Of a stretch of 64,000 nucleotides of DNA, positions 1-64,000 are shown piece by piece. This stretch comes from Candidatus Moraniibacteriota bacterium (GTDB taxonomy: Bacteria; Patescibacteriota; Minisyncoccia; Moranbacterales; GCA-2747515), in assembly GCA_942490825.1 (NCBI GenBank), contig CALNYG010000005.1, positions 134,240 through 198,239 of the forward strand, given 5' to 3'. Under the pieces are notes generated by a model. That model ran no database searches. It was not told the DNA's origin and worked only from the letters and a program-made list of their open reading frames with translations. Made by a program: the position numbers and the translations under genes. How positions within the stretch are numbered: the stretch's first letter is position 1; the number at the start of each line of letters is the position of its first letter.

Positions 1-123
1 ATTCTGAATAGAAAGAGTATTCTAAGCTCTATTTAAATAATAACACGAGTTTTGAATTAATAAAATTATATGTTAAAATAAAACTGTAAAGATGTCGTCA
101 ACATCCGACAACATTTAATTCTA

Positions 124-147
124 AACAAGGGGTCATGACCCCTTGTT
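124..147. promoter_or_regulatory. Perfect 24-bp palindrome AACAAGGGGTCA/TGACCCCTTGTT, 14 nt upstream of the regulator gene start; candidate operator
   Basis: Loop-free 12+12 nt inverted repeat read directly. No T-run on either side, so it is unlikely to be a terminator. Confidence 0.35.
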
Positions 148-161
148 CATAAAAAATTATT

Positions 162-932
162 ATGAACATAACCCAAGCCCTAAAACAAATAAACTGCACT
201 GATAACGAAATAAACACCTTTCTCGCAGTTTTAAACAAAAAAGAAGGCATAACAGTTGTACAATTAAGTCGAGAATTAAACTTACCACGACCAACCATTT
301 ACGGACACCTCAATTCCCTTGCGGAAAAACAATTAATTAAAAAAGCACTAATTGAAAGCGGATCACGATTTTATGCTGAAGATTTAGAGAATATCACTCA
401 AATATTTGATAAAAAAAGCGAAAAAATAATTCAAGCAAAAAAAACATTAAAAGAAAGTCTAAAATCACAAAATAATCCCAGTTATCAACCAAAATTTTCC
501 ATTTACGATAATTCAAATTCAGCGGAATCTATATTTAACGATATTATACGAACTGGTGAAGAAACTTACTGGTTTTGGTCAGCGGAGGAAATGGTGAAAA
601 CAATTTCTCCAGATGTATTTAAGTCATTTAATCAGAAAAGAATAGAAAGAAACATAAAATTAAACGTTTTATGGCCAGAGAAAAAAACCGTTGATTTAAA
701 CGAAAATATATTTATAGGGAGTTCTAACTTGAAAGAATCTTTGCGAGAGATTAAAATTTTACCTAAAAACATTGATTTTACGATGGGATATGGTGTTTAC
801 GGTAATAAAGTGGCTTTTATTTCATCCCAGAGGGAAAATTATGCGTATGTGATTGATAGTAAAGAATTAAGTGAAACTATGAAGAATCATTTCAATTATT
901 TTTGGGAAATATCTAAAAATTACACGGAATAG
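162..932 (+). CDS. TrmB-family-like winged-HTH transcriptional regulator
   Basis: 256-aa ORF. The N-terminal segment FLAVLNKKEGITVVQLSRELNLPRPTIYGHLNSLAEKQLI looks like a TrmB/MarR-type wHTH. The C-terminal domain is uncharacterised. Confidence 0.6.
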   Translation: MNITQALKQINCTDNEINTFLAVLNKKEGITVVQLSRELNLPRPTIYGHLNSLAEKQLIKKALIESGSRFYAEDLENITQIFDKKSEKIIQAKKTLKESLKSQNNPSYQPKFSIYDNSNSAESIFNDIIRTGEETYWFWSAEEMVKTISPDVFKSFNQKRIERNIKLNVLWPEKKTVDLNENIFIGSSNLKESLREIKILPKNIDFTMGYGVYGNKVAFISSQRENYAYVIDSKELSETMKNHFNYFWEISKNYTE

Positions 933-969
933 TCGTTTTTTGGTGAAAAAAAGCTATTTTTGGTATATT

Positions 970-987
970 TTGTTCCACGTGGAACAA
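970..987. promoter_or_regulatory. parS-like palindrome, site 1 (TTGTTCCACGTGGAACAA)
   Basis: Perfect 18-bp palindrome. The core TGTTCCACGTGGAACA differs at one position from the Bacillus subtilis parS TGTTCCACGTGAAACA. Confidence 0.6.
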
Positions 988-1010
988 TTAAGTGAATTTA
1001 AAATAAAAAA

Positions 1011-1028
1011 TTGTTCCACGTGGAACAA
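1011..1028. promoter_or_regulatory. parS-like palindrome, site 2
   Basis: Perfect copy, extended to the 22-bp palindrome AATTGTTCCACGTGGAACAATT (1009-1030). Confidence 0.6.
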
Positions 1029-1050
1029 TTCAGATAGAATAGTATTAAAA

Positions 1051-1068
1051 TTGTTCCACATGGAACAT
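1051..1068. promoter_or_regulatory. parS-like palindrome, site 3 (degenerate)
   Basis: TTGTTCCACATGGAACAT has two mismatches to the other copies. Confidence 0.45.
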
Positions 1069-1233
1069 TTTTCGAATATTTTATAAAAATAAACGTAATT
1101 AGGTAAAATATGACAAATATTGTGAGAATTTTTTGAAATTGCTACATTAATTTCTTATATGGAAGTTATATTATTTCTCATTTCCCTCCTCTTTATGCTT
1201 ATTTCACACAATAATGGGTGTTTCGTGATTAAA

Positions 1234-1251
1234 TTGTTCCACGTGGAACAA
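1234..1251. promoter_or_regulatory. parS-like palindrome, site 4
   Basis: Perfect copy within the 22-bp palindrome at 1232-1253. Confidence 0.6.
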
Positions 1252-1309
1252 TTTCTTTGATTAAGTAAGTTTATTTTTTATCATTGCTAGTTTTAGCGAA
1301 GTAATTTCC

Positions 1310-1338
1310 ATAGTGAACGATTTTAAATCGTTCACTAT
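1310..1338. repeat. Inverted repeat ATAGTGAACGATTT-T-AAATCGTTCACTAT
   Basis: 14-nt arms read directly. It lies between parS-like sites 4 and 5. Function unknown. Confidence 0.4.
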
Positions 1339-1364
1339 AACAATCTATGATTCTGCTAATATAA

Positions 1365-1382
1365 TTGTTTCACGTGGAACAA
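1365..1382. promoter_or_regulatory. parS-like palindrome, site 5
   Basis: TTGTTTCACGTGGAACAA. The left half TGTTTCAC equals the canonical parS half-site. Confidence 0.55.
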
Positions 1383-1730
1383 AAGATTGGCTTAATAAAT
1401 TAAACTATAGTAATCTATTGCAATAAGTTTCTGTAGGCTTTTAAGAAAGACTCAACATTTTAAATTGTTAACTTGTTATTATTCAGTTAATAAGTCTCGA
1501 TTTTATCACTATCATGATTTATTTTAAATAAAAATAAATAAACTTTTCTAAAAGGGTTAATATAACGTATTAAATATTAAAATAAAGCGTAATTGTACGA
1601 CAAAAATGCTTAGTAGCTTTTTTAAATTTTTTAATACAAGAGCACCTAAATTTATTCCTAAACTAGCTATTAAATTTTAGTGCAGAATTTAAACTCCAAA
1701 ATATAGTAAATTAGATAGAGGGACTTGTTT

Positions 1731-1748
1731 TTGTTCCACGTGGAACAA
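1731..1748. promoter_or_regulatory. parS-like palindrome, site 6
   Basis: Perfect copy, ending 2 nt before the stop codon of the minus-strand gene at 1751. Confidence 0.6.
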
Positions 1749-1750
1749 TT

Positions 1751-2467
1751 CTATTTACCTTTATTACCATTATCGCTTGTAACATAGACAATGCCATTTA
1801 AGACTTTTACTGCTTCCCAACTACCCTTTTTACCAATTTTTATTTTATCTACAACTTTTTTATCTTCAATTAACATCACAATGTTTTTATCATCAGAAAT
1901 AACGTACAATATTCCATCTGCATAATCAGCTCCAGAAAGGTTAGAATAGGGTAATTCAAATTTATCCAATATTTTTCCTTTTAAGTTAATTTCATAAACT
2001 TTGTTATCACCTTGTCCAACTACATACAAGTTACTTTGAGGAGAACAGGCGATTCCTTCAACTCCAGAATTATTCTTACCAATTTTAAAATCAATTAAGC
2101 CAGTTTTATAAAAATTAGAATCTAAAATATATATTTTACCAGACTTTTCAGCAGCGATATAATACCTGTTATTACAGAAGGTCACGCCTTCTAAATCTCC
2201 ATCAAAATCATATTTTTTATCACCTTCATATATTTTTCCACTATCGTCAACTACAATCCATTTGTCATCATTCCATTCCAAACCAGAGGCTTCTTTAGCG
2301 GGGGTATCTAATATTTTTAATTTAGTCACTCTTACAACTTTCTCAATCTTTTTTTCAGGTTCATTTTTTTTATCACCTCTCTTATTAAAAATACTTTTAA
2401 ATACGATTAAAGCAAATACAAATAAGATAGATATAAAAATTAATAAAAATATTTTTTTATTAAACAT
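1751..2467 (-). CDS. Membrane-anchored or secreted repeat protein, possibly beta-propeller (SdiA-regulated/YjiK-like resemblance)
   Basis: 238-aa ORF with an N-terminal hydrophobic helix (IFLLIFISILFVFALIVF). Contains repeated GKIY/LYVV/ILYVI strand-like motifs. The family assignment is tentative. Confidence 0.55.
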   Translation of the reverse strand: MFNKKIFLLIFISILFVFALIVFKSIFNKRGDKKNEPEKKIEKVVRVTKLKILDTPAKEASGLEWNDDKWIVVDDSGKIYEGDKKYDFDGDLEGVTFCNNRYYIAAEKSGKIYILDSNFYKTGLIDFKIGKNNSGVEGIACSPQSNLYVVGQGDNKVYEINLKGKILDKFELPYSNLSGADYADGILYVISDDKNIVMLIEDKKVVDKIKIGKKGSWEAVKVLNGIVYVTSDNGNKGK

Positions 2468-2691
2468 AGGTTAATTATTTTTTAAAATTAATTTTAATTT
2501 ATTATGGTTTAAGGCTACAAATTAAGTAATACGATAGCAAACGAATCCTTTGAGACACTACTTCCACTTAGAGTAGAGAACTTCCCTTGCTTTTATGTAT
2601 TTAATTAATTTTAGCACTTATAATTTTTAAAATCAAACAAATTTATTCAATTGTCAACAAAAACCCAGTTGTAGTCAACATTGCCACTAAA

Positions 2692-2707
2692 CCACAATAT
2701 ATAGTAT
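2692..2707. promoter_or_regulatory. Candidate NrdR box upstream of nrdD
   Basis: CCACAATATATAGTAT resembles the NrdR operator consensus acaCwAtATaTwgTgt. Only one box is convincing, and no nrdR gene lies in the window. Confidence 0.3.
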
Positions 2708-2755
2708 AATTTTCAATTCTTGTGGATATGTCGACTAAACTTACTAAAAAAAGTA

Positions 2756-2764
2756 TGCTATAAT
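2756..2764 (+). promoter_or_regulatory. Extended -10 promoter element (TGcTATAAT) for nrdD
   Basis: TGnTATAAT lies 55 nt upstream of the ATG. The same 14-mer, TATAATAATTTCAG, recurs at 9218 upstream of the PrgI-like gene. Confidence 0.4.
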
Positions 2765-2818
2765 AATTTCAGGTAAGCGAGGGCAACCTTCTTTATTTTT
2801 TTAACTAAAAAACACAAC

Positions 2819-4930
2819 ATGGGAATCCATAAAATCAAAAAACGCAACGGAGAGATAGTAGATTTTGACATATCAAAGATAGAAAGTGCCATAGAAAAGG
2901 CCTTTTCAGCAACAGGAATTCAGGATGATTCAAGTAAAATTTGCGAGAAAATCTATGTAGAATTAGATGAAAATTATACAGAAGAAGTACCTACAGTTGA
3001 AGAAATACAGGATGCCGTCGAAACTATTTTAATCAAAGAAGAATATTCAGATACTGCCAAAGCATATATCCTCTATCGTCAAAAAAGAATCGAACAGCGA
3101 GCTGATCAAAATGTCATGGTAGACGTTGAAAAAACCATGGGGGAATACCTCAAACAGTTAGATTGGCGAGTTAATGCCAATTCAAATATTGGGTACTCTT
3201 TGGGAGGGATGATTTTAAACACTTCGGGAAAAGTTACTGCGAACTATTGGTTATCACATGTTTATCCAAAAGCTATTGGAGAAGCTCATCGAAATGCTGA
3301 CATTTATATTCACGATTTGGATTTTTTCTCAGGATATTGTGCCGGCTGGAGTTTGCGAGTTTTATTAGAAGAGGGATTTAACGGGGTTCCTAGTAAAGTC
3401 GAATCAGATCCGCCGAAACATCTTTCGAGCGCAGTTTCTCAAATGATTAATTTTTTAGGAACTTTACAGAACGAGTGGGCAGGAGCACAGGCTTTTTCTA
3501 GCTTTGACACATATTTAGCCCCTTTTGTCAAGAAGCGAGAAATGGAATTGCGAAAAGAAATCGAAGAATCTGAAATGAGTTTTCCTTCAGATGATAAAAA
3601 AGAAGCGTATATTGAAAAATCAATTGAAAAATACGTTTTTCAAAATGTTCAGTCTTTCGTATTTAATTTAAATATTCCATCTCGATGGGGAACACAGACA
3701 CCTTTTACTAATATTACATTAGACTGGCTGTGTCCAGATGATATGAAAGAGAAGACTTTGCTATTAGGAGGAAAGCCGTTCGAATATAAATATGGTGAAT
3801 TGCAGAATGAGATGAATGTTATTAATAGAGCTTTTCTTAAAGTGATGATGAAAGGAGATGCAAAAGGGCGAACCTTTACCTTTCCAATTCCGACCTACAA
3901 TATTACCAAAGATTTCAATTGGGAAGATCCAAAAGTTTTACCACTTTTCGAAATGACAGCTAAATACGGGACTCCTTATTTCCAAAATTTCATTAATTCT
4001 GACTTAGATCCGAAGGACGTGCGGTCAATGTGTTGTCGTTTACAGTTAGATTTGAAAGAATTACGTAAAAGAGGTGGTGGATTATTCGGTTCAGCGGAGA
4101 TGACAGGTTCAATCGGTGTAGTTACGTTAAATATCGCAAGAATTGGTTACAATTTTAAAGGTGATAAAGAAGGATTATTAAATAGGATTAAAGAATTAAT
4201 GGAACTAGCGAAGACTTCTTTAGAAATTAAACGAAAAGTTATTCAAAAATGGACAGATTTAGGTTTGTTTCCCTACACAAAGCGTTATTTAGGCAAATTA
4301 GATAGTCATTTCTCAACAATTGGTGTGAATGGAATTAATGAAGCAATTCGTAATTTTACGGATGATAAGGAAAACATTGTTACAGAATATGGTCAAAAGT
4401 TTGCTGAAGAAGTTTTAGAATTTGTTCGAGAAGGGCTTTCCGAATTTCAAGAGGAGACTGGTAATCTTTATAATCTTGAGGCAACGCCAGGCGAAGGTGC
4501 AAATTATCGTTTTGCCAGGGAAGATCAAAAGAAATTTGAAGAAATTATTCAGGCTGGAACTGAAGATGCTCCTTATTATACTAATTCTACTCAAATTCCA
4601 GTGGGATATACTGATGATGTATTTGAAGCACTTGATTTACAGGATAAATTACAAACAATGTACACAGGAGGAACTGTTTTTCATGCGTATATGAGTGAGA
4701 AACTAAGTTCAGGTGAAGCGTGTCGAGATTTAGTGAAAAAGATTTTAACTAATTATCATTTGCCTTATTTGACAATTACTCCGACATTTTCTGTTTGTCC
4801 AAAGCATGGTTATTTAGCAGGAGAGCATGAGTTTTGTCCAAAATGTGATGATGAATTAGGTATTGTGGATGGTGATAAAGTTGATCCGGAGATGGTGAAG
4901 AAACATAGGAGTGAGGAAGCACATCGTTAA
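2819..4930 (+). CDS. nrdD: Anaerobic ribonucleoside-triphosphate reductase (class III RNR) large part; lacks the glycyl-radical C-terminus
   Basis: 703-aa ORF. It has an N-terminal ATP-cone (IKKRNGEIVDFDISKIESAIEKAF) and the C-terminal zinc motif CPKHGY...CPKC. It then ends in a non-conserved 25-aa tail without an RVxGY-type glycyl-radical motif. Confidence 0.9.
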   Translation: MGIHKIKKRNGEIVDFDISKIESAIEKAFSATGIQDDSSKICEKIYVELDENYTEEVPTVEEIQDAVETILIKEEYSDTAKAYILYRQKRIEQRADQNVMVDVEKTMGEYLKQLDWRVNANSNIGYSLGGMILNTSGKVTANYWLSHVYPKAIGEAHRNADIYIHDLDFFSGYCAGWSLRVLLEEGFNGVPSKVESDPPKHLSSAVSQMINFLGTLQNEWAGAQAFSSFDTYLAPFVKKREMELRKEIEESEMSFPSDDKKEAYIEKSIEKYVFQNVQSFVFNLNIPSRWGTQTPFTNITLDWLCPDDMKEKTLLLGGKPFEYKYGELQNEMNVINRAFLKVMMKGDAKGRTFTFPIPTYNITKDFNWEDPKVLPLFEMTAKYGTPYFQNFINSDLDPKDVRSMCCRLQLDLKELRKRGGGLFGSAEMTGSIGVVTLNIARIGYNFKGDKEGLLNRIKELMELAKTSLEIKRKVIQKWTDLGLFPYTKRYLGKLDSHFSTIGVNGINEAIRNFTDDKENIVTEYGQKFAEEVLEFVREGLSEFQEETGNLYNLEATPGEGANYRFAREDQKKFEEIIQAGTEDAPYYTNSTQIPVGYTDDVFEALDLQDKLQTMYTGGTVFHAYMSEKLSSGEACRDLVKKILTNYHLPYLTITPTFSVCPKHGYLAGEHEFCPKCDDELGIVDGDKVDPEMVKKHRSEEAHR

Positions 4931-4939
4931 ACTGTAGAT

Positions 4940-5077
4940 ATGTCATTCTGAACGAAGTAATTTTGTTGTTAAACAAAATTACGCAGTGAAGAATCCCAAT
5001 AAGTTTTTCTGATATTGAAAGTGTTGCGGTGCACCGTTCGGAATTCTTCATTTCGCTCCGCTACATTCAAAATGACA
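4940..5077. mobile_element. MITE-like repeat (ATGTCATTCTGAA variant) inside the nrdD interruption
   Basis: The ends ATGTCATTCTGAACG ... CATTCAAAATGACA are inverted. The internal units GAAGAATCC/GGAATTCTTC are also inverted. It belongs to the family seen at 7394, 8061, 19905, 27154, 33045 and 46298. Confidence 0.55.
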
Positions 5078-5160
5078 AAAAATTTATAATTTAAAAATTT
5101 TCAATCCTGACGTAATTATCAAATTTATAAATAAAAAATAATTAATTAATATAGAAATAT

Positions 5161-5328
5161 ATGCAAAATGCAAAACGTACTCGTTGCGAGGTTTGGACTC
5201 GGACAATGGGATATTATCGACCGACTTCTTTTTATAACTTAGGGAAGAAATCTGAGCATTATTCTCGAAAGCATTTTCAGGAATGTGTTTGTGCTAATAA
5301 GGACTTTACTGAAAAGTATTCTGATTAA
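5161..5328 (+). CDS. nrdD: Stand-alone glycyl-radical segment of NrdD (55 aa)
   Basis: My translation is MQNAKRTRCEVWTRTMGYYRPTSFYNLGKKSEHYSRKHF... The stretch CEVWTRTMGYYRP..NLGKK.E...R matches the class III RNR C-terminal glycyl-radical loop. A strong terminator follows. This ORF is absent from the supplied track because it is under 60 aa. Confidence 0.75.
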   Translation: MQNAKRTRCEVWTRTMGYYRPTSFYNLGKKSEHYSRKHFQECVCANKDFTEKYSD

Positions 5329-5344
5329 AAATTAGAAGATGGTT

Positions 5345-5374
5345 AAAAAACCCGCCGTGATGGCGGGTTTTTTT
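5345..5374 (+). terminator. Rho-independent terminator after the nrdD C-terminal ORF
   Basis: AAAACCCGCC-gtgat-GGCGGGTTTTTTT. Confidence 0.85.
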
Positions 5375-5395
5375 AAAAAATTAAATTAAAAAAAT

Positions 5396-5953
5396 ATGTA
5401 TAATAGACCACGCATGAGTAGAAAAACAATAGAAGCTTACTATTTGGAGAATGAACAAAAAATCCAAAGAGAGATCTTTCAAGAGAGCAATGTAGATCTT
5501 TTAAATATTGATAGCTATTATAAAAAATATTCTTTAAATCCTATCGTAATTGACAAAAATAAAGAAAAGAAAAATAACGGTGAGTCTAAAAGAATCAAAA
5601 TAGAAGTTCCAATCATTGAAAATAATAAAATAGATAAAATTTCTAAATTAGAATCATTAAGATTTCCGGATATTTCTCTAGAAAAAGAATTTTCATTCTT
5701 TGATAATAAAATAACTTTTTATTTAAATATTTCGGATGGTGATAATAATATAGATCCTGAAGAAATAAAAAAGAATAAAAAAAGCAAAGAGAGTGATTTG
5801 AAAGAGCTTATTTCTTGTAAAAATACTGATATTGAAAAAGGAAATAAAGAAATCAAAAAAATTATTGAAGATTCAATAGAAAAAAGAATTATTGAATTAG
5901 AAGAAGATAAAAAACATTTAGCTTCTGTGCTTAAAGAAATAAATGAAGATTAA
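5396..5953 (+). CDS. Hypothetical Lys/Glu/Asn-rich protein
   Basis: 185-aa ORF of low-complexity charged sequence. No recognisable motif. Confidence 0.5.
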   Translation: MYNRPRMSRKTIEAYYLENEQKIQREIFQESNVDLLNIDSYYKKYSLNPIVIDKNKEKKNNGESKRIKIEVPIIENNKIDKISKLESLRFPDISLEKEFSFFDNKITFYLNISDGDNNIDPEEIKKNKKSKESDLKELISCKNTDIEKGNKEIKKIIEDSIEKRIIELEEDKKHLASVLKEINED

Positions 5954-5981
5954 AGAGATTTTTAATTAAAGAGAATAAATC

Positions 5982-6015
5982 AAAAAACCACTCGCCAATA
6001 CCAAGTGGTTTTTTG
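5982..6015. terminator. Bidirectional intrinsic terminator between convergent genes
   Basis: AAAAAACCACT-11 nt loop-AGTGGTTTTTT, with A/T runs on both sides. Confidence 0.75.
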
Positions 6016-6022
6016 TTTATTT

Positions 6023-7228
6023 TTACAATCCACTAACAAATCTCCCCTGAGTCTCACTCAAAATACCATTAATAGCATCCAAATCCTTACAACCATACTT
6101 CATACTCGCAGAATAAAACCTCTTTTTCGGTCCATGACAACCACCATTATCCTTATGCAACGGCGTCAAAACAGGCATCAAAAAACCAACATCTTGCGAA
6201 ACAAACTTATCATGAAGATCCTTTAACGTCTCATGCCTTTTCTCCTCACTCATTCGAGAAAACTTACTCATATCATCACCAATCACGCCACTCCAATCCA
6301 AGTGAACAAAAACATTCTTAGCTTTAGATTTATATCTCTCATGCCATAACAAAGCCCAACACCAACCACCATTTTCAGCACTCCACCAACGTGAAAAACA
6401 CTGTTGATCTTCAACGCTACCATCAGTATGCAAGCCAATTCCACCTTCAATAAAATCAAATATTTTTAAATAATCCTTATCCTCAATATCATTAGTCTGA
6501 GCACCAATCACAATTTTAACACCACGTTTTTTAGCATAATCCCGCATATTTTTCACCACTTCTCGAGTACGTTTTGGATCATCAATATCTTCTTCCTGAT
6601 AAAAAACCTGACCAAACATAAAAACCTGAATACCATTTTCAATAGCATCTTCAGTTATTTGCTGAACATAATTACGATATTCTTCTTCACTAAAACTAGG
6701 TTTACAAGTGTGCTCGCCCCAATAATTTTTGCTATTTTCTCGACACATTTCACCAAAATCAAATTCACGATCCTCTTTTTTAAAATAATAATTCTCTTTT
6801 TTATTAATAGCTTCAGCAATAAACATCCCGTACAAAATATCTTTTTTATCTATTTGCGCTTGTATTTCTTGAACTTCACTAAAATCAGGCGCATCCAACC
6901 AAGTTTCCAGAGCTCGATGTAGGTAATAACACTCACTATCATTAATAACTTTTATATCCTTACTGCTTTTATTGTAGCCGCTAAGCAATCCGTCGGCAAC
7001 ACAACCTTGCGTTTTCATTTTCTTTATATCTGGATCAGCAAAGTTAAGTGGGATATCTTTTTTATCTATAGGTTCAGTTATGACCACAGGCTCTACTTTA
7101 GGAGGTACAGCAAAAGTTGGCACTTCTTCTTTGAAATTAGTCGATTTAGGTATAACAAACCAGACAGTCATTAGAAAAAGGACTGGTAATATAATTAATA
7201 TTCTTTTTTTGATTTTAAATAATTTCAT
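6023..7228 (-). CDS. Hypothetical membrane-anchored exported protein
   Basis: 401-aa ORF with an N-terminal TM/signal segment (ILIILPVLFLMTVWFVIP) and several Cys and Trp-rich motifs. No family recognised. Confidence 0.65.
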   Translation of the reverse strand: MKLFKIKKRILIILPVLFLMTVWFVIPKSTNFKEEVPTFAVPPKVEPVVITEPIDKKDIPLNFADPDIKKMKTQGCVADGLLSGYNKSSKDIKVINDSECYYLHRALETWLDAPDFSEVQEIQAQIDKKDILYGMFIAEAINKKENYYFKKEDREFDFGEMCRENSKNYWGEHTCKPSFSEEEYRNYVQQITEDAIENGIQVFMFGQVFYQEEDIDDPKRTREVVKNMRDYAKKRGVKIVIGAQTNDIEDKDYLKIFDFIEGGIGLHTDGSVEDQQCFSRWWSAENGGWCWALLWHERYKSKAKNVFVHLDWSGVIGDDMSKFSRMSEEKRHETLKDLHDKFVSQDVGFLMPVLTPLHKDNGGCHGPKKRFYSASMKYGCKDLDAINGILSETQGRFVSGL

Positions 7229-7280
7229 ATTTTTTGTAAATTTCTCTCCTGCTTATATTATAACAGAGTTATTAAAATAA

Positions 7281-7345
7281 ATTGTGCCTGTCTGCCCTGC
7301 CTTTGCCGGCAGGCAGGCGAACAGGCAGGCTAGCCGCACGGGCTT
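7281..7345. repeat. GC-rich imperfect hairpin plus a reverse copy of the 19-mer variant
   Basis: GCCTGTCTGCCCTGCC-tttgcc-GGCAGGCAGGCGAACAGGC is followed by GCTAGCCGCACGGGCTT. Confidence 0.6.
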
Positions 7346-7393
7346 TTTAGGCTTAAGATTTTAAACCCCTATAAAATTATGTAAGTCCACAAA

Positions 7394-7528
7394 CATGTCA
7401 TTCCGGAAAATATATTTTCTTTTGTAGAAACGTCGATTTATCGCGTTTTATAGATAGAAAATAATTTATCCGGAATCTATACTATAAGTTTAAAGAAAAT
7501 TTTAAAGTATAATTTTTCAGGATGACAT
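7394..7528. mobile_element. MITE-like element (ATGTCATTCCGGAA ... TTCAGGATGACAT)
   Basis: Terminal inverted repeats. The first ~90 nt match the copy at 8061 with a single mismatch. Confidence 0.6.
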
Positions 7529-7607
7529 AGGAAAAAATTCATGACTTAATAAATCTAAAATATTAGTGTATAATGTTAAAAAGAAGGTTTAATTTTAGTG
7601 TATTTCT

Positions 7608-8033
7608 ATGAAAAAAATTATTACTAATTCAGCTAAAGAGACACAACAGTTAGCATTTGATTATACCTTGAAAATAGCAAAAGGTCAAGTGGTTTGCTTT
7701 CAAGGTGATTTAGGTGCAGGGAAGACTACTTTTATTCAGGGGATGTTAAATTTTCTAAACGCGGAAAAGCCATATACTAGTCCAACTTTTGTGATTATGA
7801 AGAAATATCGAGTTAATCATGATATAATAAAGAACGTGTATCATATTGATGCTTATCGAATAGATGATAATTCCTTATTTGATTTGGGTTGGGATGAAAT
7901 TGTGCGAGATCCAGAATCTCTAGTTTTATTGGAATGGCCAGAAAAGATTGAAAAGTCTATTCCGAAAGATGCTCAATTAATTAAATTTAAGTGGATTGAT
8001 GAAAATTCGAGGGAGATTGATTTTAGTAAATAA
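7608..8033 (+). CDS. tsaE: tRNA t6A37 threonylcarbamoyl-transfer protein TsaE
   Basis: 141 aa with GDLGAGKTTFIQG (P-loop), SPTF and HIDAYR motifs typical of TsaE/YjeE. Confidence 0.85.
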   Translation: MKKIITNSAKETQQLAFDYTLKIAKGQVVCFQGDLGAGKTTFIQGMLNFLNAEKPYTSPTFVIMKKYRVNHDIIKNVYHIDAYRIDDNSLFDLGWDEIVRDPESLVLLEWPEKIEKSIPKDAQLIKFKWIDENSREIDFSK

Positions 8034-8060
8034 AAGTTGAGTTATTTTTGAATCTCCAAA

Positions 8061-8266
8061 CATGTCATTCCGGAAAATATATTTTCTTTTGTAGAAACGT
8101 CGATTTATCGCGTTTTATAGATAGAAAATAATTTATCCAGAATCTATATTTTAGGTTTTTTTAAGTCTTAAAGCATAGATTCCGGATAGACTAATTTGTA
8201 TTCAACCTGTCTGTCGGCAGACAGGTCGCTACGCTCTTGAACAAATTATGTCTTCCGGAATGACAT
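8061..8266. mobile_element. MITE-like element, longer copy with a nested GC hairpin
   Basis: CATGTCATTCCGGAA ... TTCCGGAATGACAT. It contains CCTGTCTGTCGGCAGACAGG. It has the same orientation as the 7394 copy, so tsaE is bracketed by direct copies. Confidence 0.6.
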
Positions 8267-8300
8267 AACAATAAGTTAACAATTAAATTAATAATAAAAT

Positions 8301-9089
8301 ATGCAAAATAGAAAAATAGTTTGGTCGAGTATAGCAGTGGTCATAGTAATTTTAATTTCATTAATTTTTATTGTAAAAAATAAAAAAGAAATTACAAATA
8401 AAATTGATTTAGATAAAGAGCAGGTATTAAGCTCAAAAGACCTTTCAAAAAAGCAAAAAGAAAATGTCAATTCAAAAGAAGAAAAAAATTCAAATAGTTC
8501 AAGTAAGTCAAATGTAAATAATCAAGTTAATAAAAATAATCAAAAAAATAATATGGAACAAAAAACAGCAGAATCAATTAATATGAATTTAGTAGAAACT
8601 TGTCAAGGTGTAAAAATGAAAACTAATCAAGGAACAATTGAAATTAAGTTTTATAATGAAAAAGCACCGACAACAGTAGCAAATTTTTGTAGTTTAGCGA
8701 AAGAAGGTTTTTATGATGGTATTAGATTTCATCGAGTTATTAAGGATTTCATGATTCAGGCTGGAGATCCTAATTCAAAAGATTTAGCGAAGAAAAATAC
8801 TTGGGGCATGGGCGGACCTGGTTATAAATTTAAAGATGAACTTCCAAAAGCAGGTGAATATAAAATGGGCTCAATAGCAATGGCAAATTCTGGACCAAAT
8901 ACAAATGGTAGTCAGTTCTTTATTGTTTCTGGCGAGGCTGGCGTTGGATTGCCACCACTTTATACTCTTTTTGGTGAGGTAGTTGAGGGAATGGATATTG
9001 TTAATTTAATCCAAAATGTGGAGACTGAGGGAAGTGATCGTCCGGTTAATGATGTGATTATTGAGGGAATTGAGGTTTTGGAAAAGTAA
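8301..9089 (+). CDS. Membrane-anchored cyclophilin-type peptidyl-prolyl cis-trans isomerase
   Basis: 262 aa. N-terminal TM, a low-complexity N/K/S linker, then GTIEIKFYNEKAPTTVANF...FHRVIKDFMIQAGDP...GSQFFI. Confidence 0.9.
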   Translation: MQNRKIVWSSIAVVIVILISLIFIVKNKKEITNKIDLDKEQVLSSKDLSKKQKENVNSKEEKNSNSSSKSNVNNQVNKNNQKNNMEQKTAESINMNLVETCQGVKMKTNQGTIEIKFYNEKAPTTVANFCSLAKEGFYDGIRFHRVIKDFMIQAGDPNSKDLAKKNTWGMGGPGYKFKDELPKAGEYKMGSIAMANSGPNTNGSQFFIVSGEAGVGLPPLYTLFGEVVEGMDIVNLIQNVETEGSDRPVNDVIIEGIEVLEK

Positions 9090-9134
9090 AAATTTTAATT
9101 TTATTATTAAAAGCACCAGATAATCATATATTTT

Positions 9135-9171
9135 AAAAGATCACTTTAATCAAGTGATCTTTTATTTTTTT
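9135..9171 (+). terminator. Intrinsic terminator after the PPIase gene
   Basis: AAAAGATCACT-ttaatca-AGTGATCTTTTATTTTTTT. Confidence 0.8.
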
Positions 9172-9214
9172 GTGTATAGCACTTTATTCAACTCTTCTAA
9201 AACAAATAAAAAAG

Positions 9215-9223
9215 TGTTATAAT
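9215..9223 (+). promoter_or_regulatory. Extended -10 (TGtTATAAT) upstream of the PrgI-like gene
   Basis: It lies 46 nt upstream of the ATG at 9269 and shares TATAATAATTTCAG with the nrdD promoter. Confidence 0.4.
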
Positions 9224-9268
9224 AATTTCAGACAATATTTCTTTAAAAAATAGAAATAAAATAAAAAC

Positions 9269-9721
9269 ATGAAAATAGTTCCACAATATGTCGATATAGA
9301 AGATAAAATAGTAGGTCCATTAACCTGGAAACAATTAGGTTGGTATGGTGGCGGTGGAATAATTCTAGTTATTTTTTATCAATCTCTCGATAAATCAGCC
9401 TTCTACGCAGCAGCTATCCCAGTAATAATAATAATTTCACTATTCGCATTTTACAAGCCCCAAGGACTAACCTTAATTCAATTTATTGGATTTGCAATTC
9501 TTTACGTATTTAAACCACGTCGATATCTATGGCAGAGAGATCCTGAAATAAAAAAACAAAAAAAATCAGAATCTTTTGAAATGAATCAAGTTATTCACAA
9601 TAAAAAACCAGTGAATACAGACGATATTTCAATAATAGCTCACACATTAGACACTAGAGGTGAAAATGAAAATGGCAAATTAGAAGAAATTTTAAAAAAG
9701 CGAACAGGTTATAATGGTTAG
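9269..9721 (+). CDS. PrgI-family (VirB3-like) small membrane protein of Gram-positive/CPR type IV secretion-like systems
   Basis: 150 aa. The N-terminus MKIVPQYVDIEDKIVGPLTWKQLGWY followed by two TM helices is the typical PrgI signature. Confidence 0.7.
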   Translation: MKIVPQYVDIEDKIVGPLTWKQLGWYGGGGIILVIFYQSLDKSAFYAAAIPVIIIISLFAFYKPQGLTLIQFIGFAILYVFKPRRYLWQRDPEIKKQKKSESFEMNQVIHNKKPVNTDDISIIAHTLDTRGENENGKLEEILKKRTGYNG

Positions 9722-9792
9722 ATAATAGATAAATTTTAAATTAAATATTTTTAAATTTACTAATATATTAATTTACTGTTTATAAAATAAAA

Positions 9793-10470
9793 ATGACAAA
9801 AAAAGCAAAAGAAAATCAGAATATCAGTACACTAAAATATGTTGATATTCAAACTATCAAAGATGGTGTAGTTGTACTTAAAAATGGTTCCTTAAGATCT
9901 GTTTTATTAGTATCTTCAATTAATTTTGACTTGAAATCATCTGATGAACAGAGAGCTATTATAGGAGCTTATCAAAATTTTCTTAACTCCTTAGATTTTC
10001 CAATTCAAATAGTGATCAATTCTCGAAAATTAAATATTCGACCATATTTAGAACAATTAAAAGAAAGTGAGAAGGGTCAACGCAATGAACTTCTTAAGAT
10101 TCAAACTGCGGAATATAGAGCTTTTGTTCAACATCTTACAGAGGTCACCAATATTATGAGTAAATCTTTTTACATCGTAGTACCATTTTCTCCAATTGAA
10201 AGTAATACTGGGGGAATCTTGAGTAAATTATCATCCTTATTAAACCCATCCCAAGTAGTAACTGAACGTCGAGAGGTATTTGAAACCTATAAGAATCAAC
10301 TTTATCAAAGAGTTGAGCACGTTGCAGCAGCGTTAAGTGGAACTGGATTGAATTTTACAACTTTAGATACTGACGAATTAATTGAGTTGTTTTATAATTC
10401 ATATAATCCATCTGTTTTCGCTCGATCTGCAATTAAGAATATTGAGAAAACTGAGTTAGTTAGTTTGTAA
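9793..10470 (+). CDS. Hypothetical protein resembling a VirB4/TraC N-terminal domain
   Basis: 225 aa. LKNGSLRSVLLVSSINFDLKSSDEQRAIIGAYQNFLNSLDFPIQIVINSRKLNI follows the pattern of VirB4 N-domains. There is no NTPase motif. Confidence 0.5.
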   Translation: MTKKAKENQNISTLKYVDIQTIKDGVVVLKNGSLRSVLLVSSINFDLKSSDEQRAIIGAYQNFLNSLDFPIQIVINSRKLNIRPYLEQLKESEKGQRNELLKIQTAEYRAFVQHLTEVTNIMSKSFYIVVPFSPIESNTGGILSKLSSLLNPSQVVTERREVFETYKNQLYQRVEHVAAALSGTGLNFTTLDTDELIELFYNSYNPSVFARSAIKNIEKTELVSL

Positions 10471-10873
10471 ATTAATAATTATTAATTTACAATTTTGAAT
10501 ACAATTATTTCAAAAAAATAATTTTACCTACTCCATAAATGATTTCATCAGATATTTAGAAAATTTATTAAATAATTAGATTTCAGAAGATCAATTTTTA
10601 AATTTACATAAAAACAATAACCCAAAAAATACTTATGATATTATAGTGTCTCTAAATCATTATCTTTCTGACTCAGATATTAGAAATAAAGATGAAGAAT
10701 ATACAAAAATACAAAATAATGAATTAAAAAAGTTAATTTATTGTTAAAAAAATAACAAGATGCAAGAAGTTGTTGAAAAAATAAATTTTTTAAAAGAATC
10801 TTCTATCAATATTGCTTAATAATTTAAATAATTTCTAGTTACTGATTATCAGTTACTATTTACAAAAAACAAA

Positions 10874-12745
10874 ATGTTATTTAGTAAAAAACAAAAAAAA
10901 CAAGATCAGGTAATTGTAGACACTCCAGAAGAAATTTTGGAACGTGAAAAATTCTATCAAAAAGGAGTTGCTACAGTTCGTGGATTAATTGCTCCAAGTG
11001 CTTTAAGTATAACTCCTAGTAGCATTCAAGTTGGCGACACACTTTCATCTACTTTATTTGTAATAGCTTATCCACGATACCTAAACGACAATTGGTTTTC
11101 ACCAATTGTAAATATAGATTTTCCAATGGATGTGGCTATGTTTATTCATCCGGCAGACAGTCGTAATGTGTTAAAAAGTTTGAGAAAAACTTCTACTCAC
11201 GTTCAATCACAAATGCATATCGAAGCAGAAGCAGGAAAAATCCGCGATCCTATGCTAGAGACTGCATTAGAAAATGTGGAGACTTTACGAACACAATTAC
11301 AACAAGGAACAGAGAGGTTTTTTAGATTTGGTCTGTATGTAACTTTCTATGGAGAAAATGAGGAGGAGTTAAGACGAAATAAAAATGAGGTTACGGCGAT
11401 TCTAGAAGCTCAAATGATTTATACAAAACCTGCCACTTTACGCATGGATCAAGGTTTTCTTTCCAGCATTCCTCTATGTAATGATAAACTAAATAACGGA
11501 AATAATTTAAATACCGCACCACTTTCAACAACGTTTCCGTTTGTTTCTTCCAATCTCTCTTCTAATGAAGGAATTCTTTATGGTATTAATCGACATAACA
11601 ACAGCTTGATTTTGTTTGATCGATTTAATATGGAAAATGCCAACATGGTAATTTTTGCTAAATCTGGTGCTGGTAAAAGTTATTTTGTAAAATTGGAAAT
11701 TTTGCGATCAATGATGTTCGGAACTAATGTTATTGTAGTTGATCCAGAAAGTGAATATAAGCATTTATGTCAAACTGTAGCCGGAAGCTTTATTAAAATT
11801 TCGCTTGGATCAAAGGCATGTGTTAACCCTTTTGAACTACCAAAAATTCCCACTGATGAAAGACCTCAGGATGTTTTTAGAAACACAGTTGCTGGTTTAA
11901 TTGGTCTTCTTCATTTAATGCTAGGATCTGTTACAGCTGAAGAGGATACTGTATTAGAAAGAGGTGTTAGAGAAGCTTATGCAGTACGAGACATTAGTGA
12001 AAATAGTAATTTCGGCTCTATTCCACATTCAGGCTACCCAACAATGTCAGATCTTTATGAAGTTCTAGTCAACATGGATGGTGGTGATTCTCTTTCAAAA
12101 AGACTGGCTAAATATACCGAGGGTATTTTCGCTGGATTTTTAAATCGACCAACAAATGTTGAGATTAATAATCAGATGGTTGTATTCAATATTCGGGATT
12201 TAGAAGATGAATTGCGACCAATTGCTATGTATATTATTTTACAATTTATTTGGAATGAGATGCGTTCTAATATGACTCAAAGAATGGTTGTAGTTGATGA
12301 GGCTTGGGTTATGATGCAAAGTGAGGACGCAGCTTCTTTTATGTTTAGTATTGCAAAGCGTTGTCGTAAATATTACACAGGATTAACAACCATTACACAG
12401 GATGTGAGTGATTTCATGTCTAGCCGTTTTGGTAAGCCAATTGTAACTAACTCATCACTTCAATTACTTCTTCGTCAATCTCCAGCTTCAGTTGATGTTA
12501 TTGCAGATACTTTTTATTTAACTGATCATGAGAAATTTTTATTACTAGAGAGTGGCGTTGGAGAGGGAATTCTTTTTGCAGGGCCAAAGCATGCAGCAAT
12601 TAAAATTATTGCTTCTTATAGTGAAGATAAGATTATTACCTCAGATCCTCGACAGTTAGAGAAAATGAAAGAGCAAGAAGAACTGGAAAAACAAGTAGGT
12701 CTAGAAAATGTTCAACGTCAGTCAGATGATATTGAGTATCAGTAA
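10874..12745 (+). CDS. virB4: VirB4/TrsE/PrgJ-like type IV secretion ATPase
   Basis: 623 aa. Walker A FAKSGAGKSYF, Walker B MVVVDEAW, and a C-terminal TTITQDVSDF motif. Confidence 0.85.
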   Translation: MLFSKKQKKQDQVIVDTPEEILEREKFYQKGVATVRGLIAPSALSITPSSIQVGDTLSSTLFVIAYPRYLNDNWFSPIVNIDFPMDVAMFIHPADSRNVLKSLRKTSTHVQSQMHIEAEAGKIRDPMLETALENVETLRTQLQQGTERFFRFGLYVTFYGENEEELRRNKNEVTAILEAQMIYTKPATLRMDQGFLSSIPLCNDKLNNGNNLNTAPLSTTFPFVSSNLSSNEGILYGINRHNNSLILFDRFNMENANMVIFAKSGAGKSYFVKLEILRSMMFGTNVIVVDPESEYKHLCQTVAGSFIKISLGSKACVNPFELPKIPTDERPQDVFRNTVAGLIGLLHLMLGSVTAEEDTVLERGVREAYAVRDISENSNFGSIPHSGYPTMSDLYEVLVNMDGGDSLSKRLAKYTEGIFAGFLNRPTNVEINNQMVVFNIRDLEDELRPIAMYIILQFIWNEMRSNMTQRMVVVDEAWVMMQSEDAASFMFSIAKRCRKYYTGLTTITQDVSDFMSSRFGKPIVTNSSLQLLLRQSPASVDVIADTFYLTDHEKFLLLESGVGEGILFAGPKHAAIKIIASYSEDKIITSDPRQLEKMKEQEELEKQVGLENVQRQSDDIEYQ

Positions 12746-12837
12746 GTAAATTTTTAAATTTCCAAGTCGTTAGGCGAATAAATCTAAATTTTATTTATAT
12801 AATTTTTGCATTATAATATTTTAGTTAACATAAAGAT

Positions 12838-13554
12838 ATGCCTAGAAATCCAGAACTCCTTGCTAGACTTTATAATAGAACTCCGGAAGAGAGTAAGACT
12901 GGGGCTAAACTTAATAATGCCAGACTTCAAGATGAAAATCAAAGCATGTCTGAAAATTTTAGTAATAGAATACAAACTAATATCAGTAACCGCGTAGATG
13001 ACTTTACTAGAAAACAAGCTCTACAAAGAGCTAGGCAAATTGATGATATTAAAGAAATCGCTAAAAATGATCAATTTGTTGAAGATGCTGAAACTTTTAG
13101 AAGCATAGTTCAAGGTAATAAATTGAAAGCACCACTTAAAGCTATTAAATTAGCATTGACTTCAAGGAAGGCTGTTAAAGATCATAAAAAACATGCTTGG
13201 ACAATGCCTTTTGTAGTAGCTTTGGCAATGGATGGAATTATTAGCATTATAAGTGCTGCAATTAGCACAGTTTTACCCATCCCTGTTTTTTCTCCTGGAA
13301 AATTAATGTTGTTATGTGGTTGGATTTATTTGCTTATTTTTTTATGGGGAACTGGAGCACAGTTAAAAGCTAGAATCATCGGATTAGTGTTTGCTTGTAT
13401 TGAAGTTTTTATTCCTTTTGTAAGTTTATTACCCCTTAGTACATTAGCAGTTTATATGGCCTACAGAAAATCAGAAAAAAAATATATGAAAGGAAAAGCC
13501 CACCAAGAAGAATTTAGTCAACAATATCCAGGTGTCTCCATAGAGCAAGCCTGA
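12838..13554 (+). CDS. Hypothetical membrane protein (soluble N-terminal half, 3 or more C-terminal TM helices)
   Basis: 238-aa ORF in the VirB4 operon context. A VirB6-like role is only a guess. Confidence 0.55.
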   Translation: MPRNPELLARLYNRTPEESKTGAKLNNARLQDENQSMSENFSNRIQTNISNRVDDFTRKQALQRARQIDDIKEIAKNDQFVEDAETFRSIVQGNKLKAPLKAIKLALTSRKAVKDHKKHAWTMPFVVALAMDGIISIISAAISTVLPIPVFSPGKLMLLCGWIYLLIFLWGTGAQLKARIIGLVFACIEVFIPFVSLLPLSTLAVYMAYRKSEKKYMKGKAHQEEFSQQYPGVSIEQA

Positions 13555-13609
13555 CCATTTGCTCATTTTATGGTAAATTAAAGATAGAATATTATTTTCC
13601 AAATATAAA

Positions 13610-14299
13610 ATGTATTTTATAATTGACGATCTAAAAAAAATAAAACATACTACGGTGGAATTAATCGTTTCATTGTTTTTTGCTTTGAGTTGCTTATTAT
13701 TATTTTGGCTACTACCCAAAGAAATTGAGGGTCGCTTAGACATGACAGAATCAATTTTGAGAGCTTTTATATTTCTTGTGGTTTTCCCAATTTTATATAT
13801 TCGTATTGTTTTAAAGAAAAGCTTTGCTGATATATATATTAGTTCTCACAAAAACATTCTTCAAACAATCTTACCTACAATATTTGCTTTAGCGGTGGGC
13901 GTGTTATCAATTGTATGTATAACACAATCCTTTTTAAGAGATCATTATTATTCATTAGTAAATTATTTATCAATAAAATTTCAGGTGTTTTTAATATATG
14001 AAGTATTTATAGCTTTCTTTTATTTATTTTTTGTGATTTTCAGTTTTGGCTTTGTAAATTCTATAACTAAAAAATACGACAAATTAAATAAACTACTGCC
14101 CATCTTTACTTTTTTCTTATTATTAATGACTTTTTTTGATTCTTCGGGAGAGCTTTTATTAATTAATTTATTGATGATTTTGCCAACTTTATTCTTTAGA
14201 AAAATAGTAAATATCAGTCAATCAATTTGGTCTTTATACTTTCTACTTTTACTTTTAAACATTATTTTAAATACTGTTATTATTAAAATTGCATTATGA
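13610..14299 (+). CDS. Hypothetical polytopic membrane protein
   Basis: 229 aa, almost entirely hydrophobic helices. Its stop overlaps the next start (ATGA at 14296-14299). Confidence 0.55.
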   Translation: MYFIIDDLKKIKHTTVELIVSLFFALSCLLLFWLLPKEIEGRLDMTESILRAFIFLVVFPILYIRIVLKKSFADIYISSHKNILQTILPTIFALAVGVLSIVCITQSFLRDHYYSLVNYLSIKFQVFLIYEVFIAFFYLFFVIFSFGFVNSITKKYDKLNKLLPIFTFFLLLMTFFDSSGELLLINLLMILPTLFFRKIVNISQSIWSLYFLLLLLNIILNTVIIKIAL

Positions 14300-17289
14300 A
14301 ACAAATTAAAAAAATCAAAAAAAAATTATTGGCATCGTTTCTTATTTTAGAAATCATTATTTTTTCTACAATACCAACTCACCATGTTGATGCGTATATA
14401 CCAGTAGTTTCAGAAATAGCTGGCGTACTCGGAAGTGTAGCTGGAGATGTTGTTGGGGAACCAGTTTCAAATTTTATTAGCGAGTTTTTTGAAAATGATC
14501 TTAATTTAGCTATTACACAACTTCCTATTGACCAATTAAATGCCATCGATAAAAAAGATATGATGCCTCAAGTTGATATAAGTTTCACAGGAACAGTTGA
14601 CTTGGGAGAATACATAACCGCTACAGCAAATCCAACTGGATTAATAAATCCACAAGATGCTTATTATAGTTGGTATCTTATAGAGGAAGGTGAAGATCCT
14701 ACTGACCCTGAAGTTATAAATGAAGGAAAAATTAGAGCTATTAAAGCAATGGTGGAGGCTAATTCTAATTTCAATCCATTACTTTATGATCAGAAATTTA
14801 ATGGTGGAAATGAAAATGGAAAAATTGATGGTGATGAATGGCCAGAGACTGAATTTAAAGTTGAAGCAGCTTTTTTAGGAGGTGCTAGCAATAGATCAGT
14901 TAAGGAACCTCGTATGTACGCTTGGTTTGACGGTGCTTTTTCTGAATTAGGTAAAGCTAAAAAAATAGACTATGGCACATGTGATGAAGGTTTTGTGCCC
15001 ACTTGTATGTTGGAATTTAATGGTGGAACACCTTGTCCAATACTAGATCCACCTGTAGAGGGTGAAGTAACTTCCTCTTCATCTTCTGAAGGTGGTGGAG
15101 GAGGAGCTTCTGATTCAAGTAGCGCTACTGCAGATGGTGGTAGTGGAGGTGATTCTGAATCAGACTCATCCGCCAAAATAGAAGAAGAGCCAACCACAAG
15201 TGGGGGTTTAAGATTTTCTCAATGTCTTGCTGCAGGCGAGCCTAAATGCAGTGCCTTTAATAGAGGAGAAACTGTTTGTCCTTTTGGTGGGGAGCCTTAT
15301 TGTGCTCCTACATTAGACACCGACTTAGGATATGATTTTTATAAAAAAAATACTGTTTGTCCAAATCCTCATGTGGTTTGGAAAGCTCTTTTTGAAGAAG
15401 GTCAAAATGCGGTAGGAGCTGAATGTAAAGACTTTGAAGAAGATTATCTAACTAAATTCGAGTGTTTTGAGTCGCCAGACGAAGAAGATGATTATGAACC
15501 TTATAATGATGAGGAGATGCATTTTTTTCCCAGGAGTGGTGGCGATGCAATGTTTGGAATAGAAGACAAAATTACTTCCGGAGTAAAACTCTCTTTTAAC
15601 ATGGACCCAATATCAGTATCGACAACTAAATTAGGAATTCCTGATATAGATTTAATCAGAGGAAAGGGCATGAATAATCTAAAATTTAAAGCAATTGGAG
15701 AAAATGGGAAAAGAGTTAAAGTTGGAGTTGTAGTTGAAGGTTTATCATCTAACCAAACTCCTCATTATGACGAAAATAGTGATGATGAAGGAGGTGGTTA
15801 TATGCCCGTTTTTGCATTTATGTCAGGAGGCTGTGAAATGGATAAAAAGGATAAAGGAGGTTATTCTATAGTAGTCAAAGGAAAAGAAATAACTGTACAA
15901 ACTGCAGATATGAAAATGGATGATTTAAATAAGTGCTTAGCTAACAATTTAGTTGATCCAGGATCAAGTCAGAGCGATCCATTAAATGTTAAACTAACTA
16001 CAAACTGGGACAATATAGCTGTTACTGTTGGAATAGGAAATACTATACAAATTAATCCTATGATTAACAGTGACTCAAATAGAATGCTTGATCTATCCAG
16101 AATGAATTATAAGTGGAACGTAACTTGTTCAGATAATCCAGGAAATGTATGTGAAGAAGGTTTTGATATAACTAAAGATCTACGAGAAGCTGGCAATTTG
16201 AACAGTAAAACTATTGGTAATGATCTAGGCTCGTTGAAAATGCTTGCAAATAATTTAGATGATAAATGTTTTGATGATGGAGGCAGAGGCTATCTATGCA
16301 CTACCTTAAAAGCAAACACAAACCATGGAGGAGATACTACTAGTTTTGGCATGCAATCAAAAATAATTCCGATTCAAAAGTCAGGAGGCAAATTAAAAGC
16401 TTATTCGACGACAACAGATGGACAAACTGTAAATAGTAGAGAAGAAATTTGTAAAGATAGAATGAATGAAGCTCTTTGCCGAGTGGTAAAAGGAGAAATT
16501 ATTGGAGTTGAAATGGTTGTGCCAGAAGGAGGAGATAAAGAGCTTGTTTCCTGGACAGTTAATAGAGTAGGTTATTCTTGTGATAGCAGTGTTTCTAATG
16601 AATGTGCTGATGACAATAATACAAATAAAATATTTTTTCCTATAACTGGTAATATAGGGGAGTCTATCACAATAATAGCCAACTATAATGATCCTAGTGA
16701 GACTACACATGGCTATCAATCTATTCAAAAAACTTTTCAGATAGTTGCTCCAAGTATTTCTATTAAACCTCTAGAAGGCGGCAAATTTAAGCTCTTAGGA
16801 AAATATCTTGGCCGAAATAAAAAAGAATATGAAGATAGAAGCAATGGAATTATAGAAATACAACCCGATAACAGTGCTACCTTAGAAGCTGTATTTACAC
16901 CTAGCTTTATTGAAAGTGATACAAAAATAACATGGAATATCAATGGATCAAAAAGTTATGAGAAAAAATTACAAATTGCCCCAAATTTACCTAACAATGT
17001 TAACCTAAGAGCAACTTATACCCATTCACAAACAAAAAAAGATGCTCTATATAATATATTTGGAGTTAGTCAATTTAACACCAAAGACACGTATATGATT
17101 GCGACTGCCAGATTAGTTTCTGCTAAAACAAAAGCAATTGGCAAGAACAAACAAAATGGATTTTTTGCAACAACAGCTAGCAACACACCAGCTTATTTTT
17201 TCTTTCTTTTAAAAATGGCCTTGATGGTTAGTGTAATGTTATTTGTTTCTCGTCTAGCATTAAATGTTGCTTCTTTTAATAAGCGTTAA
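14296..17289 (+). CDS. Large Cys-rich surface protein with an N-terminal signal/TM and a C-terminal TM anchor
   Basis: 997 aa. It has an acidic S/G/D/E tract (SSSSSEGGGGGASDSSSATADGGSGGDSESDSS) and many Cys residues. The C-terminal hydrophobic segment is YFFFLLKMALMVSVMLFV. Confidence 0.7.
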   Translation: MKQIKKIKKKLLASFLILEIIIFSTIPTHHVDAYIPVVSEIAGVLGSVAGDVVGEPVSNFISEFFENDLNLAITQLPIDQLNAIDKKDMMPQVDISFTGTVDLGEYITATANPTGLINPQDAYYSWYLIEEGEDPTDPEVINEGKIRAIKAMVEANSNFNPLLYDQKFNGGNENGKIDGDEWPETEFKVEAAFLGGASNRSVKEPRMYAWFDGAFSELGKAKKIDYGTCDEGFVPTCMLEFNGGTPCPILDPPVEGEVTSSSSSEGGGGGASDSSSATADGGSGGDSESDSSAKIEEEPTTSGGLRFSQCLAAGEPKCSAFNRGETVCPFGGEPYCAPTLDTDLGYDFYKKNTVCPNPHVVWKALFEEGQNAVGAECKDFEEDYLTKFECFESPDEEDDYEPYNDEEMHFFPRSGGDAMFGIEDKITSGVKLSFNMDPISVSTTKLGIPDIDLIRGKGMNNLKFKAIGENGKRVKVGVVVEGLSSNQTPHYDENSDDEGGGYMPVFAFMSGGCEMDKKDKGGYSIVVKGKEITVQTADMKMDDLNKCLANNLVDPGSSQSDPLNVKLTTNWDNIAVTVGIGNTIQINPMINSDSNRMLDLSRMNYKWNVTCSDNPGNVCEEGFDITKDLREAGNLNSKTIGNDLGSLKMLANNLDDKCFDDGGRGYLCTTLKANTNHGGDTTSFGMQSKIIPIQKSGGKLKAYSTTTDGQTVNSREEICKDRMNEALCRVVKGEIIGVEMVVPEGGDKELVSWTVNRVGYSCDSSVSNECADDNNTNKIFFPITGNIGESITIIANYNDPSETTHGYQSIQKTFQIVAPSISIKPLEGGKFKLLGKYLGRNKKEYEDRSNGIIEIQPDNSATLEAVFTPSFIESDTKITWNINGSKSYEKKLQIAPNLPNNVNLRATYTHSQTKKDALYNIFGVSQFNTKDTYMIATARLVSAKTKAIGKNKQNGFFATTASNTPAYFFFLLKMALMVSVMLFVSRLALNVASFNKR

Positions 17290-17454
17290 TTTTTTCAAAC
17301 TCTAAGTTTAAGATTAATCACATCTTTAAAATTCAACTGAGGTTTTTAATAAGCTTTAAACTTTTCAAGTTTATATTAAAAAAATAATAAAATCTTACAT
17401 TTTATTTGTCCCGTAAAACATTAACCGTTAATTAAATTAATAACCCTTAAATCC

Positions 17455-18588
17455 ATGACTTTAAAGAAGATATTTATTATTTCTACGGTAATTTTAATTT
17501 TTGTAAGTATATTTTCAGGAATATATTTTCTAGTATTTAAAAAATCTTCTACAACATCTCAAATAATTAACTCTCCAAAAGAAAATAATTTTGGATCATC
17601 AGAAACTATCAATTCGAAAATAATAAGAGTAACAAGCACACCTATTATTTCAGCTGCAATAAATGAAACAGATGGAACAATCTATTATTACCAAAAATCT
17701 GACGGAACATTATGGAATATAACTAATCAAAGCACTAACACTCAGCAAGTCATAAATGAAAAATTATCCGACATTAAATCAATCAATTGGTCAAAGGATT
17801 CTGAATTTGCAATTATAGATTTTGATGATGGCAATATTAGGATCATTGATCATAAAACCGGCAACAAAACTGAATTAAAGAAAAATGCTGACTCAGCTGG
17901 ATGGGCAAACATCAATAATAAAATTATATACAAATATTATGAAGAAAAAACAAAAGAACGCTCTTTAAATATTTCAGATTTAGACGGCAGTAATTGGAAA
18001 AAACTTACTGATGTAGATTTTCGTTATGTAAATTTTCAAAAAATAGCATCGTCAATTCAATTAGCTTTTTGGCCAAAAGCAGATGCTAGCACAAACACAA
18101 AATTATTAAAAATAAATATAACAGGAACTGGCACTCCTCAAGAAATATTTTCTAATAAATTTGGTGCAGACTATTTATTTTCTCCAGATGGTAGCAAATT
18201 TATAGTAAGTTATGTTACTAAAGAAAATGGTAAAAAAATGAATTTAGGTGTTGCTAATAATCAAGGAAAAGAATATAAGGATTTGAATATTCCGACATTA
18301 GTTCAAAAAGTTGTATGGAGTAAAGATGGTAATGTTATCTATTATGCTCAACCTGGTGAATCGCCAAGTGAAAGTGTAATGCCAAACGATTATTTAGAAA
18401 ATAAATTTTTTACTCAAGACACTTTTTGGAAAATGGATTTGAAAACAGGAAAAAAAGAAAGGTTAATCAACTTAGATGAACTAACTGAACAAATTGATGC
18501 TGTAAACTTATTTCTTTCTAAAACTGAAAATGCTTTGTTTTTTATAAATAAACGAAATAGTTTATTGTATCGCATAAATATGGATTAG
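17455..18588 (+). CDS. Membrane-anchored TolB-like (PD40/WD40-like beta-propeller) protein
   Basis: 377 aa with an N-terminal TM. It has repeated FSPDGSKF / WSKDGNVIYY / WSKDSEFAI motifs. Confidence 0.6.
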   Translation: MTLKKIFIISTVILIFVSIFSGIYFLVFKKSSTTSQIINSPKENNFGSSETINSKIIRVTSTPIISAAINETDGTIYYYQKSDGTLWNITNQSTNTQQVINEKLSDIKSINWSKDSEFAIIDFDDGNIRIIDHKTGNKTELKKNADSAGWANINNKIIYKYYEEKTKERSLNISDLDGSNWKKLTDVDFRYVNFQKIASSIQLAFWPKADASTNTKLLKINITGTGTPQEIFSNKFGADYLFSPDGSKFIVSYVTKENGKKMNLGVANNQGKEYKDLNIPTLVQKVVWSKDGNVIYYAQPGESPSESVMPNDYLENKFFTQDTFWKMDLKTGKKERLINLDELTEQIDAVNLFLSKTENALFFINKRNSLLYRINMD

Positions 18589-18635
18589 CTATAAATCAAA
18601 TAATTATAATATATCAAAATAAAATTGTAGCAAAA

Positions 18636-19844
18636 CTACAATTTTATTTTTAAATTATTTTTTTCTTTTAACCCTGAAATTATTATTAACCAAAAAATTA
18701 AAGCTAGATCGTTTTTCCAATAAGGTGTATCAAAAATTCCTGTGATCATTATTGTTAAAATAATCAAGAGACAGAAAAAAGCATCTTCATCATTGTCGTT
18801 GCCTTTTTTTATTTTTAAAAACATGTTTATTGTCCAGTAAATAATTATTAAAATAAATAATATTGTAAAAACAAGTCCTCCAGAAAATAAATTCATTAAA
18901 ATAAAATTATGCGGAGTTGGGACTGCCCATTCTGGATAGGGTGAATGAAATTTTTGTTGAGCTAAATATTCATTTTGAAAATCTCCTAAATTGTTTCCAA
19001 TGAATAAATTATTTCTTATTGAATTTAGAGAAACATTATAAATAACTAGTCGAGAACTTCCGGAATTTTTTTGAAAAAAAGTTTCAACATTCGGAATTTT
19101 TTGTTGAATGGAAAAAAAGATTAAGCTTATTGTTAAAAAAATGCTAGCGATAAGAATAAAACTTCGGCGGTAAAAATAAATTAAATAAATATTAATTCCG
19201 ATAAAAACAGCTAGTAGATTAATAATAGAATTAGTTTTAAATAAAATTAATATTCCAGATAAAATTATTCCAGATAAAAATAATTTTTGAGCTATTTTTT
19301 TTGTTCTGTGAAAAAGATTAAAAACTATAAATATCATTGAAGATAAAAACATCGCTAAATGATTTGGAGAAAGATAAAAAGCTTTCAATCGGTGGTCGTA
19401 AGTTAAATCTTTTCTAATCCAGTAAAATAAAGCAATTATTGATGTCGTGAAAAAAATAAAAGTTAAACTTTTTTTTAGAAACAAAACATTTCTCTCATTT
19501 ATTTGTAAATGAATTAAGATGATAAAACTAGTTAAAATCGGAAGAGCAAACCATTCAATAAAAATTCCGTAGGCATGCAAAGTATTTGTTTTCAAAACAG
19601 AAATTAATAAAGTCGCTAAAAGACATAAAACGAGATTACAAAAATATTTGTTTTTTAAATAAGTTTTTTTTAAATTTTTTCGATAAATAAAAATACCAAA
19701 TACAGTTAGTAGCATTTCCGATACGCTTAGTATGCTAAATGAAGTTACAAAAATAGGTATTCGTATTTGATAAAGCGGAATTGAAATAATCGCTAAAAAT
19801 AATAAAATATTTATTGCGTTATTTTGTGTGATAAATTTTTGCAT
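18636..19844 (-). CDS. O-antigen ligase (Wzy_C)-like polytopic membrane protein
   Basis: 402 aa with at least 10 TM helices and a PHNFILMNLFSGGLVF motif near the C-terminus. Confidence 0.6.
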   Translation of the reverse strand: MQKFITQNNAINILLFLAIISIPLYQIRIPIFVTSFSILSVSEMLLTVFGIFIYRKNLKKTYLKNKYFCNLVLCLLATLLISVLKTNTLHAYGIFIEWFALPILTSFIILIHLQINERNVLFLKKSLTFIFFTTSIIALFYWIRKDLTYDHRLKAFYLSPNHLAMFLSSMIFIVFNLFHRTKKIAQKLFLSGIILSGILILFKTNSIINLLAVFIGINIYLIYFYRRSFILIASIFLTISLIFFSIQQKIPNVETFFQKNSGSSRLVIYNVSLNSIRNNLFIGNNLGDFQNEYLAQQKFHSPYPEWAVPTPHNFILMNLFSGGLVFTILFILIIIYWTINMFLKIKKGNDNDEDAFFCLLIILTIMITGIFDTPYWKNDLALIFWLIIISGLKEKNNLKIKL

Positions 19845-19869
19845 AAATTGTACAATTAAAAAAATACTT

Positions 19870-19888
19870 GTGCTCGCCGCACGGGCTT
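19870..19888 (-). repeat. GC-rich 19-mer AAGCCCGTGCGGCGAGCAC (reverse copy)
   Basis: Exact GTGCTCGCCGCACGGGCTT. Confidence 0.8.
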
Positions 19889-19904
19889 TAACAGCCTCTC
19901 CCTT

Positions 19905-20075
19905 ATGTCATACCGGAAGACAGAATTTATTCAAGAGTGTAGCGATTGATTTAAATTCATCTATCCGGTATCTATACTGCAAGTTTAAAGAAAACTTAAA
20001 GTTTAAGATTCCGGATAAATTATTTTCTAATTTTTTGCTACGCTCAAAAAGAAAATATATTTTCCGGAATGACAC
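19905..20075. mobile_element. MITE-like element between the two O-antigen-ligase-like genes
   Basis: ATGTCATACCGGAA ... TTTTCCGGAATGACAC. The internal AAGTTTAAAG/CTTAAAGTTTAAG core matches other copies. Confidence 0.55.
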
Positions 20076-20106
20076 GTCTAGAGCACAGAAATTCTTTGAG
20101 AGAAAA

Positions 20107-21387
20107 TTAAAAATAATTATTATCACCATTTTCATAAAAAGATCCCAACGCAACTATAAAAATAAAAACAGGAAAAATATGGACGGAAAAAATAGGCGTG
20201 TCAAAAATTAAATGTCCCATAAAAATACTTAAACTTATTATAGCAAATTTAGAAAAAGTTTTTTTTCTATTTTTATAAAAAATGATAAAAAGTGATAATA
20301 ATATTCCAATAAATAACAAAAGTCCGATCAATCCCAATTCAACCCAAATGTCTAAATATGTATTATGCACATAAATTGGCATGCGATAATCTGCCAAAGG
20401 ATTGACTACTTTTGGATAAGCTCCTAACCCGACGCCAAAAAATAAATTATTTTCTATAACTTTCCAAGCGTCTGCCAAAATTTCTAATCTTTGATTAACT
20501 GAATTATCTGATTGATCAAAAGAAGATTGAAATCTGTTTACAAAAAAATTATTGGGAATAAATAAAATTAAAATAAATAAAATTATTAAAAGTGTCGCTA
20601 GATGTTTATAAAATATTTTTAAATGACTCCAGAATAAAATTATTGCAACTATAAATCCAGTTATTAAACCAAAGTATCCTCCGCGAGTGAAAGTTAATAA
20701 ATCTGCTAAAATTATTACAAAAAATCCGACAAGCCAGAAATTATTTTTTGTTTTTGAAAATAAGGCGAGAGCGAAGGAGATTGTTAAACCGCAATAAAAT
20801 GAAAAAATATGTGGATCAGGAAAAAAAGCAGTGGCTCGAATTAAATCTTTTCCAGCAACATTAACCAGCCAACTATTATATTCAATAACTGCTTCGGAAA
20901 ATGAATTGCCGAGAAAAAATGGTGCGATGGAAGTCCAGATGTTTAAAATTGTATTTAAGCCAAAAATGAATTGTGCAAAAAATTGAGCGATTCCTATGAA
21001 TGATGTAACGATTGCTCCGGCGACTAAATATTTTATCAGCGAGTCTATTTTATTTTCTTTTTTAGCGTAGTTTAAAGCATTGGAAAATACTAAAAATATA
21101 ATCCCGATGGAAACTAGAAATATTATTTTTCGTAATGTCCAGCTGAGAACTGGTGTATAGAATATTGAAAAGGTTGTCCAGAAGATGAATAGGAAACTGA
21201 ATAGGGCGACAAATCCTTTGGGGATAATTAGGTTTTTTTTGTATAGGGCGACGGTTAGGTAGATTAAAAACAGGGCTATTATTGCTAGGCGAATAATGGC
21301 TAGGTCGATGGTACTTCCGATGTTGAGGGCGAATTGGAAGGGGATTAGGAAGAGAATAAATTGTGTTAGGTTTTGGAGGAGTTTCAT
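20107..21387 (-). CDS. O-antigen ligase family membrane protein
   Basis: 426 aa. TRGGYFGLITGF and HNTYLDIWVELGLIGLLLF motifs are typical of the Wzy_C domain. Confidence 0.75.
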   Translation of the reverse strand: MKLLQNLTQFILFLIPFQFALNIGSTIDLAIIRLAIIALFLIYLTVALYKKNLIIPKGFVALFSFLFIFWTTFSIFYTPVLSWTLRKIIFLVSIGIIFLVFSNALNYAKKENKIDSLIKYLVAGAIVTSFIGIAQFFAQFIFGLNTILNIWTSIAPFFLGNSFSEAVIEYNSWLVNVAGKDLIRATAFFPDPHIFSFYCGLTISFALALFSKTKNNFWLVGFFVIILADLLTFTRGGYFGLITGFIVAIILFWSHLKIFYKHLATLLIILFILILFIPNNFFVNRFQSSFDQSDNSVNQRLEILADAWKVIENNLFFGVGLGAYPKVVNPLADYRMPIYVHNTYLDIWVELGLIGLLLFIGILLSLFIIFYKNRKKTFSKFAIISLSIFMGHLIFDTPIFSVHIFPVFIFIVALGSFYENGDNNYF

Positions 21388-21430
21388 TAGTAACAGAATT
21401 GAGATTAATATCTCTTTAGTGTAACAACAT

Positions 21431-21459
21431 TTGACTTTTTTGGGAAACTATGCTAAAAT
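21431..21459 (+). promoter_or_regulatory. Sigma70-type promoter TTGACT-17-TAAAAT (TG at -15/-14)
   Basis: Spacing counted directly. It precedes the orphan ORF at 21543. Confidence 0.5.
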
Positions 21460-21542
21460 TTAGAGTTGGATTTAATAATCCATGTGCATAGCATTTAAAT
21501 ACAAGACTTAATTTTAAGTTGAAAATCAGAGAGGAAATAAAG

Positions 21543-21875
21543 ATGAGTAAGAAAATTAGCAAGGAAAAAGCACAAACTGCTGTAAACTCGCTAGAAGGTT
21601 CAGTTAATGAGTTACTCGAAGAAATAACCGTTTTATTAACCGCTTTCTATGAAGGAGATCCGCGTAGAGACATGGAATTAATAGGAGATTTCATTACTCA
21701 AAAAAGAGAAGAGGGTGAGGTTAATATGAATAGAACAGAGGCTCTTTTCGATTACCTTTGTTCATTGACTGAGCAGGTTGCAAGAACGCAAAATACCATC
21801 GCTGATCTCTCAATCAGAAAAAGAAAAAGGTGTTTTAGGAGAATGAAAAAGAGTCTGAAAGATTTTCCAGATTGA
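21543..21875 (+). CDS. Hypothetical small protein (orphan)
   Basis: The ATG at 21543 is preceded by GAGAGGAAATAAAG. The product is 110 aa with no recognised motif. It is a lone plus-strand gene between minus-strand genes. Confidence 0.5.
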   Translation: MSKKISKEKAQTAVNSLEGSVNELLEEITVLLTAFYEGDPRRDMELIGDFITQKREEGEVNMNRTEALFDYLCSLTEQVARTQNTIADLSIRKRKRCFRRMKKSLKDFPD

Positions 21876-21935
21876 TAATGTTTTATCACTAAAAATGCTA
21901 TGGATTGACCGTGGAAATTATTCTGCGGTCTTTTT

Positions 21936-22725
21936 TTACTTAAAAATCCCCCGAAAAAATCTCAAGACCCAACCTTGCCATTTCCTAAAATGCTTAGCAA
22001 AAAAATAATCCTGCGATTTATAATACTCAACCTTTTGCAATTTCTCTTCCGACCAACTCTTACCACCCCAATGGAAAACCTCACTCAAAGGAAAATAAAA
22101 AATTTCAGCTCCAACACTTTTTAACCGCAAACACAAATCCTGATCCTCAAAATACATAAAAAAATTATCATCAAAACCATTCAAATCATTAAATAATTTT
22201 TTCTCAACAATCATTGCACAACCACTAGCCCAATCAACCTGCGTAACATTATTATTTATCCAAGGTTTTTTTTGTAAATTTATTTCTAGAGATAATATTA
22301 AACAAAGAAGTTTTATAACCACATGACCAATCCTGAACTTCACTATTTTTAATATCTAAAACCTTTAAACCTAAAATTTTATTTTTATTTTCCTCACTTT
22401 TTAAAAAATCAATAATCTCAATAAATGAATTATTTCTAAATTCAGTGTCTGGATTAAGAAAAAACAAATATTTTCCTTTAGATATCTTTGATCCCTTATT
22501 ATTAGCATCGCCAAATCCTAGATTTGCATCATTTTCTAAAATTTTTAATTCAAATTTAAAGTCATTTTTTAAATCTAACTTGTTCTTATCATTATTAACC
22601 ACAAGCACTTCAAAGTCATCTTGTAAAACAGGTGTTATAAACCGATCAACACTTTTTAAGCATTGATTTAAAAAGTTTAAACTCTTATAATTAACTATAA
22701 TAATAGAAATAAATTTTTGAGACAT
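21936..22725 (-). pseudogene. Family-2 glycosyltransferase split by a frameshift in an A8 tract
   Basis: The N-terminal ORF (22252-22725) has IIIVNYKS...NPDTEF. The C-terminal ORF (21936-22343) has VDWASGCAMIV...FMYFEDQDLCLR. The two frames join if the A8 run (plus-strand T8 at 22266-22273) were A7. Confidence 0.75.
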
Positions 22726-22734
22726 TCTTTTAAG

Positions 22735-22892
22735 ATGTCACTCTGAACAGAATAATTTTTATTTCATAAAAATATGCAACGAATAATCCTAATAAATTTT
22801 TCGATAACTTATTGTTTTCTTTGAGAAATTCCTATCTATTGTACAACAAGCGAATTTCTTTTTACAAAAATTTTATTACACTCAGAATAACG
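22735..22892. mobile_element. Degenerate MITE-like element (ATGTCACTCTGAAC ... CACTCAGAATAACG)
   Basis: The ends resemble the family TIRs with mismatches. Confidence 0.35.
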
Positions 22893-22912
22893 ATAAATAT
22901 AACTAAATTAAC

Positions 22913-24340
22913 CTACTTTTTCAATAAAAGCTGTTTAATTTCTTCCTTGGAAATAGCTTTAGACAAAAACAAAGCTGAGAAGTAAATTATAACTGCTAAA
23001 ACTACATCAAGATATAAATTTAGTGGTGAAAAATAATAAACACAAAACATTATTATTCCAGCAAAAAAAATTGAGTAAATTTTTGACATATCAATTTTAT
23101 AAATATTATTTCTTGCCAATACCCAAAGTGAAATAGCCACAACTAAGAATTCAGTTACAACTGAAATATAAGCAGCTGCCATATAAGAATATTTAGGTAT
23201 AAAAATAATATTTAAAGATAAATTAAAAATTGCCATTAAAACTAAAATTTTCATTAAGGCAGCTTGTTTTCTTACAGCAATTAATAGATTTGTGAAAAGT
23301 TGACCAAAAAATATAAAGGCTAAAGCCAGGATTAAAACCCTCAAAGCGCTTCCTGATCTTAAAAATGCTAGCCCTCCAATTGCAGTTACAACTTCATCAG
23401 CTAGAAACTGAACACTGATAACCATTGGAATAGTTAATATTATAAAAAATTTAAAAGTACTATTGACTGCCTTATTAAAATTATTTTTATTTTCTTTAAA
23501 ATAACGTGAAAAAAGAGGGAACACTAAACCAATTACCATAGAGGGAAAAAATACCAAAGTTTCAATTAATCTATATGCAAAACCGTAAACACCAACCTGA
23601 TCATCGTTTTGATAATGTTTCAAAATAAGCGTATCAAATTTAAAATACATAAAAGTAGCGATTGCCCCTATTCCTAAAGGAGCTGATTTTTTCAAAAATT
23701 TCTTCCAATAATCAAAGTCCCAATCAAATTCAATCTTAACGAACTTAGTTACGAAAATATTTACCAATATAAAATTAACAATCATTGCAGCTAAAATATA
23801 AACCAGAGAAAACAAAAGTCCCTTATCAAATTTGACAACTAAGAATATAACGATAGCCTGAGTTACTTTTCCAATCAATTCTGCAAAAGCCACTTTGTCC
23901 ATTGCCAAATGTTTCTGAAATAATCCATTCAGCAATCCATAACTAGATGAAAATAAAAATGACACTCCTATAATTAAGATCCCCAATTGAATTTCTTTAG
24001 TATAGTTTAAAAAACCTACAGAAACTAAAAAAGGAATTAGTATAACAAAAAAAAGAAAACAAACTATTGAAACAATAACTCGTAAAGTAAAAATTTTATT
24101 TATAATTAAATTTTCGTCAGCATCTTTTTTGGAAATCTCTCTGGTCATTAAAGGATAAATACCCAAATCACTAAAAGCCACAAAAAGCGCTAAATATTGA
24201 AATATAGTAGTATACTTTCCATAATCTTCCGTTCCTAAATAACGTGATAAAATACCTATGCTAAAAAAGGCTATTCCTAGTGAAATAACCTTAGAGATTC
24301 CGTTAAAAACTACATTGTAAGCAACTTTTCTAGCTATCAT
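22913..24340 (-). CDS. Polysaccharide flippase (MOP/Wzx-type)
   Basis: 475 aa with about 14 TM helices and a typical N-terminal region (VVFNGISKVISLGIAFFSIGILSRYLGTEDYG). Confidence 0.75.
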   Translation of the reverse strand: MIARKVAYNVVFNGISKVISLGIAFFSIGILSRYLGTEDYGKYTTIFQYLALFVAFSDLGIYPLMTREISKKDADENLIINKIFTLRVIVSIVCFLFFVILIPFLVSVGFLNYTKEIQLGILIIGVSFLFSSSYGLLNGLFQKHLAMDKVAFAELIGKVTQAIVIFLVVKFDKGLLFSLVYILAAMIVNFILVNIFVTKFVKIEFDWDFDYWKKFLKKSAPLGIGAIATFMYFKFDTLILKHYQNDDQVGVYGFAYRLIETLVFFPSMVIGLVFPLFSRYFKENKNNFNKAVNSTFKFFIILTIPMVISVQFLADEVVTAIGGLAFLRSGSALRVLILALAFIFFGQLFTNLLIAVRKQAALMKILVLMAIFNLSLNIIFIPKYSYMAAAYISVVTEFLVVAISLWVLARNNIYKIDMSKIYSIFFAGIIMFCVYYFSPLNLYLDVVLAVIIYFSALFLSKAISKEEIKQLLLKK

Positions 24341-24822
24341 AAAGACTCCATAATGCCTCGTGGCTTGATAACAATCTTTCTTTCTTCACCTTCACCAACA
24401 CTTTCTGTCATAACTCGATTATCATCTTCTAAAAATACGTGTACGTTTCTTCGTTCAAAAGCATTCATTGGTTTTAATACTTGAGGCTTTTTCTCACGCG
24501 CTACTCTGTCAGCAATTTCTAATACTAGCCTTTGCGTATTATTTTTTTTACTTTCACGATAATCATTTATATCTAATAAAAGTCTTTCTCGGATACCTTT
24601 TTTAAAAGTAATCATTCTTAAAATATGTTCTAGAGCTTGAAGGGTGGCACCATGTTGTCCAATAATAAAATTTGAATCTTCTTTTATTTCAATTTTGCAA
24701 TTAATATTTGTAGACTCAGATCTAGAATCAGAACTTTCAGAAATTACACATTCACCTTCAAATCCCATTAAATCAAAAACTTTCTCGACACTTTCTTTAA
24801 CAATTTTTTTAGTATCAGTCAT
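24337..24822 (-). CDS. jag: Jag/KhpB RNA-binding protein (KH + R3H)
   Basis: 161 aa. It has GQHGATLQALEHILR (KH-like) and FERRNVHVFL (R3H). It lies downstream of yidC, as in the canonical origin-region operon. Confidence 0.8.
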   Translation of the reverse strand: MTDTKKIVKESVEKVFDLMGFEGECVISESSDSRSESTNINCKIEIKEDSNFIIGQHGATLQALEHILRMITFKKGIRERLLLDINDYRESKKNNTQRLVLEIADRVAREKKPQVLKPMNAFERRNVHVFLEDDNRVMTESVGEGEERKIVIKPRGIMESL

Positions 24823-24872
24823 AAATCTTTTGCTTTTATCGGATTAATTTAATTATAATTTTTATAAAAGTA

Positions 24873-25622
24873 TTATTTATTTTCAATATCTTTTTCATCT
24901 TTATTCATAACCACCCATTGTTGTGCAATGGTGAATAGAGTAGAAGTCAACCAGTAAAGTGCTAGTCCAGCAGGAAATTGTATTCCCATAAATAAAGTCA
25001 TCATTGGAATAACTATTAACATTTGCTTTGACATCATAGCAGCCATATCAGGAGAACCATCTTTTTTAGGCTCAGCAACAGTTTTAGTTTTCTCGTTTTT
25101 CTGTTGCATCATCTTAATCTGATAGTATTGAAAGGCAGCCGTAACAATAGCTAAAAAATAGTTTTTTGTTTTAGATAAATCTAAAAATCCTAAAAACATT
25201 CTCCCCACATTTTCAGAATGAGAAACAAAAGAATACAAACTTTCGAGATGCACTTGAAAATCATCAACTTGAGTTAAATTTCGAATGATACGATACATAG
25301 TTATAAAAACTACCATTTGAATAATCAAAGGTAGGCAACCAGCAGCAGGATTTATTTTATGCTCTTTGTACAACTTCATCATTTCCTTTGACTGCGTTTC
25401 TTTGTCATTTTTGTATTTTACTTGAAGCTCTTTGATTTTTGGCTGTACTTTCTGTAATTCTTTTTGCGAAGTAATTTGTTTCTTTGAAAGAGGTATAAAC
25501 AAAAGCTTAATTATCACAGTTAAAGCAATAATAGCTAAACCCAGATCATTTCCCAAAATGGAATATAAAAAGATCAGTAGATTATAAATAGGTTGATAAA
25601 TAATAGCATTGAAAAATTCCAT
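24873..25622 (-). CDS. yidC: Membrane protein insertase YidC (short Gram-positive type)
   Basis: 249 aa. LSKKQITSQKELQKVQPKIKELQVKYKNDKETQSKEMMKLYKEHKINPAAGCLPLIIQ is the conserved YidC/Oxa1 core. Confidence 0.9.
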   Translation of the reverse strand: MEFFNAIIYQPIYNLLIFLYSILGNDLGLAIIALTVIIKLLFIPLSKKQITSQKELQKVQPKIKELQVKYKNDKETQSKEMMKLYKEHKINPAAGCLPLIIQMVVFITMYRIIRNLTQVDDFQVHLESLYSFVSHSENVGRMFLGFLDLSKTKNYFLAIVTAAFQYYQIKMMQQKNEKTKTVAEPKKDGSPDMAAMMSKQMLIVIPMMTLFMGIQFPAGLALYWLTSTLFTIAQQWVVMNKDEKDIENK

Positions 25623-25709
25623 ATTTGATTAATTTATTGGTTAATTTTATTTAATAATGTTGCAAGTTAATATGTTAATTATGCACTTTAATTGAGGTAT
25701 AGTCAATGT

Positions 25710-25738
25710 TTGACTACTTTTATTTTTTTTGTTAAATT
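25710..25738 (+). promoter_or_regulatory. Promoter TTGACT-17-TAAATT
   Basis: Spacing counted directly. It lies about 70 nt upstream of the orphan ORF at 25807. Confidence 0.4.
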
Positions 25739-25806
25739 AAGGTTTCTTTACTAAAGGAGCGGTAGAGAAGCAGTTCTTTATTTTAAGCTCTAAAAATGAG
25801 GGTGTC

Positions 25807-26184
25807 ATGAGTGAAATAAAAGTCATCATTAATGAACAGGGGAAGCCAGAAGTAAAAGGTTTACCTGAAGGTTTCGAGATTCTTGTGTTAGCTTCGGAAT
25901 CTCATGAAGACGATTTTATTCTCGTAATAGGAAGAGTAACGCTACCAAGAGTTTACGCTATACGGAATAAGAAGGCGAGAGAGAATGCTCGACTTTATTT
26001 TGGTAAAAAAGATGAGGTAATGGAACAGGTGGTTATCACTAAAGCAATTAGGTTGGTTCATTCAAGAACAATTAAGTATGATTTATATCTAAATGTTTTC
26101 TGGGATGTAGATAATAGCAAGAGAGTTAAGATTGGACCAGAATTTAACGAAGTGACGGTGTCATACGTTCATCAAATTCAGTAA
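25807..26184 (+). CDS. Hypothetical small protein (orphan)
   Basis: 125 aa, RBS GAGGGTGTC-ATG, followed by a strong terminator. No motif recognised. Confidence 0.55.
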   Translation: MSEIKVIINEQGKPEVKGLPEGFEILVLASESHEDDFILVIGRVTLPRVYAIRNKKARENARLYFGKKDEVMEQVVITKAIRLVHSRTIKYDLYLNVFWDVDNSKRVKIGPEFNEVTVSYVHQIQ

Positions 26185-26192
26185 CGTAAAAA

Positions 26193-26236
26193 AGCGACGG
26201 TCTCATCAGTTGAGAGACCGTCGCTTCAAATTTTTT
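26193..26236. terminator. Bidirectional intrinsic terminator
   Basis: AGCGACGGTCTC-atcagttg-GAGACCGTCGCT followed by TCAAATTTTTT. Confidence 0.85.
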
Positions 26237-27005
26237 AATGAGAATGCCCAAGTAAATGCAAAATCAAAAACATAAATAAAGCTCCAAAAATAAGAAGGCT
26301 TATATGAACAACTTTAGAGTCACTTTCTTTTTTCTTAAGACTATGAGGAATTAGATCAACTATTACTGTATTAAAGAATATTCCTGATGTTATTCCAATA
26401 ATAATACCGTTTATCATTTTCGTATTAGAAAACAAAAATCCTATTGCAATACCAATAATAATTGTTAGAGAAATTAAAAAATTATAAAATAAAGCTTTTT
26501 TAGTGGAAAAACCAGCTTCCTTTAAAACAAAAAATTCTGAAACTTCTTGTAAAAATTCATGAATAATCATGGAAATTGAAACAGCAATTCCTAAATGAAG
26601 GCTAGTTAAAAAACTAGTTGCTAAAATTATTCCATCGCCCATGTTGTGAAAACCATCTCCAATTAATATTTTTTTAGCTTCTATTTTATTTTTATGTAAG
26701 TGATCACAACAAGAATCATGATGTTCGTGAATCTGAGGAAACATTTTGGTTATTATCATAATTCCGACAAATCCTACTGCAAAAGACAGGATTGCATATT
26801 GAAAGTTGTCTAAAATATGTTCAGATTCATGAAACATTTGATAAGCTATTGAAGCAAATACTCCAGCGGAAAAAGAAATTAGATAATGTAAGTTTCTGTC
26901 GAGAAATTTTTTTAGGTTTTTTTGAACAAAAAAAACACCTGACATTGAAACAGCGATTATTAACAATGTTGTTATTGCTAAATAAAGGAGTGCGTTGGAA
27001 TCCAT
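26235..27005 (-). CDS. zupT: ZIP-family divalent metal (zinc) transporter
   Basis: 256 aa with HNMGDGI and HEFLQEVSEF motifs and a His-rich loop (HEHHDSCCDHLH). Confidence 0.8.
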   Translation of the reverse strand: MDSNALLYLAITTLLIIAVSMSGVFFVQKNLKKFLDRNLHYLISFSAGVFASIAYQMFHESEHILDNFQYAILSFAVGFVGIMIITKMFPQIHEHHDSCCDHLHKNKIEAKKILIGDGFHNMGDGIILATSFLTSLHLGIAVSISMIIHEFLQEVSEFFVLKEAGFSTKKALFYNFLISLTIIIGIAIGFLFSNTKMINGIIIGITSGIFFNTVIVDLIPHSLKKKESDSKVVHISLLIFGALFMFLILHLLGHSH

Positions 27006-27153
27006 ATTTTAATAATTAATTTAATTATAGTTTCATTTTAGCAAATTGTAGCAAAGAAATCTAGTTTGATGTGTTGACTTTTCGCAAAACTTTTCGTTCA
27101 TCTCCTGAACAAGTAAAAGGTATTAACCCTACAAATTTAGCAACCCCTCCCGA

Positions 27154-27334
27154 CATGTCATTCCGGAAATTTTTTAGGTTTTTTGTAAAAAAATTTAAAA
27201 ATTATCCGGAATCTAGGAAACTTTAAGATTAATGATAAAGTTTAAGTTAAATATCAAATATAATAAAAACGTTATGGAACTAGTTGTAAAACTGGTTCCT
27301 GCAATAGTTTATCTCAAATTTTTCAGGATGACAT
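27154..27334. mobile_element. MITE-like element
   Basis: CATGTCATTCCGGAA ... TTTCAGGATGACAT. It contains the GGAACTAGTT-gtaa-AACTGGTTCC hairpin. Confidence 0.55.
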
Positions 27335-27395
27335 GAATTAAAGTTTTGTGATTTTCTGTAGGAGATTCCTGTCTACTGACAGATACAAAAATTAC

Positions 27396-27540
27396 AGAGT
27401 TAGTTCAATCGTCCTCGATTGAACTGTTTTTTATTTCAAACTTTAAATTTTATAAAAATAATAAAAAGTTAAAGTAAGCTTTAAATCTTTTGAGTAGAGT
27501 ATGAAAATAAAGGTTCAATCTACAAGATTGAACCAACTCT
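27396..27540 (+). repeat. 145-bp twin-hairpin element, copy A
   Basis: AGAGTTAGTTCAATCG-tcct-CGATTGAAC ... about 95 nt AT-rich ... GGTTCAATCT-aca-AGATTGAACCAACTCT. Near-identical to the copy at 29913. Confidence 0.8.
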
Positions 27541-27545
27541 TTTAA

Positions 27546-27562
27546 AAGCTCGTGCGGCGAGC
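27546..27562 (+). repeat. 19-mer variant AAGCTCGTGCGGCGAGC
   Basis: One mismatch to the consensus. Followed by the GC hairpin CCTGCCTATGTCGGCAGACAG. Confidence 0.7.
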
Positions 27563-27595
27563 CTGCCTATGTCGGCAGACAGACACAAGAATTAT

Positions 27596-28183
27596 TTAAA
27601 CTTTTCTTTTTCTCAAATTCAAAATAAAAGCAGTAATCGTTACAATTGTAATTATAACCATTGCCCATAAAGAAAGCTTACTTTCCAAATTATAAGTCTC
27701 ATAAATTCCAGCGGAATAAAAATAGACATACGCCAATCTCTGAATCCTTTTCCAATTCCGTTTCAGCAAAATCATCGAAAAATTATTCGAAGTCACTAAA
27801 AGAATCAATCCCGTAATATCACTCAAATGTGCAAAGAAAATATAATTTTTAAATGACCAATATTCCAGCGTAAAAATAGACAAAAGATAATTTGAATGTA
27901 GAGGAATAATTTTTCCAAACATAAAACCAATAATAATTGACGCAGAAAAAATCCCAAAACTTTTACGCAAAATCACCAGCTTTCTCAACCAAAGTTGCTT
28001 TCTAAAAATATCAGCCAGCGGACGAATTAACATCACAAGAAAAACCGCACCAAAAGATATCCTATACAAAACACTCGTCAAAAAAATATTTTCATCACCA
28101 AAAGCAGTCCACAAAGGCAAAAAGGAAATAATCAATAAAGACACTCCGATAATAAAATTTTGAAATATGCGTAAAGTTTTCAT
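27596..28183 (-). CDS. Ferric-reductase-like (MsrQ/YedZ-type) transmembrane protein
   Basis: 195 aa with 5-6 TM helices. Contains LIRPLADIF and FAHLSDITG...IQRLAYVY patterns. The neighbouring ApbE gene fits a flavin/heme membrane redox module. Confidence 0.5.
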   Translation of the reverse strand: MKTLRIFQNFIIGVSLLIISFLPLWTAFGDENIFLTSVLYRISFGAVFLVMLIRPLADIFRKQLWLRKLVILRKSFGIFSASIIIGFMFGKIIPLHSNYLLSIFTLEYWSFKNYIFFAHLSDITGLILLVTSNNFSMILLKRNWKRIQRLAYVYFYSAGIYETYNLESKLSLWAMVIITIVTITAFILNLRKRKV

Positions 28184-28210
28184 AGTTTGATAATTAGATT
28201 TAAAAAGATA

Positions 28211-28239
28211 GTAGTAAACGGTTTGAAACCGTTTACTAC
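28211..28239. repeat. Perfect hairpin GTAGTAAACGGTT-tga-AACCGTTTACTAC
   Basis: 13-bp stem, related to GTAGGGAACGGTTTGAAACCGTTCCCTAC at 63339. It may terminate apbE on the minus strand. Confidence 0.7.
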
Positions 28240-28250
28240 CAAAAGATTTT

Positions 28251-29162
28251 CTAAAATTTAAAGTTAGCTGATTTAATTATAGCACCATTCTTACAAATAA
28301 TTATAAATTCAATATTTTCTTTTTTCAAAAAATCCTGTGCCTTTTTTGATCCTAAAGTTATAGCTAGAGTTGCGTAAGAATCGGCAATTGCTCCGCTTTC
28401 ATTAATTACACTAGCAGAAATTATATCTGTTTCAGCACTGTCTTTTGATTGTGAATTTATAATATGATGTTTATTTTCATTATTATTTTTCCATTTTCTT
28501 TTATAAATCCCACTGGTACAAATAGCTTTATTTTCAACAGAAATTTTTATATTCTTATTTTCATCATGAGGATTTACAATTTCAATTTCAAATTTTTTCT
28601 GTTCACAGTCTTTTCCACTCACGTAAATATCACCGCCGATATTTATAATCATGCCATTAGCACTTTTAATTTTTTGTGTAATTTCTTGAGCGACATAACC
28701 TTTTAAAAATCCACCAAAATCTAACTCCTGATCTTTTTGTAAAGTTAAACAGTTTTCTGAAATAGTAATGTTTTCTAATTTTGAATTATATTGTAAATTT
28801 TCTCTTTCTTCAATTTCTTTATTTTTTTCATTTAAATTTTCTATAATTTTTTCAAACGATTGATCATAGCCAATTCGCGAAACTTGCAAAAGTGGATTAA
28901 ATTTCCCGTCAGTTTTTTTGTAAAGCTCAAAAGCGATTTTAAAAATATTCAAAAATTCTGGAGATATTTCTGCAGATTTATTTTTATTAACATAAGAAAG
29001 TTCACTGACATCATTGAATCGGGAAAATTTATCTTCATAAAAACTAGCTATTTTTATCGCTTCGGTAAAATAACCATCAGCTTTTTCGACGGATTCAGCA
29101 ATAAAAGTCATGTCAAAATCACAGCCCATGACACGCGTATGATAGTTGTATTCGTTTAGCAT
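28251..29162 (-). CDS. apbE: FAD:protein FMN transferase ApbE
   Basis: 303 aa with the GGDIYVSG motif and ApbE-like overall pattern (MGCDFDMTF, GFLKGY). Confidence 0.8.
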   Translation of the reverse strand: MLNEYNYHTRVMGCDFDMTFIAESVEKADGYFTEAIKIASFYEDKFSRFNDVSELSYVNKNKSAEISPEFLNIFKIAFELYKKTDGKFNPLLQVSRIGYDQSFEKIIENLNEKNKEIEERENLQYNSKLENITISENCLTLQKDQELDFGGFLKGYVAQEITQKIKSANGMIINIGGDIYVSGKDCEQKKFEIEIVNPHDENKNIKISVENKAICTSGIYKRKWKNNNENKHHIINSQSKDSAETDIISASVINESGAIADSYATLAITLGSKKAQDFLKKENIEFIIICKNGAIIKSANFKF

Positions 29163-29215
29163 ATGAATTATAATAAGAATAATAGTTTTATATTTTTAGT
29201 ATAACTTAAAATCGT

Positions 29216-29620
29216 ATGAAAAAGAATTTATTTTATGTTGTGATTAGTTTTTTTACAGTTATTTGTATTATTCTTTTGGGTGTGAATATTGTTTTTCGCA
29301 CAAAAACAATTCCTGAATTGGAAAGTTCAGTTTACAAAAAGCAGGAAGAATTTGAACAGCAAGTACAAGTAAAAGAAGATCGCATTGTCGAATTAGAAAA
29401 AGAATTAAATTCCTCAATTGAAAAGCAACGTAAAGCGGAGGCTGATTTAAAAGTTAAATTAGAGGAAGAGGCAAAGATTGCTTTAGAAAAAGCTCAGGCA
29501 GAAGAAGATGCTCGAATTGCTAAAGAGAAAGCAGAAAAGGCTGAGGCAAATAGAATTGCAGCGGAAAAAGCTAGACTAGCAGCTGAGGCAGAAGCTAGTA
29601 AAAAGTCTAAAGCATCTTAA
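29216..29620 (+). CDS. Membrane-anchored coiled-coil protein (K/A/E-rich)
   Basis: 134 aa with an N-terminal TM, then an EEAKIALEKAQAEEDARIAKEKAEKAEANRIAAEKARLAAEAEA low-complexity helix. Confidence 0.55.
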   Translation: MKKNLFYVVISFFTVICIILLGVNIVFRTKTIPELESSVYKKQEEFEQQVQVKEDRIVELEKELNSSIEKQRKAEADLKVKLEEEAKIALEKAQAEEDARIAKEKAEKAEANRIAAEKARLAAEAEASKKSKAS

Positions 29621-29647
29621 ATATTTTTCATTTAATTTTATAGATTT

Positions 29648-29676
29648 AAAAAAACTCCAAGGATGGAGTTTTTTTG
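29648..29676 (+). terminator. Intrinsic terminator
   Basis: AAAAACTCCA-agga-TGGAGTTTTTTTG. Confidence 0.8.
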
Positions 29677-29775
29677 TTTTAAGATTTAGATTTTTTAAAA
29701 ACTGTAAGATTGTATTTTTTAATTAAAGTAAATTTTTAAGGAAAATGTTATTGGGAGTCTGGTGAATCTCTGTGG

Positions 29776-29832
29776 GGAATTCTTCACTTCTTTATTTTTT
29801 CTAACGAAAAAATAAATCCGTTCAGAATGACA
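29776..29832. repeat. Half-unit of the MITE family (GGAATTCTTCAC ... CGTTCAGAATGACA)
   Basis: It matches the right half of the element at 4940-5077. Confidence 0.45.
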
Positions 29833-29888
29833 GGAAATTTTAATGACAGAAAATTTGTAGGGGTTTGCCAGTGGCAAACCTAAAAATT

Positions 29889-29903
29889 CCGTGCGGCGAG
29901 TAC
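29889..29903 (+). repeat. Truncated 19-mer copy CCGTGCGGCGAGTAC
   Basis: Read directly. It abuts twin-hairpin copy B. Confidence 0.6.
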
Positions 29904-29912
29904 AAGAATTAT

Positions 29913-30057
29913 AGAGTTGGTTCAATCGTCCTCGATTGAACTGTTTTTTTATTTTAAACTTTAAATTTCATAAAATAATAAAAAATTAAAGTAAACTTTA
30001 AATCTATTGAATATGGTATAAACAGAAAGGTTCAATCTACAAGATTGAACCAACTCT
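29913..30057 (+). repeat. 145-bp twin-hairpin element, copy B
   Basis: Perfect 15-nt terminal inverted repeat AGAGTTGGTTCAATC / GATTGAACCAACTCT. Each end is part of a GGTTCAATC/GATTGAACC hairpin. Confidence 0.8.
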
Positions 30058-30062
30058 TTTAC

Positions 30063-30081
30063 AAGCCCGTGCGGCGAGCAC
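30063..30081 (+). repeat. 19-mer AAGCCCGTGCGGCGAGCAC
   Basis: Exact copy. Confidence 0.8.
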
Positions 30082-30125
30082 TATTTAAATTAAAAAAATT
30101 CAATTAAAAAATAATTCTTGCAAAA

Positions 30126-30155
30126 TAAAAACAGTCTTTTTACAGACTGTTTTTA
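30126..30155. terminator. Bidirectional hairpin terminator downstream of tRNA-Gly
   Basis: AAAAACAGTCT-ttttac-AGACTGTTTTTA. Confidence 0.7.
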
Positions 30156-30164
30156 TTATCTTTG

Positions 30165-30237
30165 AGCGGGTGAAGGGAATCGAACCCTCGTCCTCAGCTT
30201 GGAAGGCTGGCATAATAAGCCACTATACGACACCCGC
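30165..30237 (-). tRNA. tRNA-Gly (anticodon UCC)
   Basis: The reverse complement is GCGGGTG-TC-GTAT..AGTGG..-CCAGC-CTTCCAA-GCTGA-GGAC-GAGGG-TTCGATT-CCCTT-CACCCGC-T. It aligns arm for arm with E. coli glyT. CCA is not encoded. Confidence 0.9.
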
Positions 30238-30252
30238 TGTTTTTTTATCTCA

Positions 30253-30954
30253 CTAACCAAAATTGTCAAAAATGATATTTTCTTTGGCAACATTCATTTC
30301 TGTAAGTAAACTTTTCATTGCTTCAATGAATCCTTGAGTACCTACTACATAATATAACGAATTTTTTACTTCGTCAAGATGTTTGTTTATCATTTCACTA
30401 TTTATCCTTCCGCATTCGCCATTCCAATCAGTACAATTTCTGGTCATTGTGTTAATGCATTTGTAATTTTCTAGTTGAAATTCCTCCATTTCTTTGTAAA
30501 GAGCTGCACTTTCGACGTTTCGATTTGAATAGAATAAGGTGATTTTTCGCTCAGATTTTTCAGTTTCTTCTTTTCTTAAAATTGATCGGATGGGTGTTAT
30601 TCCTACACCAGCAGTTAAAAAAACTATTTTTTTATCTTTATCTTCAGGTAAAGTAAAGTTTCCGATTGGACCTTTGATTTTTATTTCTTCACCAATTTGC
30701 ATTGAAGTGATATTTTTTTTGAATGCACTTTCGCTTTCTCGCATTACGAAATTTAAATAATTGTCTTTTGGTGCTGAAGCAAATGACATGGCTCGGAATT
30801 TTGGTTGGTCGTCGGTAAATTTTTCGTTTAGTATTTCTAAAAAGGTATATTGTCCTGCTTGAAATTTGAAATCAGCTGGTTTTTCAAAAGTAAACATCCA
30901 AGTGTTCTCGGCAACTTTTTCTTTTTTATTTAGTTTTACGATGTATTCTTTCAT
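30253..30954 (-). CDS. Ferredoxin-NADP reductase-like FAD/NAD(P)-binding oxidoreductase
   Basis: 233 aa with RAMSFASAP (RxYS-type FAD motif), GPIGNF and FLTAGVGITPIRS (NAD-binding GxGxxP). Confidence 0.8.
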   Translation of the reverse strand: MKEYIVKLNKKEKVAENTWMFTFEKPADFKFQAGQYTFLEILNEKFTDDQPKFRAMSFASAPKDNYLNFVMRESESAFKKNITSMQIGEEIKIKGPIGNFTLPEDKDKKIVFLTAGVGITPIRSILRKEETEKSERKITLFYSNRNVESAALYKEMEEFQLENYKCINTMTRNCTDWNGECGRINSEMINKHLDEVKNSLYYVVGTQGFIEAMKSLLTEMNVAKENIIFDNFG

Positions 30955-31106
30955 GCCTTAATTTTAACTTTTAAGTTGGTTTTGAGCAAGTTTAAGTCTT
31001 TTAAAAAATAAAAACTGGCTAGTCACTTGTTTTGACTAAGCCAGCTTTGACGAGTTATTCGTCCAAACGATATTTTTACATCTTACTTGTTTTCGCTAAA
31101 AAAATT

Positions 31107-31879
31107 GGTATTGCTACCAAACTATAGATAATGTAAAATGAATAGGTAATTAAATACCTAAAAACAAAAAAATGAAAATTAAATGCCCTCATTGCAATAA
31201 TAAGAATTATGTTAAAAATGGTAAAGTAAATAAAAAACAAAGATATCTATGTAAAGAATGTAGCTATAACTTTTCTAGATTTACAAAAAGAGGAAAACCT
31301 AAAGAAATTAAGAAAAAAGCAATTGAAATGTATTTAGAGGGACTAGGATTTAGATCAATAGGAAGAATACTGAAAGTTAGTAACGTTAGTATATTAAGAT
31401 GGGTAAAAAAAGCAACTAAAAAATTAAGGAATATTTTAAAAAGTAAAAAAGAAGTAAAATATTGGAAAATAGAAAAAATGGAATTAGATGAAATGTGGCA
31501 TTTTGTGTTAAAAAAAAGAAAAAAGCCTGGATTTGGCTTGCAGTTGATAGATCTAGTAAAATAATAATTGATTTCGTGATAGGGACAAGAGGTGAAAAAA
31601 CTGGAAGAAAATTATGGGACAAAATCAAAAAAATTGATTGCGATAAATACTGTTCAGATCATTGGGATGTTTATAAAAAATTTTTACCAAAAGATAAGCA
31701 CATTCAAACAAAAGCAGAGACTTTTACAGTTGAAGGAATGAATAATCAATTAAGACATTATATAGCAAGATTTCATAGGAAAACTCATTGTTATTCTAAA
31801 AGTATTGAAATGGTTGAATATACAATCTTGCTATTCATGCACAGAGAAATTGCTATTTCTATATTTGAGTAGCAATACC
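31107..31879 (+). mobile_element. IS1-family insertion sequence (773 bp) with 8-bp target-site duplication AAAAAATT
   Basis: IRL is GGTATTGCTACC (compare E. coli IS1 GGTGATGCTGCC). IRR is GGTAGCAATACC in reverse. The flanking direct repeats lie at 31099-31106 and 31880-31887. Confidence 0.85.
31172..31872 (+). CDS. IS1 transposase InsAB' (InsA zinc-finger/HTH plus InsB catalytic part; programmed -1 frameshift)
   Basis: InsA frame: CPHCNNKNYVKNGK..YLCKEC. The -1 frame reads AWIWLAVDRSSKII...GTRG. The slippery run TTAAAAAAAAG lies at about 31508-31518. The frame offset between the two ORFs is -1. Confidence 0.85.
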
Positions 31880-32524
31880 AAAAAATTTACTATTTCAGCG
31901 AAAGTTTTTATTTCTTTTGCGGTGTTGTAGAAATCACTCTTGTTTTTATTGTTAGAAACAATCACGAGAGCCTTGTATTCCTCAAATGGATAATTTGGAT
32001 CTTCAACGTATCCACACGATGATTTCATCTGAGCAGGTTTAATGATGATATTATAATCACCATCCAATACTTTAGCAATGCTATCGTAAAAAACTTTCTT
32101 TTTTTGAGCTTCTTCCGCTGGCATGTTGCTGATCATAGCTGTAAAAGGGGGGAGCATTTTATTATACTTAACACCGCCATCAGGCAAAAACATCGCAAGG
32201 GGACTAAAGCCAGGTCCACAAGGTCCTATAATTTGTAAGTTTTGCTTATGCTCTTCAGCAAATGAAAAACATGCAAGACCAAAAAAAATAGATGTTACCA
32301 CAGTAAAATTTAGAAAGAACCGTTTCATAGCACACTCCTTATTTTGTGCTTTAATATTGTGTGACAAATTTCCCAATGAAAATTGTCAACATGTAAGTAT
32401 AGCAGATTTAAAATATTTGTCAACCCTATTGACTCCATGCTTTATTCTTATTATTTTCCAAAAAATCCTTTACAAACCCCCTTTTTAATGATAATCTCAA
32501 TATAATCACTAGTACAAAGAAATT

Positions 32525-33028
32525 ATGACAAATTTCTATTTTATAAATGAAAATAACCTCAAAATGTTTGTAACGATAGCCTTATTATTAAGTCTAGTGT
32601 CTTTAATTATATCTTTAATTTTATTTTTGCAAAATCGCAAGAACAATAAAAAATTAAAGCTACTTTTTCGTGGAAAAAAAGGAAAAGACTTAGAACAAAT
32701 CATTTTAGACAATAACGATAAAATAGAACATTTTGACAAAGAAATTCAAGAACTATTTGATATTTCCAATCGGATCAATAAATTAGCAGGAAAAGGACTT
32801 AGTCGTTTCAAGGTTGTGCGATTCAATCCGTTTAAAGATTTAGGTGGAGATCAGAGTTTTGTAGCAGCTTTTTTAGATAGTCAAAACGATGGTTTAGTGA
32901 TTTCGTCTATGCACACACGAGAAGGAACACGAGTTTATTCAAAGCCAATTATTAAAGGCAAGAGTGAGAAATATAAATTAACAGATGAAGAGGTGAAAGC
33001 GATTGAGATGGCGAGTGAGGGGAAATAA
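32525..33028 (+). CDS. DUF4446-family protein
   Basis: 167 aa with an N-terminal TM. RFNPFKDLGGDQSFVAAFLDSQNDGLVISSMHTREGTRVYSKPI matches the DUF4446 pattern. The true start may be the internal Met at about 32564. Confidence 0.65.
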   Translation: MTNFYFINENNLKMFVTIALLLSLVSLIISLILFLQNRKNNKKLKLLFRGKKGKDLEQIILDNNDKIEHFDKEIQELFDISNRINKLAGKGLSRFKVVRFNPFKDLGGDQSFVAAFLDSQNDGLVISSMHTREGTRVYSKPIIKGKSEKYKLTDEEVKAIEMASEGK

Positions 33029-33044
33029 GATTTATAGACACATA

Positions 33045-33227
33045 ATGTCATGTCATCCTGAAAAATTATTTCATTTTTTGTAAAAAAATTAAAAAATTTA
33101 TTCAGGATCTCAGAAGAATATTATACTTTAAATTTTTTTCTTAAACTTAAAGTGTAGATTCCGGATAAATTATTTTCTATTTCATCGCTACACTCTGAAA
33201 GAAAATATATTTTCCGGAATGACATGT
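33045..33227. mobile_element. MITE-like element
   Basis: ATGTCATGTCATCCTGAA ... TTTTCCGGAATGACATG. Its right half closely matches the right half of the 19905 copy. Confidence 0.55.
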
Positions 33228-33272
33228 TTGGGAGTTCGTGCAATTTTGTAGGAATCAAAAAACAAACCAAAA

Positions 33273-33291
33273 AAGCCCGTGCGGCGAGCAC
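33273..33291 (+). repeat. 19-mer AAGCCCGTGCGGCGAGCAC
   Basis: Exact copy. Confidence 0.8.
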
Positions 33292-33431
33292 ATTTATTAT
33301 TTAAATATTTTTAGTATTCCTGTGAGGATAGGAATCTTTCTGTAGAATATATTATAATTTTTAGAAGAATTAAAAGACTTCAAGAAAATTTAATTGCAGA
33401 AATAGTTTAATTCGTTTTAAAATTTTAAAAT

Positions 33432-35222
33432 ATGTCAGAAGAAAAAGATTTAGAAGAAGAAAAAGAAGTAAAAAATGTAAAAATACCAGCGACAGTAACC
33501 ATTAAGGATTTTTCGTCAATTTTAGATTTACCAGTTACAGAAGTAATCACTGAGCTGATGAAAAATCAGATTATGGCAACAATCAATGAAGAAATTGATT
33601 TCGATACAGCAGCTTTAATCGCTGGAGAGTTAGGTTTCGAAGTAGAAGAGGATTTAGAAATTGCTGATAATGAAACAATAACTTTAGAGAGATTATTAGA
33701 AATTTGCGAAAAAGAAAAATTGTCAGATAAAAAGTTTGCTTCTCGACCGCCAATCGTTACAATCCTTGGACATGTTGATCATGGAAAGACAACTTTATTA
33801 GATACAATTCGACAAACTTCTGTAGCAGGCGATGAAGCCGGAGGAATTACTCAGCATATTCGAGCCTATCAGGTTAAAAAGAAAGGAAAGACTTTGACTT
33901 TCATTGATACTCCAGGACATGCAGCTTTTGCAGCTATGCGTGAGCGGGGCGTTTCTTTGGCAGATATTGCGATCCTAGTTGTAGCGGCAGATGATGGCGT
34001 ACGACCTCAAACTGAAGAGGTAATAAAGTATTTAAAAGATAAGAACATTCCAACTTTGGTAGCAATCAATAAAGTTGACAAACCAAATGCTAATGTTAAT
34101 CGAGTAAAACAAGAATTAGCCGAACACGATATCATGATTGAGGAATACGGTGGAAAGGTAATATGTAATGAAATTAGTGCTAAAAATAAAATTGGAATTA
34201 ATGAATTATTGGAAAGCGTTTTGCTTTTAGCTGAAGTTGAGGACTTGCGTTCTGATGAAAAAAGAGATGGGTTAGCAGTTGTTCTTGAATCTCACAAAGA
34301 TCCACAAAAAGGACCAGTAGCAACAGTAGTAGTTAAAACTGGAACAATTAAAGTTGGGCAAGATGTTACAGTTGGCAAGACTTATGGGAGAATTAGACGA
34401 ATTGAAGATTATAATGGAAAAAGTATTGATAAAGCTGGACCATCAATGCCTGTAATTGTTTTTGGTCTTTCTGATACAGTTGAAACAAATAGTGTTATTC
34501 AGGTAGCTAATGCAAAAAGATCAGCTAGACTTAAATCGGAAGAAATGGCGAGTCGTTTAGCAGGAGGCAAAAAGAATGTAAAAAGTATTAACAGCGGAGC
34601 TGATGTACAGTTGAATGTTATTATAAAAGCAGATGTACAAGGATCTATTGAAGCTATTGATCAGGTTTTAGGAACTATTCCTCAAGGAAAGGTTTCGATT
34701 AATTATGTTGATGTTGGAGTGGGAAATATTACTGAATCAGACGTACAGATGGCAGAATCTTCTAAAGCAATACTTTTTGGATTCAACGTTAGTACTAGTC
34801 CTGTGGCTAAAAGAATGGCGGAAAATAAAGGAGTTGAAATCGATGAGTATTCTGTTATTTATAAATTAGTTGAGAATATCAATGAAAGATTAGTTACCTT
34901 ACTTCCTGAAGAGATTGAGAAAACTGATTTGGGCAAGTTAGAAATTTTAGGTATTTTCAGAACAGAGAAAGATAATATGATTATTGGTGGACGAGTGATC
35001 GAAGGTAAAATTTTGAATAAAGGTGTTAAACTTAATATTTTCAGAGAGGAAAAGAATATTGGTAAAGCAAATCTTGTGAACTTACAAAGTAATAAAGTTG
35101 ATGTGAATGAGGTGAAGAAAAATGATGAATGTGGGATTACCATTGATAAAAGCTTCAAACTTAAGATCGGAGATGTTGCGGAAATTTATCAAGAACTTGT
35201 TAAGCCTAGAACTTTGGAGTAG
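33432..35222 (+). CDS. infB: Translation initiation factor IF-2
   Basis: 596 aa with the G-domain motifs ILGHVDHGKTTLLD, DTPGH, NKVD. Confidence 0.95.
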   Translation: MSEEKDLEEEKEVKNVKIPATVTIKDFSSILDLPVTEVITELMKNQIMATINEEIDFDTAALIAGELGFEVEEDLEIADNETITLERLLEICEKEKLSDKKFASRPPIVTILGHVDHGKTTLLDTIRQTSVAGDEAGGITQHIRAYQVKKKGKTLTFIDTPGHAAFAAMRERGVSLADIAILVVAADDGVRPQTEEVIKYLKDKNIPTLVAINKVDKPNANVNRVKQELAEHDIMIEEYGGKVICNEISAKNKIGINELLESVLLLAEVEDLRSDEKRDGLAVVLESHKDPQKGPVATVVVKTGTIKVGQDVTVGKTYGRIRRIEDYNGKSIDKAGPSMPVIVFGLSDTVETNSVIQVANAKRSARLKSEEMASRLAGGKKNVKSINSGADVQLNVIIKADVQGSIEAIDQVLGTIPQGKVSINYVDVGVGNITESDVQMAESSKAILFGFNVSTSPVAKRMAENKGVEIDEYSVIYKLVENINERLVTLLPEEIEKTDLGKLEILGIFRTEKDNMIIGGRVIEGKILNKGVKLNIFREEKNIGKANLVNLQSNKVDVNEVKKNDECGITIDKSFKLKIGDVAEIYQELVKPRTLE

Positions 35223-35247
35223 CAACTAAAATCTAATTAAATTTATA

Positions 35248-35276
35248 AAGTAGACTTTTTAAGTCTACTTTTTATT
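35248..35276 (+). terminator. Intrinsic terminator after infB
   Basis: AAAGTAGACTT-tt-AAGTCTACTTTTTATTT. Confidence 0.8.
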
Positions 35277-35374
35277 TATAAAAGACTACTAATGACTGCA
35301 AGTTATCTTTAATAATAAACGATAGACATAAAGTTAGATTTGCAAAAATTTATGACAATTGTTAAGCTTTAAAA

Positions 35375-35893
35375 ATGAATTTACCAAATCTACAAGAAAT
35401 TGATCAAATACGAAAAACTGGCTTTCGCCCACAAGTAGTTGGGTGTATTTTAAATAACAAAAAAATACTTTTTTTCTACAAAAATAAATATAATTTGTGG
35501 CAATTACCTCAGGGAGGAATCGATAATAGGGAAAATATTGAAAAAGCAGTAATTCGTGAAATGACCGAGGAACTTGGAATTAGCTTCACTAAAAAACTAG
35601 AGGTTAAATCATTGTTTGGCTATACTCAGTTAATTTTTCCACCTAAACTTCGAGGTTCTCGCAGTTTAAAAACTGATAGTGGAGCTAGTATATTTATGAA
35701 AGGTAAAAAATATTTTTTTATCGAAATAAATACAAATATTGGAAATTTAGACATTAAAGAAACAGAGTTCAATAAATATAAATGGCTAGATTATAGACAA
35801 GCTATTGAACTGTCTAAAAATATATATCAAAAAGGAAAACGGGAAATGACCACTAAAATTTTATCTAAACTACATAATTTAGATTTATTATAA
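35375..35893 (+). CDS. Nudix hydrolase
   Basis: 172 aa. The Nudix box GGIDNRENIEKAVIREMTEELGI fits Gx5Ex7REUxEExGU. Confidence 0.85.
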   Translation: MNLPNLQEIDQIRKTGFRPQVVGCILNNKKILFFYKNKYNLWQLPQGGIDNRENIEKAVIREMTEELGISFTKKLEVKSLFGYTQLIFPPKLRGSRSLKTDSGASIFMKGKKYFFIEINTNIGNLDIKETEFNKYKWLDYRQAIELSKNIYQKGKREMTTKILSKLHNLDLL

Positions 35894-35909
35894 AAAATAA
35901 AAAAATACA

Positions 35910-36794
35910 ATGAAAAAAATATTTAACAACCTATCAAATGAAAGAAGAGGGGAACTAACTTTACTTCTTGAAATAATTATCTGGAGCACTTTACCAATAA
36001 TTTCAAAATTTAGTTTTTTAGGTGTCTCTCCGATAATGTCAGCTTCAACATCTTCATTGCTAGCAGGAGTATTTTTTCTTATCATCTTTACATATCAAAA
36101 AAGATGGCATGAATTAAAAAATAATTTTGATTGGAAAAATATTATTTTACTTTCTATTGTCTTAACAATAACTTTTTATTTTTTATTTACAGGAACCAAA
36201 AATACAACAGCTGGAAATGTTGCTATTTTATCTCAAATGGAAGTATTTTTTACTTTTTTAATATTTTCTGTATTTTTTAGAAAAGAAAAAATATCTCCCT
36301 ATCGCATTCTTGGTGCGACACTTATGATTTTAGGTGTTGTCATGGTTTGCTACTCAAAAGATTTTTCTTTAAGCTTAGGAGACATTTTTATCCTTATTTC
36401 AGTCTTCTTTGGAGCCTTTTGTAGTTTGTTTGCAAGAAAGGCACTGGAAAAAATGAGCGTTGTTTTAGTGATGATGGCAAGAAGTTTTTTATTGGGAATT
36501 TCCTTATTTATTCTAGCTATCTTTTTCAATCAATTTCCTACTTTTACAGAATTTAAAGTATCATTTCCCTTTTTATTATTAAATGGATTTCTCATTTTTG
36601 GAGTTTCCAGAACTTTAATGTATAAAGTTTTTAAAATGATACCAGTCACAAAAGCTTTATCCTTAAAAGCAATTTATCCGCTTTTTACCCTGTTTTTTTC
36701 TTATTTATTTCTCTCAGAAATTCCAACTATTTGGCAAGTTGTAAGCATCATTCCATTTTTTATTGGAACCTGGTTTTTAGTTAATAAAAAATAA
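35910..36794 (+). CDS. EamA/DMT-family transporter
   Basis: 294 aa with about 10 TM helices in two similar halves. Confidence 0.65.
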   Translation: MKKIFNNLSNERRGELTLLLEIIIWSTLPIISKFSFLGVSPIMSASTSSLLAGVFFLIIFTYQKRWHELKNNFDWKNIILLSIVLTITFYFLFTGTKNTTAGNVAILSQMEVFFTFLIFSVFFRKEKISPYRILGATLMILGVVMVCYSKDFSLSLGDIFILISVFFGAFCSLFARKALEKMSVVLVMMARSFLLGISLFILAIFFNQFPTFTEFKVSFPFLLLNGFLIFGVSRTLMYKVFKMIPVTKALSLKAIYPLFTLFFSYLFLSEIPTIWQVVSIIPFFIGTWFLVNKK

Positions 36795-36798
36795 ATTT

Positions 36799-37098
36799 AT
36801 GGATCTAGTGTTAAATTTAATTGCATGTCATTTTATAGGTGATTTTGCATTGCAAAGTGAATTCATATCAAAAAATAAAGGCAAGTCTTGGGAAATAAAT
36901 TTTTATCATGCTATAACATATACTTCGGTATTTATATTGTTTAGTAATATCTCTTTATCTTTTTATATTTTAATATTTTTTAGTCATTTAATAATAGATC
37001 CTCTTAAATCTCGATATGGAATAATCAAAAACATATATACAGATCAGGCATTACATATTATAATACTTTTAATCGGTTATTACTTATTTTCTAATTAA
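36799..37098 (+). CDS. DUF3307-family membrane protein
   Basis: 99 aa with the CHFIGDFALQS motif. Confidence 0.6.
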   Translation: MDLVLNLIACHFIGDFALQSEFISKNKGKSWEINFYHAITYTSVFILFSNISLSFYILIFFSHLIIDPLKSRYGIIKNIYTDQALHIIILLIGYYLFSN

Positions 37099-37101
37099 CT
37101 C

Positions 37102-37365
37102 ATGAAAAAAACATTCCTCATAATCATAGCTGTACTTTTAATTATTTTTACAATAATTTTCTTTAATATATTTGATCTTAAAAAAGATCAAAATGGTTTT
37201 GGTTTACAAATAGAAGATGATAAAAAAGTTTTTGTTAAAGAAATAGTCTCTAAAATAACAGACAAGGTTTATCAAGAGGCCACCGAACATAATCCAGAAG
37301 GAGATCGTCTTCCGGATTGGATTGACGATAGGATTAAAGAAGAAATTAAAAAAAGAGTTAATTAA
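37102..37365 (+). CDS. Hypothetical small membrane-anchored protein
   Basis: 87 aa with an N-terminal TM helix. Confidence 0.5.
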   Translation: MKKTFLIIIAVLLIIFTIIFFNIFDLKKDQNGFGLQIEDDKKVFVKEIVSKITDKVYQEATEHNPEGDRLPDWIDDRIKEEIKKRVN

Positions 37366-37409
37366 AAACTTCTATTTGTCTACAAATCTAAAAATCTACT
37401 AATCTATTT

Positions 37410-38138
37410 TTATTCTCTCGCAATCACCAAAGCTCGAACTTCTTCTGCTCCAGCTTTTTTTAGAACACTTGCACAAATGGATAAAGTTGTCCCTGTGGTA
37501 ATAATATCATCAATGAGAATAATTTTTTTACCTTTGATGTTTTCAGGGTTTTTGATGTGAAAAGCATCGTTTAAATTTTCCAGTCTTTTTTTACGGCTTT
37601 TCATTTTCACTTGGGGCGTCGTGTTATTTTTTCGAATTAGAGAATCGGTGATGATTGGGATTTTTAAATCTAATTCTTGAGCTAAAACTTCTGATTGATT
37701 AAAACCACGCCATCTTAGTCTTTTTTTGTGTAAGGGAACGGGAATTATTAAATCGGGAGTGGGATGTTTGGAATTTTGTAAAGATTGGGCAATTAGTAAA
37801 GCTAGAGGCTCGGCTAATTTTTCGATAAATTTGTATTTGAAATGGTGAACGGCTTTTTTTAAGATTTGGCTTTGGTAGGTTGATGCGATGAAAACGCTTT
37901 TTAAATCTGCTTCGTATTTTTGGGAGCAAGGAAGACATATCTCTCCGTTTTCTGTTTCGTTATTTTTGCAGATAAAGCAGTGTTGTTCTGTTAGGATTGG
38001 GAATGTTTTGTGGCAATCGTCGCAAATCCACTGATTGTATTTTTGGCAACTGAGACAGCGGATTGGGAAAAGTGTGTCTAAAATTATTTTTTTGGTTTTT
38101 TGGAAAATGACTTTTATTTTTATTTTTTTTAAATTCAT
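37410..38138 (-). CDS. comF: ComF-family protein (double zinc ribbon + phosphoribosyltransferase domain)
   Basis: 242 aa. N-terminal CxxC pairs (CLSC...CDDC; CFIC...CLPC) and the PRTase motif ILIDDIITTGTT. Confidence 0.85.
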   Translation of the reverse strand: MNLKKIKIKVIFQKTKKIILDTLFPIRCLSCQKYNQWICDDCHKTFPILTEQHCFICKNNETENGEICLPCSQKYEADLKSVFIASTYQSQILKKAVHHFKYKFIEKLAEPLALLIAQSLQNSKHPTPDLIIPVPLHKKRLRWRGFNQSEVLAQELDLKIPIITDSLIRKNNTTPQVKMKSRKKRLENLNDAFHIKNPENIKGKKIILIDDIITTGTTLSICASVLKKAGAEEVRALVIARE

Positions 38139-38315
38139 ATGTTTATTTATGCAAAATTAATTTTTTTCGCAGGAACCAGTTTTATAACTGGTTTCATAAC
38201 GTTTTTGTAAAGTTCAAAGTTTGTTTTTAAATTTTTTGTAGAACTTTTTCAGAAACGTGTGGAACGGGCTGTAAAACCCGTTCCTGCTTTAAGTAAAATT
38301 GGTGTTTTCATGGGG

Positions 38316-38344
38316 TTGACAAGATTTTTATTGTGTGCTATTAT
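38316..38344 (+). promoter_or_regulatory. Consensus promoter TTGACA-17-TATTAT
   Basis: Spacing counted directly. It has the same architecture as the promoter at 63537. About 175 nt of AT-rich leader precede the ORF. Confidence 0.6.
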
Positions 38345-38521
38345 TTGGTGTTGTGATATGAAATTCGATGAATTTTAATTGTAACATAGTTCTTTGAATA
38401 TTTTCATTTTTTCTCTGATTTATTGATTTGTTTTCGTAATTTAGAAAGTTAATTTTTTTTAGTTTTTTAGATTTACGGAAGCAACTCATAAAAAAGCTAC
38501 ACTATTACTATGGAGAGAAAC

Positions 38522-38809
38522 ATGTTAAAAAACCTAGAGCAAATAGCACAAGAGTTGGGTGGTGAAGAGTTCGTATCTTTTGCAGATTCTGACGAAAAAG
38601 ACGGTGGTGTAACCGTATGCTCATTCAAAGATCAGCAAAAATATGAAGATAAAAACAAACCATTATTTCAGGTTATGTATACCTTGTACGGCACGGAAGC
38701 CTGCATACTACAAAACCATCTTATATCCAAAATGGGATATGACCTTAAAGAAGTGCTTTACGAATCACATGGAGTAAATGAGATTTTATTTCAACTCACA
38801 AACCATTGA
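38522..38809 (+). CDS. Hypothetical small protein (orphan)
   Basis: The ATG at 38522 is preceded by GGAGAGAAAC. The product is 95 aa, followed by a hairpin plus T-run at 38873-38905. No motif recognised. Confidence 0.5.
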   Translation: MLKNLEQIAQELGGEEFVSFADSDEKDGGVTVCSFKDQQKYEDKNKPLFQVMYTLYGTEACILQNHLISKMGYDLKEVLYESHGVNEILFQLTNH

Positions 38810-38928
38810 TCAAAGAGAGTTCAATAGCTAGAAAAGCTCTTAGGGAGAATTTTGCTAAATAGTTTTTTCTTCAAGCGGTCTTACTCGTAGTTAGGCCGCT
38901 TTTTCATTTTTTAAATTAAAAACTTTAA

Positions 38929-38947
38929 AAGCCCGTGCGGCGAGCAC
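38929..38947 (+). repeat. 19-mer AAGCCCGTGCGGCGAGCAC
   Basis: Exact copy. Confidence 0.8.
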
Positions 38948-38964
38948 TTTTTTAAAAAACAAAA

Positions 38965-38992
38965 ACTCCACGATTTTTACAAACCGTGGAGT
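38965..38992 (-). terminator. Hairpin terminator for clpC (minus strand), distal to twin-hairpin copy C
   Basis: ACTCCACG-12 nt-CGTGGAGT, with a T-run on the minus strand (TTTTGTTTTTT). Confidence 0.55.
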
Positions 38993-39011
38993 CAAAATAA
39001 AACTTTAAACT

Positions 39012-39177
39012 TAGTTAGTTCAATTGTCCTCGATTGAACTATTTTTTTATACCAAATTTTAAGTTTAGATAATTTTAAAAGTTTACACAACAATCTTTTA
39101 GTTAAAATAAACACCAGGTTCAATCTACAAGATTGAACCAACTGCAAGATTAAACCAACTATAAGATTAAACCAACA
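39012..39177 (+). repeat. Twin-hairpin element, copy C, with a triplicated right end
   Basis: GTTCAATTG-tcct-CGATTGAAC ... GGTTCAATCT-aca-AGATTGAACCAAC, then two further 17-nt units (TGCAAGATTAAACCAAC, TATAAGATTAAACCAAC). Confidence 0.7.
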
Positions 39178-39180
39178 AAT

Positions 39181-41628
39181 TTATTTTTTAACCAAAATCT
39201 TCCCACCTTTCAAATCCAGCTTAATCTCTTTCACACCAATATTCTCAATAATAAACTCAGCCACAATATTTTCAACCTTATCATAAATAACCTTCCGCAC
39301 ACCTCTCGCACCCTCTTTAAATTCAATCGCTTTTCTCGCAATCTCACTCACAACTTTTTGAGAATAAGACAAAACAATATCACGTTTTTTAAGTCTAGTC
39401 TTAAGTTTCAACATTTCATTTTTTGCAATTTCTACAAGACTCGCTTCATTAAGAGAATTGAACACAATCTTGTTATCCAATCGTGAAAGAATTTCCGGAG
39501 AAAGAACCTGTTTGATCTCTTTCAAAACATTTTGAGAAACCATCTTTTCTTTTTTAGCAACATCTCCGCCACCAAAACCTAAACTAGAATTTTCATTGAA
39601 GAATTGATTTCCAATATTTGAAGTCAGAATAATAATACTATGACGGAAATTAATCAATCGTCCCTCACCGTCATGCAAAATACCATCTTCTAAAATTTGT
39701 AAAAGAATATTAAAAACATCAGGATGAGCTTTTTCAATTTCATCAAAAAGAATAACACTGTAGGGATTACGTCGAACTTTTTCAGTTAAAGTTCCGCCTT
39801 CACCATAGCCAACGTAACCTGCTGGTGCACCTACTAATTTAGAAGCTTGATGTTTTTCCATCAACTCACTCATATCCACTCGAATTAAGCTTTCCTCACT
39901 ACCATAAATTTCGCTAGCCAAAGTCTGAGCGGTTAATGTTTTACCAACTCCAGTCGACCCAAGAAATAAGAAAGAGCCATAGGGTCGTTCCTCACTAGAA
40001 ACACCCGTAATTGAACGATTTAAAGTTTGAGTAATTAGTTTTAGAACTTCTTCTTGACCAATTACAACTTTATTTAATTTCTGATAGGTTTTTGCTAAAT
40101 TATTTTCAGGAGTTAAAGAAATTTTTTCATAAGGTATATTTGAAATTAAAGATGTTGTTTGTGCAATATCTTCAATAGTAATTTCTTGTTTTTTACTTCG
40201 TAAATCTTTTTTGACTTTTTCTTGTAAATCAATTAGAACATCAATAATATCTGCTTCCTGCTTTTTAAAAACAGATGCTTTTTTATATTGTCGTGTTCGA
40301 ACGCTTTGTTCCTTTTTAGAAGAGATGTCCTTCAAATCATTTTCTAATTCAACAATTTCTTTTAAAATAGGATTTTTTTCTGTTTTAGAATTTAATCGGG
40401 AAGCTGTCTCGTCTAAAAGATCAATAGCTTTATCTGGTAGGTGACTTTCTTGAATATATCTAACACTCAAATCTACAGCGCTTTTTAAAACTTCTAAACT
40501 TAAAGAAACATGATGATATTTTTCATAAGATTTTCTTAATCCTTTTAAAATAGCTAATGTTTCTTTTGAAGTAGGTTCTTTTAAAACAACTTTTTGGAAA
40601 CGCCTAGTTAAAGCAGGGTCTTTTTCAATATGTTTTTTATACTCATCAAAAGTAGTTGCTCCGATAATTTGAACTAGACCTCGAGCTAAAGCTGGCTTTA
40701 AAATATTAGCTGCATCTAAACTACCTCCAGTATTCCCTGTTCCAACAATAGTATGAATTTCGTCAATAAACAGAATTATATCTGGTCGAGATTCAACTTC
40801 AGCTATAACATTTTTTAAACGTTGTTCAAATTCACCACGAAAACTAGTTCCTGCTACTAAAAGAGCCAGGTCTAGCATTAATATTCTTTTATTATACAAA
40901 TTAGCTGGTGCATCTGGTGAATTAGTTAATTGCGCAATATATTCTACTAAAGCTGTTTTTCCAACTCCTGCCTCACCAATAAGAATTGGATTATTTTTAT
41001 TTTTTCTTCCTAAAATAGCAATAATTCTATCAATTTCATTTTTACGCCCAATAAACGGCTTATTTTCTTTATCTTTATTTAAATCAATACAAAAATTATC
41101 TAAAACACTACTTTGTTCAGATTCCAAGTCATTTGCAGCTAAAGTTAAAGAGCCTAACCCCATTGGCATTCCATTTTGATTGTCAAACATATCTAAATTT
41201 AATTTGTTTTCTATATCGCTCTTTTTTCTCTTACTTTTACTTAGTATTTTTTTAATCTTATTATTCTCTAAATCCAATAAAATATAAGTAAAGTGCTCTG
41301 TTCCTACATAAGGATACCCAAAATTACCTGCTAAAACATAGGCATCAGTAATTATTTCTTTTACAACACCTGATAAATTAGTACTTTTTCTTTCCTTAAT
41401 ACCTTCATCTTTTGAAAAAATAATTTTCTCAAAAATTTCTTTATTTAAGCCTATGTTTTTCAAGATATTATTTCCAACACTTCCTTTTTCTAAAAATATT
41501 CCATATAGTAAATGTTCTGGATTAGTTTCTTTTTCACCATTAGACCTAGCAATAGTTTCTGCTTTTGAAAGGCTGTTTTTAGCATGATCAGTTAACTTAT
41601 CAATAATTGTTGAGGCTTCTTGTTTCAT
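39181..41628 (-). CDS. clpC: ClpC/ClpB-type AAA+ chaperone ATPase
   Basis: 815 aa. Contains a Clp_N repeat and two AAA modules (GEAGVGKTALVE; GSTGVGKTLTAQ). The short middle domain favours ClpC. Confidence 0.9.
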   Translation of the reverse strand: MKQEASTIIDKLTDHAKNSLSKAETIARSNGEKETNPEHLLYGIFLEKGSVGNNILKNIGLNKEIFEKIIFSKDEGIKERKSTNLSGVVKEIITDAYVLAGNFGYPYVGTEHFTYILLDLENNKIKKILSKSKRKKSDIENKLNLDMFDNQNGMPMGLGSLTLAANDLESEQSSVLDNFCIDLNKDKENKPFIGRKNEIDRIIAILGRKNKNNPILIGEAGVGKTALVEYIAQLTNSPDAPANLYNKRILMLDLALLVAGTSFRGEFEQRLKNVIAEVESRPDIILFIDEIHTIVGTGNTGGSLDAANILKPALARGLVQIIGATTFDEYKKHIEKDPALTRRFQKVVLKEPTSKETLAILKGLRKSYEKYHHVSLSLEVLKSAVDLSVRYIQESHLPDKAIDLLDETASRLNSKTEKNPILKEIVELENDLKDISSKKEQSVRTRQYKKASVFKKQEADIIDVLIDLQEKVKKDLRSKKQEITIEDIAQTTSLISNIPYEKISLTPENNLAKTYQKLNKVVIGQEEVLKLITQTLNRSITGVSSEERPYGSFLFLGSTGVGKTLTAQTLASEIYGSEESLIRVDMSELMEKHQASKLVGAPAGYVGYGEGGTLTEKVRRNPYSVILFDEIEKAHPDVFNILLQILEDGILHDGEGRLINFRHSIIILTSNIGNQFFNENSSLGFGGGDVAKKEKMVSQNVLKEIKQVLSPEILSRLDNKIVFNSLNEASLVEIAKNEMLKLKTRLKKRDIVLSYSQKVVSEIARKAIEFKEGARGVRKVIYDKVENIVAEFIIENIGVKEIKLDLKGGKILVKK

Positions 41629-41773
41629 GGTTATATGTATTTAATTCACTTAGATTAATAGGTATTATGTCTTTATTTTAACATATAGTCAAGAATAAAT
41701 CCGTGTTTATTAATGAATTTAAAAACTAATATCAAGATGATTGCCTAAATATTAACCTTCTGTAATCAATTTC

Positions 41774-41782
41774 TGTGGATAA
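41774..41782 (-). promoter_or_regulatory. DnaA box (perfect TTATCCACA on the minus strand)
   Basis: TGTGGATAA read directly, upstream of dnaA. Confidence 0.7.
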
Positions 41783-41816
41783 CTCCTTAATAACTATTAC
41801 TTTACACTTTCATCCC

Positions 41817-41845
41817 TTGCAAAAAATACCCTTAAAGCCTATAAT
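41817..41845 (+). promoter_or_regulatory. Candidate dnaA promoter TTGCAA-17-TATAAT
   Basis: Spacing counted directly. Confidence 0.5.
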
Positions 41846-41892
41846 AACACAATATTTATCTAAAAAATTACAAATCAACTCTATTATAACAG

Positions 41893-41901
41893 TTATCCAC
41901 T
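41893..41901 (+). promoter_or_regulatory. DnaA box (TTATCCACT, one mismatch)
   Basis: Read directly. Relaxed boxes TTATAAACA follow at about 41912 and 41923. Confidence 0.55.
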
Positions 41902-41992
41902 AATACACAGGTTATAAACAGTTTATAAACATTCTCTTTCTTCAATTAAGTGCTATACTTATACTAAATTTCACATTAATCTAAGAAAACCC

Positions 41993-43390
41993 ATGGAAAA
42001 CAATCATCAAGAGACCTGGAAAGCATCATTAGGAGTCATAGAATTATCCATTTCTAAAGCTAATTTCAATACATGGTTTAAAAACACCTCAATAATCTCG
42101 ATTGAAGATAATCATGTTACCGTAGGCGTTCCCAATGGTTTTGCAAAAGAATGGCTAGAAAACAAGTATCAATCATACATACTTTCCGCAATAAAGACGA
42201 TCGTTCCTAATGCAAATAGTCTTAGTTGCGTAATTTCCACACCTAACAAAAAAAATGATGATTCAACAGGCGCTACCACAGCAAAAACAATAGAAAATAA
42301 GGTTAATAATCCTCCAATAAGTAGAAATTATAAACCTTCAGTTACTTCTAATTATAACAATAGAATTACTCTTAACAATAAATATAATTTTGATAGCTTT
42401 ATTGTTGGTGAAAATAATGAACTTGCTAAAGCTGCTTGTCATGCTGTTTGTGAAAACCTAGGAAAAATATATAATCCTTTGTTTATTTATGGAAAAGTTG
42501 GCTTAGGAAAAACTCATTTATTACAATCAATTGGTAATTATATCAGAGAAAAATATCCAGAGAAAAAGATTATTTATACAACTTCCGAAATATTCACTGG
42601 AGAATTAATTGAATCTATAAAAACTAATAAAGCAGCTGAATTTAAAAGAGAATATCAAAAAACTGACCTTCTTATTATTGATGATGTTCAATTTCTTTCT
42701 GGTAAAGAAAAAACTCAACAAGAATTTTTTCATATTTTCAATGCACTTTATCAACTAAATAAACAAATTGTTATTTCCAGTGATAGACCTCCTAAATCTA
42801 TCAGTACACTTGAGGAGCGTTTACGTTCTAGATTTGAAGGCGGTATGATTGCTGATGTTAGTGAGCCTGATTTAGAAACAAGAATGGCTATTCTACGTAA
42901 TAAAACACTCGAAAAAGAGTTTTACATAAATGATGAAATCTTAAGATTTATCGCAAAAAATATCAAAAATAACGTTCGTGAGTTAGAAGGAGCTTTAAAT
43001 AGGATTATTGCTGTTTGTGATTTATATAAAAGAGAGCCTACAATTGAATCTGTTACTGGAATATTATCAGAAATAATCGATAGCAATAAAAAAACTGGAA
43101 TCCAAAATAAAGATATAATTGAGGCTATTATTGAATTTTATGAAGTAACTAACGAGGATCTTATGAGTAAAAGCAGAAAAAAAGAAATTTCCTTGCCAAG
43201 ACAAATCGCTATGTATTTATTCAGAACTGAATTAAAATTATCATATCCTGGAATTGGTAAATATTTTGGTGGACGTGATCATACTACAGCTTTACATGCT
43301 TATGAAAAAATTAATAAAAGTTTGAATACTGATGATAAAATAAAATCAGATATAGATTATTTACAGGAAAAGTTATATACAGTTGTTTAG
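41993..43390 (+). CDS. dnaA: Chromosomal replication initiator DnaA
   Basis: 465 aa with GKVGLGKTHLLQ (Walker A), LLIIDDVQF and the C-terminal DNA-binding domain (HTTALHAYEKI). Confidence 0.95.
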   Translation: MENNHQETWKASLGVIELSISKANFNTWFKNTSIISIEDNHVTVGVPNGFAKEWLENKYQSYILSAIKTIVPNANSLSCVISTPNKKNDDSTGATTAKTIENKVNNPPISRNYKPSVTSNYNNRITLNNKYNFDSFIVGENNELAKAACHAVCENLGKIYNPLFIYGKVGLGKTHLLQSIGNYIREKYPEKKIIYTTSEIFTGELIESIKTNKAAEFKREYQKTDLLIIDDVQFLSGKEKTQQEFFHIFNALYQLNKQIVISSDRPPKSISTLEERLRSRFEGGMIADVSEPDLETRMAILRNKTLEKEFYINDEILRFIAKNIKNNVRELEGALNRIIAVCDLYKREPTIESVTGILSEIIDSNKKTGIQNKDIIEAIIEFYEVTNEDLMSKSRKKEISLPRQIAMYLFRTELKLSYPGIGKYFGGRDHTTALHAYEKINKSLNTDDKIKSDIDYLQEKLYTVV

Positions 43391-43394
43391 AAGT

Positions 43395-43438
43395 TGTGGA
43401 TAAGTCAGTCAAATTTTGTGGATAATTATTGTGGATAA
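43395..43438 (-). promoter_or_regulatory. Three tandem perfect DnaA boxes (oriC core, dnaA-dnaN spacer)
   Basis: TGTGGATAA occurs at 43395-43403, 43417-43425 and 43430-43438. A very AT-rich stretch follows up to 43619. Confidence 0.8.
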
Positions 43439-43619
43439 GTTAGATGAAAAGTTAATAAGTAGCGTTTTATTTTAAATACCTCTCAATTCACCACAATGCA
43501 AGATTAAGCTGTTACTAAGTAGAGAGGTTTATTTTCTTTTGTAGACTAGCTTAATTGGACTTATGCACTTTTGCACAGTTTAATAGTAATAATAGATTTA
43601 ATTATATAAAGATACTAAT

Positions 43620-44762
43620 ATGATAATTACATGTACGTATGAAAAATTTAGAGAAGCTCTTTTATTTATAGAATCAGCTACAGGTAAAAATTCTAGTCTA
43701 CCAATTATAAATAATATTTTAATTGAAGCAAAAGAAAATCAATTACATTTTTCTGCTACTAATTTGGAAATAGGAGTTATTAAAAGGATTCAAGCTAAAA
43801 TAGAGGAAGGTGGAAGTGTGGTTGTGCCAATACATTTACTTTTAAATTTTTTAACTGCTTTGAGAGGAGAGGAAAATATTAATTTAGAATTAAAGGAAAA
43901 TCAATTAACTTTAAAAAGTGGAGCACATACAACTCAAATTAATAGTTATAATGCAAAAGATTTTCCAATTATTCCTCAAAGTTCCGAAAGAAATTTTTTA
44001 AATTTTAATTTAGAAAATTTTAAGAAAATAATTTCTAAAGTTTTTCCTTTTGTGAGTAGTTTGGAAACCAGACAGGAATTGACAGGTGTTCTTTTTAAAA
44101 TTGAAGATGATAATGTTTATACTGTGGCTACGGATAGTTTTAGATTGGGAGAAAATATTATTTCTAGTAATGATTTAGTAAATAATAAAAATGCTAATGT
44201 TGAATTAAGTGAAGAAAACTTTATTATTTTAACAAAACAGCTTTGTTTGTATATAAATAAAATTGGGGATAATTATAAAGATGTGAATTGTTGTGTGGAA
44301 AATAATCATCTTTTTATTGAATGTGAGGATTTGAGCGTTACTGCCAAACTTATTGATGGCAATTATCCAGATTATAAACAGATTATACCCAGTAGTTCTT
44401 CAACTTTAATCACGGTGAATAAGGCTGAATTTATTGAGGCTTTGAAGGTAACTACGGTTTTTGTTGGTAAGGATAATAAGGAAATATTTTTTGATATTCA
44501 TAATGACAAGATGAAAATTACTACTAAACAACAGGAAAATGGAAGTAGTACTACGGAATTGGATATTTCATTGGATGGGGAAAAGCAAGAAATTGCTCTT
44601 AATCCAAATTATGTTTTGGAGGGTGTTAGAAAAATAAGTGAGGAAGAGATTTCTATTTCGATTAATAATAAAATGACGCCGGTTATTTTTAAGGGTGTTA
44701 GTGAGGGTAAAATTAATGAAAATTTTACTTACTTGGTTATGCCGGTTAAAAGTGCTTCTTAA
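43620..44762 (+). CDS. dnaN: DNA polymerase III beta sliding clamp
   Basis: 380 aa in the position immediately after dnaA. It has a typical three-domain length and N-terminal pattern (LPIINNILIEAKENQLHFSATNLEIG). Confidence 0.9.
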   Translation: MIITCTYEKFREALLFIESATGKNSSLPIINNILIEAKENQLHFSATNLEIGVIKRIQAKIEEGGSVVVPIHLLLNFLTALRGEENINLELKENQLTLKSGAHTTQINSYNAKDFPIIPQSSERNFLNFNLENFKKIISKVFPFVSSLETRQELTGVLFKIEDDNVYTVATDSFRLGENIISSNDLVNNKNANVELSEENFIILTKQLCLYINKIGDNYKDVNCCVENNHLFIECEDLSVTAKLIDGNYPDYKQIIPSSSSTLITVNKAEFIEALKVTTVFVGKDNKEIFFDIHNDKMKITTKQQENGSSTTELDISLDGEKQEIALNPNYVLEGVRKISEEEISISINNKMTPVIFKGVSEGKINENFTYLVMPVKSAS

Positions 44763-44885
44763 ATTGTGTTTTAAGGTGTTGAAATTGACGGAGGTTGATT
44801 TATTTTGGTTTTGATGTGACTTTCTTGGTTGGGTTTTATAAAATGGCTTAGAAGTTAATTTTGATGGTTTTATAACTTTTAATTT

Positions 44886-45389
44886 ATGAATAAATTTATT
44901 TTTGTAATTGATGGCATGAAACTACTAGATTTGAGTAATTTAGGAATTGATTTTTTTATTTTAATAACACAGATTGCAATTGCATTTTTTGCGGGTTATG
45001 TAGTAATTAAGGGTAGAAAAATTTATAAAGAACAGAAAGAAGAGGATAGAAAATTATATGAGAGACAGAAAAAGGTTGATAGGAAAGAATATTTGAGAGA
45101 ATTAAAAGTTAATACTTTAAAAGATTTTATTGGTTATAAATATGACTTGAAAGGAGATGGTTTTTTAAAAGCATTAAATGAAGTTTTTATTGTTTTTCAT
45201 GATTCAGATTCAGTTATCAGAAAATGGAATGATTTTCATAATATTTTAAATAAGAACTTTGATAGTTATGAACATAGAGAAGATGTTTCAAATAAAAAAT
45301 TATATTTATTATTTAAAGAAATGTGCGAAGATTTAGGAATGGATGCAGAAAAATATAGTTATGAATCATTTACAAAAATTTTCAATTAA
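44886..45389 (+). CDS. Hypothetical membrane-anchored protein
   Basis: 167 aa with one TM (FFILITQIAIAFFAGYVVI), then a charged helical domain. Confidence 0.5.
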   Translation: MNKFIFVIDGMKLLDLSNLGIDFFILITQIAIAFFAGYVVIKGRKIYKEQKEEDRKLYERQKKVDRKEYLRELKVNTLKDFIGYKYDLKGDGFLKALNEVFIVFHDSDSVIRKWNDFHNILNKNFDSYEHREDVSNKKLYLLFKEMCEDLGMDAEKYSYESFTKIFN

Positions 45390-45415
45390 ATAGGAAGTGT
45401 TAAGAAATTACAAAA

Positions 45416-45709
45416 ATGAAAAAATTAGATAACTTTTTAAAATTTAAGAAAAAACAAGTCCAGAGAAAAAATATGGATGTCGATGAAAAAACCGTTTTTC
45501 ATTTATTTATGTGCGTAATTAAAGAAGAATTTGGCAATCAAGGACAAAAGAATATAGTTCCAGTTTTTTTAAAAGATTCCGTTATTTTTGTAAAGATTCA
45601 AAATTCTATTTGGGCACAAGAATTATGGATTCAAAGGACTTTTTTTATTGATAATTTAAACGCTAAAGTTGGTGGAAAGTTGATTAAAGATATTAAGATT
45701 TCTAGTTAA
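45416..45709 (+). CDS. DUF721/DciA-like protein
   Basis: 97 aa. It sits downstream of dnaN, and the pattern VIFVKIQNSIWAQELWIQRTFFIDNLNAKVG resembles DUF721. Confidence 0.5.
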   Translation: MKKLDNFLKFKKKQVQRKNMDVDEKTVFHLFMCVIKEEFGNQGQKNIVPVFLKDSVIFVKIQNSIWAQELWIQRTFFIDNLNAKVGGKLIKDIKISS

Positions 45710-45810
45710 AATAGATTTTTAGAAATTTGGAATGGTAGATAAATTAAATTATTAAAATGCAATTTACTGTTTTTTAGAATTTTATAAATATTTAAAATTA
45801 AAGAAAAAAT

Positions 45811-46254
45811 ATGAATAATTATTTTCTTTCAAAAACTAGAATACCGGAAAAATTACCAGCGGAAATGCAAGAGGTAGTTGATGATTTAAAACAGTCTTCG
45901 AGTCAAGGAGAATGTTTACAAAAGGCGTATAAAAATATGACGGGTAGATATCGCGGATATAAACTTAGAACTTACACGAGATTTTTTAATATATTTACTT
46001 TTAATGTTGATAAGTTGTGGAATGACAAAGGATTTATTCATTGTCATAATGCTAATTATTTATTGAGAATTTTATTGGTAAAAAGTGGATTTTTTGAAAA
46101 TAAAGATCTTAAAAATAAATGGACATTGACTTGGTATTTGGCAATTCATCAATATTTAAAAATAAAAATGAACAACGGTGAAATTATTAATGTGGATGTT
46201 TGGGGTACTGCTTACGGAATTAAATTCGATGATTATTCAAATGGATTTCATTGA
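45811..46254 (+). CDS. Hypothetical protein with a possible transglutaminase-like Cys-His-Asp core
   Basis: 147 aa. GFIHCHNANYLLRILL (Cys), then IHQYLKI (His) and INVDVWG (Asp) appear in the expected order. Tentative. Confidence 0.4.
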   Translation: MNNYFLSKTRIPEKLPAEMQEVVDDLKQSSSQGECLQKAYKNMTGRYRGYKLRTYTRFFNIFTFNVDKLWNDKGFIHCHNANYLLRILLVKSGFFENKDLKNKWTLTWYLAIHQYLKIKMNNGEIINVDVWGTAYGIKFDDYSNGFH

Positions 46255-46297
46255 TTATACTAAAACTAATTAACCTCCATTCAACATAGTAAAAAAT

Positions 46298-46424
46298 ATG
46301 TCATTTCGACTGTAGCGAAGTGGAATGGAGAAATCTCAAAACTCTAAGTTGAAACTAAAGTTTTGAGATCTCTCCACTCCATATTTTTAAACTTCATTTA
46401 AAAATATTCCGGTCGAGATGACAT
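46298..46424. mobile_element. MITE-like element (ATGTCATTTCGAC ... GTCGAGATGACAT variant)
   Basis: Has TIRs plus a long internal inverted repeat (TGGAATGGAGAAATCTCAAAACT / AGTTTTGAGATCTCTCCACTCCA). Confidence 0.55.
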
Positions 46425-46483
46425 ACTTGAGGGTAATTGTTAAATAAAAATAATTAATTTTTTAAAAATACTTTCAAATAAAA

Positions 46484-46502
46484 AAGCCCGTGCGGCGAGC
46501 AC
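46484..46502 (+). repeat. 19-mer AAGCCCGTGCGGCGAGCAC
   Basis: Exact copy. Confidence 0.8.
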
Positions 46503-46530
46503 TTTATTTTTTTTAAAATTTATCAAATAA

Positions 46531-46563
46531 AAAAAGACTAGGAATTAATCTAGTCTTTTTTGT
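46531..46563. terminator. Hairpin terminator downstream of the PBP gene
   Basis: AAAAAGACTAG-gaattaat-CTAGTCTTTTTTG. Confidence 0.75.
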
Positions 46564-46575
46564 TTTGAGTGAACT

Positions 46576-49380
46576 TTAAGGTGATGATTTAGTTGAATCA
46601 TCAGACTTATTTGATTTAGGTTTTTCTTCAGGGAAAGAAATTTTAGCCTTTTTACTACTTTCTACAGTATTACCAATATCATCAGTTAATTTAACTTTGA
46701 AAGTAATTTCAGAACCATCTTTTGATTTAGGAATATCATATTTAATATTTTTATCTTTAGTTTCGCCAATCTTATCACCACCAGCAAAATACTCTATTTT
46801 TTTCACATCATAAGGACTGTCAACATCAACTTTTATAGTTATTTTTTTGTCAGTAATTTTAGCAGGAATAGAAATTTTTATTTCAGGTTTATATTTATCA
46901 AAATCATCTTTTTTACATTCATCAGGCTTTTCTTCAAAAATCATTTTATCATCTTTTTCGTAATATTTTTCTATACCTTTCTCCCAACTTTTGTATTGAG
47001 GATCATTCTTTGGTTTATCTGGTTCTTCACCTTGAGGATCATCTTTTTTTACATAATAAAGAATATTATGAATATCAGCAAAATTTCTTTTCTTCCATTT
47101 ATCATCAGGACAATATTTATTTGCCTCACAATATTCATCATCTTCACCAGGAATTTCACAAACTTTAATACTATCTGGTTCAGGAAGTTCACCATCTAAA
47201 ATATCTTTACCTGTTTTATATTCATCTTTATCATATTTTGGGAATTTTTCACCAATTTTATCAGAGAAAACTTCAGTTAAAACCTTTCTAAATATTGGTG
47301 CGGCTACTGCAGATCCGCCACCACTATTACTCATTGAAGAGTTGTCATTATTACCGCCCCAAACACCAATGGTTATTTCTGGAGTATATCCTAATGTCCA
47401 AGCATCACGATTTTCGTTAGTGGTTCCAGTTTTTGCAGCGACTGTATCATCTTCAAATTTTAAAGCATTATTTTCTCCAAAAGCATCTACTCGATATTTA
47501 TTTCGAGAAAGAGAATGAGATAGCATAGTGACATATTTTTCTTCAACAATTCGTTCACCTTCACCAATTTCAGATTCTTCGATAACATTTCCATCTTTAT
47601 CCTCTATTCTTAAAATAGATCTTTTTTCAAATTTAACACCATTATTTGCAAACACAGAATAGGCTGCAACATGGTCAACTAATTTAACTTCACCACCACC
47701 TAGAACTAGAGATAATCCATAATGATTATCGCTTTTATTTAATCCAGTAATACCTAACCTTTTTACAAAACTTATTGTATCTTTGGTTTCTGCTAAATAA
47801 AGTATTTTTACAGCAGGAATATTTAAAGACATTGATAAAGCTTCTTTAAATTTTACAGGGCCACGGAAAGTTTCATCATAGTTCTGCGGTTCATAAGGTT
47901 CATCAGCTCCAATTTCAAATTTTGTTTCAACATCAAAAATTATTGTTTCAGGAGTATAACCTTTTTCAAAAGCATGGAGATAAGCATATGGCTTAAAAGA
48001 TGATCCTGGTTGACGTTCACTAATAGCAACATTTACATTACCATCAAATTTACAATCTTTCCCCGGAATACAACCTTCCGGTGAGGATTCTCCGAAATAG
48101 TCTCTAGAACCGACCATTGTTAAAATATCACCATTTTTTGGATCAATAGCAACTAAAGCAGCATTTTCAGCGTTATATTTTTCTATGTTTTGTGAAACGA
48201 TTTCTTTAATTATTGCTTCGGTTTTTTCTTGCTTTTCCCAATCTAGTGTAGTAATAACTTTCAACCCTTCTTTTTCTAAACGTTCCGCACCGTATTTTTC
48301 TTCTAAATATTCACGAACGTAAAATACGAAATGGGGTGCTTTAATGTTTTCTGTGTTCTTGGCCAACTTGGCGAATACATCTACATTTTTAGCTTCTAGT
48401 GCCTGTTCTGCGGAAATGTAACCTAATTCCACCATATTATCTAATGCGTACTCCTGACGTGATTTTACGCGTTCTCGGTTGGTTCCATATGGTGAAAATC
48501 GAGTTGGACTTTTTGGTAATGAAGCTAAAAGTGTAGCCTCATCTAAAGTTAAGTCTTTAGCTTTTTTATTGAAAAATGTTTGAGCTGCAGCTTCAATTCC
48601 ATAAGCATTGGATCCGTAGGGAATTTCATTTAAATACATTCCAAGAATTTCATCTTTTTCAAATTTCATTTCTATCTCTATGGATAAAATTAATTCTTTT
48701 ATTTTTCGAGATATTCTTCGTTCATTAGTTAAAATTGAATTTTTTACAAACTGTTGGGTAATTGTTGATCCTCCAACGCTTTGTCCAATCCCAAAAACAT
48801 TAGAAAGAACTGCTCTGATAAGTCCTTTGATGTCAAAACCAATATGAGTATAAAAATTTTGATCTTCTAAAGCAAGTGTAGCCTGCTTTAAAATATCTGG
48901 AATTTCTTCTTTGGGAATAATGGTTCTTTTTTCTTCTCCATGAATGTCATATAAAATTATTGTTCCGGTTCGATCGTAAATTTTTGTGCTTTCATCGATG
49001 GCTCGGGTATTTACTTTCCCTGGTTCTGGTAAGTCTTTTGCATAAAAAGCAAATATTCCAATTACTATAAATAATCCGATTAGACAGATTATTCCTGAGA
49101 TTTTTAGCAATTTTATAAATAAGGCTTTTTTATTTAAATTTTGCCATTTGTATTTTAGTTTTTCCCATAAATTTCCTCCGTTGAAATTATTCTGTGGTTT
49201 TTGTTGTGGCCGACGGGGGGTGTTTGGGGAGTTGTGTTGGATTCGATTAAATCTTTGGGACTGTCTTCCTTTTTCTTTTTTACTGAAAAGGTTGGTTATT
49301 TTGTTTTTTAATTGACAGAAAAAGCCACAATTTTGTTGTGGTCTTCTGCGGAAGTTATTGGTTGTGAATGTGTTTCGCAT
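46576..49380 (-). CDS. Bifunctional class A penicillin-binding protein (transglycosylase + transpeptidase) with a C-terminal extension
   Basis: The start is set at MRNTFTT (49380), because the longer ORF overlaps the divergent gene. GT51 motifs: EDQNFYTHIGFD, GGSTITQQ, RKIKE. TPase motifs: SSFKP, SLN, KTGTT. Confidence 0.9.
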   Translation of the reverse strand: MRNTFTTNNFRRRPQQNCGFFCQLKNKITNLFSKKEKGRQSQRFNRIQHNSPNTPRRPQQKPQNNFNGGNLWEKLKYKWQNLNKKALFIKLLKISGIICLIGLFIVIGIFAFYAKDLPEPGKVNTRAIDESTKIYDRTGTIILYDIHGEEKRTIIPKEEIPDILKQATLALEDQNFYTHIGFDIKGLIRAVLSNVFGIGQSVGGSTITQQFVKNSILTNERRISRKIKELILSIEIEMKFEKDEILGMYLNEIPYGSNAYGIEAAAQTFFNKKAKDLTLDEATLLASLPKSPTRFSPYGTNRERVKSRQEYALDNMVELGYISAEQALEAKNVDVFAKLAKNTENIKAPHFVFYVREYLEEKYGAERLEKEGLKVITTLDWEKQEKTEAIIKEIVSQNIEKYNAENAALVAIDPKNGDILTMVGSRDYFGESSPEGCIPGKDCKFDGNVNVAISERQPGSSFKPYAYLHAFEKGYTPETIIFDVETKFEIGADEPYEPQNYDETFRGPVKFKEALSMSLNIPAVKILYLAETKDTISFVKRLGITGLNKSDNHYGLSLVLGGGEVKLVDHVAAYSVFANNGVKFEKRSILRIEDKDGNVIEESEIGEGERIVEEKYVTMLSHSLSRNKYRVDAFGENNALKFEDDTVAAKTGTTNENRDAWTLGYTPEITIGVWGGNNDNSSMSNSGGGSAVAAPIFRKVLTEVFSDKIGEKFPKYDKDEYKTGKDILDGELPEPDSIKVCEIPGEDDEYCEANKYCPDDKWKKRNFADIHNILYYVKKDDPQGEEPDKPKNDPQYKSWEKGIEKYYEKDDKMIFEEKPDECKKDDFDKYKPEIKISIPAKITDKKITIKVDVDSPYDVKKIEYFAGGDKIGETKDKNIKYDIPKSKDGSEITFKVKLTDDIGNTVESSKKAKISFPEEKPKSNKSDDSTKSSP

Positions 49381-49498
49381 GGTACTTTTTATTACTTTAT
49401 GATGTGTAATTATTGTACTGCGAAAATGGGGGAGAGTAAAGGTTAGTTTAAGTTGGTTTGAAATGGTATAATATTTGAGTAATTTTAATTTTAAAAAT

Positions 49499-50950
49499 AT
49501 GATTGAGATAAATAATATCAATGATGTAAAAAGAGTAATTAAAAATGAAAATGTAAAAGTGTTTGGAATAGGTGGTACGCCAATCACTCGTACAGAAGCT
49601 CATCATTTTGTTGATGATTTTGAAGTTATTTGTTCAGTTGAAAATAAATTAGAAATATCTCAAATTAGTGAAAAAGTTAAAATAAAATGTTTTCCATTGA
49701 AAGATGAAAATGGAATATATATTAAAAAACCTTCTAAAATTTTAGAGAATAAAGATGTTCAAGATTATATAAGTATTGCGAGAAAAAAATATGATAAAAT
49801 TGCGATTTTTGTATTGAAACCAGATAAATTATTAGAAAAAATATGTCAAAATAATAATTGGATTTTAATTGGAAATTCTTCAAATATTATTAAGAAATAT
49901 AATGATAAAGAAGTGTTTCAGGAAATATTAAATGAGACAGATCTTAAAACAGGTACTTTTATTATTCAATTAGATCTATTAGAAAGTAACTTAGATTATA
50001 TTTTTGACAAGTTTGGAGAAAAAATTGTAATACAATTTCCTGAAGTGAGCGGTGGTGGACACGGAACATTTTTCTTTGAGAGAAAAGATAAAGATATAAT
50101 CATTCAACAAATAAACAATAGAATAAATATAATTAGTGAAAAGATATCTCCATCAACAAACATAATTATAAATAGTTTTTTTAGTGGACCAGCTTTGAGT
50201 ATTTTAGGATCAATTACACAAAATAATGAGATTATTGTTGTAAATCCACAACATCAACTAATTGATATTAAAGAAGTTACAAAGTCAAAAAATGATGCGA
50301 GTGGGATATTCTGTGGACATGATTGGACTTTAAACATTCCTGAAAAAATTAAAAAACAAGCTATTAATATTTCAGAAAAAATTGGAGTTTATTTAAAAAA
50401 ACAAGGAGTGGTTGGAATTTTTGGTACAGATTTAATGTGGGATTTGAAAAGTAATCAAGTTGTACCAATTGAAATTAATACACGTCTTACAGGGGTCTTT
50501 CCGTCTTTTGTGGATGTTCAATTAATTAATAATGAAGTTCCAATTTTAGCATTTCACATTTTGGATTTTTTGAAAATTTCTTATAAAGTTAGTGAGTCTT
50601 TTGTATATAGGAAAAATAATTTTTTAACAGGGGCTCAGTTAATTATTTTTAATAATCAGCCTTATTCAATTAGAATTAAAAAAACTGGAATTAAAAGTGG
50701 AATTTATTCTTTAAAAAAAGATAAATTATTTTTTGAGAGGGATGGTTTTGAGATGTCTGATATTCAAAATGATCAAGAATTTGTAGTTGTTGATAATGTT
50801 CCAGAAATTGGTTCAGTTTATGAAAAAAATAGAAAACTCCTTAGAATTATTTCTAAGGAGCCACTGGGTAAAAATTCATATAAATTAAATGAGTGGGGAA
50901 GAGAAATAGTTGAGAAAGTTTATGCTTCTATTGAGAGTGAAAAAATATAG
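49499..50950 (+). CDS. ATP-grasp superfamily protein (large, uncharacterised subfamily)
   Basis: About 484 aa from the ATG at 49499. Contains a Gly-rich loop FPEVSGGGHGTFFF and a late VVPIEINTRLTG (ExN-type metal/ATP site). Confidence 0.55.
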   Translation: MIEINNINDVKRVIKNENVKVFGIGGTPITRTEAHHFVDDFEVICSVENKLEISQISEKVKIKCFPLKDENGIYIKKPSKILENKDVQDYISIARKKYDKIAIFVLKPDKLLEKICQNNNWILIGNSSNIIKKYNDKEVFQEILNETDLKTGTFIIQLDLLESNLDYIFDKFGEKIVIQFPEVSGGGHGTFFFERKDKDIIIQQINNRINIISEKISPSTNIIINSFFSGPALSILGSITQNNEIIVVNPQHQLIDIKEVTKSKNDASGIFCGHDWTLNIPEKIKKQAINISEKIGVYLKKQGVVGIFGTDLMWDLKSNQVVPIEINTRLTGVFPSFVDVQLINNEVPILAFHILDFLKISYKVSESFVYRKNNFLTGAQLIIFNNQPYSIRIKKTGIKSGIYSLKKDKLFFERDGFEMSDIQNDQEFVVVDNVPEIGSVYEKNRKLLRIISKEPLGKNSYKLNEWGREIVEKVYASIESEKI

Positions 50951-51006
50951 AAGATTATTTTTAATTCATGATTTTTTATATCCTTAAAAAAGAAAATAAA
51001 AACTAA

Positions 51007-51963
51007 CTATTTTTTTAGAGAGAGCTTAAACATTTCAATTAATTCTTTATACAGCTCCATCATATAAGGCTTTTCTTCTTTAGTAAAGAATAATCCAGGC
51101 ATTGAATTAAATTCAACAATCCAAGGTTTTCCATTTTCATCAAACATAAAATCTACAGCAAAAACTCTTGGACAAAAGGAAATAAAGACTTCATTGACAT
51201 GTTTAATTATTGGCAGTATTGATTTTGGTAATTTGTTTTTAGGAACAATTTTTAAGCTACCTCCTTGAGATAAATTTGCTAAATAGCTATTCTCTTTTGG
51301 CTCTCTTATATAAGAATAAATAATTTTTTCATTTATTATTACAACTCGTAAATCGTGCATAGAGTGACTGATATCAGGGACTCCTTTTGATGAGTCAATA
51401 AATTCTTGAAGTAAAAAATCACCAGAAAATTTAATTTTTTTTAAATCATCATTTTTGTTTAAAATATAAACATCTTTCCCACCGCTTTCTGATAAAGGCT
51501 TTACTACAAATTTAGTACTTTTAATTTTAGGTAAAAACTTACTTAAATCATTTTTATTTTTTACAATAAAACTTTTTTTACACCATTTTTTAAAAATTAA
51601 GCTGGTTGTAAATTTATCATCAATTAGTCTAGTGAAGATTTGATCATTTATGAATTTATAACTTTTTCCAATTAATTCTTTCATAAAGTAAGTTTCCATT
51701 CTAGCTTTGGTTTTGTCATAAATTAAGTCAGGTTTTATATTGCAAACTTTTTTCCAATTACTATTTTTTTCTTCGTAAATCCATGCATGTTTAAAGATAT
51801 TCTTTTTGTAATCATATCACTGATATGAAGTTCTATACATTTGAATATTATTTTCCTTGCATAAAGTATAAAAATATTCATAGGAATATTTACAATCAAG
51901 GTTATTAAAAGGCTCTGCTTTTTCCCAATCACTTTTACCAAATAATATCATTACTTTTTTCAT
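51007..51963 (-). pseudogene. RimK-like ATP-grasp ligase paralog with an in-frame TGA (51817-51819)
   Basis: The ATG at 51963 gives MKKVMILFGKSDWEKAEPF...MYRTSYQ-TGA-YDYKKNIFKHAW..., continuous with ORF 51007-51699. The TGA aligns with Trp in the neighbouring paralog (RASIKW-FNEKNKCFTKAW). Confidence 0.7.
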
Positions 51964-52012
51964 ATTGTTTTATTGTTATCATTTATTAAAAATTCAGGTG
52001 TTTTTTCTAATT

Positions 52013-52987
52013 TTAGTTTATTTCAAAATTTAATGATTTCAAAAAAAGTTCAAAATTATGTTTTTTTATTTTTTTAGTACCAACTAACTGTAAAAAAACT
52101 AACCACAGAACTGTATTCATTTCTATTAATATGGGATTTTCATTATCGTCAAACATAAAATCTAAAGAATAATTTACATTAGAAAATATTGATAACTTTC
52201 CAACAATTTCTTTAGAAATTTCTATAACACTTTTTGGTAATTTACTTTTTGGAACTAAAACAACAGAACTTCCTTGATGAAAATTAGTAAATAAAGATCC
52301 TTCCTTTGCAATTCTGGAAAGAGCATATACTAATTTATTATTAGTATAGATTAACCTTAAATCAGCAACTTCATTTTTTTTAGAAAAACCAGGGATGCCT
52401 TTTGTGCTTTTTACAAAATTCTGCATAATAACAGGGTAATCGAAATTTTCATTTAAAGCTTGATTTTTTTTACCAATAAAAATACCAAATCCACCAGAAC
52501 CATTTACAGGTTTTATAACAACTTGTGAACTTTTTATTTTTTTTAAAGAAACTAGGAGTTCATTTTTATTATTAACAAGTAAAGTTTTTGGCATATACTT
52601 ATTAAATAGCATAGCTTGAGAAATTTTATTACCTGTAATTATTCTAAATAAAGGATGATTTAAAATAGGAATATTTTTTAAAATTTCCATTTTAATTTCA
52701 AGATATTTATAAGAATTTTTACCTGAGGTTTTATCAAAAATTGCTTGGGGTTTTATTTTTTTTGAAATTTTAATCCATTCTCCATTTTCAAATGTCCAAG
52801 CTTTAGTAAAACATTTATTCTTTTCATTAAACCATTTTATAGAAGCTCTGTAGAATTTTACATTATATTTTTCAGCTCTTTCATACCAATCTTCAAAAGC
52901 TAATTGAAAATTAATTTTATTTTTAGGAAAAGGATTTTTTTTATTCCAATCATCTCCATCGTATATTATAACTATATTTTTTTTCAT
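52013..52987 (-). CDS. RimK-like ATP-grasp ligase paralog
   Basis: Start set at MKKNIVIIYDGDDW (52987). Motifs: VVIKPVNGSGGFGIFI, ADLRLIYTNNKLVYALSR, LDFMFDDNENPILIEMNT. Confidence 0.7.
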   Translation of the reverse strand: MKKNIVIIYDGDDWNKKNPFPKNKINFQLAFEDWYERAEKYNVKFYRASIKWFNEKNKCFTKAWTFENGEWIKISKKIKPQAIFDKTSGKNSYKYLEIKMEILKNIPILNHPLFRIITGNKISQAMLFNKYMPKTLLVNNKNELLVSLKKIKSSQVVIKPVNGSGGFGIFIGKKNQALNENFDYPVIMQNFVKSTKGIPGFSKKNEVADLRLIYTNNKLVYALSRIAKEGSLFTNFHQGSSVVLVPKSKLPKSVIEISKEIVGKLSIFSNVNYSLDFMFDDNENPILIEMNTVLWLVFLQLVGTKKIKKHNFELFLKSLNFEIN

Positions 52988-53000
52988 AATTTTTATTAAC

Positions 53001-54410
53001 TTATTTACTAACATCAATTAAAAAACTCGATAAATTTCTTTTACCAATAAGCATCTTATATCTTAATTCGCCCCGATCAACAATATTGACTCTAGCAATA
53101 ACAACTTTCTTATCCATAACAAATTTAATCTTAACAACAGGACGAAGAGAAGAGCCACTAGAAGAAAAAACAATTGCTACAGTGTCTAAGTCAGGAATCA
53201 AATCTTTATATTTCAATAAAAAATCTTTTTTAATTAAAGATTCTTTTTCAGGTCTTAGACTATATTCAGATAAATCAATTTCATCAAACTTTTCTAAAGT
53301 TTTTTCAAAACCTAAATCAATCGCAACTTTTCGATCAATGGAACTAGAATAAGCTCCTGTATCTATCTTAGCCTCTAATTCTACTTCTTGTCCATCTTTT
53401 CCAAATAATTTTATTTTTTCGATAGAGCCAATTACACGTTTACCAGAAGTACTTTCTAATTCTTCTTCAATCTCACCACCAAATAAACTTTTTCCAACAG
53501 CCACACCTCGAGCTACGCTTTTAATTTTTAATCCCTCAACTCGTTCTAATCTTTTTTTTAATCCAGTCATATTGGCGATTTGAATTGCTAAACCAGGACG
53601 AGCGTTTAGTTCAAAAAAAACAGGTCCATAATTTTTATCGATAGCAATATCAGCCCCTAAAAAACCTAGTCCAGAAACTTCTTGAGCTTTTACTGCTAAA
53701 GTTAAAATTTCATTCCAGTGAGGAATTTTAATTCCTGAAAGTAATAGTCTTGAGCCTGGCAAATATTCTACAATTTTACCTTTGCCATGGACAGCAGTAG
53801 TAGTAACTCCTTGTGCCATATCAATCCCAATACCAATTCCGCCTTGTTGTAAATTAGCTTTTCCTCCAGAATCTTTTGTTGAAATCCGAAGCATTGCCAT
53901 GATGGGAACTTTATTATAAACAATTACTCGAATATCAGGAATTCCTTTATAGGAATATGGTTTGAAGTCTTTTATGATTTGAGTTCTTTCTTCAAAGAAC
54001 GCAATGTCAGGCATATTGGAAATAGAAAAGCCTCCATCTAAGATGCTTTGGACATGATTTTTCAAATCCTCAACATTCACTATTGATCCATCAGATTTAA
54101 TCCATTCGTTTTCTACGCCTTTCTTTCGAGCATAAACTACTAAAATTCCACCGCCACCGAGTCCGTTATTAGGCTTTAAAACAAAGCTTGGTGGTAAAAT
54201 ACTCCAATCGAAATTTTCTAATGTTTTATGAGAAGAAATTTGAGCAATCAGTTTCAGAACAGGAAGCTTATTTTTTATTAAAAGTTTTTTAGAGCGTATT
54301 TTATCATCAGCTAACCTTTTGGCTCTTTTTAAGTTATTCGGTCGAATGTAGGTTAAATTTCTAGCATTCATTCCTAAAATGTTTCTTCCAGCTTTTAATA
54401 GTTCAAACAT
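53001..54410 (-). CDS. Alpha-L-glutamate-ligase-like ATP-grasp enzyme fused to a C-terminal retropepsin-like (PF05618-type 'zinc protease') domain
   Basis: 469 aa. The N-terminus GMNARNLTYIRPNNLKRAKRLADDKIRSKKLL is typical of the RimK-related 'sugar-transfer-associated' ATP-grasp group. The C-terminus has LEAKIDTGAYSSSID ... DRGELRYKMLIGKRNLSSFLIDVS. Confidence 0.7.
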   Translation of the reverse strand: MFELLKAGRNILGMNARNLTYIRPNNLKRAKRLADDKIRSKKLLIKNKLPVLKLIAQISSHKTLENFDWSILPPSFVLKPNNGLGGGGILVVYARKKGVENEWIKSDGSIVNVEDLKNHVQSILDGGFSISNMPDIAFFEERTQIIKDFKPYSYKGIPDIRVIVYNKVPIMAMLRISTKDSGGKANLQQGGIGIGIDMAQGVTTTAVHGKGKIVEYLPGSRLLLSGIKIPHWNEILTLAVKAQEVSGLGFLGADIAIDKNYGPVFFELNARPGLAIQIANMTGLKKRLERVEGLKIKSVARGVAVGKSLFGGEIEEELESTSGKRVIGSIEKIKLFGKDGQEVELEAKIDTGAYSSSIDRKVAIDLGFEKTLEKFDEIDLSEYSLRPEKESLIKKDFLLKYKDLIPDLDTVAIVFSSSGSSLRPVVKIKFVMDKKVVIARVNIVDRGELRYKMLIGKRNLSSFLIDVSK

Positions 54411-54424
54411 AAATATAATGCTGC

Positions 54425-54452
54425 AATCAGTAACTAGTAATCAGTAACTAGT
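54425..54452. repeat. 14-bp tandem duplication AATCAGTAACTAGT x2, just upstream of the ATP-grasp gene start
   Basis: Read directly. Confidence 0.7.
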
Positions 54453-54533
54453 AACCAAATCTAAGCACGTTAAATATAAAATTATATTTTTACAATTTTT
54501 TGAATCGTAATTTGAGATTTTTTATTCTAAAAC

Positions 54534-55244
54534 CTACTGTCTTATTTTCTTGATAACTTCTCGGAAACGATAATATTCTGTTAAACGTAAACCTGTCCAT
54601 TTACCAATAAAAATATTTAAAGGCAATATTAATAATATAACGAATGGATAGGTTAGGACAAAATCAATAATGCTATATCCAGTATATGTTTTTGGACTCA
54701 TTAATGAATATCCTATAATTGCTATAATTAATGTTTCTATTGCTAAAATAGAAGCGGTCCTTGTTCCTTTTTCAATTTGAACAGCTACGAATTTTTCAAC
54801 TAAAGTAATCATTATTAAAATTGCAACAATTGAAGCTGATGCAAAGCCTGTTCTTAAAGCAGACCCAGCTAAAGCTAGACAAACTAGTGTCGAAAAGGAA
54901 ACTATAGTTATAGTTATAGCAACTCTAGGTAAATAAAGTAATCTCATTTTTTTCAAGATATAACGCATCATCATTCCTGTGGTTAAAACGATAAGATATA
55001 TGGCAATGGCATATTTTAAATTCCAGAAATTTTCTTTGGCAACTTCCATGAAAGCTACAGTAATAATTGTTGGTGTATAAATTCCGAAAGCTTTAATTCC
55101 AAGGATTTGTCTTAAAATAACTACGATCGTTGCGATGATTGGGAAGAGCATTAATAAAACAACATGCTCTAAGGGCACGCCAGAATCAAGAAAAAATTGA
55201 TTTATCCAAGGATGGATTTCTGTGTTTGTAAATAAATTTTCCAT
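54534..55244 (-). CDS. Seven-TM membrane protein resembling the 7TM module usually fused to an inactive transglutaminase
   Basis: 236 aa. LRQILGIKAFGIYTPTIITVAFMEV and overall 7TM topology. Its position directly upstream of the RimK-related ligase matches the known three-component association. Confidence 0.5.
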   Translation of the reverse strand: MENLFTNTEIHPWINQFFLDSGVPLEHVVLLMLFPIIATIVVILRQILGIKAFGIYTPTIITVAFMEVAKENFWNLKYAIAIYLIVLTTGMMMRYILKKMRLLYLPRVAITITIVSFSTLVCLALAGSALRTGFASASIVAILIMITLVEKFVAVQIEKGTRTASILAIETLIIAIIGYSLMSPKTYTGYSIIDFVLTYPFVILLILPLNIFIGKWTGLRLTEYYRFREVIKKIRQ

Positions 55245-55305
55245 AAGGCATTAGTATTTTAGATAATTAGTATTTAGAAACGTTATAACTTAAAATTAAA
55301 TATTG

Positions 55306-55836
55306 TTAATTTTTATTTAAATATTGTTGATAAATTCTAGAATTTAAATGACACAATGCTACAGCCAAGGCATCAGCAGCGTCATCTGGTTTTGGGATCT
55401 CTTTTAATTTTAGCACATTTTTTATCATTAACTGCATTTGTTTTTTGTCGGCTCGTCCGTAGCCTGTTAATGATTGTTTTATTTGCAGCGGTGTATATTC
55501 TCCAATTGGTAATTTTTTATTTTTTAAAATGTATAAAATTACGCCTCGAGCTTGAGCGACGGAAATTACGGTTTTTTTATTTTTAAAATAAAATAATTCT
55601 TCTACGGCTGCTTCGTCTGGTTTATATTCTTTAATCAATTCTTTTAAATCTGTTGCGATTAAATCTAAGCGTTCTGCGTCTGATAAATCTGACGATGTGG
55701 TTATTTGTCCGTAATCGATTGTTTTTATTTCTCTGTTTTCATTTTGTTCTAAAACGCCCCAACCAACAATTGCTGTTCCTGGGTCGATTCCGAGGACTCT
55801 GATTTTAGATTGGTAGACATTTAGATTGGTAGACAT
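55306..55836 (-). CDS. ruvC: Holliday junction resolvase RuvC
   Basis: 176 aa. IRVLGIDPGTAIVGWGVL plus the C-terminal DAADALAVALCH. Confidence 0.9.
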   Translation of the reverse strand: MSTNLNVYQSKIRVLGIDPGTAIVGWGVLEQNENREIKTIDYGQITTSSDLSDAERLDLIATDLKELIKEYKPDEAAVEELFYFKNKKTVISVAQARGVILYILKNKKLPIGEYTPLQIKQSLTGYGRADKKQMQLMIKNVLKLKEIPKPDDAADALAVALCHLNSRIYQQYLNKN

Positions 55837-55843
55837 TTAGATT
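55805..55843. repeat. 16-bp tandem repeat TTAGATTGGTAGACAT x2.4 covering the ruvC start codon
   Basis: Copies at 55805-55820, 55821-55836 and a partial one at 55837-55843. Each full copy carries an ATG on the minus strand. Confidence 0.8.
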
Positions 55844-55923
55844 TTTTATTTTAATAATTTATAAAAAATATTCAGAAAATAGTAAAACTTTTTAAGTAAA
55901 AGTCTAAGCGTCTAATGTTCTAA

Positions 55924-56658
55924 CTAATCTATGTCTTTTACATTATCAAAAATTTCTTGAACGTCATCTTGGCTGTCGATGATCTCGAAAAGTTCATTAT
56001 ACTTTATTTCAGTCTCTTTGTCAATATTGATTAGTTGTTTTGAGATATAGTTTATTTTTAAATCGCTTACTTTAAAATTTTCTTCTTCAAGTTTATTGTA
56101 AACTTTTTGTAAATCTGTTTTTTCGGTAATTACTAATATTTCGTTTTTTTCTATTATTTTTAAATCTTTTGCACCAGCTTCAATTATTTCTAATTCAGCA
56201 GATTCTAAGTCTTCAGTTTCTAAAATAAATTGTCCAACTTCTTCGAATTGAAAACTGACACTTCCGTTTGGTACGAATTTTCCTCCGTTCTTTTTTAATA
56301 ATGATTTTATTTCGCTGACGGTTCGGTTTATATTATCGGTGGCACAAAGGATCATCATGGCGATCATTTCGTCTGTGTTGGTGGGGAAGTAGGCTTCGTA
56401 AAATACTTCTTCGATTTTTCCTTCGCCATTTTCTCCTAATCCTCTTTTGATGGCTCGCTGGATGTTGTCTTTGGGCATGTTGGCTTTTTTGGCTTGATCG
56501 ATGGCTAGTTTTAGGCTCGTGTTTTTTTCTATGTCATCGCCTCCGTTTTGGACTAGGATTATTATTGCTTTGGCTAGACGGGTGAATACTTTGGATCTTT
56601 TTTTGTCTTGGGCTTCTTTGCGGTGTTTTATTCCTGACCATTTATTGTGTCCTGACAT
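55924..56658 (-). CDS. yebC: YebC/PmpR-family transcriptional regulator
   Basis: 244 aa. MSGHNKWSGIKHRKEAQDKKRSKVFTRLAKAI is the canonical N-terminus. Confidence 0.9.
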   Translation of the reverse strand: MSGHNKWSGIKHRKEAQDKKRSKVFTRLAKAIIILVQNGGDDIEKNTSLKLAIDQAKKANMPKDNIQRAIKRGLGENGEGKIEEVFYEAYFPTNTDEMIAMMILCATDNINRTVSEIKSLLKKNGGKFVPNGSVSFQFEEVGQFILETEDLESAELEIIEAGAKDLKIIEKNEILVITEKTDLQKVYNKLEEENFKVSDLKINYISKQLINIDKETEIKYNELFEIIDSQDDVQEIFDNVKDID

Positions 56659-56837
56659 GGTTTTTTGGTTTAAGGTTTATTGTTTTTATTGTAGGGGTTA
56701 TTTTTGAGTTAGTAAATAGGGGACTTGGTATTTGGAAAAAATTTTTGAAATTGGGCTTGACTTATTATTTTTATATTGATAGTTTTAAAATAGACTTGAT
56801 TAGTTTATTTTTTAAACTTAAAAACGAGAGGTTTGTT

Positions 56838-57242
56838 ATGCCGAGTTCAAACGATGTAGAACGCTATGTAAAAGAAAAAACATGCGATTGCGGCAAAGGA
56901 AAGCTAAATCTTTGTGCTACAAGAAGTAAACTTACAGGAAGGCTTCTTGCTCCTCGCGATAGAGCTTTAACGGAATATTGTCCATCCTGCAGGCAGGAAA
57001 GTAAATTTGAAGTTCATTGGCCTAAAGTAAGGTTAAAACCAATTTTCGAGAGAATTGATAATTCTAAAAGAATAGCTTTTTTACAAGGATTTACAAGGAG
57101 AAAAGCGATGACCAATGAAGAAAAAATAGATGGAAGGGGTTGTTTATATTTTATTATGGCTGGAATAGCAGCATGGATAACATTTATAATAGGAGTTTTC
57201 TATCGTGATGAAATATGGCAGTGGTTAAAAGTCATGTTTTAG
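56838..57242 (+). CDS. Hypothetical small protein with Cys motifs and a C-terminal TM helix (orphan)
   Basis: The ATG at 56838 is preceded by GAGAGG. The product is 134 aa. It has CDCGKGKLNLC ... CPSC and a C-terminal FIMAGIAAWITFIIGVF. Confidence 0.5.
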   Translation: MPSSNDVERYVKEKTCDCGKGKLNLCATRSKLTGRLLAPRDRALTEYCPSCRQESKFEVHWPKVRLKPIFERIDNSKRIAFLQGFTRRKAMTNEEKIDGRGCLYFIMAGIAAWITFIIGVFYRDEIWQWLKVMF

Positions 57243-57247
57243 GGGTT

Positions 57248-57285
57248 GGCGGGTATTTGTAGTTACAAATCCCGCCCTATTTTTA
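57248..57285. terminator. Bidirectional intrinsic terminator
   Basis: GGCGGGTATTTGTA-gt-TACAAATCCCGCC followed by CTATTTTTATTT. Confidence 0.75.
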
Positions 57286-57286
57286 T

Positions 57287-59468
57287 TTAAACAAGCTTTA
57301 CAATTTTAAAATTTTCAGTTAAAGTAAAATTTTTATTTTCTATAAATACAAAAGCGATCACTTTATTTTTGAATAATGCTAAATAATTATTTTTAAAAAT
57401 ATTTGTTAAAAAAGAATTAACCACAGGTAAATTTTTACTTAAAAATAAATTAAGTTTTTCTGAAAAACTATTTAGCCAAAAAACATTTTTAATCTCAGAT
57501 TCGTTTTTATTTTCAGTATCTTTAGTAATAATTTTTCTGGCAATTTTTTGTTTAAAATTTTCTTCTTGCCAGTTTTTTTCATTCAATAATGCTTGAGCGA
57601 TTATTTCTTGAACTTCAGGATTTTCTAATCCACTTTCTGCACTACTTATCCACTGCCATTCACCGTTAATTTTTTCATACGACTCATCATCTTTAATCTT
57701 ATCTTTTTCATAATAAACTTTATCCACAACTTTTCCATCGGGTTGTCGTAATTCAATAAAACTTTTTCTATTTGGTAAAGAAAGCACGGAATGTTCCCTA
57801 GTGATTTTTTTACGTTCTTTCTTTTTTATTTCTAATTTTTCTCTGATCGGATGATTAACTAATTTATCTTCTTTAGCTCCAGTAGCGATACTCCAATTCT
57901 CTAAATTAATTTTTTCTCCTGATTTATTTTCAATAACAATATATTCATTTAAAGCATCTAGACCTTTTGGATTGGGAACAATTTTTATTATTTTTATATC
58001 ATGTTTTGGATATTTTTTCACTTCGATTGTAAAGTTTTTTACAACCTCTTCGCTTTCATCTTGAATTCTTAAACTTCCATAATAAATTCCAGTTTTTAAA
58101 TATTTATGTTTAGTTTCAGCTTTGTAACTTTTTCGTCCGTCGCCAAAATCCCAGCGAATTTTTAATTCTTCACCATCGATATCGAAAGCTTTGACTGCAA
58201 AATTTGTGTAAACGTTTTTATAACTTTTTTTATCGATTTTGAAATCTTTAATTTCAGGTAAATTGTTAAATTTATTTTTTGCATTGGGTGTTAGAAATTT
58301 ACTCCAGCGCCAATTATTACTTTTTAAATCAAAATTGTAAGAAATGCTTTCTCGAGCACTTTCGTAATTTATTTCTGATTTAATTTTTTCGTTTGGTGCG
58401 ATTAAATAAACAGTTTCACCTCCAGAATTATTTAAGGCAAAATCAAAATCTTTTCGGTAAATTGTAAAATAAGAATTAGCTGAAATTTTTTGCTCTTTGT
58501 TAAAAATATAATTACTAGATTTTGAACTATCTTTCATTATCCAATTTTCTAAATTAACTTCAAAATTGTTTGGGTTGTAAATTTCGATAAATTCTTCAGT
58601 TGCTTCGTCGCCGATTGGGTTGGGTAAAATTTCAGATAGTTGCAGTTTTGGATATGTTTTAGTTAAGGGGTTTTCATTGTTTTTTTCATTAGGAGTTGGA
58701 TTAATCCAGTACCAATTTTTTTCATCAAAATTAAATGATTGTCCTTCAGTTGTTTCTTGATATGAAATGTCGTATTTAATGTTTGGATTAGGTGAAATCA
58801 AAGTTAAAGTTACGACATCACCTTCAGTTGCATTATTTCTCAAATCGAAAATTTGATTATTATTCTCATTAGTTAAAATTAAAAATTCGTTTCCTTCAAT
58901 TTTTTCATTATCAAAAATAAATTCTCTTTTTTGTCTCAGGAGTAGAGTTTTTATTTTTAGCAATATATTCTAATTTCCAATTTTTTAATTCAATAAGTTC
59001 ATCATTTGGATTGTAAATTTCTATAAACTCTTGGTTATCATCACTTCCGATTGCATTCGGAAAAATTTCATTAATAAAAATTTCTGGATAATTTTTAGTT
59101 GCGGGGTTTCCTAGATTTTTTTCTCCTGGCGTCAAGTTGATGATGTAATTTTCATTTTTGTCAAAATTAAAAGATAATCCTTCAAAGGAATTTTCATAAG
59201 AAAAGATTGACTGAATATTTGGATTTGGGCTTTCTAAATAAATTGTGTCAGTGTCATTATTTAAAGTAAAAGAAAAATCTTTTTTATTATAAAAAACTAA
59301 GTATTCAAAGGGCTTAATTTCAATATTTTTTAAAACTGTTTTTGTGGTAGATGTGTCGTGTAAAATCCAACCGTTTAAATTTACAGTGGTATCGTTGGGA
59401 TTATAAATTTCTATAAATTCATTTTCTGTATCTGTTCCTTTGGGATTTGGTAAGGCTTCATTGATGAT
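57287..59468 (-). pseudogene. Multi-lamin-tail-domain (LTD) + PKD surface protein, broken by a frameshift and lacking its own start
   Basis: The frame is open from directly after the TAA at 59469-59471 (IINEALPNPKGTDTENEFIEIYNPND...) to 58914. It then shifts at an A6 run (plus-strand T6 at 58927-58932) into ORF 57287-58963. That ORF carries two more LTDs (LSEILPNPIGDEATEEFIEIYNPNN; IVPNPKGLDALNEYIVIEN) and a PKD-like WDFGDG segment. Confidence 0.7.
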
Positions 59469-60020
59469 TTATGCACAATCATTATCGCAAGCAATGCCAT
59501 CTTTATTACCATCACGTCGTGAACAGCCACAAGAATTAAGTTGATACTGAGCTTCTTTACAAGAACTCATTTGAGGACATGTTTTTTTACAATTACATGT
59601 AAAGGAGCTAGTTGATTTTAGATTTGTAATTTTTTCAGCCGCCGCTTTTTCTTTCGTTAATTTTTCAGCCGCCGCTTTTTCTTTTTCAATTTGAGCTGCT
59701 TTTTCTTCTTGTATTTTTTTAAGAGCAACACGTTCTTTTTTTTCTTCCTCTGCTTTTTCTTCCGCTAATTTTTCAGCCTCTGCTTTTTCTTTTTCAATTT
59801 GAGCCTCTTTTTCTTTTTCTTTCGCTAATTTTTCAGCCTCTGCTTTTTCAATTTGAGCCTTTTTTTCTTCTTCCTTTGTTTTTTTATCAATACTACTTTC
59901 TTCTTGTGTATTTTCATTTACAGATGTTGCCTCTACCTGTTTAGTTGGGGTTGGATTTTCACAGGCACTTAAAACTATTGTAAGTAATAATAAAAATATA
60001 ATTTTTTTCATATTTTTCAC
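59469..60020 (-). CDS. Lipoprotein with a K/A/E coiled-coil repeat and a C-terminal Excalibur-like Ca-binding Cys motif
   Basis: 183 aa. Lipobox LLLTIVLSAC. Tandem AQIEKEKAEAEKLAEEK repeats. C-terminal CKEAQYQLNSCGCSRRDGNKDGIACDNDC. Confidence 0.7.
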   Translation of the reverse strand: MKNMKKIIFLLLLTIVLSACENPTPTKQVEATSVNENTQEESSIDKKTKEEEKKAQIEKAEAEKLAKEKEKEAQIEKEKAEAEKLAEEKAEEEKKERVALKKIQEEKAAQIEKEKAAAEKLTKEKAAAEKITNLKSTSSFTCNCKKTCPQMSSCKEAQYQLNSCGCSRRDGNKDGIACDNDCA

Positions 60021-60285
60021 TTTTTAAAAAATTAACTTAATTTATTATAACATTTACAATTCTCAAAAAGTCAAATAAATAATCTGCTAGCGTTTCACTC
60101 TTAAAAAATTATGTTAATTTAAATTAAAAAATAAATAAAAAATAAAAACGAAAATATTTTTTTGAAAGATTTTTGAACATGTATTTTTTGGAGAAAACGA
60201 AAAAAACAATAGATTTATAAAATCTATTGAATATTTTTTAAGTTGTTAATTAAAAACTGCTAAATTTAGCAGTTTAGATTTTTAT

Positions 60286-60876
60286 TTATTTTTCTGTGTT
60301 TTTCGCTGTAACTTTTTTGTCATCACATTTTTTCTTTTTATAAAAAGTTTTGCGTTGATTTTTGCTTTGCAATTCTATTAGAATTGCTTTTATATTATAT
60401 GGATTTGGTACTGATCGGAAAACAAATTTTGATTGTTCAGCAGCAGTTTGAACATGAACATGACCGTAATTCAAAATAGTTGGAATAAATCCAGAAACAT
60501 TAGTTGATATATCTTGAATTTGCAAAAATCCTAATTCACTAACATGTCGAGAAAATAAACCTTTTTGTTCAACATTAATCACACGTTTATTGGTGATGAT
60601 CCAAACATCTAAATAATAATCAAACCAAATTACAAAACTATAAACCCAAATTATTAAAAGTAGTAAAGATTGAAAAAAATAAAATATAATTTCAGAGTAT
60701 GAACTATTAAAGTCACTAAAAATATATGGGTTTAAAATTACGCCGACTAGCATTATGAGAAGTAAAAGAATGACAGGAAAATATTGTTTTAAAATATCAA
60801 ACCAGTGGCGATGAAAAATATGAAGAATTCTTTCATTAGCGGCAAGGTTTGAAAAATGATAATCTATTGGTTTCAT
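60286..60876 (-). CDS. Bacterial PH-domain (bPH_2/YdbT-like) membrane protein
   Basis: 196 aa with ERILHIFHRHWF, two TM helices, then TNKRVINVEQKGLFSRHVSEL...IQDI. Confidence 0.65.
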   Translation of the reverse strand: MKPIDYHFSNLAANERILHIFHRHWFDILKQYFPVILLLLIMLVGVILNPYIFSDFNSSYSEIIFYFFQSLLLLIIWVYSFVIWFDYYLDVWIITNKRVINVEQKGLFSRHVSELGFLQIQDISTNVSGFIPTILNYGHVHVQTAAEQSKFVFRSVPNPYNIKAILIELQSKNQRKTFYKKKKCDDKKVTAKNTEK

Positions 60877-61109
60877 AATGATTGATAATAAAGATCGGAG
60901 GGTGGTGAAAAATTACCAAAAGGAATTTGGATAAAAAAATAAATGTTAGCGATTATTAAAGTGGTGGTAATTATGAAAAAAATTATTATCATTGGGCTGG
61001 TTAGTTTGGGATTGATAGAATATTTTTTTAGATGATAAGTTGCTAAAAATCCGATGAATAGGATTCCTAGTATAAATATGAAGTATAGGATTGTTAGAGT
61101 TATTTGCAT
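60873..61109 (-). CDS. Small two-TM membrane protein
   Basis: 78 aa. Its stop overlaps the downstream start (ATGA). Confidence 0.5.
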   Translation of the reverse strand: MQITLTILYFIFILGILFIGFLATYHLKKYSINPKLTSPMIIIFFIITTTLIIANIYFFIQIPFGNFSPPSDLYYQSL

Positions 61110-61122
61110 TATTTTTGAAAAG

Positions 61123-62094
61123 TTATTCTACACAACCAACATACCTTATCTGATCAACATCTGCTATATTTAAATCTTTATAAATTTTGTCAAAATCTAC
61201 TTTATTTCCATTACAAACTAAATCATTTTCTATTTTATATTTATTTTCTAAATTTTTAAATTCTTTATTTTTAATTAGAGCTTCATTGGCACAATAAAGA
61301 TCATCAATATCATGTTCACAATCTTCGACATATTTAGTTTCAGCTATTTTTTTAAAGCTATTATCATTTAAATTTATTTCATAAAAATCAGCTGTAGCAA
61401 CTCCTGCATCACCAAAACCACTTCTTAATATAATAGAATTTTTATTTTTATTAAAATAAACTATTTTAGTAATCTTTAACTTTTCATTTCCAATATTATT
61501 AAAAATAACATTATTTTCACCACTAGATAAATTATAAGAACCAACAGAACACTCATCATTAGCAATAAAATTACAAGGTCCTTTCAGATAAAAAATTTGA
61601 TTGTTACCTATAAAAAAACTGGCTATAGAATTACCCGAACTATCACCTATATTCAAGCTTTCAATTTTTAAATTATTTAAATCAAGACTTGATAAATCTT
61701 TATTTTCATTAATAAAATAAATTTGATTTTTATAATAAAAAGAATTACGAAAAGGAACTCCATCTAAAGAAATCATTTCCTTCTTTTCTTTAGTATTTAT
61801 ATTATAAAGAAAAAATTCTATTTTTTCACCGCCCATGCCATCATTTAAAAGTTTTCTTTCAACAAAAAAAATATTTCCCTTTTCTGAAACATTATTATTT
61901 TTTTGAATTTCAATATCTTTTTCTACATTTTCAGCAACATTACTTTCCTCTTCAGCTAAAATCTCCTCTTTTTTAATTTCATTTCTATTTAAAGATATTG
62001 AATTATTTCTTAAAACATAAAACAACAATACCCCTATTACTCCCAATAGAAAAACAATAATCGAAACGTAAATCAACTTTAAATTTTTTTTCAT
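61123..62094 (-). CDS. Hypothetical membrane-anchored protein
   Basis: 323 aa with an N-terminal TM. No motif recognised. Confidence 0.55.
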   Translation of the reverse strand: MKKNLKLIYVSIIVFLLGVIGVLLFYVLRNNSISLNRNEIKKEEILAEEESNVAENVEKDIEIQKNNNVSEKGNIFFVERKLLNDGMGGEKIEFFLYNINTKEKKEMISLDGVPFRNSFYYKNQIYFINENKDLSSLDLNNLKIESLNIGDSSGNSIASFFIGNNQIFYLKGPCNFIANDECSVGSYNLSSGENNVIFNNIGNEKLKITKIVYFNKNKNSIILRSGFGDAGVATADFYEINLNDNSFKKIAETKYVEDCEHDIDDLYCANEALIKNKEFKNLENKYKIENDLVCNGNKVDFDKIYKDLNIADVDQIRYVGCVE

Positions 62095-62113
62095 ATATTT
62101 AATTTAAACAAAA

Positions 62114-63151
62114 TTATAATAATTTATCTTGCGAGCTAGATTTCTCAATATGTTCATAACCCAACTCTGTAACTATTCTACCCCGAGGTGAACGAGTAAT
62201 CAAGCCCAACTGCATCAAAAACGGTTCATAAACATCCTCAATAGTTTGCACTTCTTCAGATAACGCATTAGCAATAGTTTGAATTCCGACTGGACCACCT
62301 TTAAATTTTTCAATAATTAATTTTAAAAAAGCACGATCGGTAGATTCTAATCCTTTATCATCAACATCTAACATTTTCAAAGTTTTTTCAGCGACAAAAT
62401 CGTCAATACTTTCATCATCATGAACTTCAGACCAATCACGAGCTCGTTTTAAAAGGCGGTTGGCAATACGTGGAGTTTGGCGAGCAGACTTTGCTAATTT
62501 TTTAGCTCCCTCTAACGTTACTTTGCAATTTAAAATTGAGGCATTTCGTGTAATGATTTCCTTGATATTATCTTCTCCGTAAAACTCAAGTCGATGAATT
62601 ACGCCAAAACGATCTCGCAATGGACCAGTCAAAGATCCCATTCGAGTTGTCGCTCCGATCAAAGTAAATTTAGGTAAATCAATTTGTAAGGCTTGTGCAC
62701 TCGGACCTTTTCCAACTACTAAATCAAGTTTGTGATCCTCCATGGCAGGGTAGAGAACTTCTTCAACAGATTTATTCAATCGATGAATTTCGTCAATAAA
62801 AAGAACATCGCCATCTTGTAAATTTGTTAAAATAGAACCTAGGTCGCCAACTCGTTCGATTGCTGGTCCAGATGTGGTTTTTATATTTACATTCATTTCT
62901 TTAGCAATAATATTTGCTAAAGTTGTTTTTCCTAATCCTGGTGGTCCGTAGAGAAGTACATGTTCTAAAGATTCACCTCTTTTTTTTGCGGCTCCGAGAA
63001 AAATTTTAAGTTGTTTTTTTATTTTTTCTTGTCCGACATATTCATCTAATTTTTGTGGTCGCAAAGTTAATTCAAAAGAATCATCTTCTGTTGTTTCTAC
63101 AATTTTTGTCTCTTTATTATTTTCAGGTTTTTCGCTTTGTTTTTCAATCAT
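62114..63151 (-). CDS. ruvB: Holliday junction branch-migration helicase RuvB
   Basis: 345 aa. [33 protein letters not shown]. Confidence 0.95.
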
Positions 63152-63218
63152 TGGGATGGATAGTTAGATTTTAAGATGTTTGGGTTTGTAAAAATAAATT
63201 TAGATTGTTTATAATAAA

Positions 63219-63367
63219 GTGCTCGCCGCACGGGCTATGATACATATCCGCAGGGGTTTGTTAGTGGCAAACCCCTACATAATTTTAAGTTTATTGCAGG
63301 GCAGGCACAAGGCACTGCCCCTACAAAATTATACTTCCGTAGGGAACGGTTTGAAACCGTTCCCTAC
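63219..63367. repeat. Repeat island: reverse 19-mer plus three GC-rich hairpins
   Basis: GTGCTCGCCGCACGGGCT (63219-63236); AGGGGTTTG-ttagtgg-CAAACCCCT (63252-63276); GGGCAG-gcacaaggca-CTGCCC (about 63298-63320); GTAGGGAACGGTT-tga-AACCGTTCCCTAC (63339-63367). Confidence 0.75.
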
Positions 63368-63536
63368 AATCTTGCTGGAAGTAGTGTGTCGTAGACCACC
63401 CATTCTGACTTTAAATATTTTGAACTATGGAGGTGTCAGTATGGTTACATTTTATAAAATAAAGTTTAAAATGACTGTAGAATTGGGGATTTTTTGATAT
63501 TATTAATTTTTTCTCTTCCGCTCATTATAGCATCGC

Positions 63537-63565
63537 TTGACACGATTTCAAAATCGTGATATTAT
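63537..63565 (+). promoter_or_regulatory. Consensus promoter TTGACA-17-TATTAT
   Basis: Spacing counted directly. No plausible protein gene follows on this strand. Confidence 0.65.
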
Positions 63566-63570
63566 ACGGG

Positions 63571-63836
63571 GTCACATTAACAACAGGGAAAAATTATGTA
63601 ATAGTAATTTTAGGACTGTAGACAGTTTGGGCTTTCTATCTTTTAGCCTAAGCACGGGAGTTGTTTTGTCCAGACTGGGTAAGGTGGTTTCGGCTGCGTT
63701 ATTCCTCGACTCTTCTCTCACCTCATCAATCATTGATTATTGAGTATTGTCTACAGCCTTGAGATTGTTATCACTTACATTAAGTTAAGTGCAAGATTTG
63801 AAAAAAATCAACCTAAGTTTTGAGGTTGATTTTTTA
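63571..63836 (+). ncRNA. Candidate structured non-coding RNA (about 265 nt), family not identified
   Basis: It starts at a GGGG about 6 nt after the -10 and ends at the terminator AAAAAATCAACC-taagttttg-AGGTTGATTTTTT. Long-range pairings: 63616-63624 CTGTAGACA with 63749-63757 TGTCTACAG; 63598-63611 with 63761-63774 (13/14 including G-U); 63573-63580 with 63785-63791. Confidence 0.5.
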
Positions 63837-64000
63837 ATTTGAACTATTTTTAATTGAAAACCAGTCTCCGTTCGTTATAAAAATAATGTGATCTAAAAAA
63901 TTAAGTCTGAGAATGTCAGCACCTTTTTCTAAAACATCGGTTGTGGTGATATCTTGTTGGGAAGGTTTTAAATCGCCAGTGGGGTGGTTGTGCAAAACTA
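63834..64000 (-). CDS. radC: RadC-like JAB/MPN-domain protein, C-terminal part (gene continues beyond the window)
   Basis: My translation of the minus strand is ...VLHNHPTGDLKPSQQDITTTDVLEKGADILRLNFLDHIIFITNGDWFSIKNSSN-stop. It carries the HNHPxG JAMM motif. Confidence 0.75.
   Translation of the reverse strand, partial: VLHNHPTGDLKPSQQDITTTDVLEKGADILRLNFLDHIIFITNGDWFSIKNSSN

Follow-up and report, generated by a model that had tools for sequence, protein, structure and literature searches.

A predicted lineage-specific structured RNA encoded back to back with ruvB in a Candidatus Moraniibacteriota clade

What does the strong promoter between ruvB and radC transcribe in this genome of Candidatus Moraniibacteriota? 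Within the 64,000 nucleotides analysed here (the window), an initial annotation had placed an unassigned structured RNA of about 265 nt at this locus, and had proposed that it was either 6S-like or specific to its lineage. The CPR/Patescibacteria, whose genomes measure about 1 Mb, represent a large part of bacterial diversity and, to our knowledge, have yielded hardly any information on non-coding RNAs other than the universal ones. A literature search found no description of a non-coding RNA from Moranbacteria or Patescibacteria, of a 6S RNA from these organisms or of a ruvB-associated motif. The analysis described below points to a well-supported, apparently undescribed, lineage-specific structured small RNA at 63571-63835 on the forward strand.

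The promoter of the RNA spans 63537-63565 (+) and comprises the -35 box TTGACA (63537-63542), a 17-nt spacer, a TG at 63557-63558 and the -10 box TATTAT (63560-63565). Its score of 11/12 is reached by nine sites in total in the 64 kb, just four of which carry the TG, so that its earlier ranking among the top promoters of the window stands; the GGGG reported behind it is found at 63568-63571. The pattern TTGACA-17-T[AG]nnnT is exact in 94 of 96 distinct relatives, with the TG in 92 of these. The predicted +1 falls on a conserved GUC (T in 93/93 and C in 87/93 sequences), and the predicted transcript of about 265 nt would extend from its G at 63571 to the T-run of the terminator at 63835 (+), its ends being placed according to the geometry of the promoter and the position of the terminator. 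Except for the initial GUC, the 5' leader (63571-63600, +) varies among relatives in both length and sequence, and their -10 box lies 8 to 109 nt (median 35) from the start of the family model. On the reverse strand, a divergent promoter, presumably that of ruvB, occupies 63524-63551, with the -35 box TTGAAA (63551..63546), a 16-nt spacer and TGcTATAAT (-10 at 63529..63524), also 11/12 with TG. Its putative -35 box sits within the spacer of the RNA promoter, the two promoters being back to back and overlapping. This divergent extended -10 element is kept in relatives as ATTnTAnCA, at -13 to -5 from the RNA -35 box, where 63-81 of 93 sequences agree at each conserved position.

At the other end, a bidirectional intrinsic terminator (63801-63835, both strands) would end the RNA on the forward strand and radC on the reverse strand. 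It is composed of an A-run (63801-63807), a 7-bp G+C-containing stem, TCAACCT/AGGTTGA (63808-63814/63823-63829), extended by A-U pairs, and a T-run (63830-63835), and it forms a 13-bp hairpin in the MFE structure. Since the radC stop codon (63834-63836, -) abuts it, the terminator is common to the two convergent genes, as had been proposed. In 70 of 90 relatives a hairpin with a T-run follows the model at a median of 31 nt downstream, with unrelated stem sequences, and in most loci the RNA is followed by a convergent gene (radC in the window, a tandem T2SSE ATPase in relatives). About 20 of the 90 members have no detectable terminator, and about 10 of these carry an SD sequence and an ATG within 60 nt downstream, opening small, mutually unrelated ORFs, which suggests transcriptional read-through into the next gene in some genomes.

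That the locus is instead a small protein gene, either a 68-aa ORF at 63537-63743 (+) or a 53-aa ORF on the reverse strand, is almost certainly wrong. Both ORFs exist in the window, and the stop-free stretches of relatives are fairly long (median 72 codons), but the 68-aa ORF begins with the first T of the -35 box (63537), without a ribosome-binding site, and has no Pfam match. The interval holds no gene, in agreement with the initial annotation, which had noted no ORF preceded by such a site. In addition, substitutions are patterned as in paired helices, and indels between the invariant blocks break every frame. Because the distances between these blocks fall into all mod-3 classes across relatives, with no conserved reading frame, the RNA is taken to be non-coding.

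Collecting homologues and testing their covariation, which had been suggested as a check, revealed a family. A covariance model built from relatives, R1 (183 positions, 54 bp), matches the window over its full length with 151 bits (E = 1e-36) and 40 of 80 genome loci with 77-185 bits, while the reverse strand gives at most 37 bits. The model therefore matches 41 of 81 ruvB-anchored sources (the window and 80 genome loci), together with 74 of 120 metagenome stretches, among the matches listed, that were fetched by an RNA-only pattern. Genomes and metagenomes combined, the family holds at least 96 distinct sequences, and the RNA is present as a single copy within the window. In 96 distinct sequences, standard pairs fill 94.4% of the base-pair cells, against 43-49% when the partners are slid by 1-3 columns. 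Compensatory two-sided changes affect 39 of the 54 pairs (829 cells), a level reached by 0 of 500 shuffles, and the top 15 pairs of a structure-blind MI-APC ranking all lie inside the model. The frequent G-U pairs fix the strand of the RNA. A search of 12 ruvB loci of other lineages with the covariance model, filters off, returned only noise, and a scan of viral contigs gave two pattern matches, neither of them a covariance-model match. As far as sampled, the family is confined to one clade of Candidatus Moraniibacteriota (CPR/Patescibacteria). With promoter, fold and terminator conserved in this clade and no Rfam 15 match, it is the lineage-specific half of the original proposal that holds.

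The segment behind the promoter is rich in G+C and structured. The RNA has an MFE of -75 kcal/mol, compared with -57.4 +/- 4.7 for shuffled sequences (z = -3.76), and none of 200 shuffles folds as well. Its 185-nt core is predicted to form a 22-bp closing stem, P1, and a four-way junction with the arms P2, P3-P4-P5 and P6, all on the forward strand. In P1, 63601-63624 pairs with 63748-63771 in three segments; the 3' strand carries the nearly invariant UGUCUACAG, the inner 9 bp, CUGUAGACA, are nearly invariant as well, and 17 of the 22 pairs show compensatory changes in the 96 sequences. Two of the three end-to-end helices put forward initially, 63598-63611/63761-63774 and 63616-63624/63749-63757, coincide with P1 and are supported by strong covariation. 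The outermost one, 63573-63580/63785-63791, appears in the MFE structure but is without comparative support, because the leaders of relatives vary and their tail before the terminator is almost absent. The P2 hairpin (63626-63652), recognised earlier at 63628-63650, has an 8-bp stem and an 11-nt loop, UUCUAUCUUUU (63634-63644); 7 of its 8 pairs are compensatory and 99.6% of its cells are paired. Within the loop, CUAUCUUU (63636-63643) is at least 97% conserved, and the pyrimidine stretch CUAUCUUUU is invariant.

The longest arm, P3-P4-P5 (63657-63718), is irregular, with about 20 bp, invariant bulges and a UUCG cap closed by U-G. It is made up of P3 (63657-63660 with 63715-63718; 4/4 pairs compensatory), P4 (63668-63670 and 63673-63674 with 63706-63710, with a bulged CA; 2/5) and P5 (63677-63688 with 63693-63705, cap at 63689-63692; 5/11). 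Its invariant bases are AG at 63672-63673, in CCAGA (63670-63674), and CCUCG at 63704-63708, and the tip of P5 accepts insertions of 70-110 nt in two relatives (L014 and L015). P6 (63722-63744) is a variable hairpin formed in the window by CUCA/UGAG (63722-63725/63741-63744) and AAUC/GAUU (63728-63731/63735-63738), a pairing taken from the MFE structure; the covariance-model alignment of the window is off register there. Family-wide, a hairpin occupies this position, with compensatory changes in 4/4 model pairs and pairing in 85% of cells. The window combines an R1 match comprising P1-P6 and the conserved loop and arm bases with the TTGACA-17-extended -10 promoter and an adjacent divergent ruvB, the features by which members of the family are recognised. 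The overall shape is not the end-paired rod that had been envisaged, being a long closing stem with a four-way junction. Pseudoknot or tertiary covariation was also looked for by blind MI-APC, which yielded no convincing non-nested pair. A candidate contact between AUCU of the P2 loop and AGAU (in CCAGAU) involves invariant bases, and the divergent members L034, L039, L040 and L042 show no consistent co-variation.

Does the RNA belong to a catalogued class? Rfam, the search recommended from the outset, matched no known family: Rfam 15 gave no match in the window at gathering thresholds, none at E<=10 on 63100-64000 and none at E<=5 on 15 relatives, the permissive runs on the window and these relatives producing only terminator or hairpin noise. 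ARAGORN sees a tRNA-Gly alone in the window and hence no tmRNA. The signatures of tmRNA, SRP RNA and RNase P, reported as missing before, are indeed missing: the UUCG-capped long arm contains no AGCA or GGAA motif, the consensus lacks both the CR-I GGAAAGUCC and the CR-V ACAGAA of RNase P, and the core measures just 185 nt. Promoter strength and conservation do resemble those of a housekeeping gene, and CPR lineages are divergent, but a highly diverged SRP RNA, RNase P RNA or tmRNA missed by the Rfam models is very improbable, given an RNA that is unmatched even at E<=10, has no GNRA-capped helix with AGCA, no T-arm and no CCA end, and arranges its helices in an order unlike that of the SRP Alu domain or the RNase P core. 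No reverse transcriptase, which a retron RNA would have beside it, was found among the Pfam-annotated neighbours in the window and two relatives.

The other half of the original proposal, a 6S-like regulator, would bind RNA polymerase holoenzyme as an open-promoter mimic, P1 corresponding to its closing stem, P3-P5 to its terminal stem and the junction to its central bubble. The long stem joining the ends, the core of about 185 nt, the very strong and invariant promoter and the single copy in the window agree with it, and the literature searched yielded no account of 6S RNA from Patescibacteria. However, no 6S model matches even weakly, at E<=10 in the window or E<=5 in the 15 relatives; both strands of the would-be bubble form covarying hairpins (compensatory pairs 7/8 in P2 and 4/4 in P6), and the overall shape is a four-way junction. 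The resemblance is limited to paired ends and a strong promoter, and we regard this assignment as unlikely. A riboswitch or other cis-acting leader of the downstream gene is less probable still: the ten or so relatives with an SD sequence and start codon on the same strand and no terminator would suit it, but in the window (radC) and most relatives (T2SSE) a terminator separates the RNA from a convergent gene, which argues against any action in cis on that gene. The same-strand ORFs are small and mostly unrelated, with no conserved family in most genomes, and the junction strands are poorly conserved. The RNA is thus probably not a cis-regulator, and probably no homologue of 6S RNA, SRP RNA, RNase P or tmRNA.

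A base-pairing small RNA, using the invariant loop CUAUCUUUU, perhaps also UUCCUC, as a seed for purine-rich, Shine-Dalgarno-like mRNA sites, is a possibility that we consider doubtful. The P2 loop is exposed, invariant and rich in C and U, one subclade carries AGGAGGUAG, a full complement of the loop if three G-U pairs are counted, and the leader of L013 carries GGAGGGUAG. Against this, loop complements occur in 1 of 94 leaders versus 2.85 expected, with no enrichment, a count that also led us to reject pairing of the loop with its own leader. The complements of the loop 8-mer in the 64-kb window are not concentrated at ribosome-binding sites or clustered at start sites, and the loop was dropped as an anti-SD seed. 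Such deep conservation and so elaborate a fold are also atypical of base-pairing small RNAs.

The neighbourhood provides a further clue. In the window, ruvB (62114-63151, -; Pfam RuvB_N, AAA_lid_4 and RuvB_C) is the divergent neighbour, and it is adjacent and divergent in all 41 ruvB-anchored sources that carry the RNA (40 genome loci plus the window), as well as in 68 of 74 RNA-anchored metagenome loci among the matches listed. Of the six exceptions, five have at most 318 nt of upstream sequence, and the sixth (L167) offers 1373 nt in which ruvB is not matched. The RNA -35 box lies at a median of 75 nt from the ruvB start codon (90 loci); the gap in the window, 385 nt, is the second largest of the 90 and is enlarged by repeat elements. 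Synteny is kept over a wider stretch, in which an uncharacterised gene and a bPH gene accompany ruvB on its side of the RNA and a DHH gene accompanies T2SSE on the opposite side, so the ruvB linkage may be partly inherited gene order. In several of the 12 ruvB loci of other lineages (L046, L051, L054, L056, L060 and L061), a ruvA homologue lies directly upstream of ruvB in place of the RNA. A role of the RNA as a replacement for RuvA was rejected, because one relative (L119) encodes ruvA about 10.6 kb away on the same contig.

The fixed linkage would be best explained by a common overlapping control region, which would make the RNA and ruvB hard to separate and may couple their transcription. 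It could instead reflect a function exercised locally, for example competition between the promoters or control of ruvB. In the strict form of this idea, the overlapping ruvB promoter would be controlled by the RNA or by its transcription from the strong promoter, and the RNA would have no other target. Linkage and orientation kept in essentially all loci with enough flank, the ruvB -35 box within the spacer of the RNA promoter and the short median gap speak for it. Nevertheless, a conserved 185-nt fold with 39 covarying pairs would be superfluous for promoter interference, and gene order is conserved beyond ruvB; we hold it to be improbable. Antisense pairing is ruled out by geometry, since the RNA has no overlap with the ruvB mRNA. 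A functional coupling to ruvB, in which the RNA is a candidate Holliday-junction mimic engaging or titrating RuvA/RuvB or, more generally, the RNA component of a ribonucleoprotein that is related to recombination or DNA uptake and confined to these episymbionts, is a speculative reading with very little probability. It is modelled on the mimicry of open promoter DNA by 6S RNA, and the two long helical arms of the four-way junction could make it feasible. The circumstances that suggest it are the four-way shape, the invariant ruvB linkage, a ruvB that stands apart from ruvA in the clade, and the radC, comEC-like and PilB-like neighbours.

The reading that we favour, and judge to be probable on comparative grounds, is an independent non-coding RNA gene of about 265 nt, of an uncatalogued Moraniibacteriota family, whose product would be a stable, folded, trans-acting RNA that binds a partner. 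Transcription is predicted to run from the near-consensus sigma-70 extended -10 promoter to the intrinsic terminator, and its signals suggest that the RNA is made constitutively and abundantly. In the consensus, conservation is focused in one hairpin loop, in helix bulges and in the sequence of one helix, and not in the junction strands, while hairpin tips take large insertions; it is this distribution that points to partner binding. The invariant loop, the bulge bases and the inner P1 helix would form a putative docking surface for a partner that is most likely a protein. Acting in trans as a stable folded molecule, the RNA may serve as a small housekeeping-type ribonucleoprotein or as a protein-titrating RNA. 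That the consensus promoter has stayed invariant and the 54-bp fold has been kept by covariation across at least 96 variants of streamlined genomes makes it very likely that the RNA is important to the cell. A new medium-sized orphan class would thereby join the short list of structured bacterial RNAs awaiting a function. Its assets are a ready covariance model, clear predicted ends and the ruvB linkage as a genetic clue, which open the class to direct experiment by metatranscriptomics, probing and pull-downs.

Among known systems, the comparative-genomic surveys of Weinberg and Breaker have reportedly yielded orphan structured small RNA motifs such as Bacteroidales-1, Chlorobi-1, Flavo-1, Acido-Lenti-1 and raiA. 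These are likewise stand-alone genes with their own promoter and intrinsic terminator, 100-250 nt in length, with a multi-stem covarying fold, restricted to a single lineage and without coding potential or an assigned function. The RNA described here differs in matching none of them by sequence or structure in Rfam 15, in belonging to the CPR/Patescibacteria, and in its unusually invariant promoter (94/96) and near-absolute back-to-back linkage to ruvB. With 6S RNA (ssrS; RF00013 and related models) it shares the long stem of paired ends, a similar size, a strong sigma-70 promoter and a single copy. The rod of 6S RNA opens into a large central bubble between closing and terminal stems, whereas the present RNA has a four-way junction and two covarying hairpins in place of that bubble, and shows no covariance-model similarity. 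Retron msr-msd RNAs are also closed by terminal inverted repeats and present small hairpins followed by a long stem-loop. Unlike them, this RNA has an additional hairpin past the long arm, neighbours ruvB and radC or T2SSE with no reverse transcriptase gene, and occupies a fixed, vertically inherited locus, retrons being patchy defence islands. The large (Bacillus-type) SRP RNA, finally, offers a comparable length of about 265 nt, paired ends and a long irregular arm with side hairpins; in the RNA of the window, with no Rfam match, that arm is capped by UUCG and without the helix 8 motifs, and the hairpins stand on either side of the arm instead of both before it.

The 682-nt intergenic gap between ruvB (62114-63151, minus strand; Pfam RuvB_N, AAA_lid_4 and RuvB_C) and radC (minus strand, stop codon at 63834-63836; RadC JAB domain) contains a complete transcription unit on the plus strand. 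Its promoter is composed of a -35 box TTGACA (63537-63542), a 17-nt spacer, a TG extension (63557-63558) and a -10 box TATTAT (63560-63565), and scores 11/12, a value reached at nine sites within the 64 kb, only four of which also carry TG. About 265 nt 3' of the promoter stands a cleanly folding terminator (63801-63835), its stem TCAACCT/AGGTTGA preceded by an A-run and followed by a T-run; the terminator adjoins the radC stop codon and is therefore bidirectional. The promoter proposed by the initial annotation, and its terminator common to the convergent radC, were thus borne out. The same holds for its claim that no ORF with an RBS lies in between: the 68-aa ORF opens with the initial base of the -35 box and matched no Pfam family. 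The interval has a minimum free energy of -75 kcal/mol against -57.4 ± 4.7 for shuffled sequences (z = -3.76; 0 of 200 shuffles equally good), and a G+C content of 0.44-0.45 against about 0.27 around it.

A RuvB-anchored retrieval with one genome per species yielded 80 loci, the closest of which, 92% identical, is labelled Candidatus Moraniibacteriota (CPR/Patescibacteria). With the intergenic sequence as query, blastn and nhmmer recovered a central stretch of 108 nt (63616-63723) from 33-38 of the 80, always upstream of ruvB and on the opposite strand. The alignments revealed a conserved promoter, an almost invariant strand pair CUGUAGRC...GUCUACAG, a conserved hairpin with loop CUAUCUUUU, the conserved blocks CCAGA, GGUGGUUUCGGCUGCG and UUCCUCGAC, one variable hairpin, and terminators of unrelated sequence. 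The covariance model R1 (183 positions, 54 pairs), which combines the RNAalifold fold with an added four-pair helix (P3), matched the window once, at 63594-63778, with 151 bits and E ~1e-36; its E-values are rough, its bit scores are not. R1 also matched half of the 80 loci (40, at 77-185 bits), with at most 37 bits on the reverse strand. To remove the ruvB anchoring, a metagenome collection was scanned with the RNA-only pattern CTATCTTTN{22,32}CCAGAYN{28,34}CCTCGRC. At least 120 stretches were found, and R1 matched 74 of the 120 among those listed (85-184 bits); two pattern matches in viral contigs were not R1 matches. Genomes and metagenomes together hold at least 96 distinct RNA sequences, and the family exceeds 96 members. 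Twelve ruvB loci from other lineages, searched with R1 with filters off, gave no match. One copy (L030, 2612-2759) lacks the inner 5' strand of the closing stem P1 and the entire P2, and reflects either gene decay or a misassembly; its neighbour L022 has an N run just downstream.

The predicted shape of the RNA is a long closing stem bearing a four-way junction. The closing stem P1 (63601-63624 with 63748-63771) has 22 bp; the hairpin P2 (63626-63652) carries its loop at 63634-63644; the long arm is built from P3 (63657-63660 with 63715-63718, four pairs), P4 (63668-63674 with 63706-63710, CA bulged) and P5 (63677-63705, tip UUCG at 63689-63692); and P6 (63722-63744) is a variable hairpin, all on the plus strand. 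Two of the three end-pairing helices of the initial annotation persist here, while the outermost (63573-63580/63785-63791) appears in the single-sequence fold only. For 22 aligned sequences RNAalifold gave a fold of 50 pairs, with compensatory changes in 30. Among the 96 distinct sequences, standard pairs fill 94.4% of pair cells, falling to 43-49% under a shift of the 3' partners by 1-3 columns. The search for homologs and covariation that the initial annotation had proposed gave these 96 distinct sequences, with 39 of the 54 pairs changed on both sides (829 cells); such counts are somewhat inflated, as the sequences were aligned to the model itself. None of 500 shuffles reached any observed covariation measure, and the 15 highest pairs of a structure-blind, APC-corrected mutual-information ranking all belong to the model; the independent MAFFT/RNAalifold fold, the slid-partner control and the blind ranking are all consistent with the covariation of the fitted alignment. 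Conservation is highest in the P2 loop CUAUCUUU, in the lower long arm with its bulges (invariant AG within CCAGA, GG and CCUCG), in the G-U-rich P5 tip and in the base sequence of inner P1. Variable regions, which tolerate insertions of 20-110 nt, are the strands of the junction and the P5 and P6 tips; structured insertions of this size lie at the P5 tip in L014 and L015 and between P3 and P4 in L023 and L029, with the core kept.

In 94 of 96 members the promoter reads exactly TTGACA, 17-nt spacer, T[AG]nnnT, and 92 of these also carry the TG extension. A GUC is conserved 6-8 nt after the -10 box (T in 93/93, C in 87/93) and likely marks the RNA start, which would be G63571 in the window. The leader is variable (8-109 nt from -10 box to model start, median 35), and in 70 of 90 members a hairpin with a T-run lies downstream of the model at a median distance of 31 nt, with unrelated stems. 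A conserved reading frame was looked for through block spacing in the relatives and none was found, the distances between invariant blocks being spread over all three mod-3 classes (45/29/17, 73/17/1 and 51/14/22). The comparison shows a non-coding gene, functional on the plus strand and conserved in promoter, fold and usually terminator; that the gene in the window is real is close to certain.

Among the RNA-anchored metagenome loci listed, 68 of 74 have ruvB directly upstream and divergent; of the remaining six, five have at most 318 nt of upstream sequence, and L167 has 1373 nt without a ruvB match. Over 90 loci, a median of 75 nt separates the -35 box of the RNA from the start codon of ruvB. 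In the window, a strong divergent promoter towards ruvB (TTGAAA-16-TGcTATAAT, 63551..63524, minus strand) has its -35 box within the RNA-promoter spacer, and in relatives its extended -10 is conserved as ATTnTAnCA, 5-13 nt upstream of the RNA -35. The two promoters are therefore back-to-back in an overlapping, common control region, which most simply explains the ruvB linkage, and the RNA may have a local regulatory role at ruvB. Synteny is fairly conserved overall, since flanking gene order is partly common: ruvB, an unknown gene and a bPH-domain gene follow one another in window and relatives alike, while the RNA is followed in most relatives by a tandem type II/IV secretion ATPase (~1,020 aa, convergent) and then a DHH-family gene, radC standing in place of the ATPase in the window. 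The only universal link is ruvB. The usual ruvA-ruvB operon is split in this clade; in six ruvB loci from other lineages (L046, L051, L054, L056, L060, L061) a ruvA homologue lies directly upstream of ruvB. In the window yebC and ruvC are adjacent (55306-56658), and ruvA adjoins neither ruvC nor ruvB. A replacement of RuvA by the RNA is ruled out for at least one member, L119, which carries ruvA at 11793-12356, ~10.6 kb from the RNA.

Repeats occur in and beside this control region. A perfect 8-bp inverted repeat, CACGATTT-ca-AAATCGTG (63541-63558), fills the RNA-promoter spacer, overlaps the -35 of the divergent ruvB promoter and looks like an operator; it was found in the window, the spacer being A-rich instead in most relatives. 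The ruvB/RNA gap, 385 nt in the window against the relatives' median of 75 nt, is widened by two elements. One is an array of three successive hairpins (63249-63370), each ending CCCTACA(A/T)AAT, spaced 43-46 nt apart with a local G+C of 0.47-0.50, and with a related copy at 29852-29890 (minus strand). Not even the 92%-identical relative conserves its sequence, and the array is probably an inserted repeat within a predicted long ruvB 5' UTR. The other is a short dispersed repeat, (A)AGTGCTCGCCGCACGGGCT, usually followed by TTTT, at 63213-63240, with further copies near 19872 (+), 27552 (-), 30069 (-), 33279 (-), 38935 (-) and 46490 (-), seven in 64 kb. It is predicted to form a 5-bp G+C-rich hairpin (GCUCG-ccgca-CGGGC), lies mostly within intergenic A/T-rich stretches of this AT-rich genome, and might be REP-like or serve as a recurrent terminator module.

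A subclade (L002-L008, L044, L109, L198, L172) has an extra hairpin, GCUGCCUACGG...AAAAGGAGGUAGC, before the P1 3' strand. GGAGG stands 3-7 nt upstream of ATG, GTG or TTG in nine of its 11 members, and in seven of these the start codon coincides with the beginning of the conserved UGUCUACAG (P1 3' strand); the two members outside the nine are L002, with a weaker TAGGTT in place of GGAGG, and L044, whose nearest TTG is just upstream and out of frame. The resulting ORFs are tiny and non-conserved (9 to >34 codons), and the purine block in AAAAGGAGGUAGC is complementary to the invariant P2 loop. This hairpin may be a ribosome-engaging variant, an internal target mimic or an accident. In four other loci (L036, L149, L014, L110), same-strand predicted membrane proteins of 100-160 aa with the C-terminal motif I(T/I)Y..GEL.SVKL lie 3' of the RNA, preceded by a Shine-Dalgarno sequence in L036, L110 and L014, and with no terminator in between in L149 and L110.

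The RNA would be made constitutively and abundantly, because its extended -10 promoter is near-consensus and invariant, and would act in trans as a folded molecule. The variable junction together with the conserved loop and bulges is more easily reconciled with protein docking, or with a tertiary contact between loop and bulge, than with a ligand pocket at the junction; the loop, the bulges and inner P1 would form the contact surface. This conservation pattern favours a stable partner-binding RNA, acting in a small ribonucleoprotein or as a titrating RNA, to which, given a real gene, we assign about an even chance. A base-pairing regulatory RNA is the alternative, but both tests of base pairing were negative. 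A leader or riboswitch is all but ruled out, since no same-strand downstream gene is conserved, and a retron is ruled out, as no reverse transcriptase occurs among the neighbours in the window and two relatives.

Comparison with Rfam 15 at gathering thresholds, a check suggested by the initial annotation, returned only a tRNA in the window; at E<=10 the RNA region gave seven chance-level matches of hairpin/terminator type, far below their own thresholds, and at E<=5 15 relatives gave terminator noise only. As in the single sequence, no diagnostic motif of SRP, RNase P or tmRNA is present in the family consensus, and ARAGORN detected no tmRNA. Full-text literature searches found no description of the RNA, which appears to be new as a family of sequence and structure. 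The initial annotation had left a 6S-like rod and a lineage-specific RNA side by side. The former is not supported: whereas 6S RNA has a central bubble, both would-be bubble strands are here closed into covarying hairpins that make the four-way junction. The latter is, and in kind the RNA joins the orphan structured sRNAs, each confined to one lineage, that comparative genomics has brought to light.
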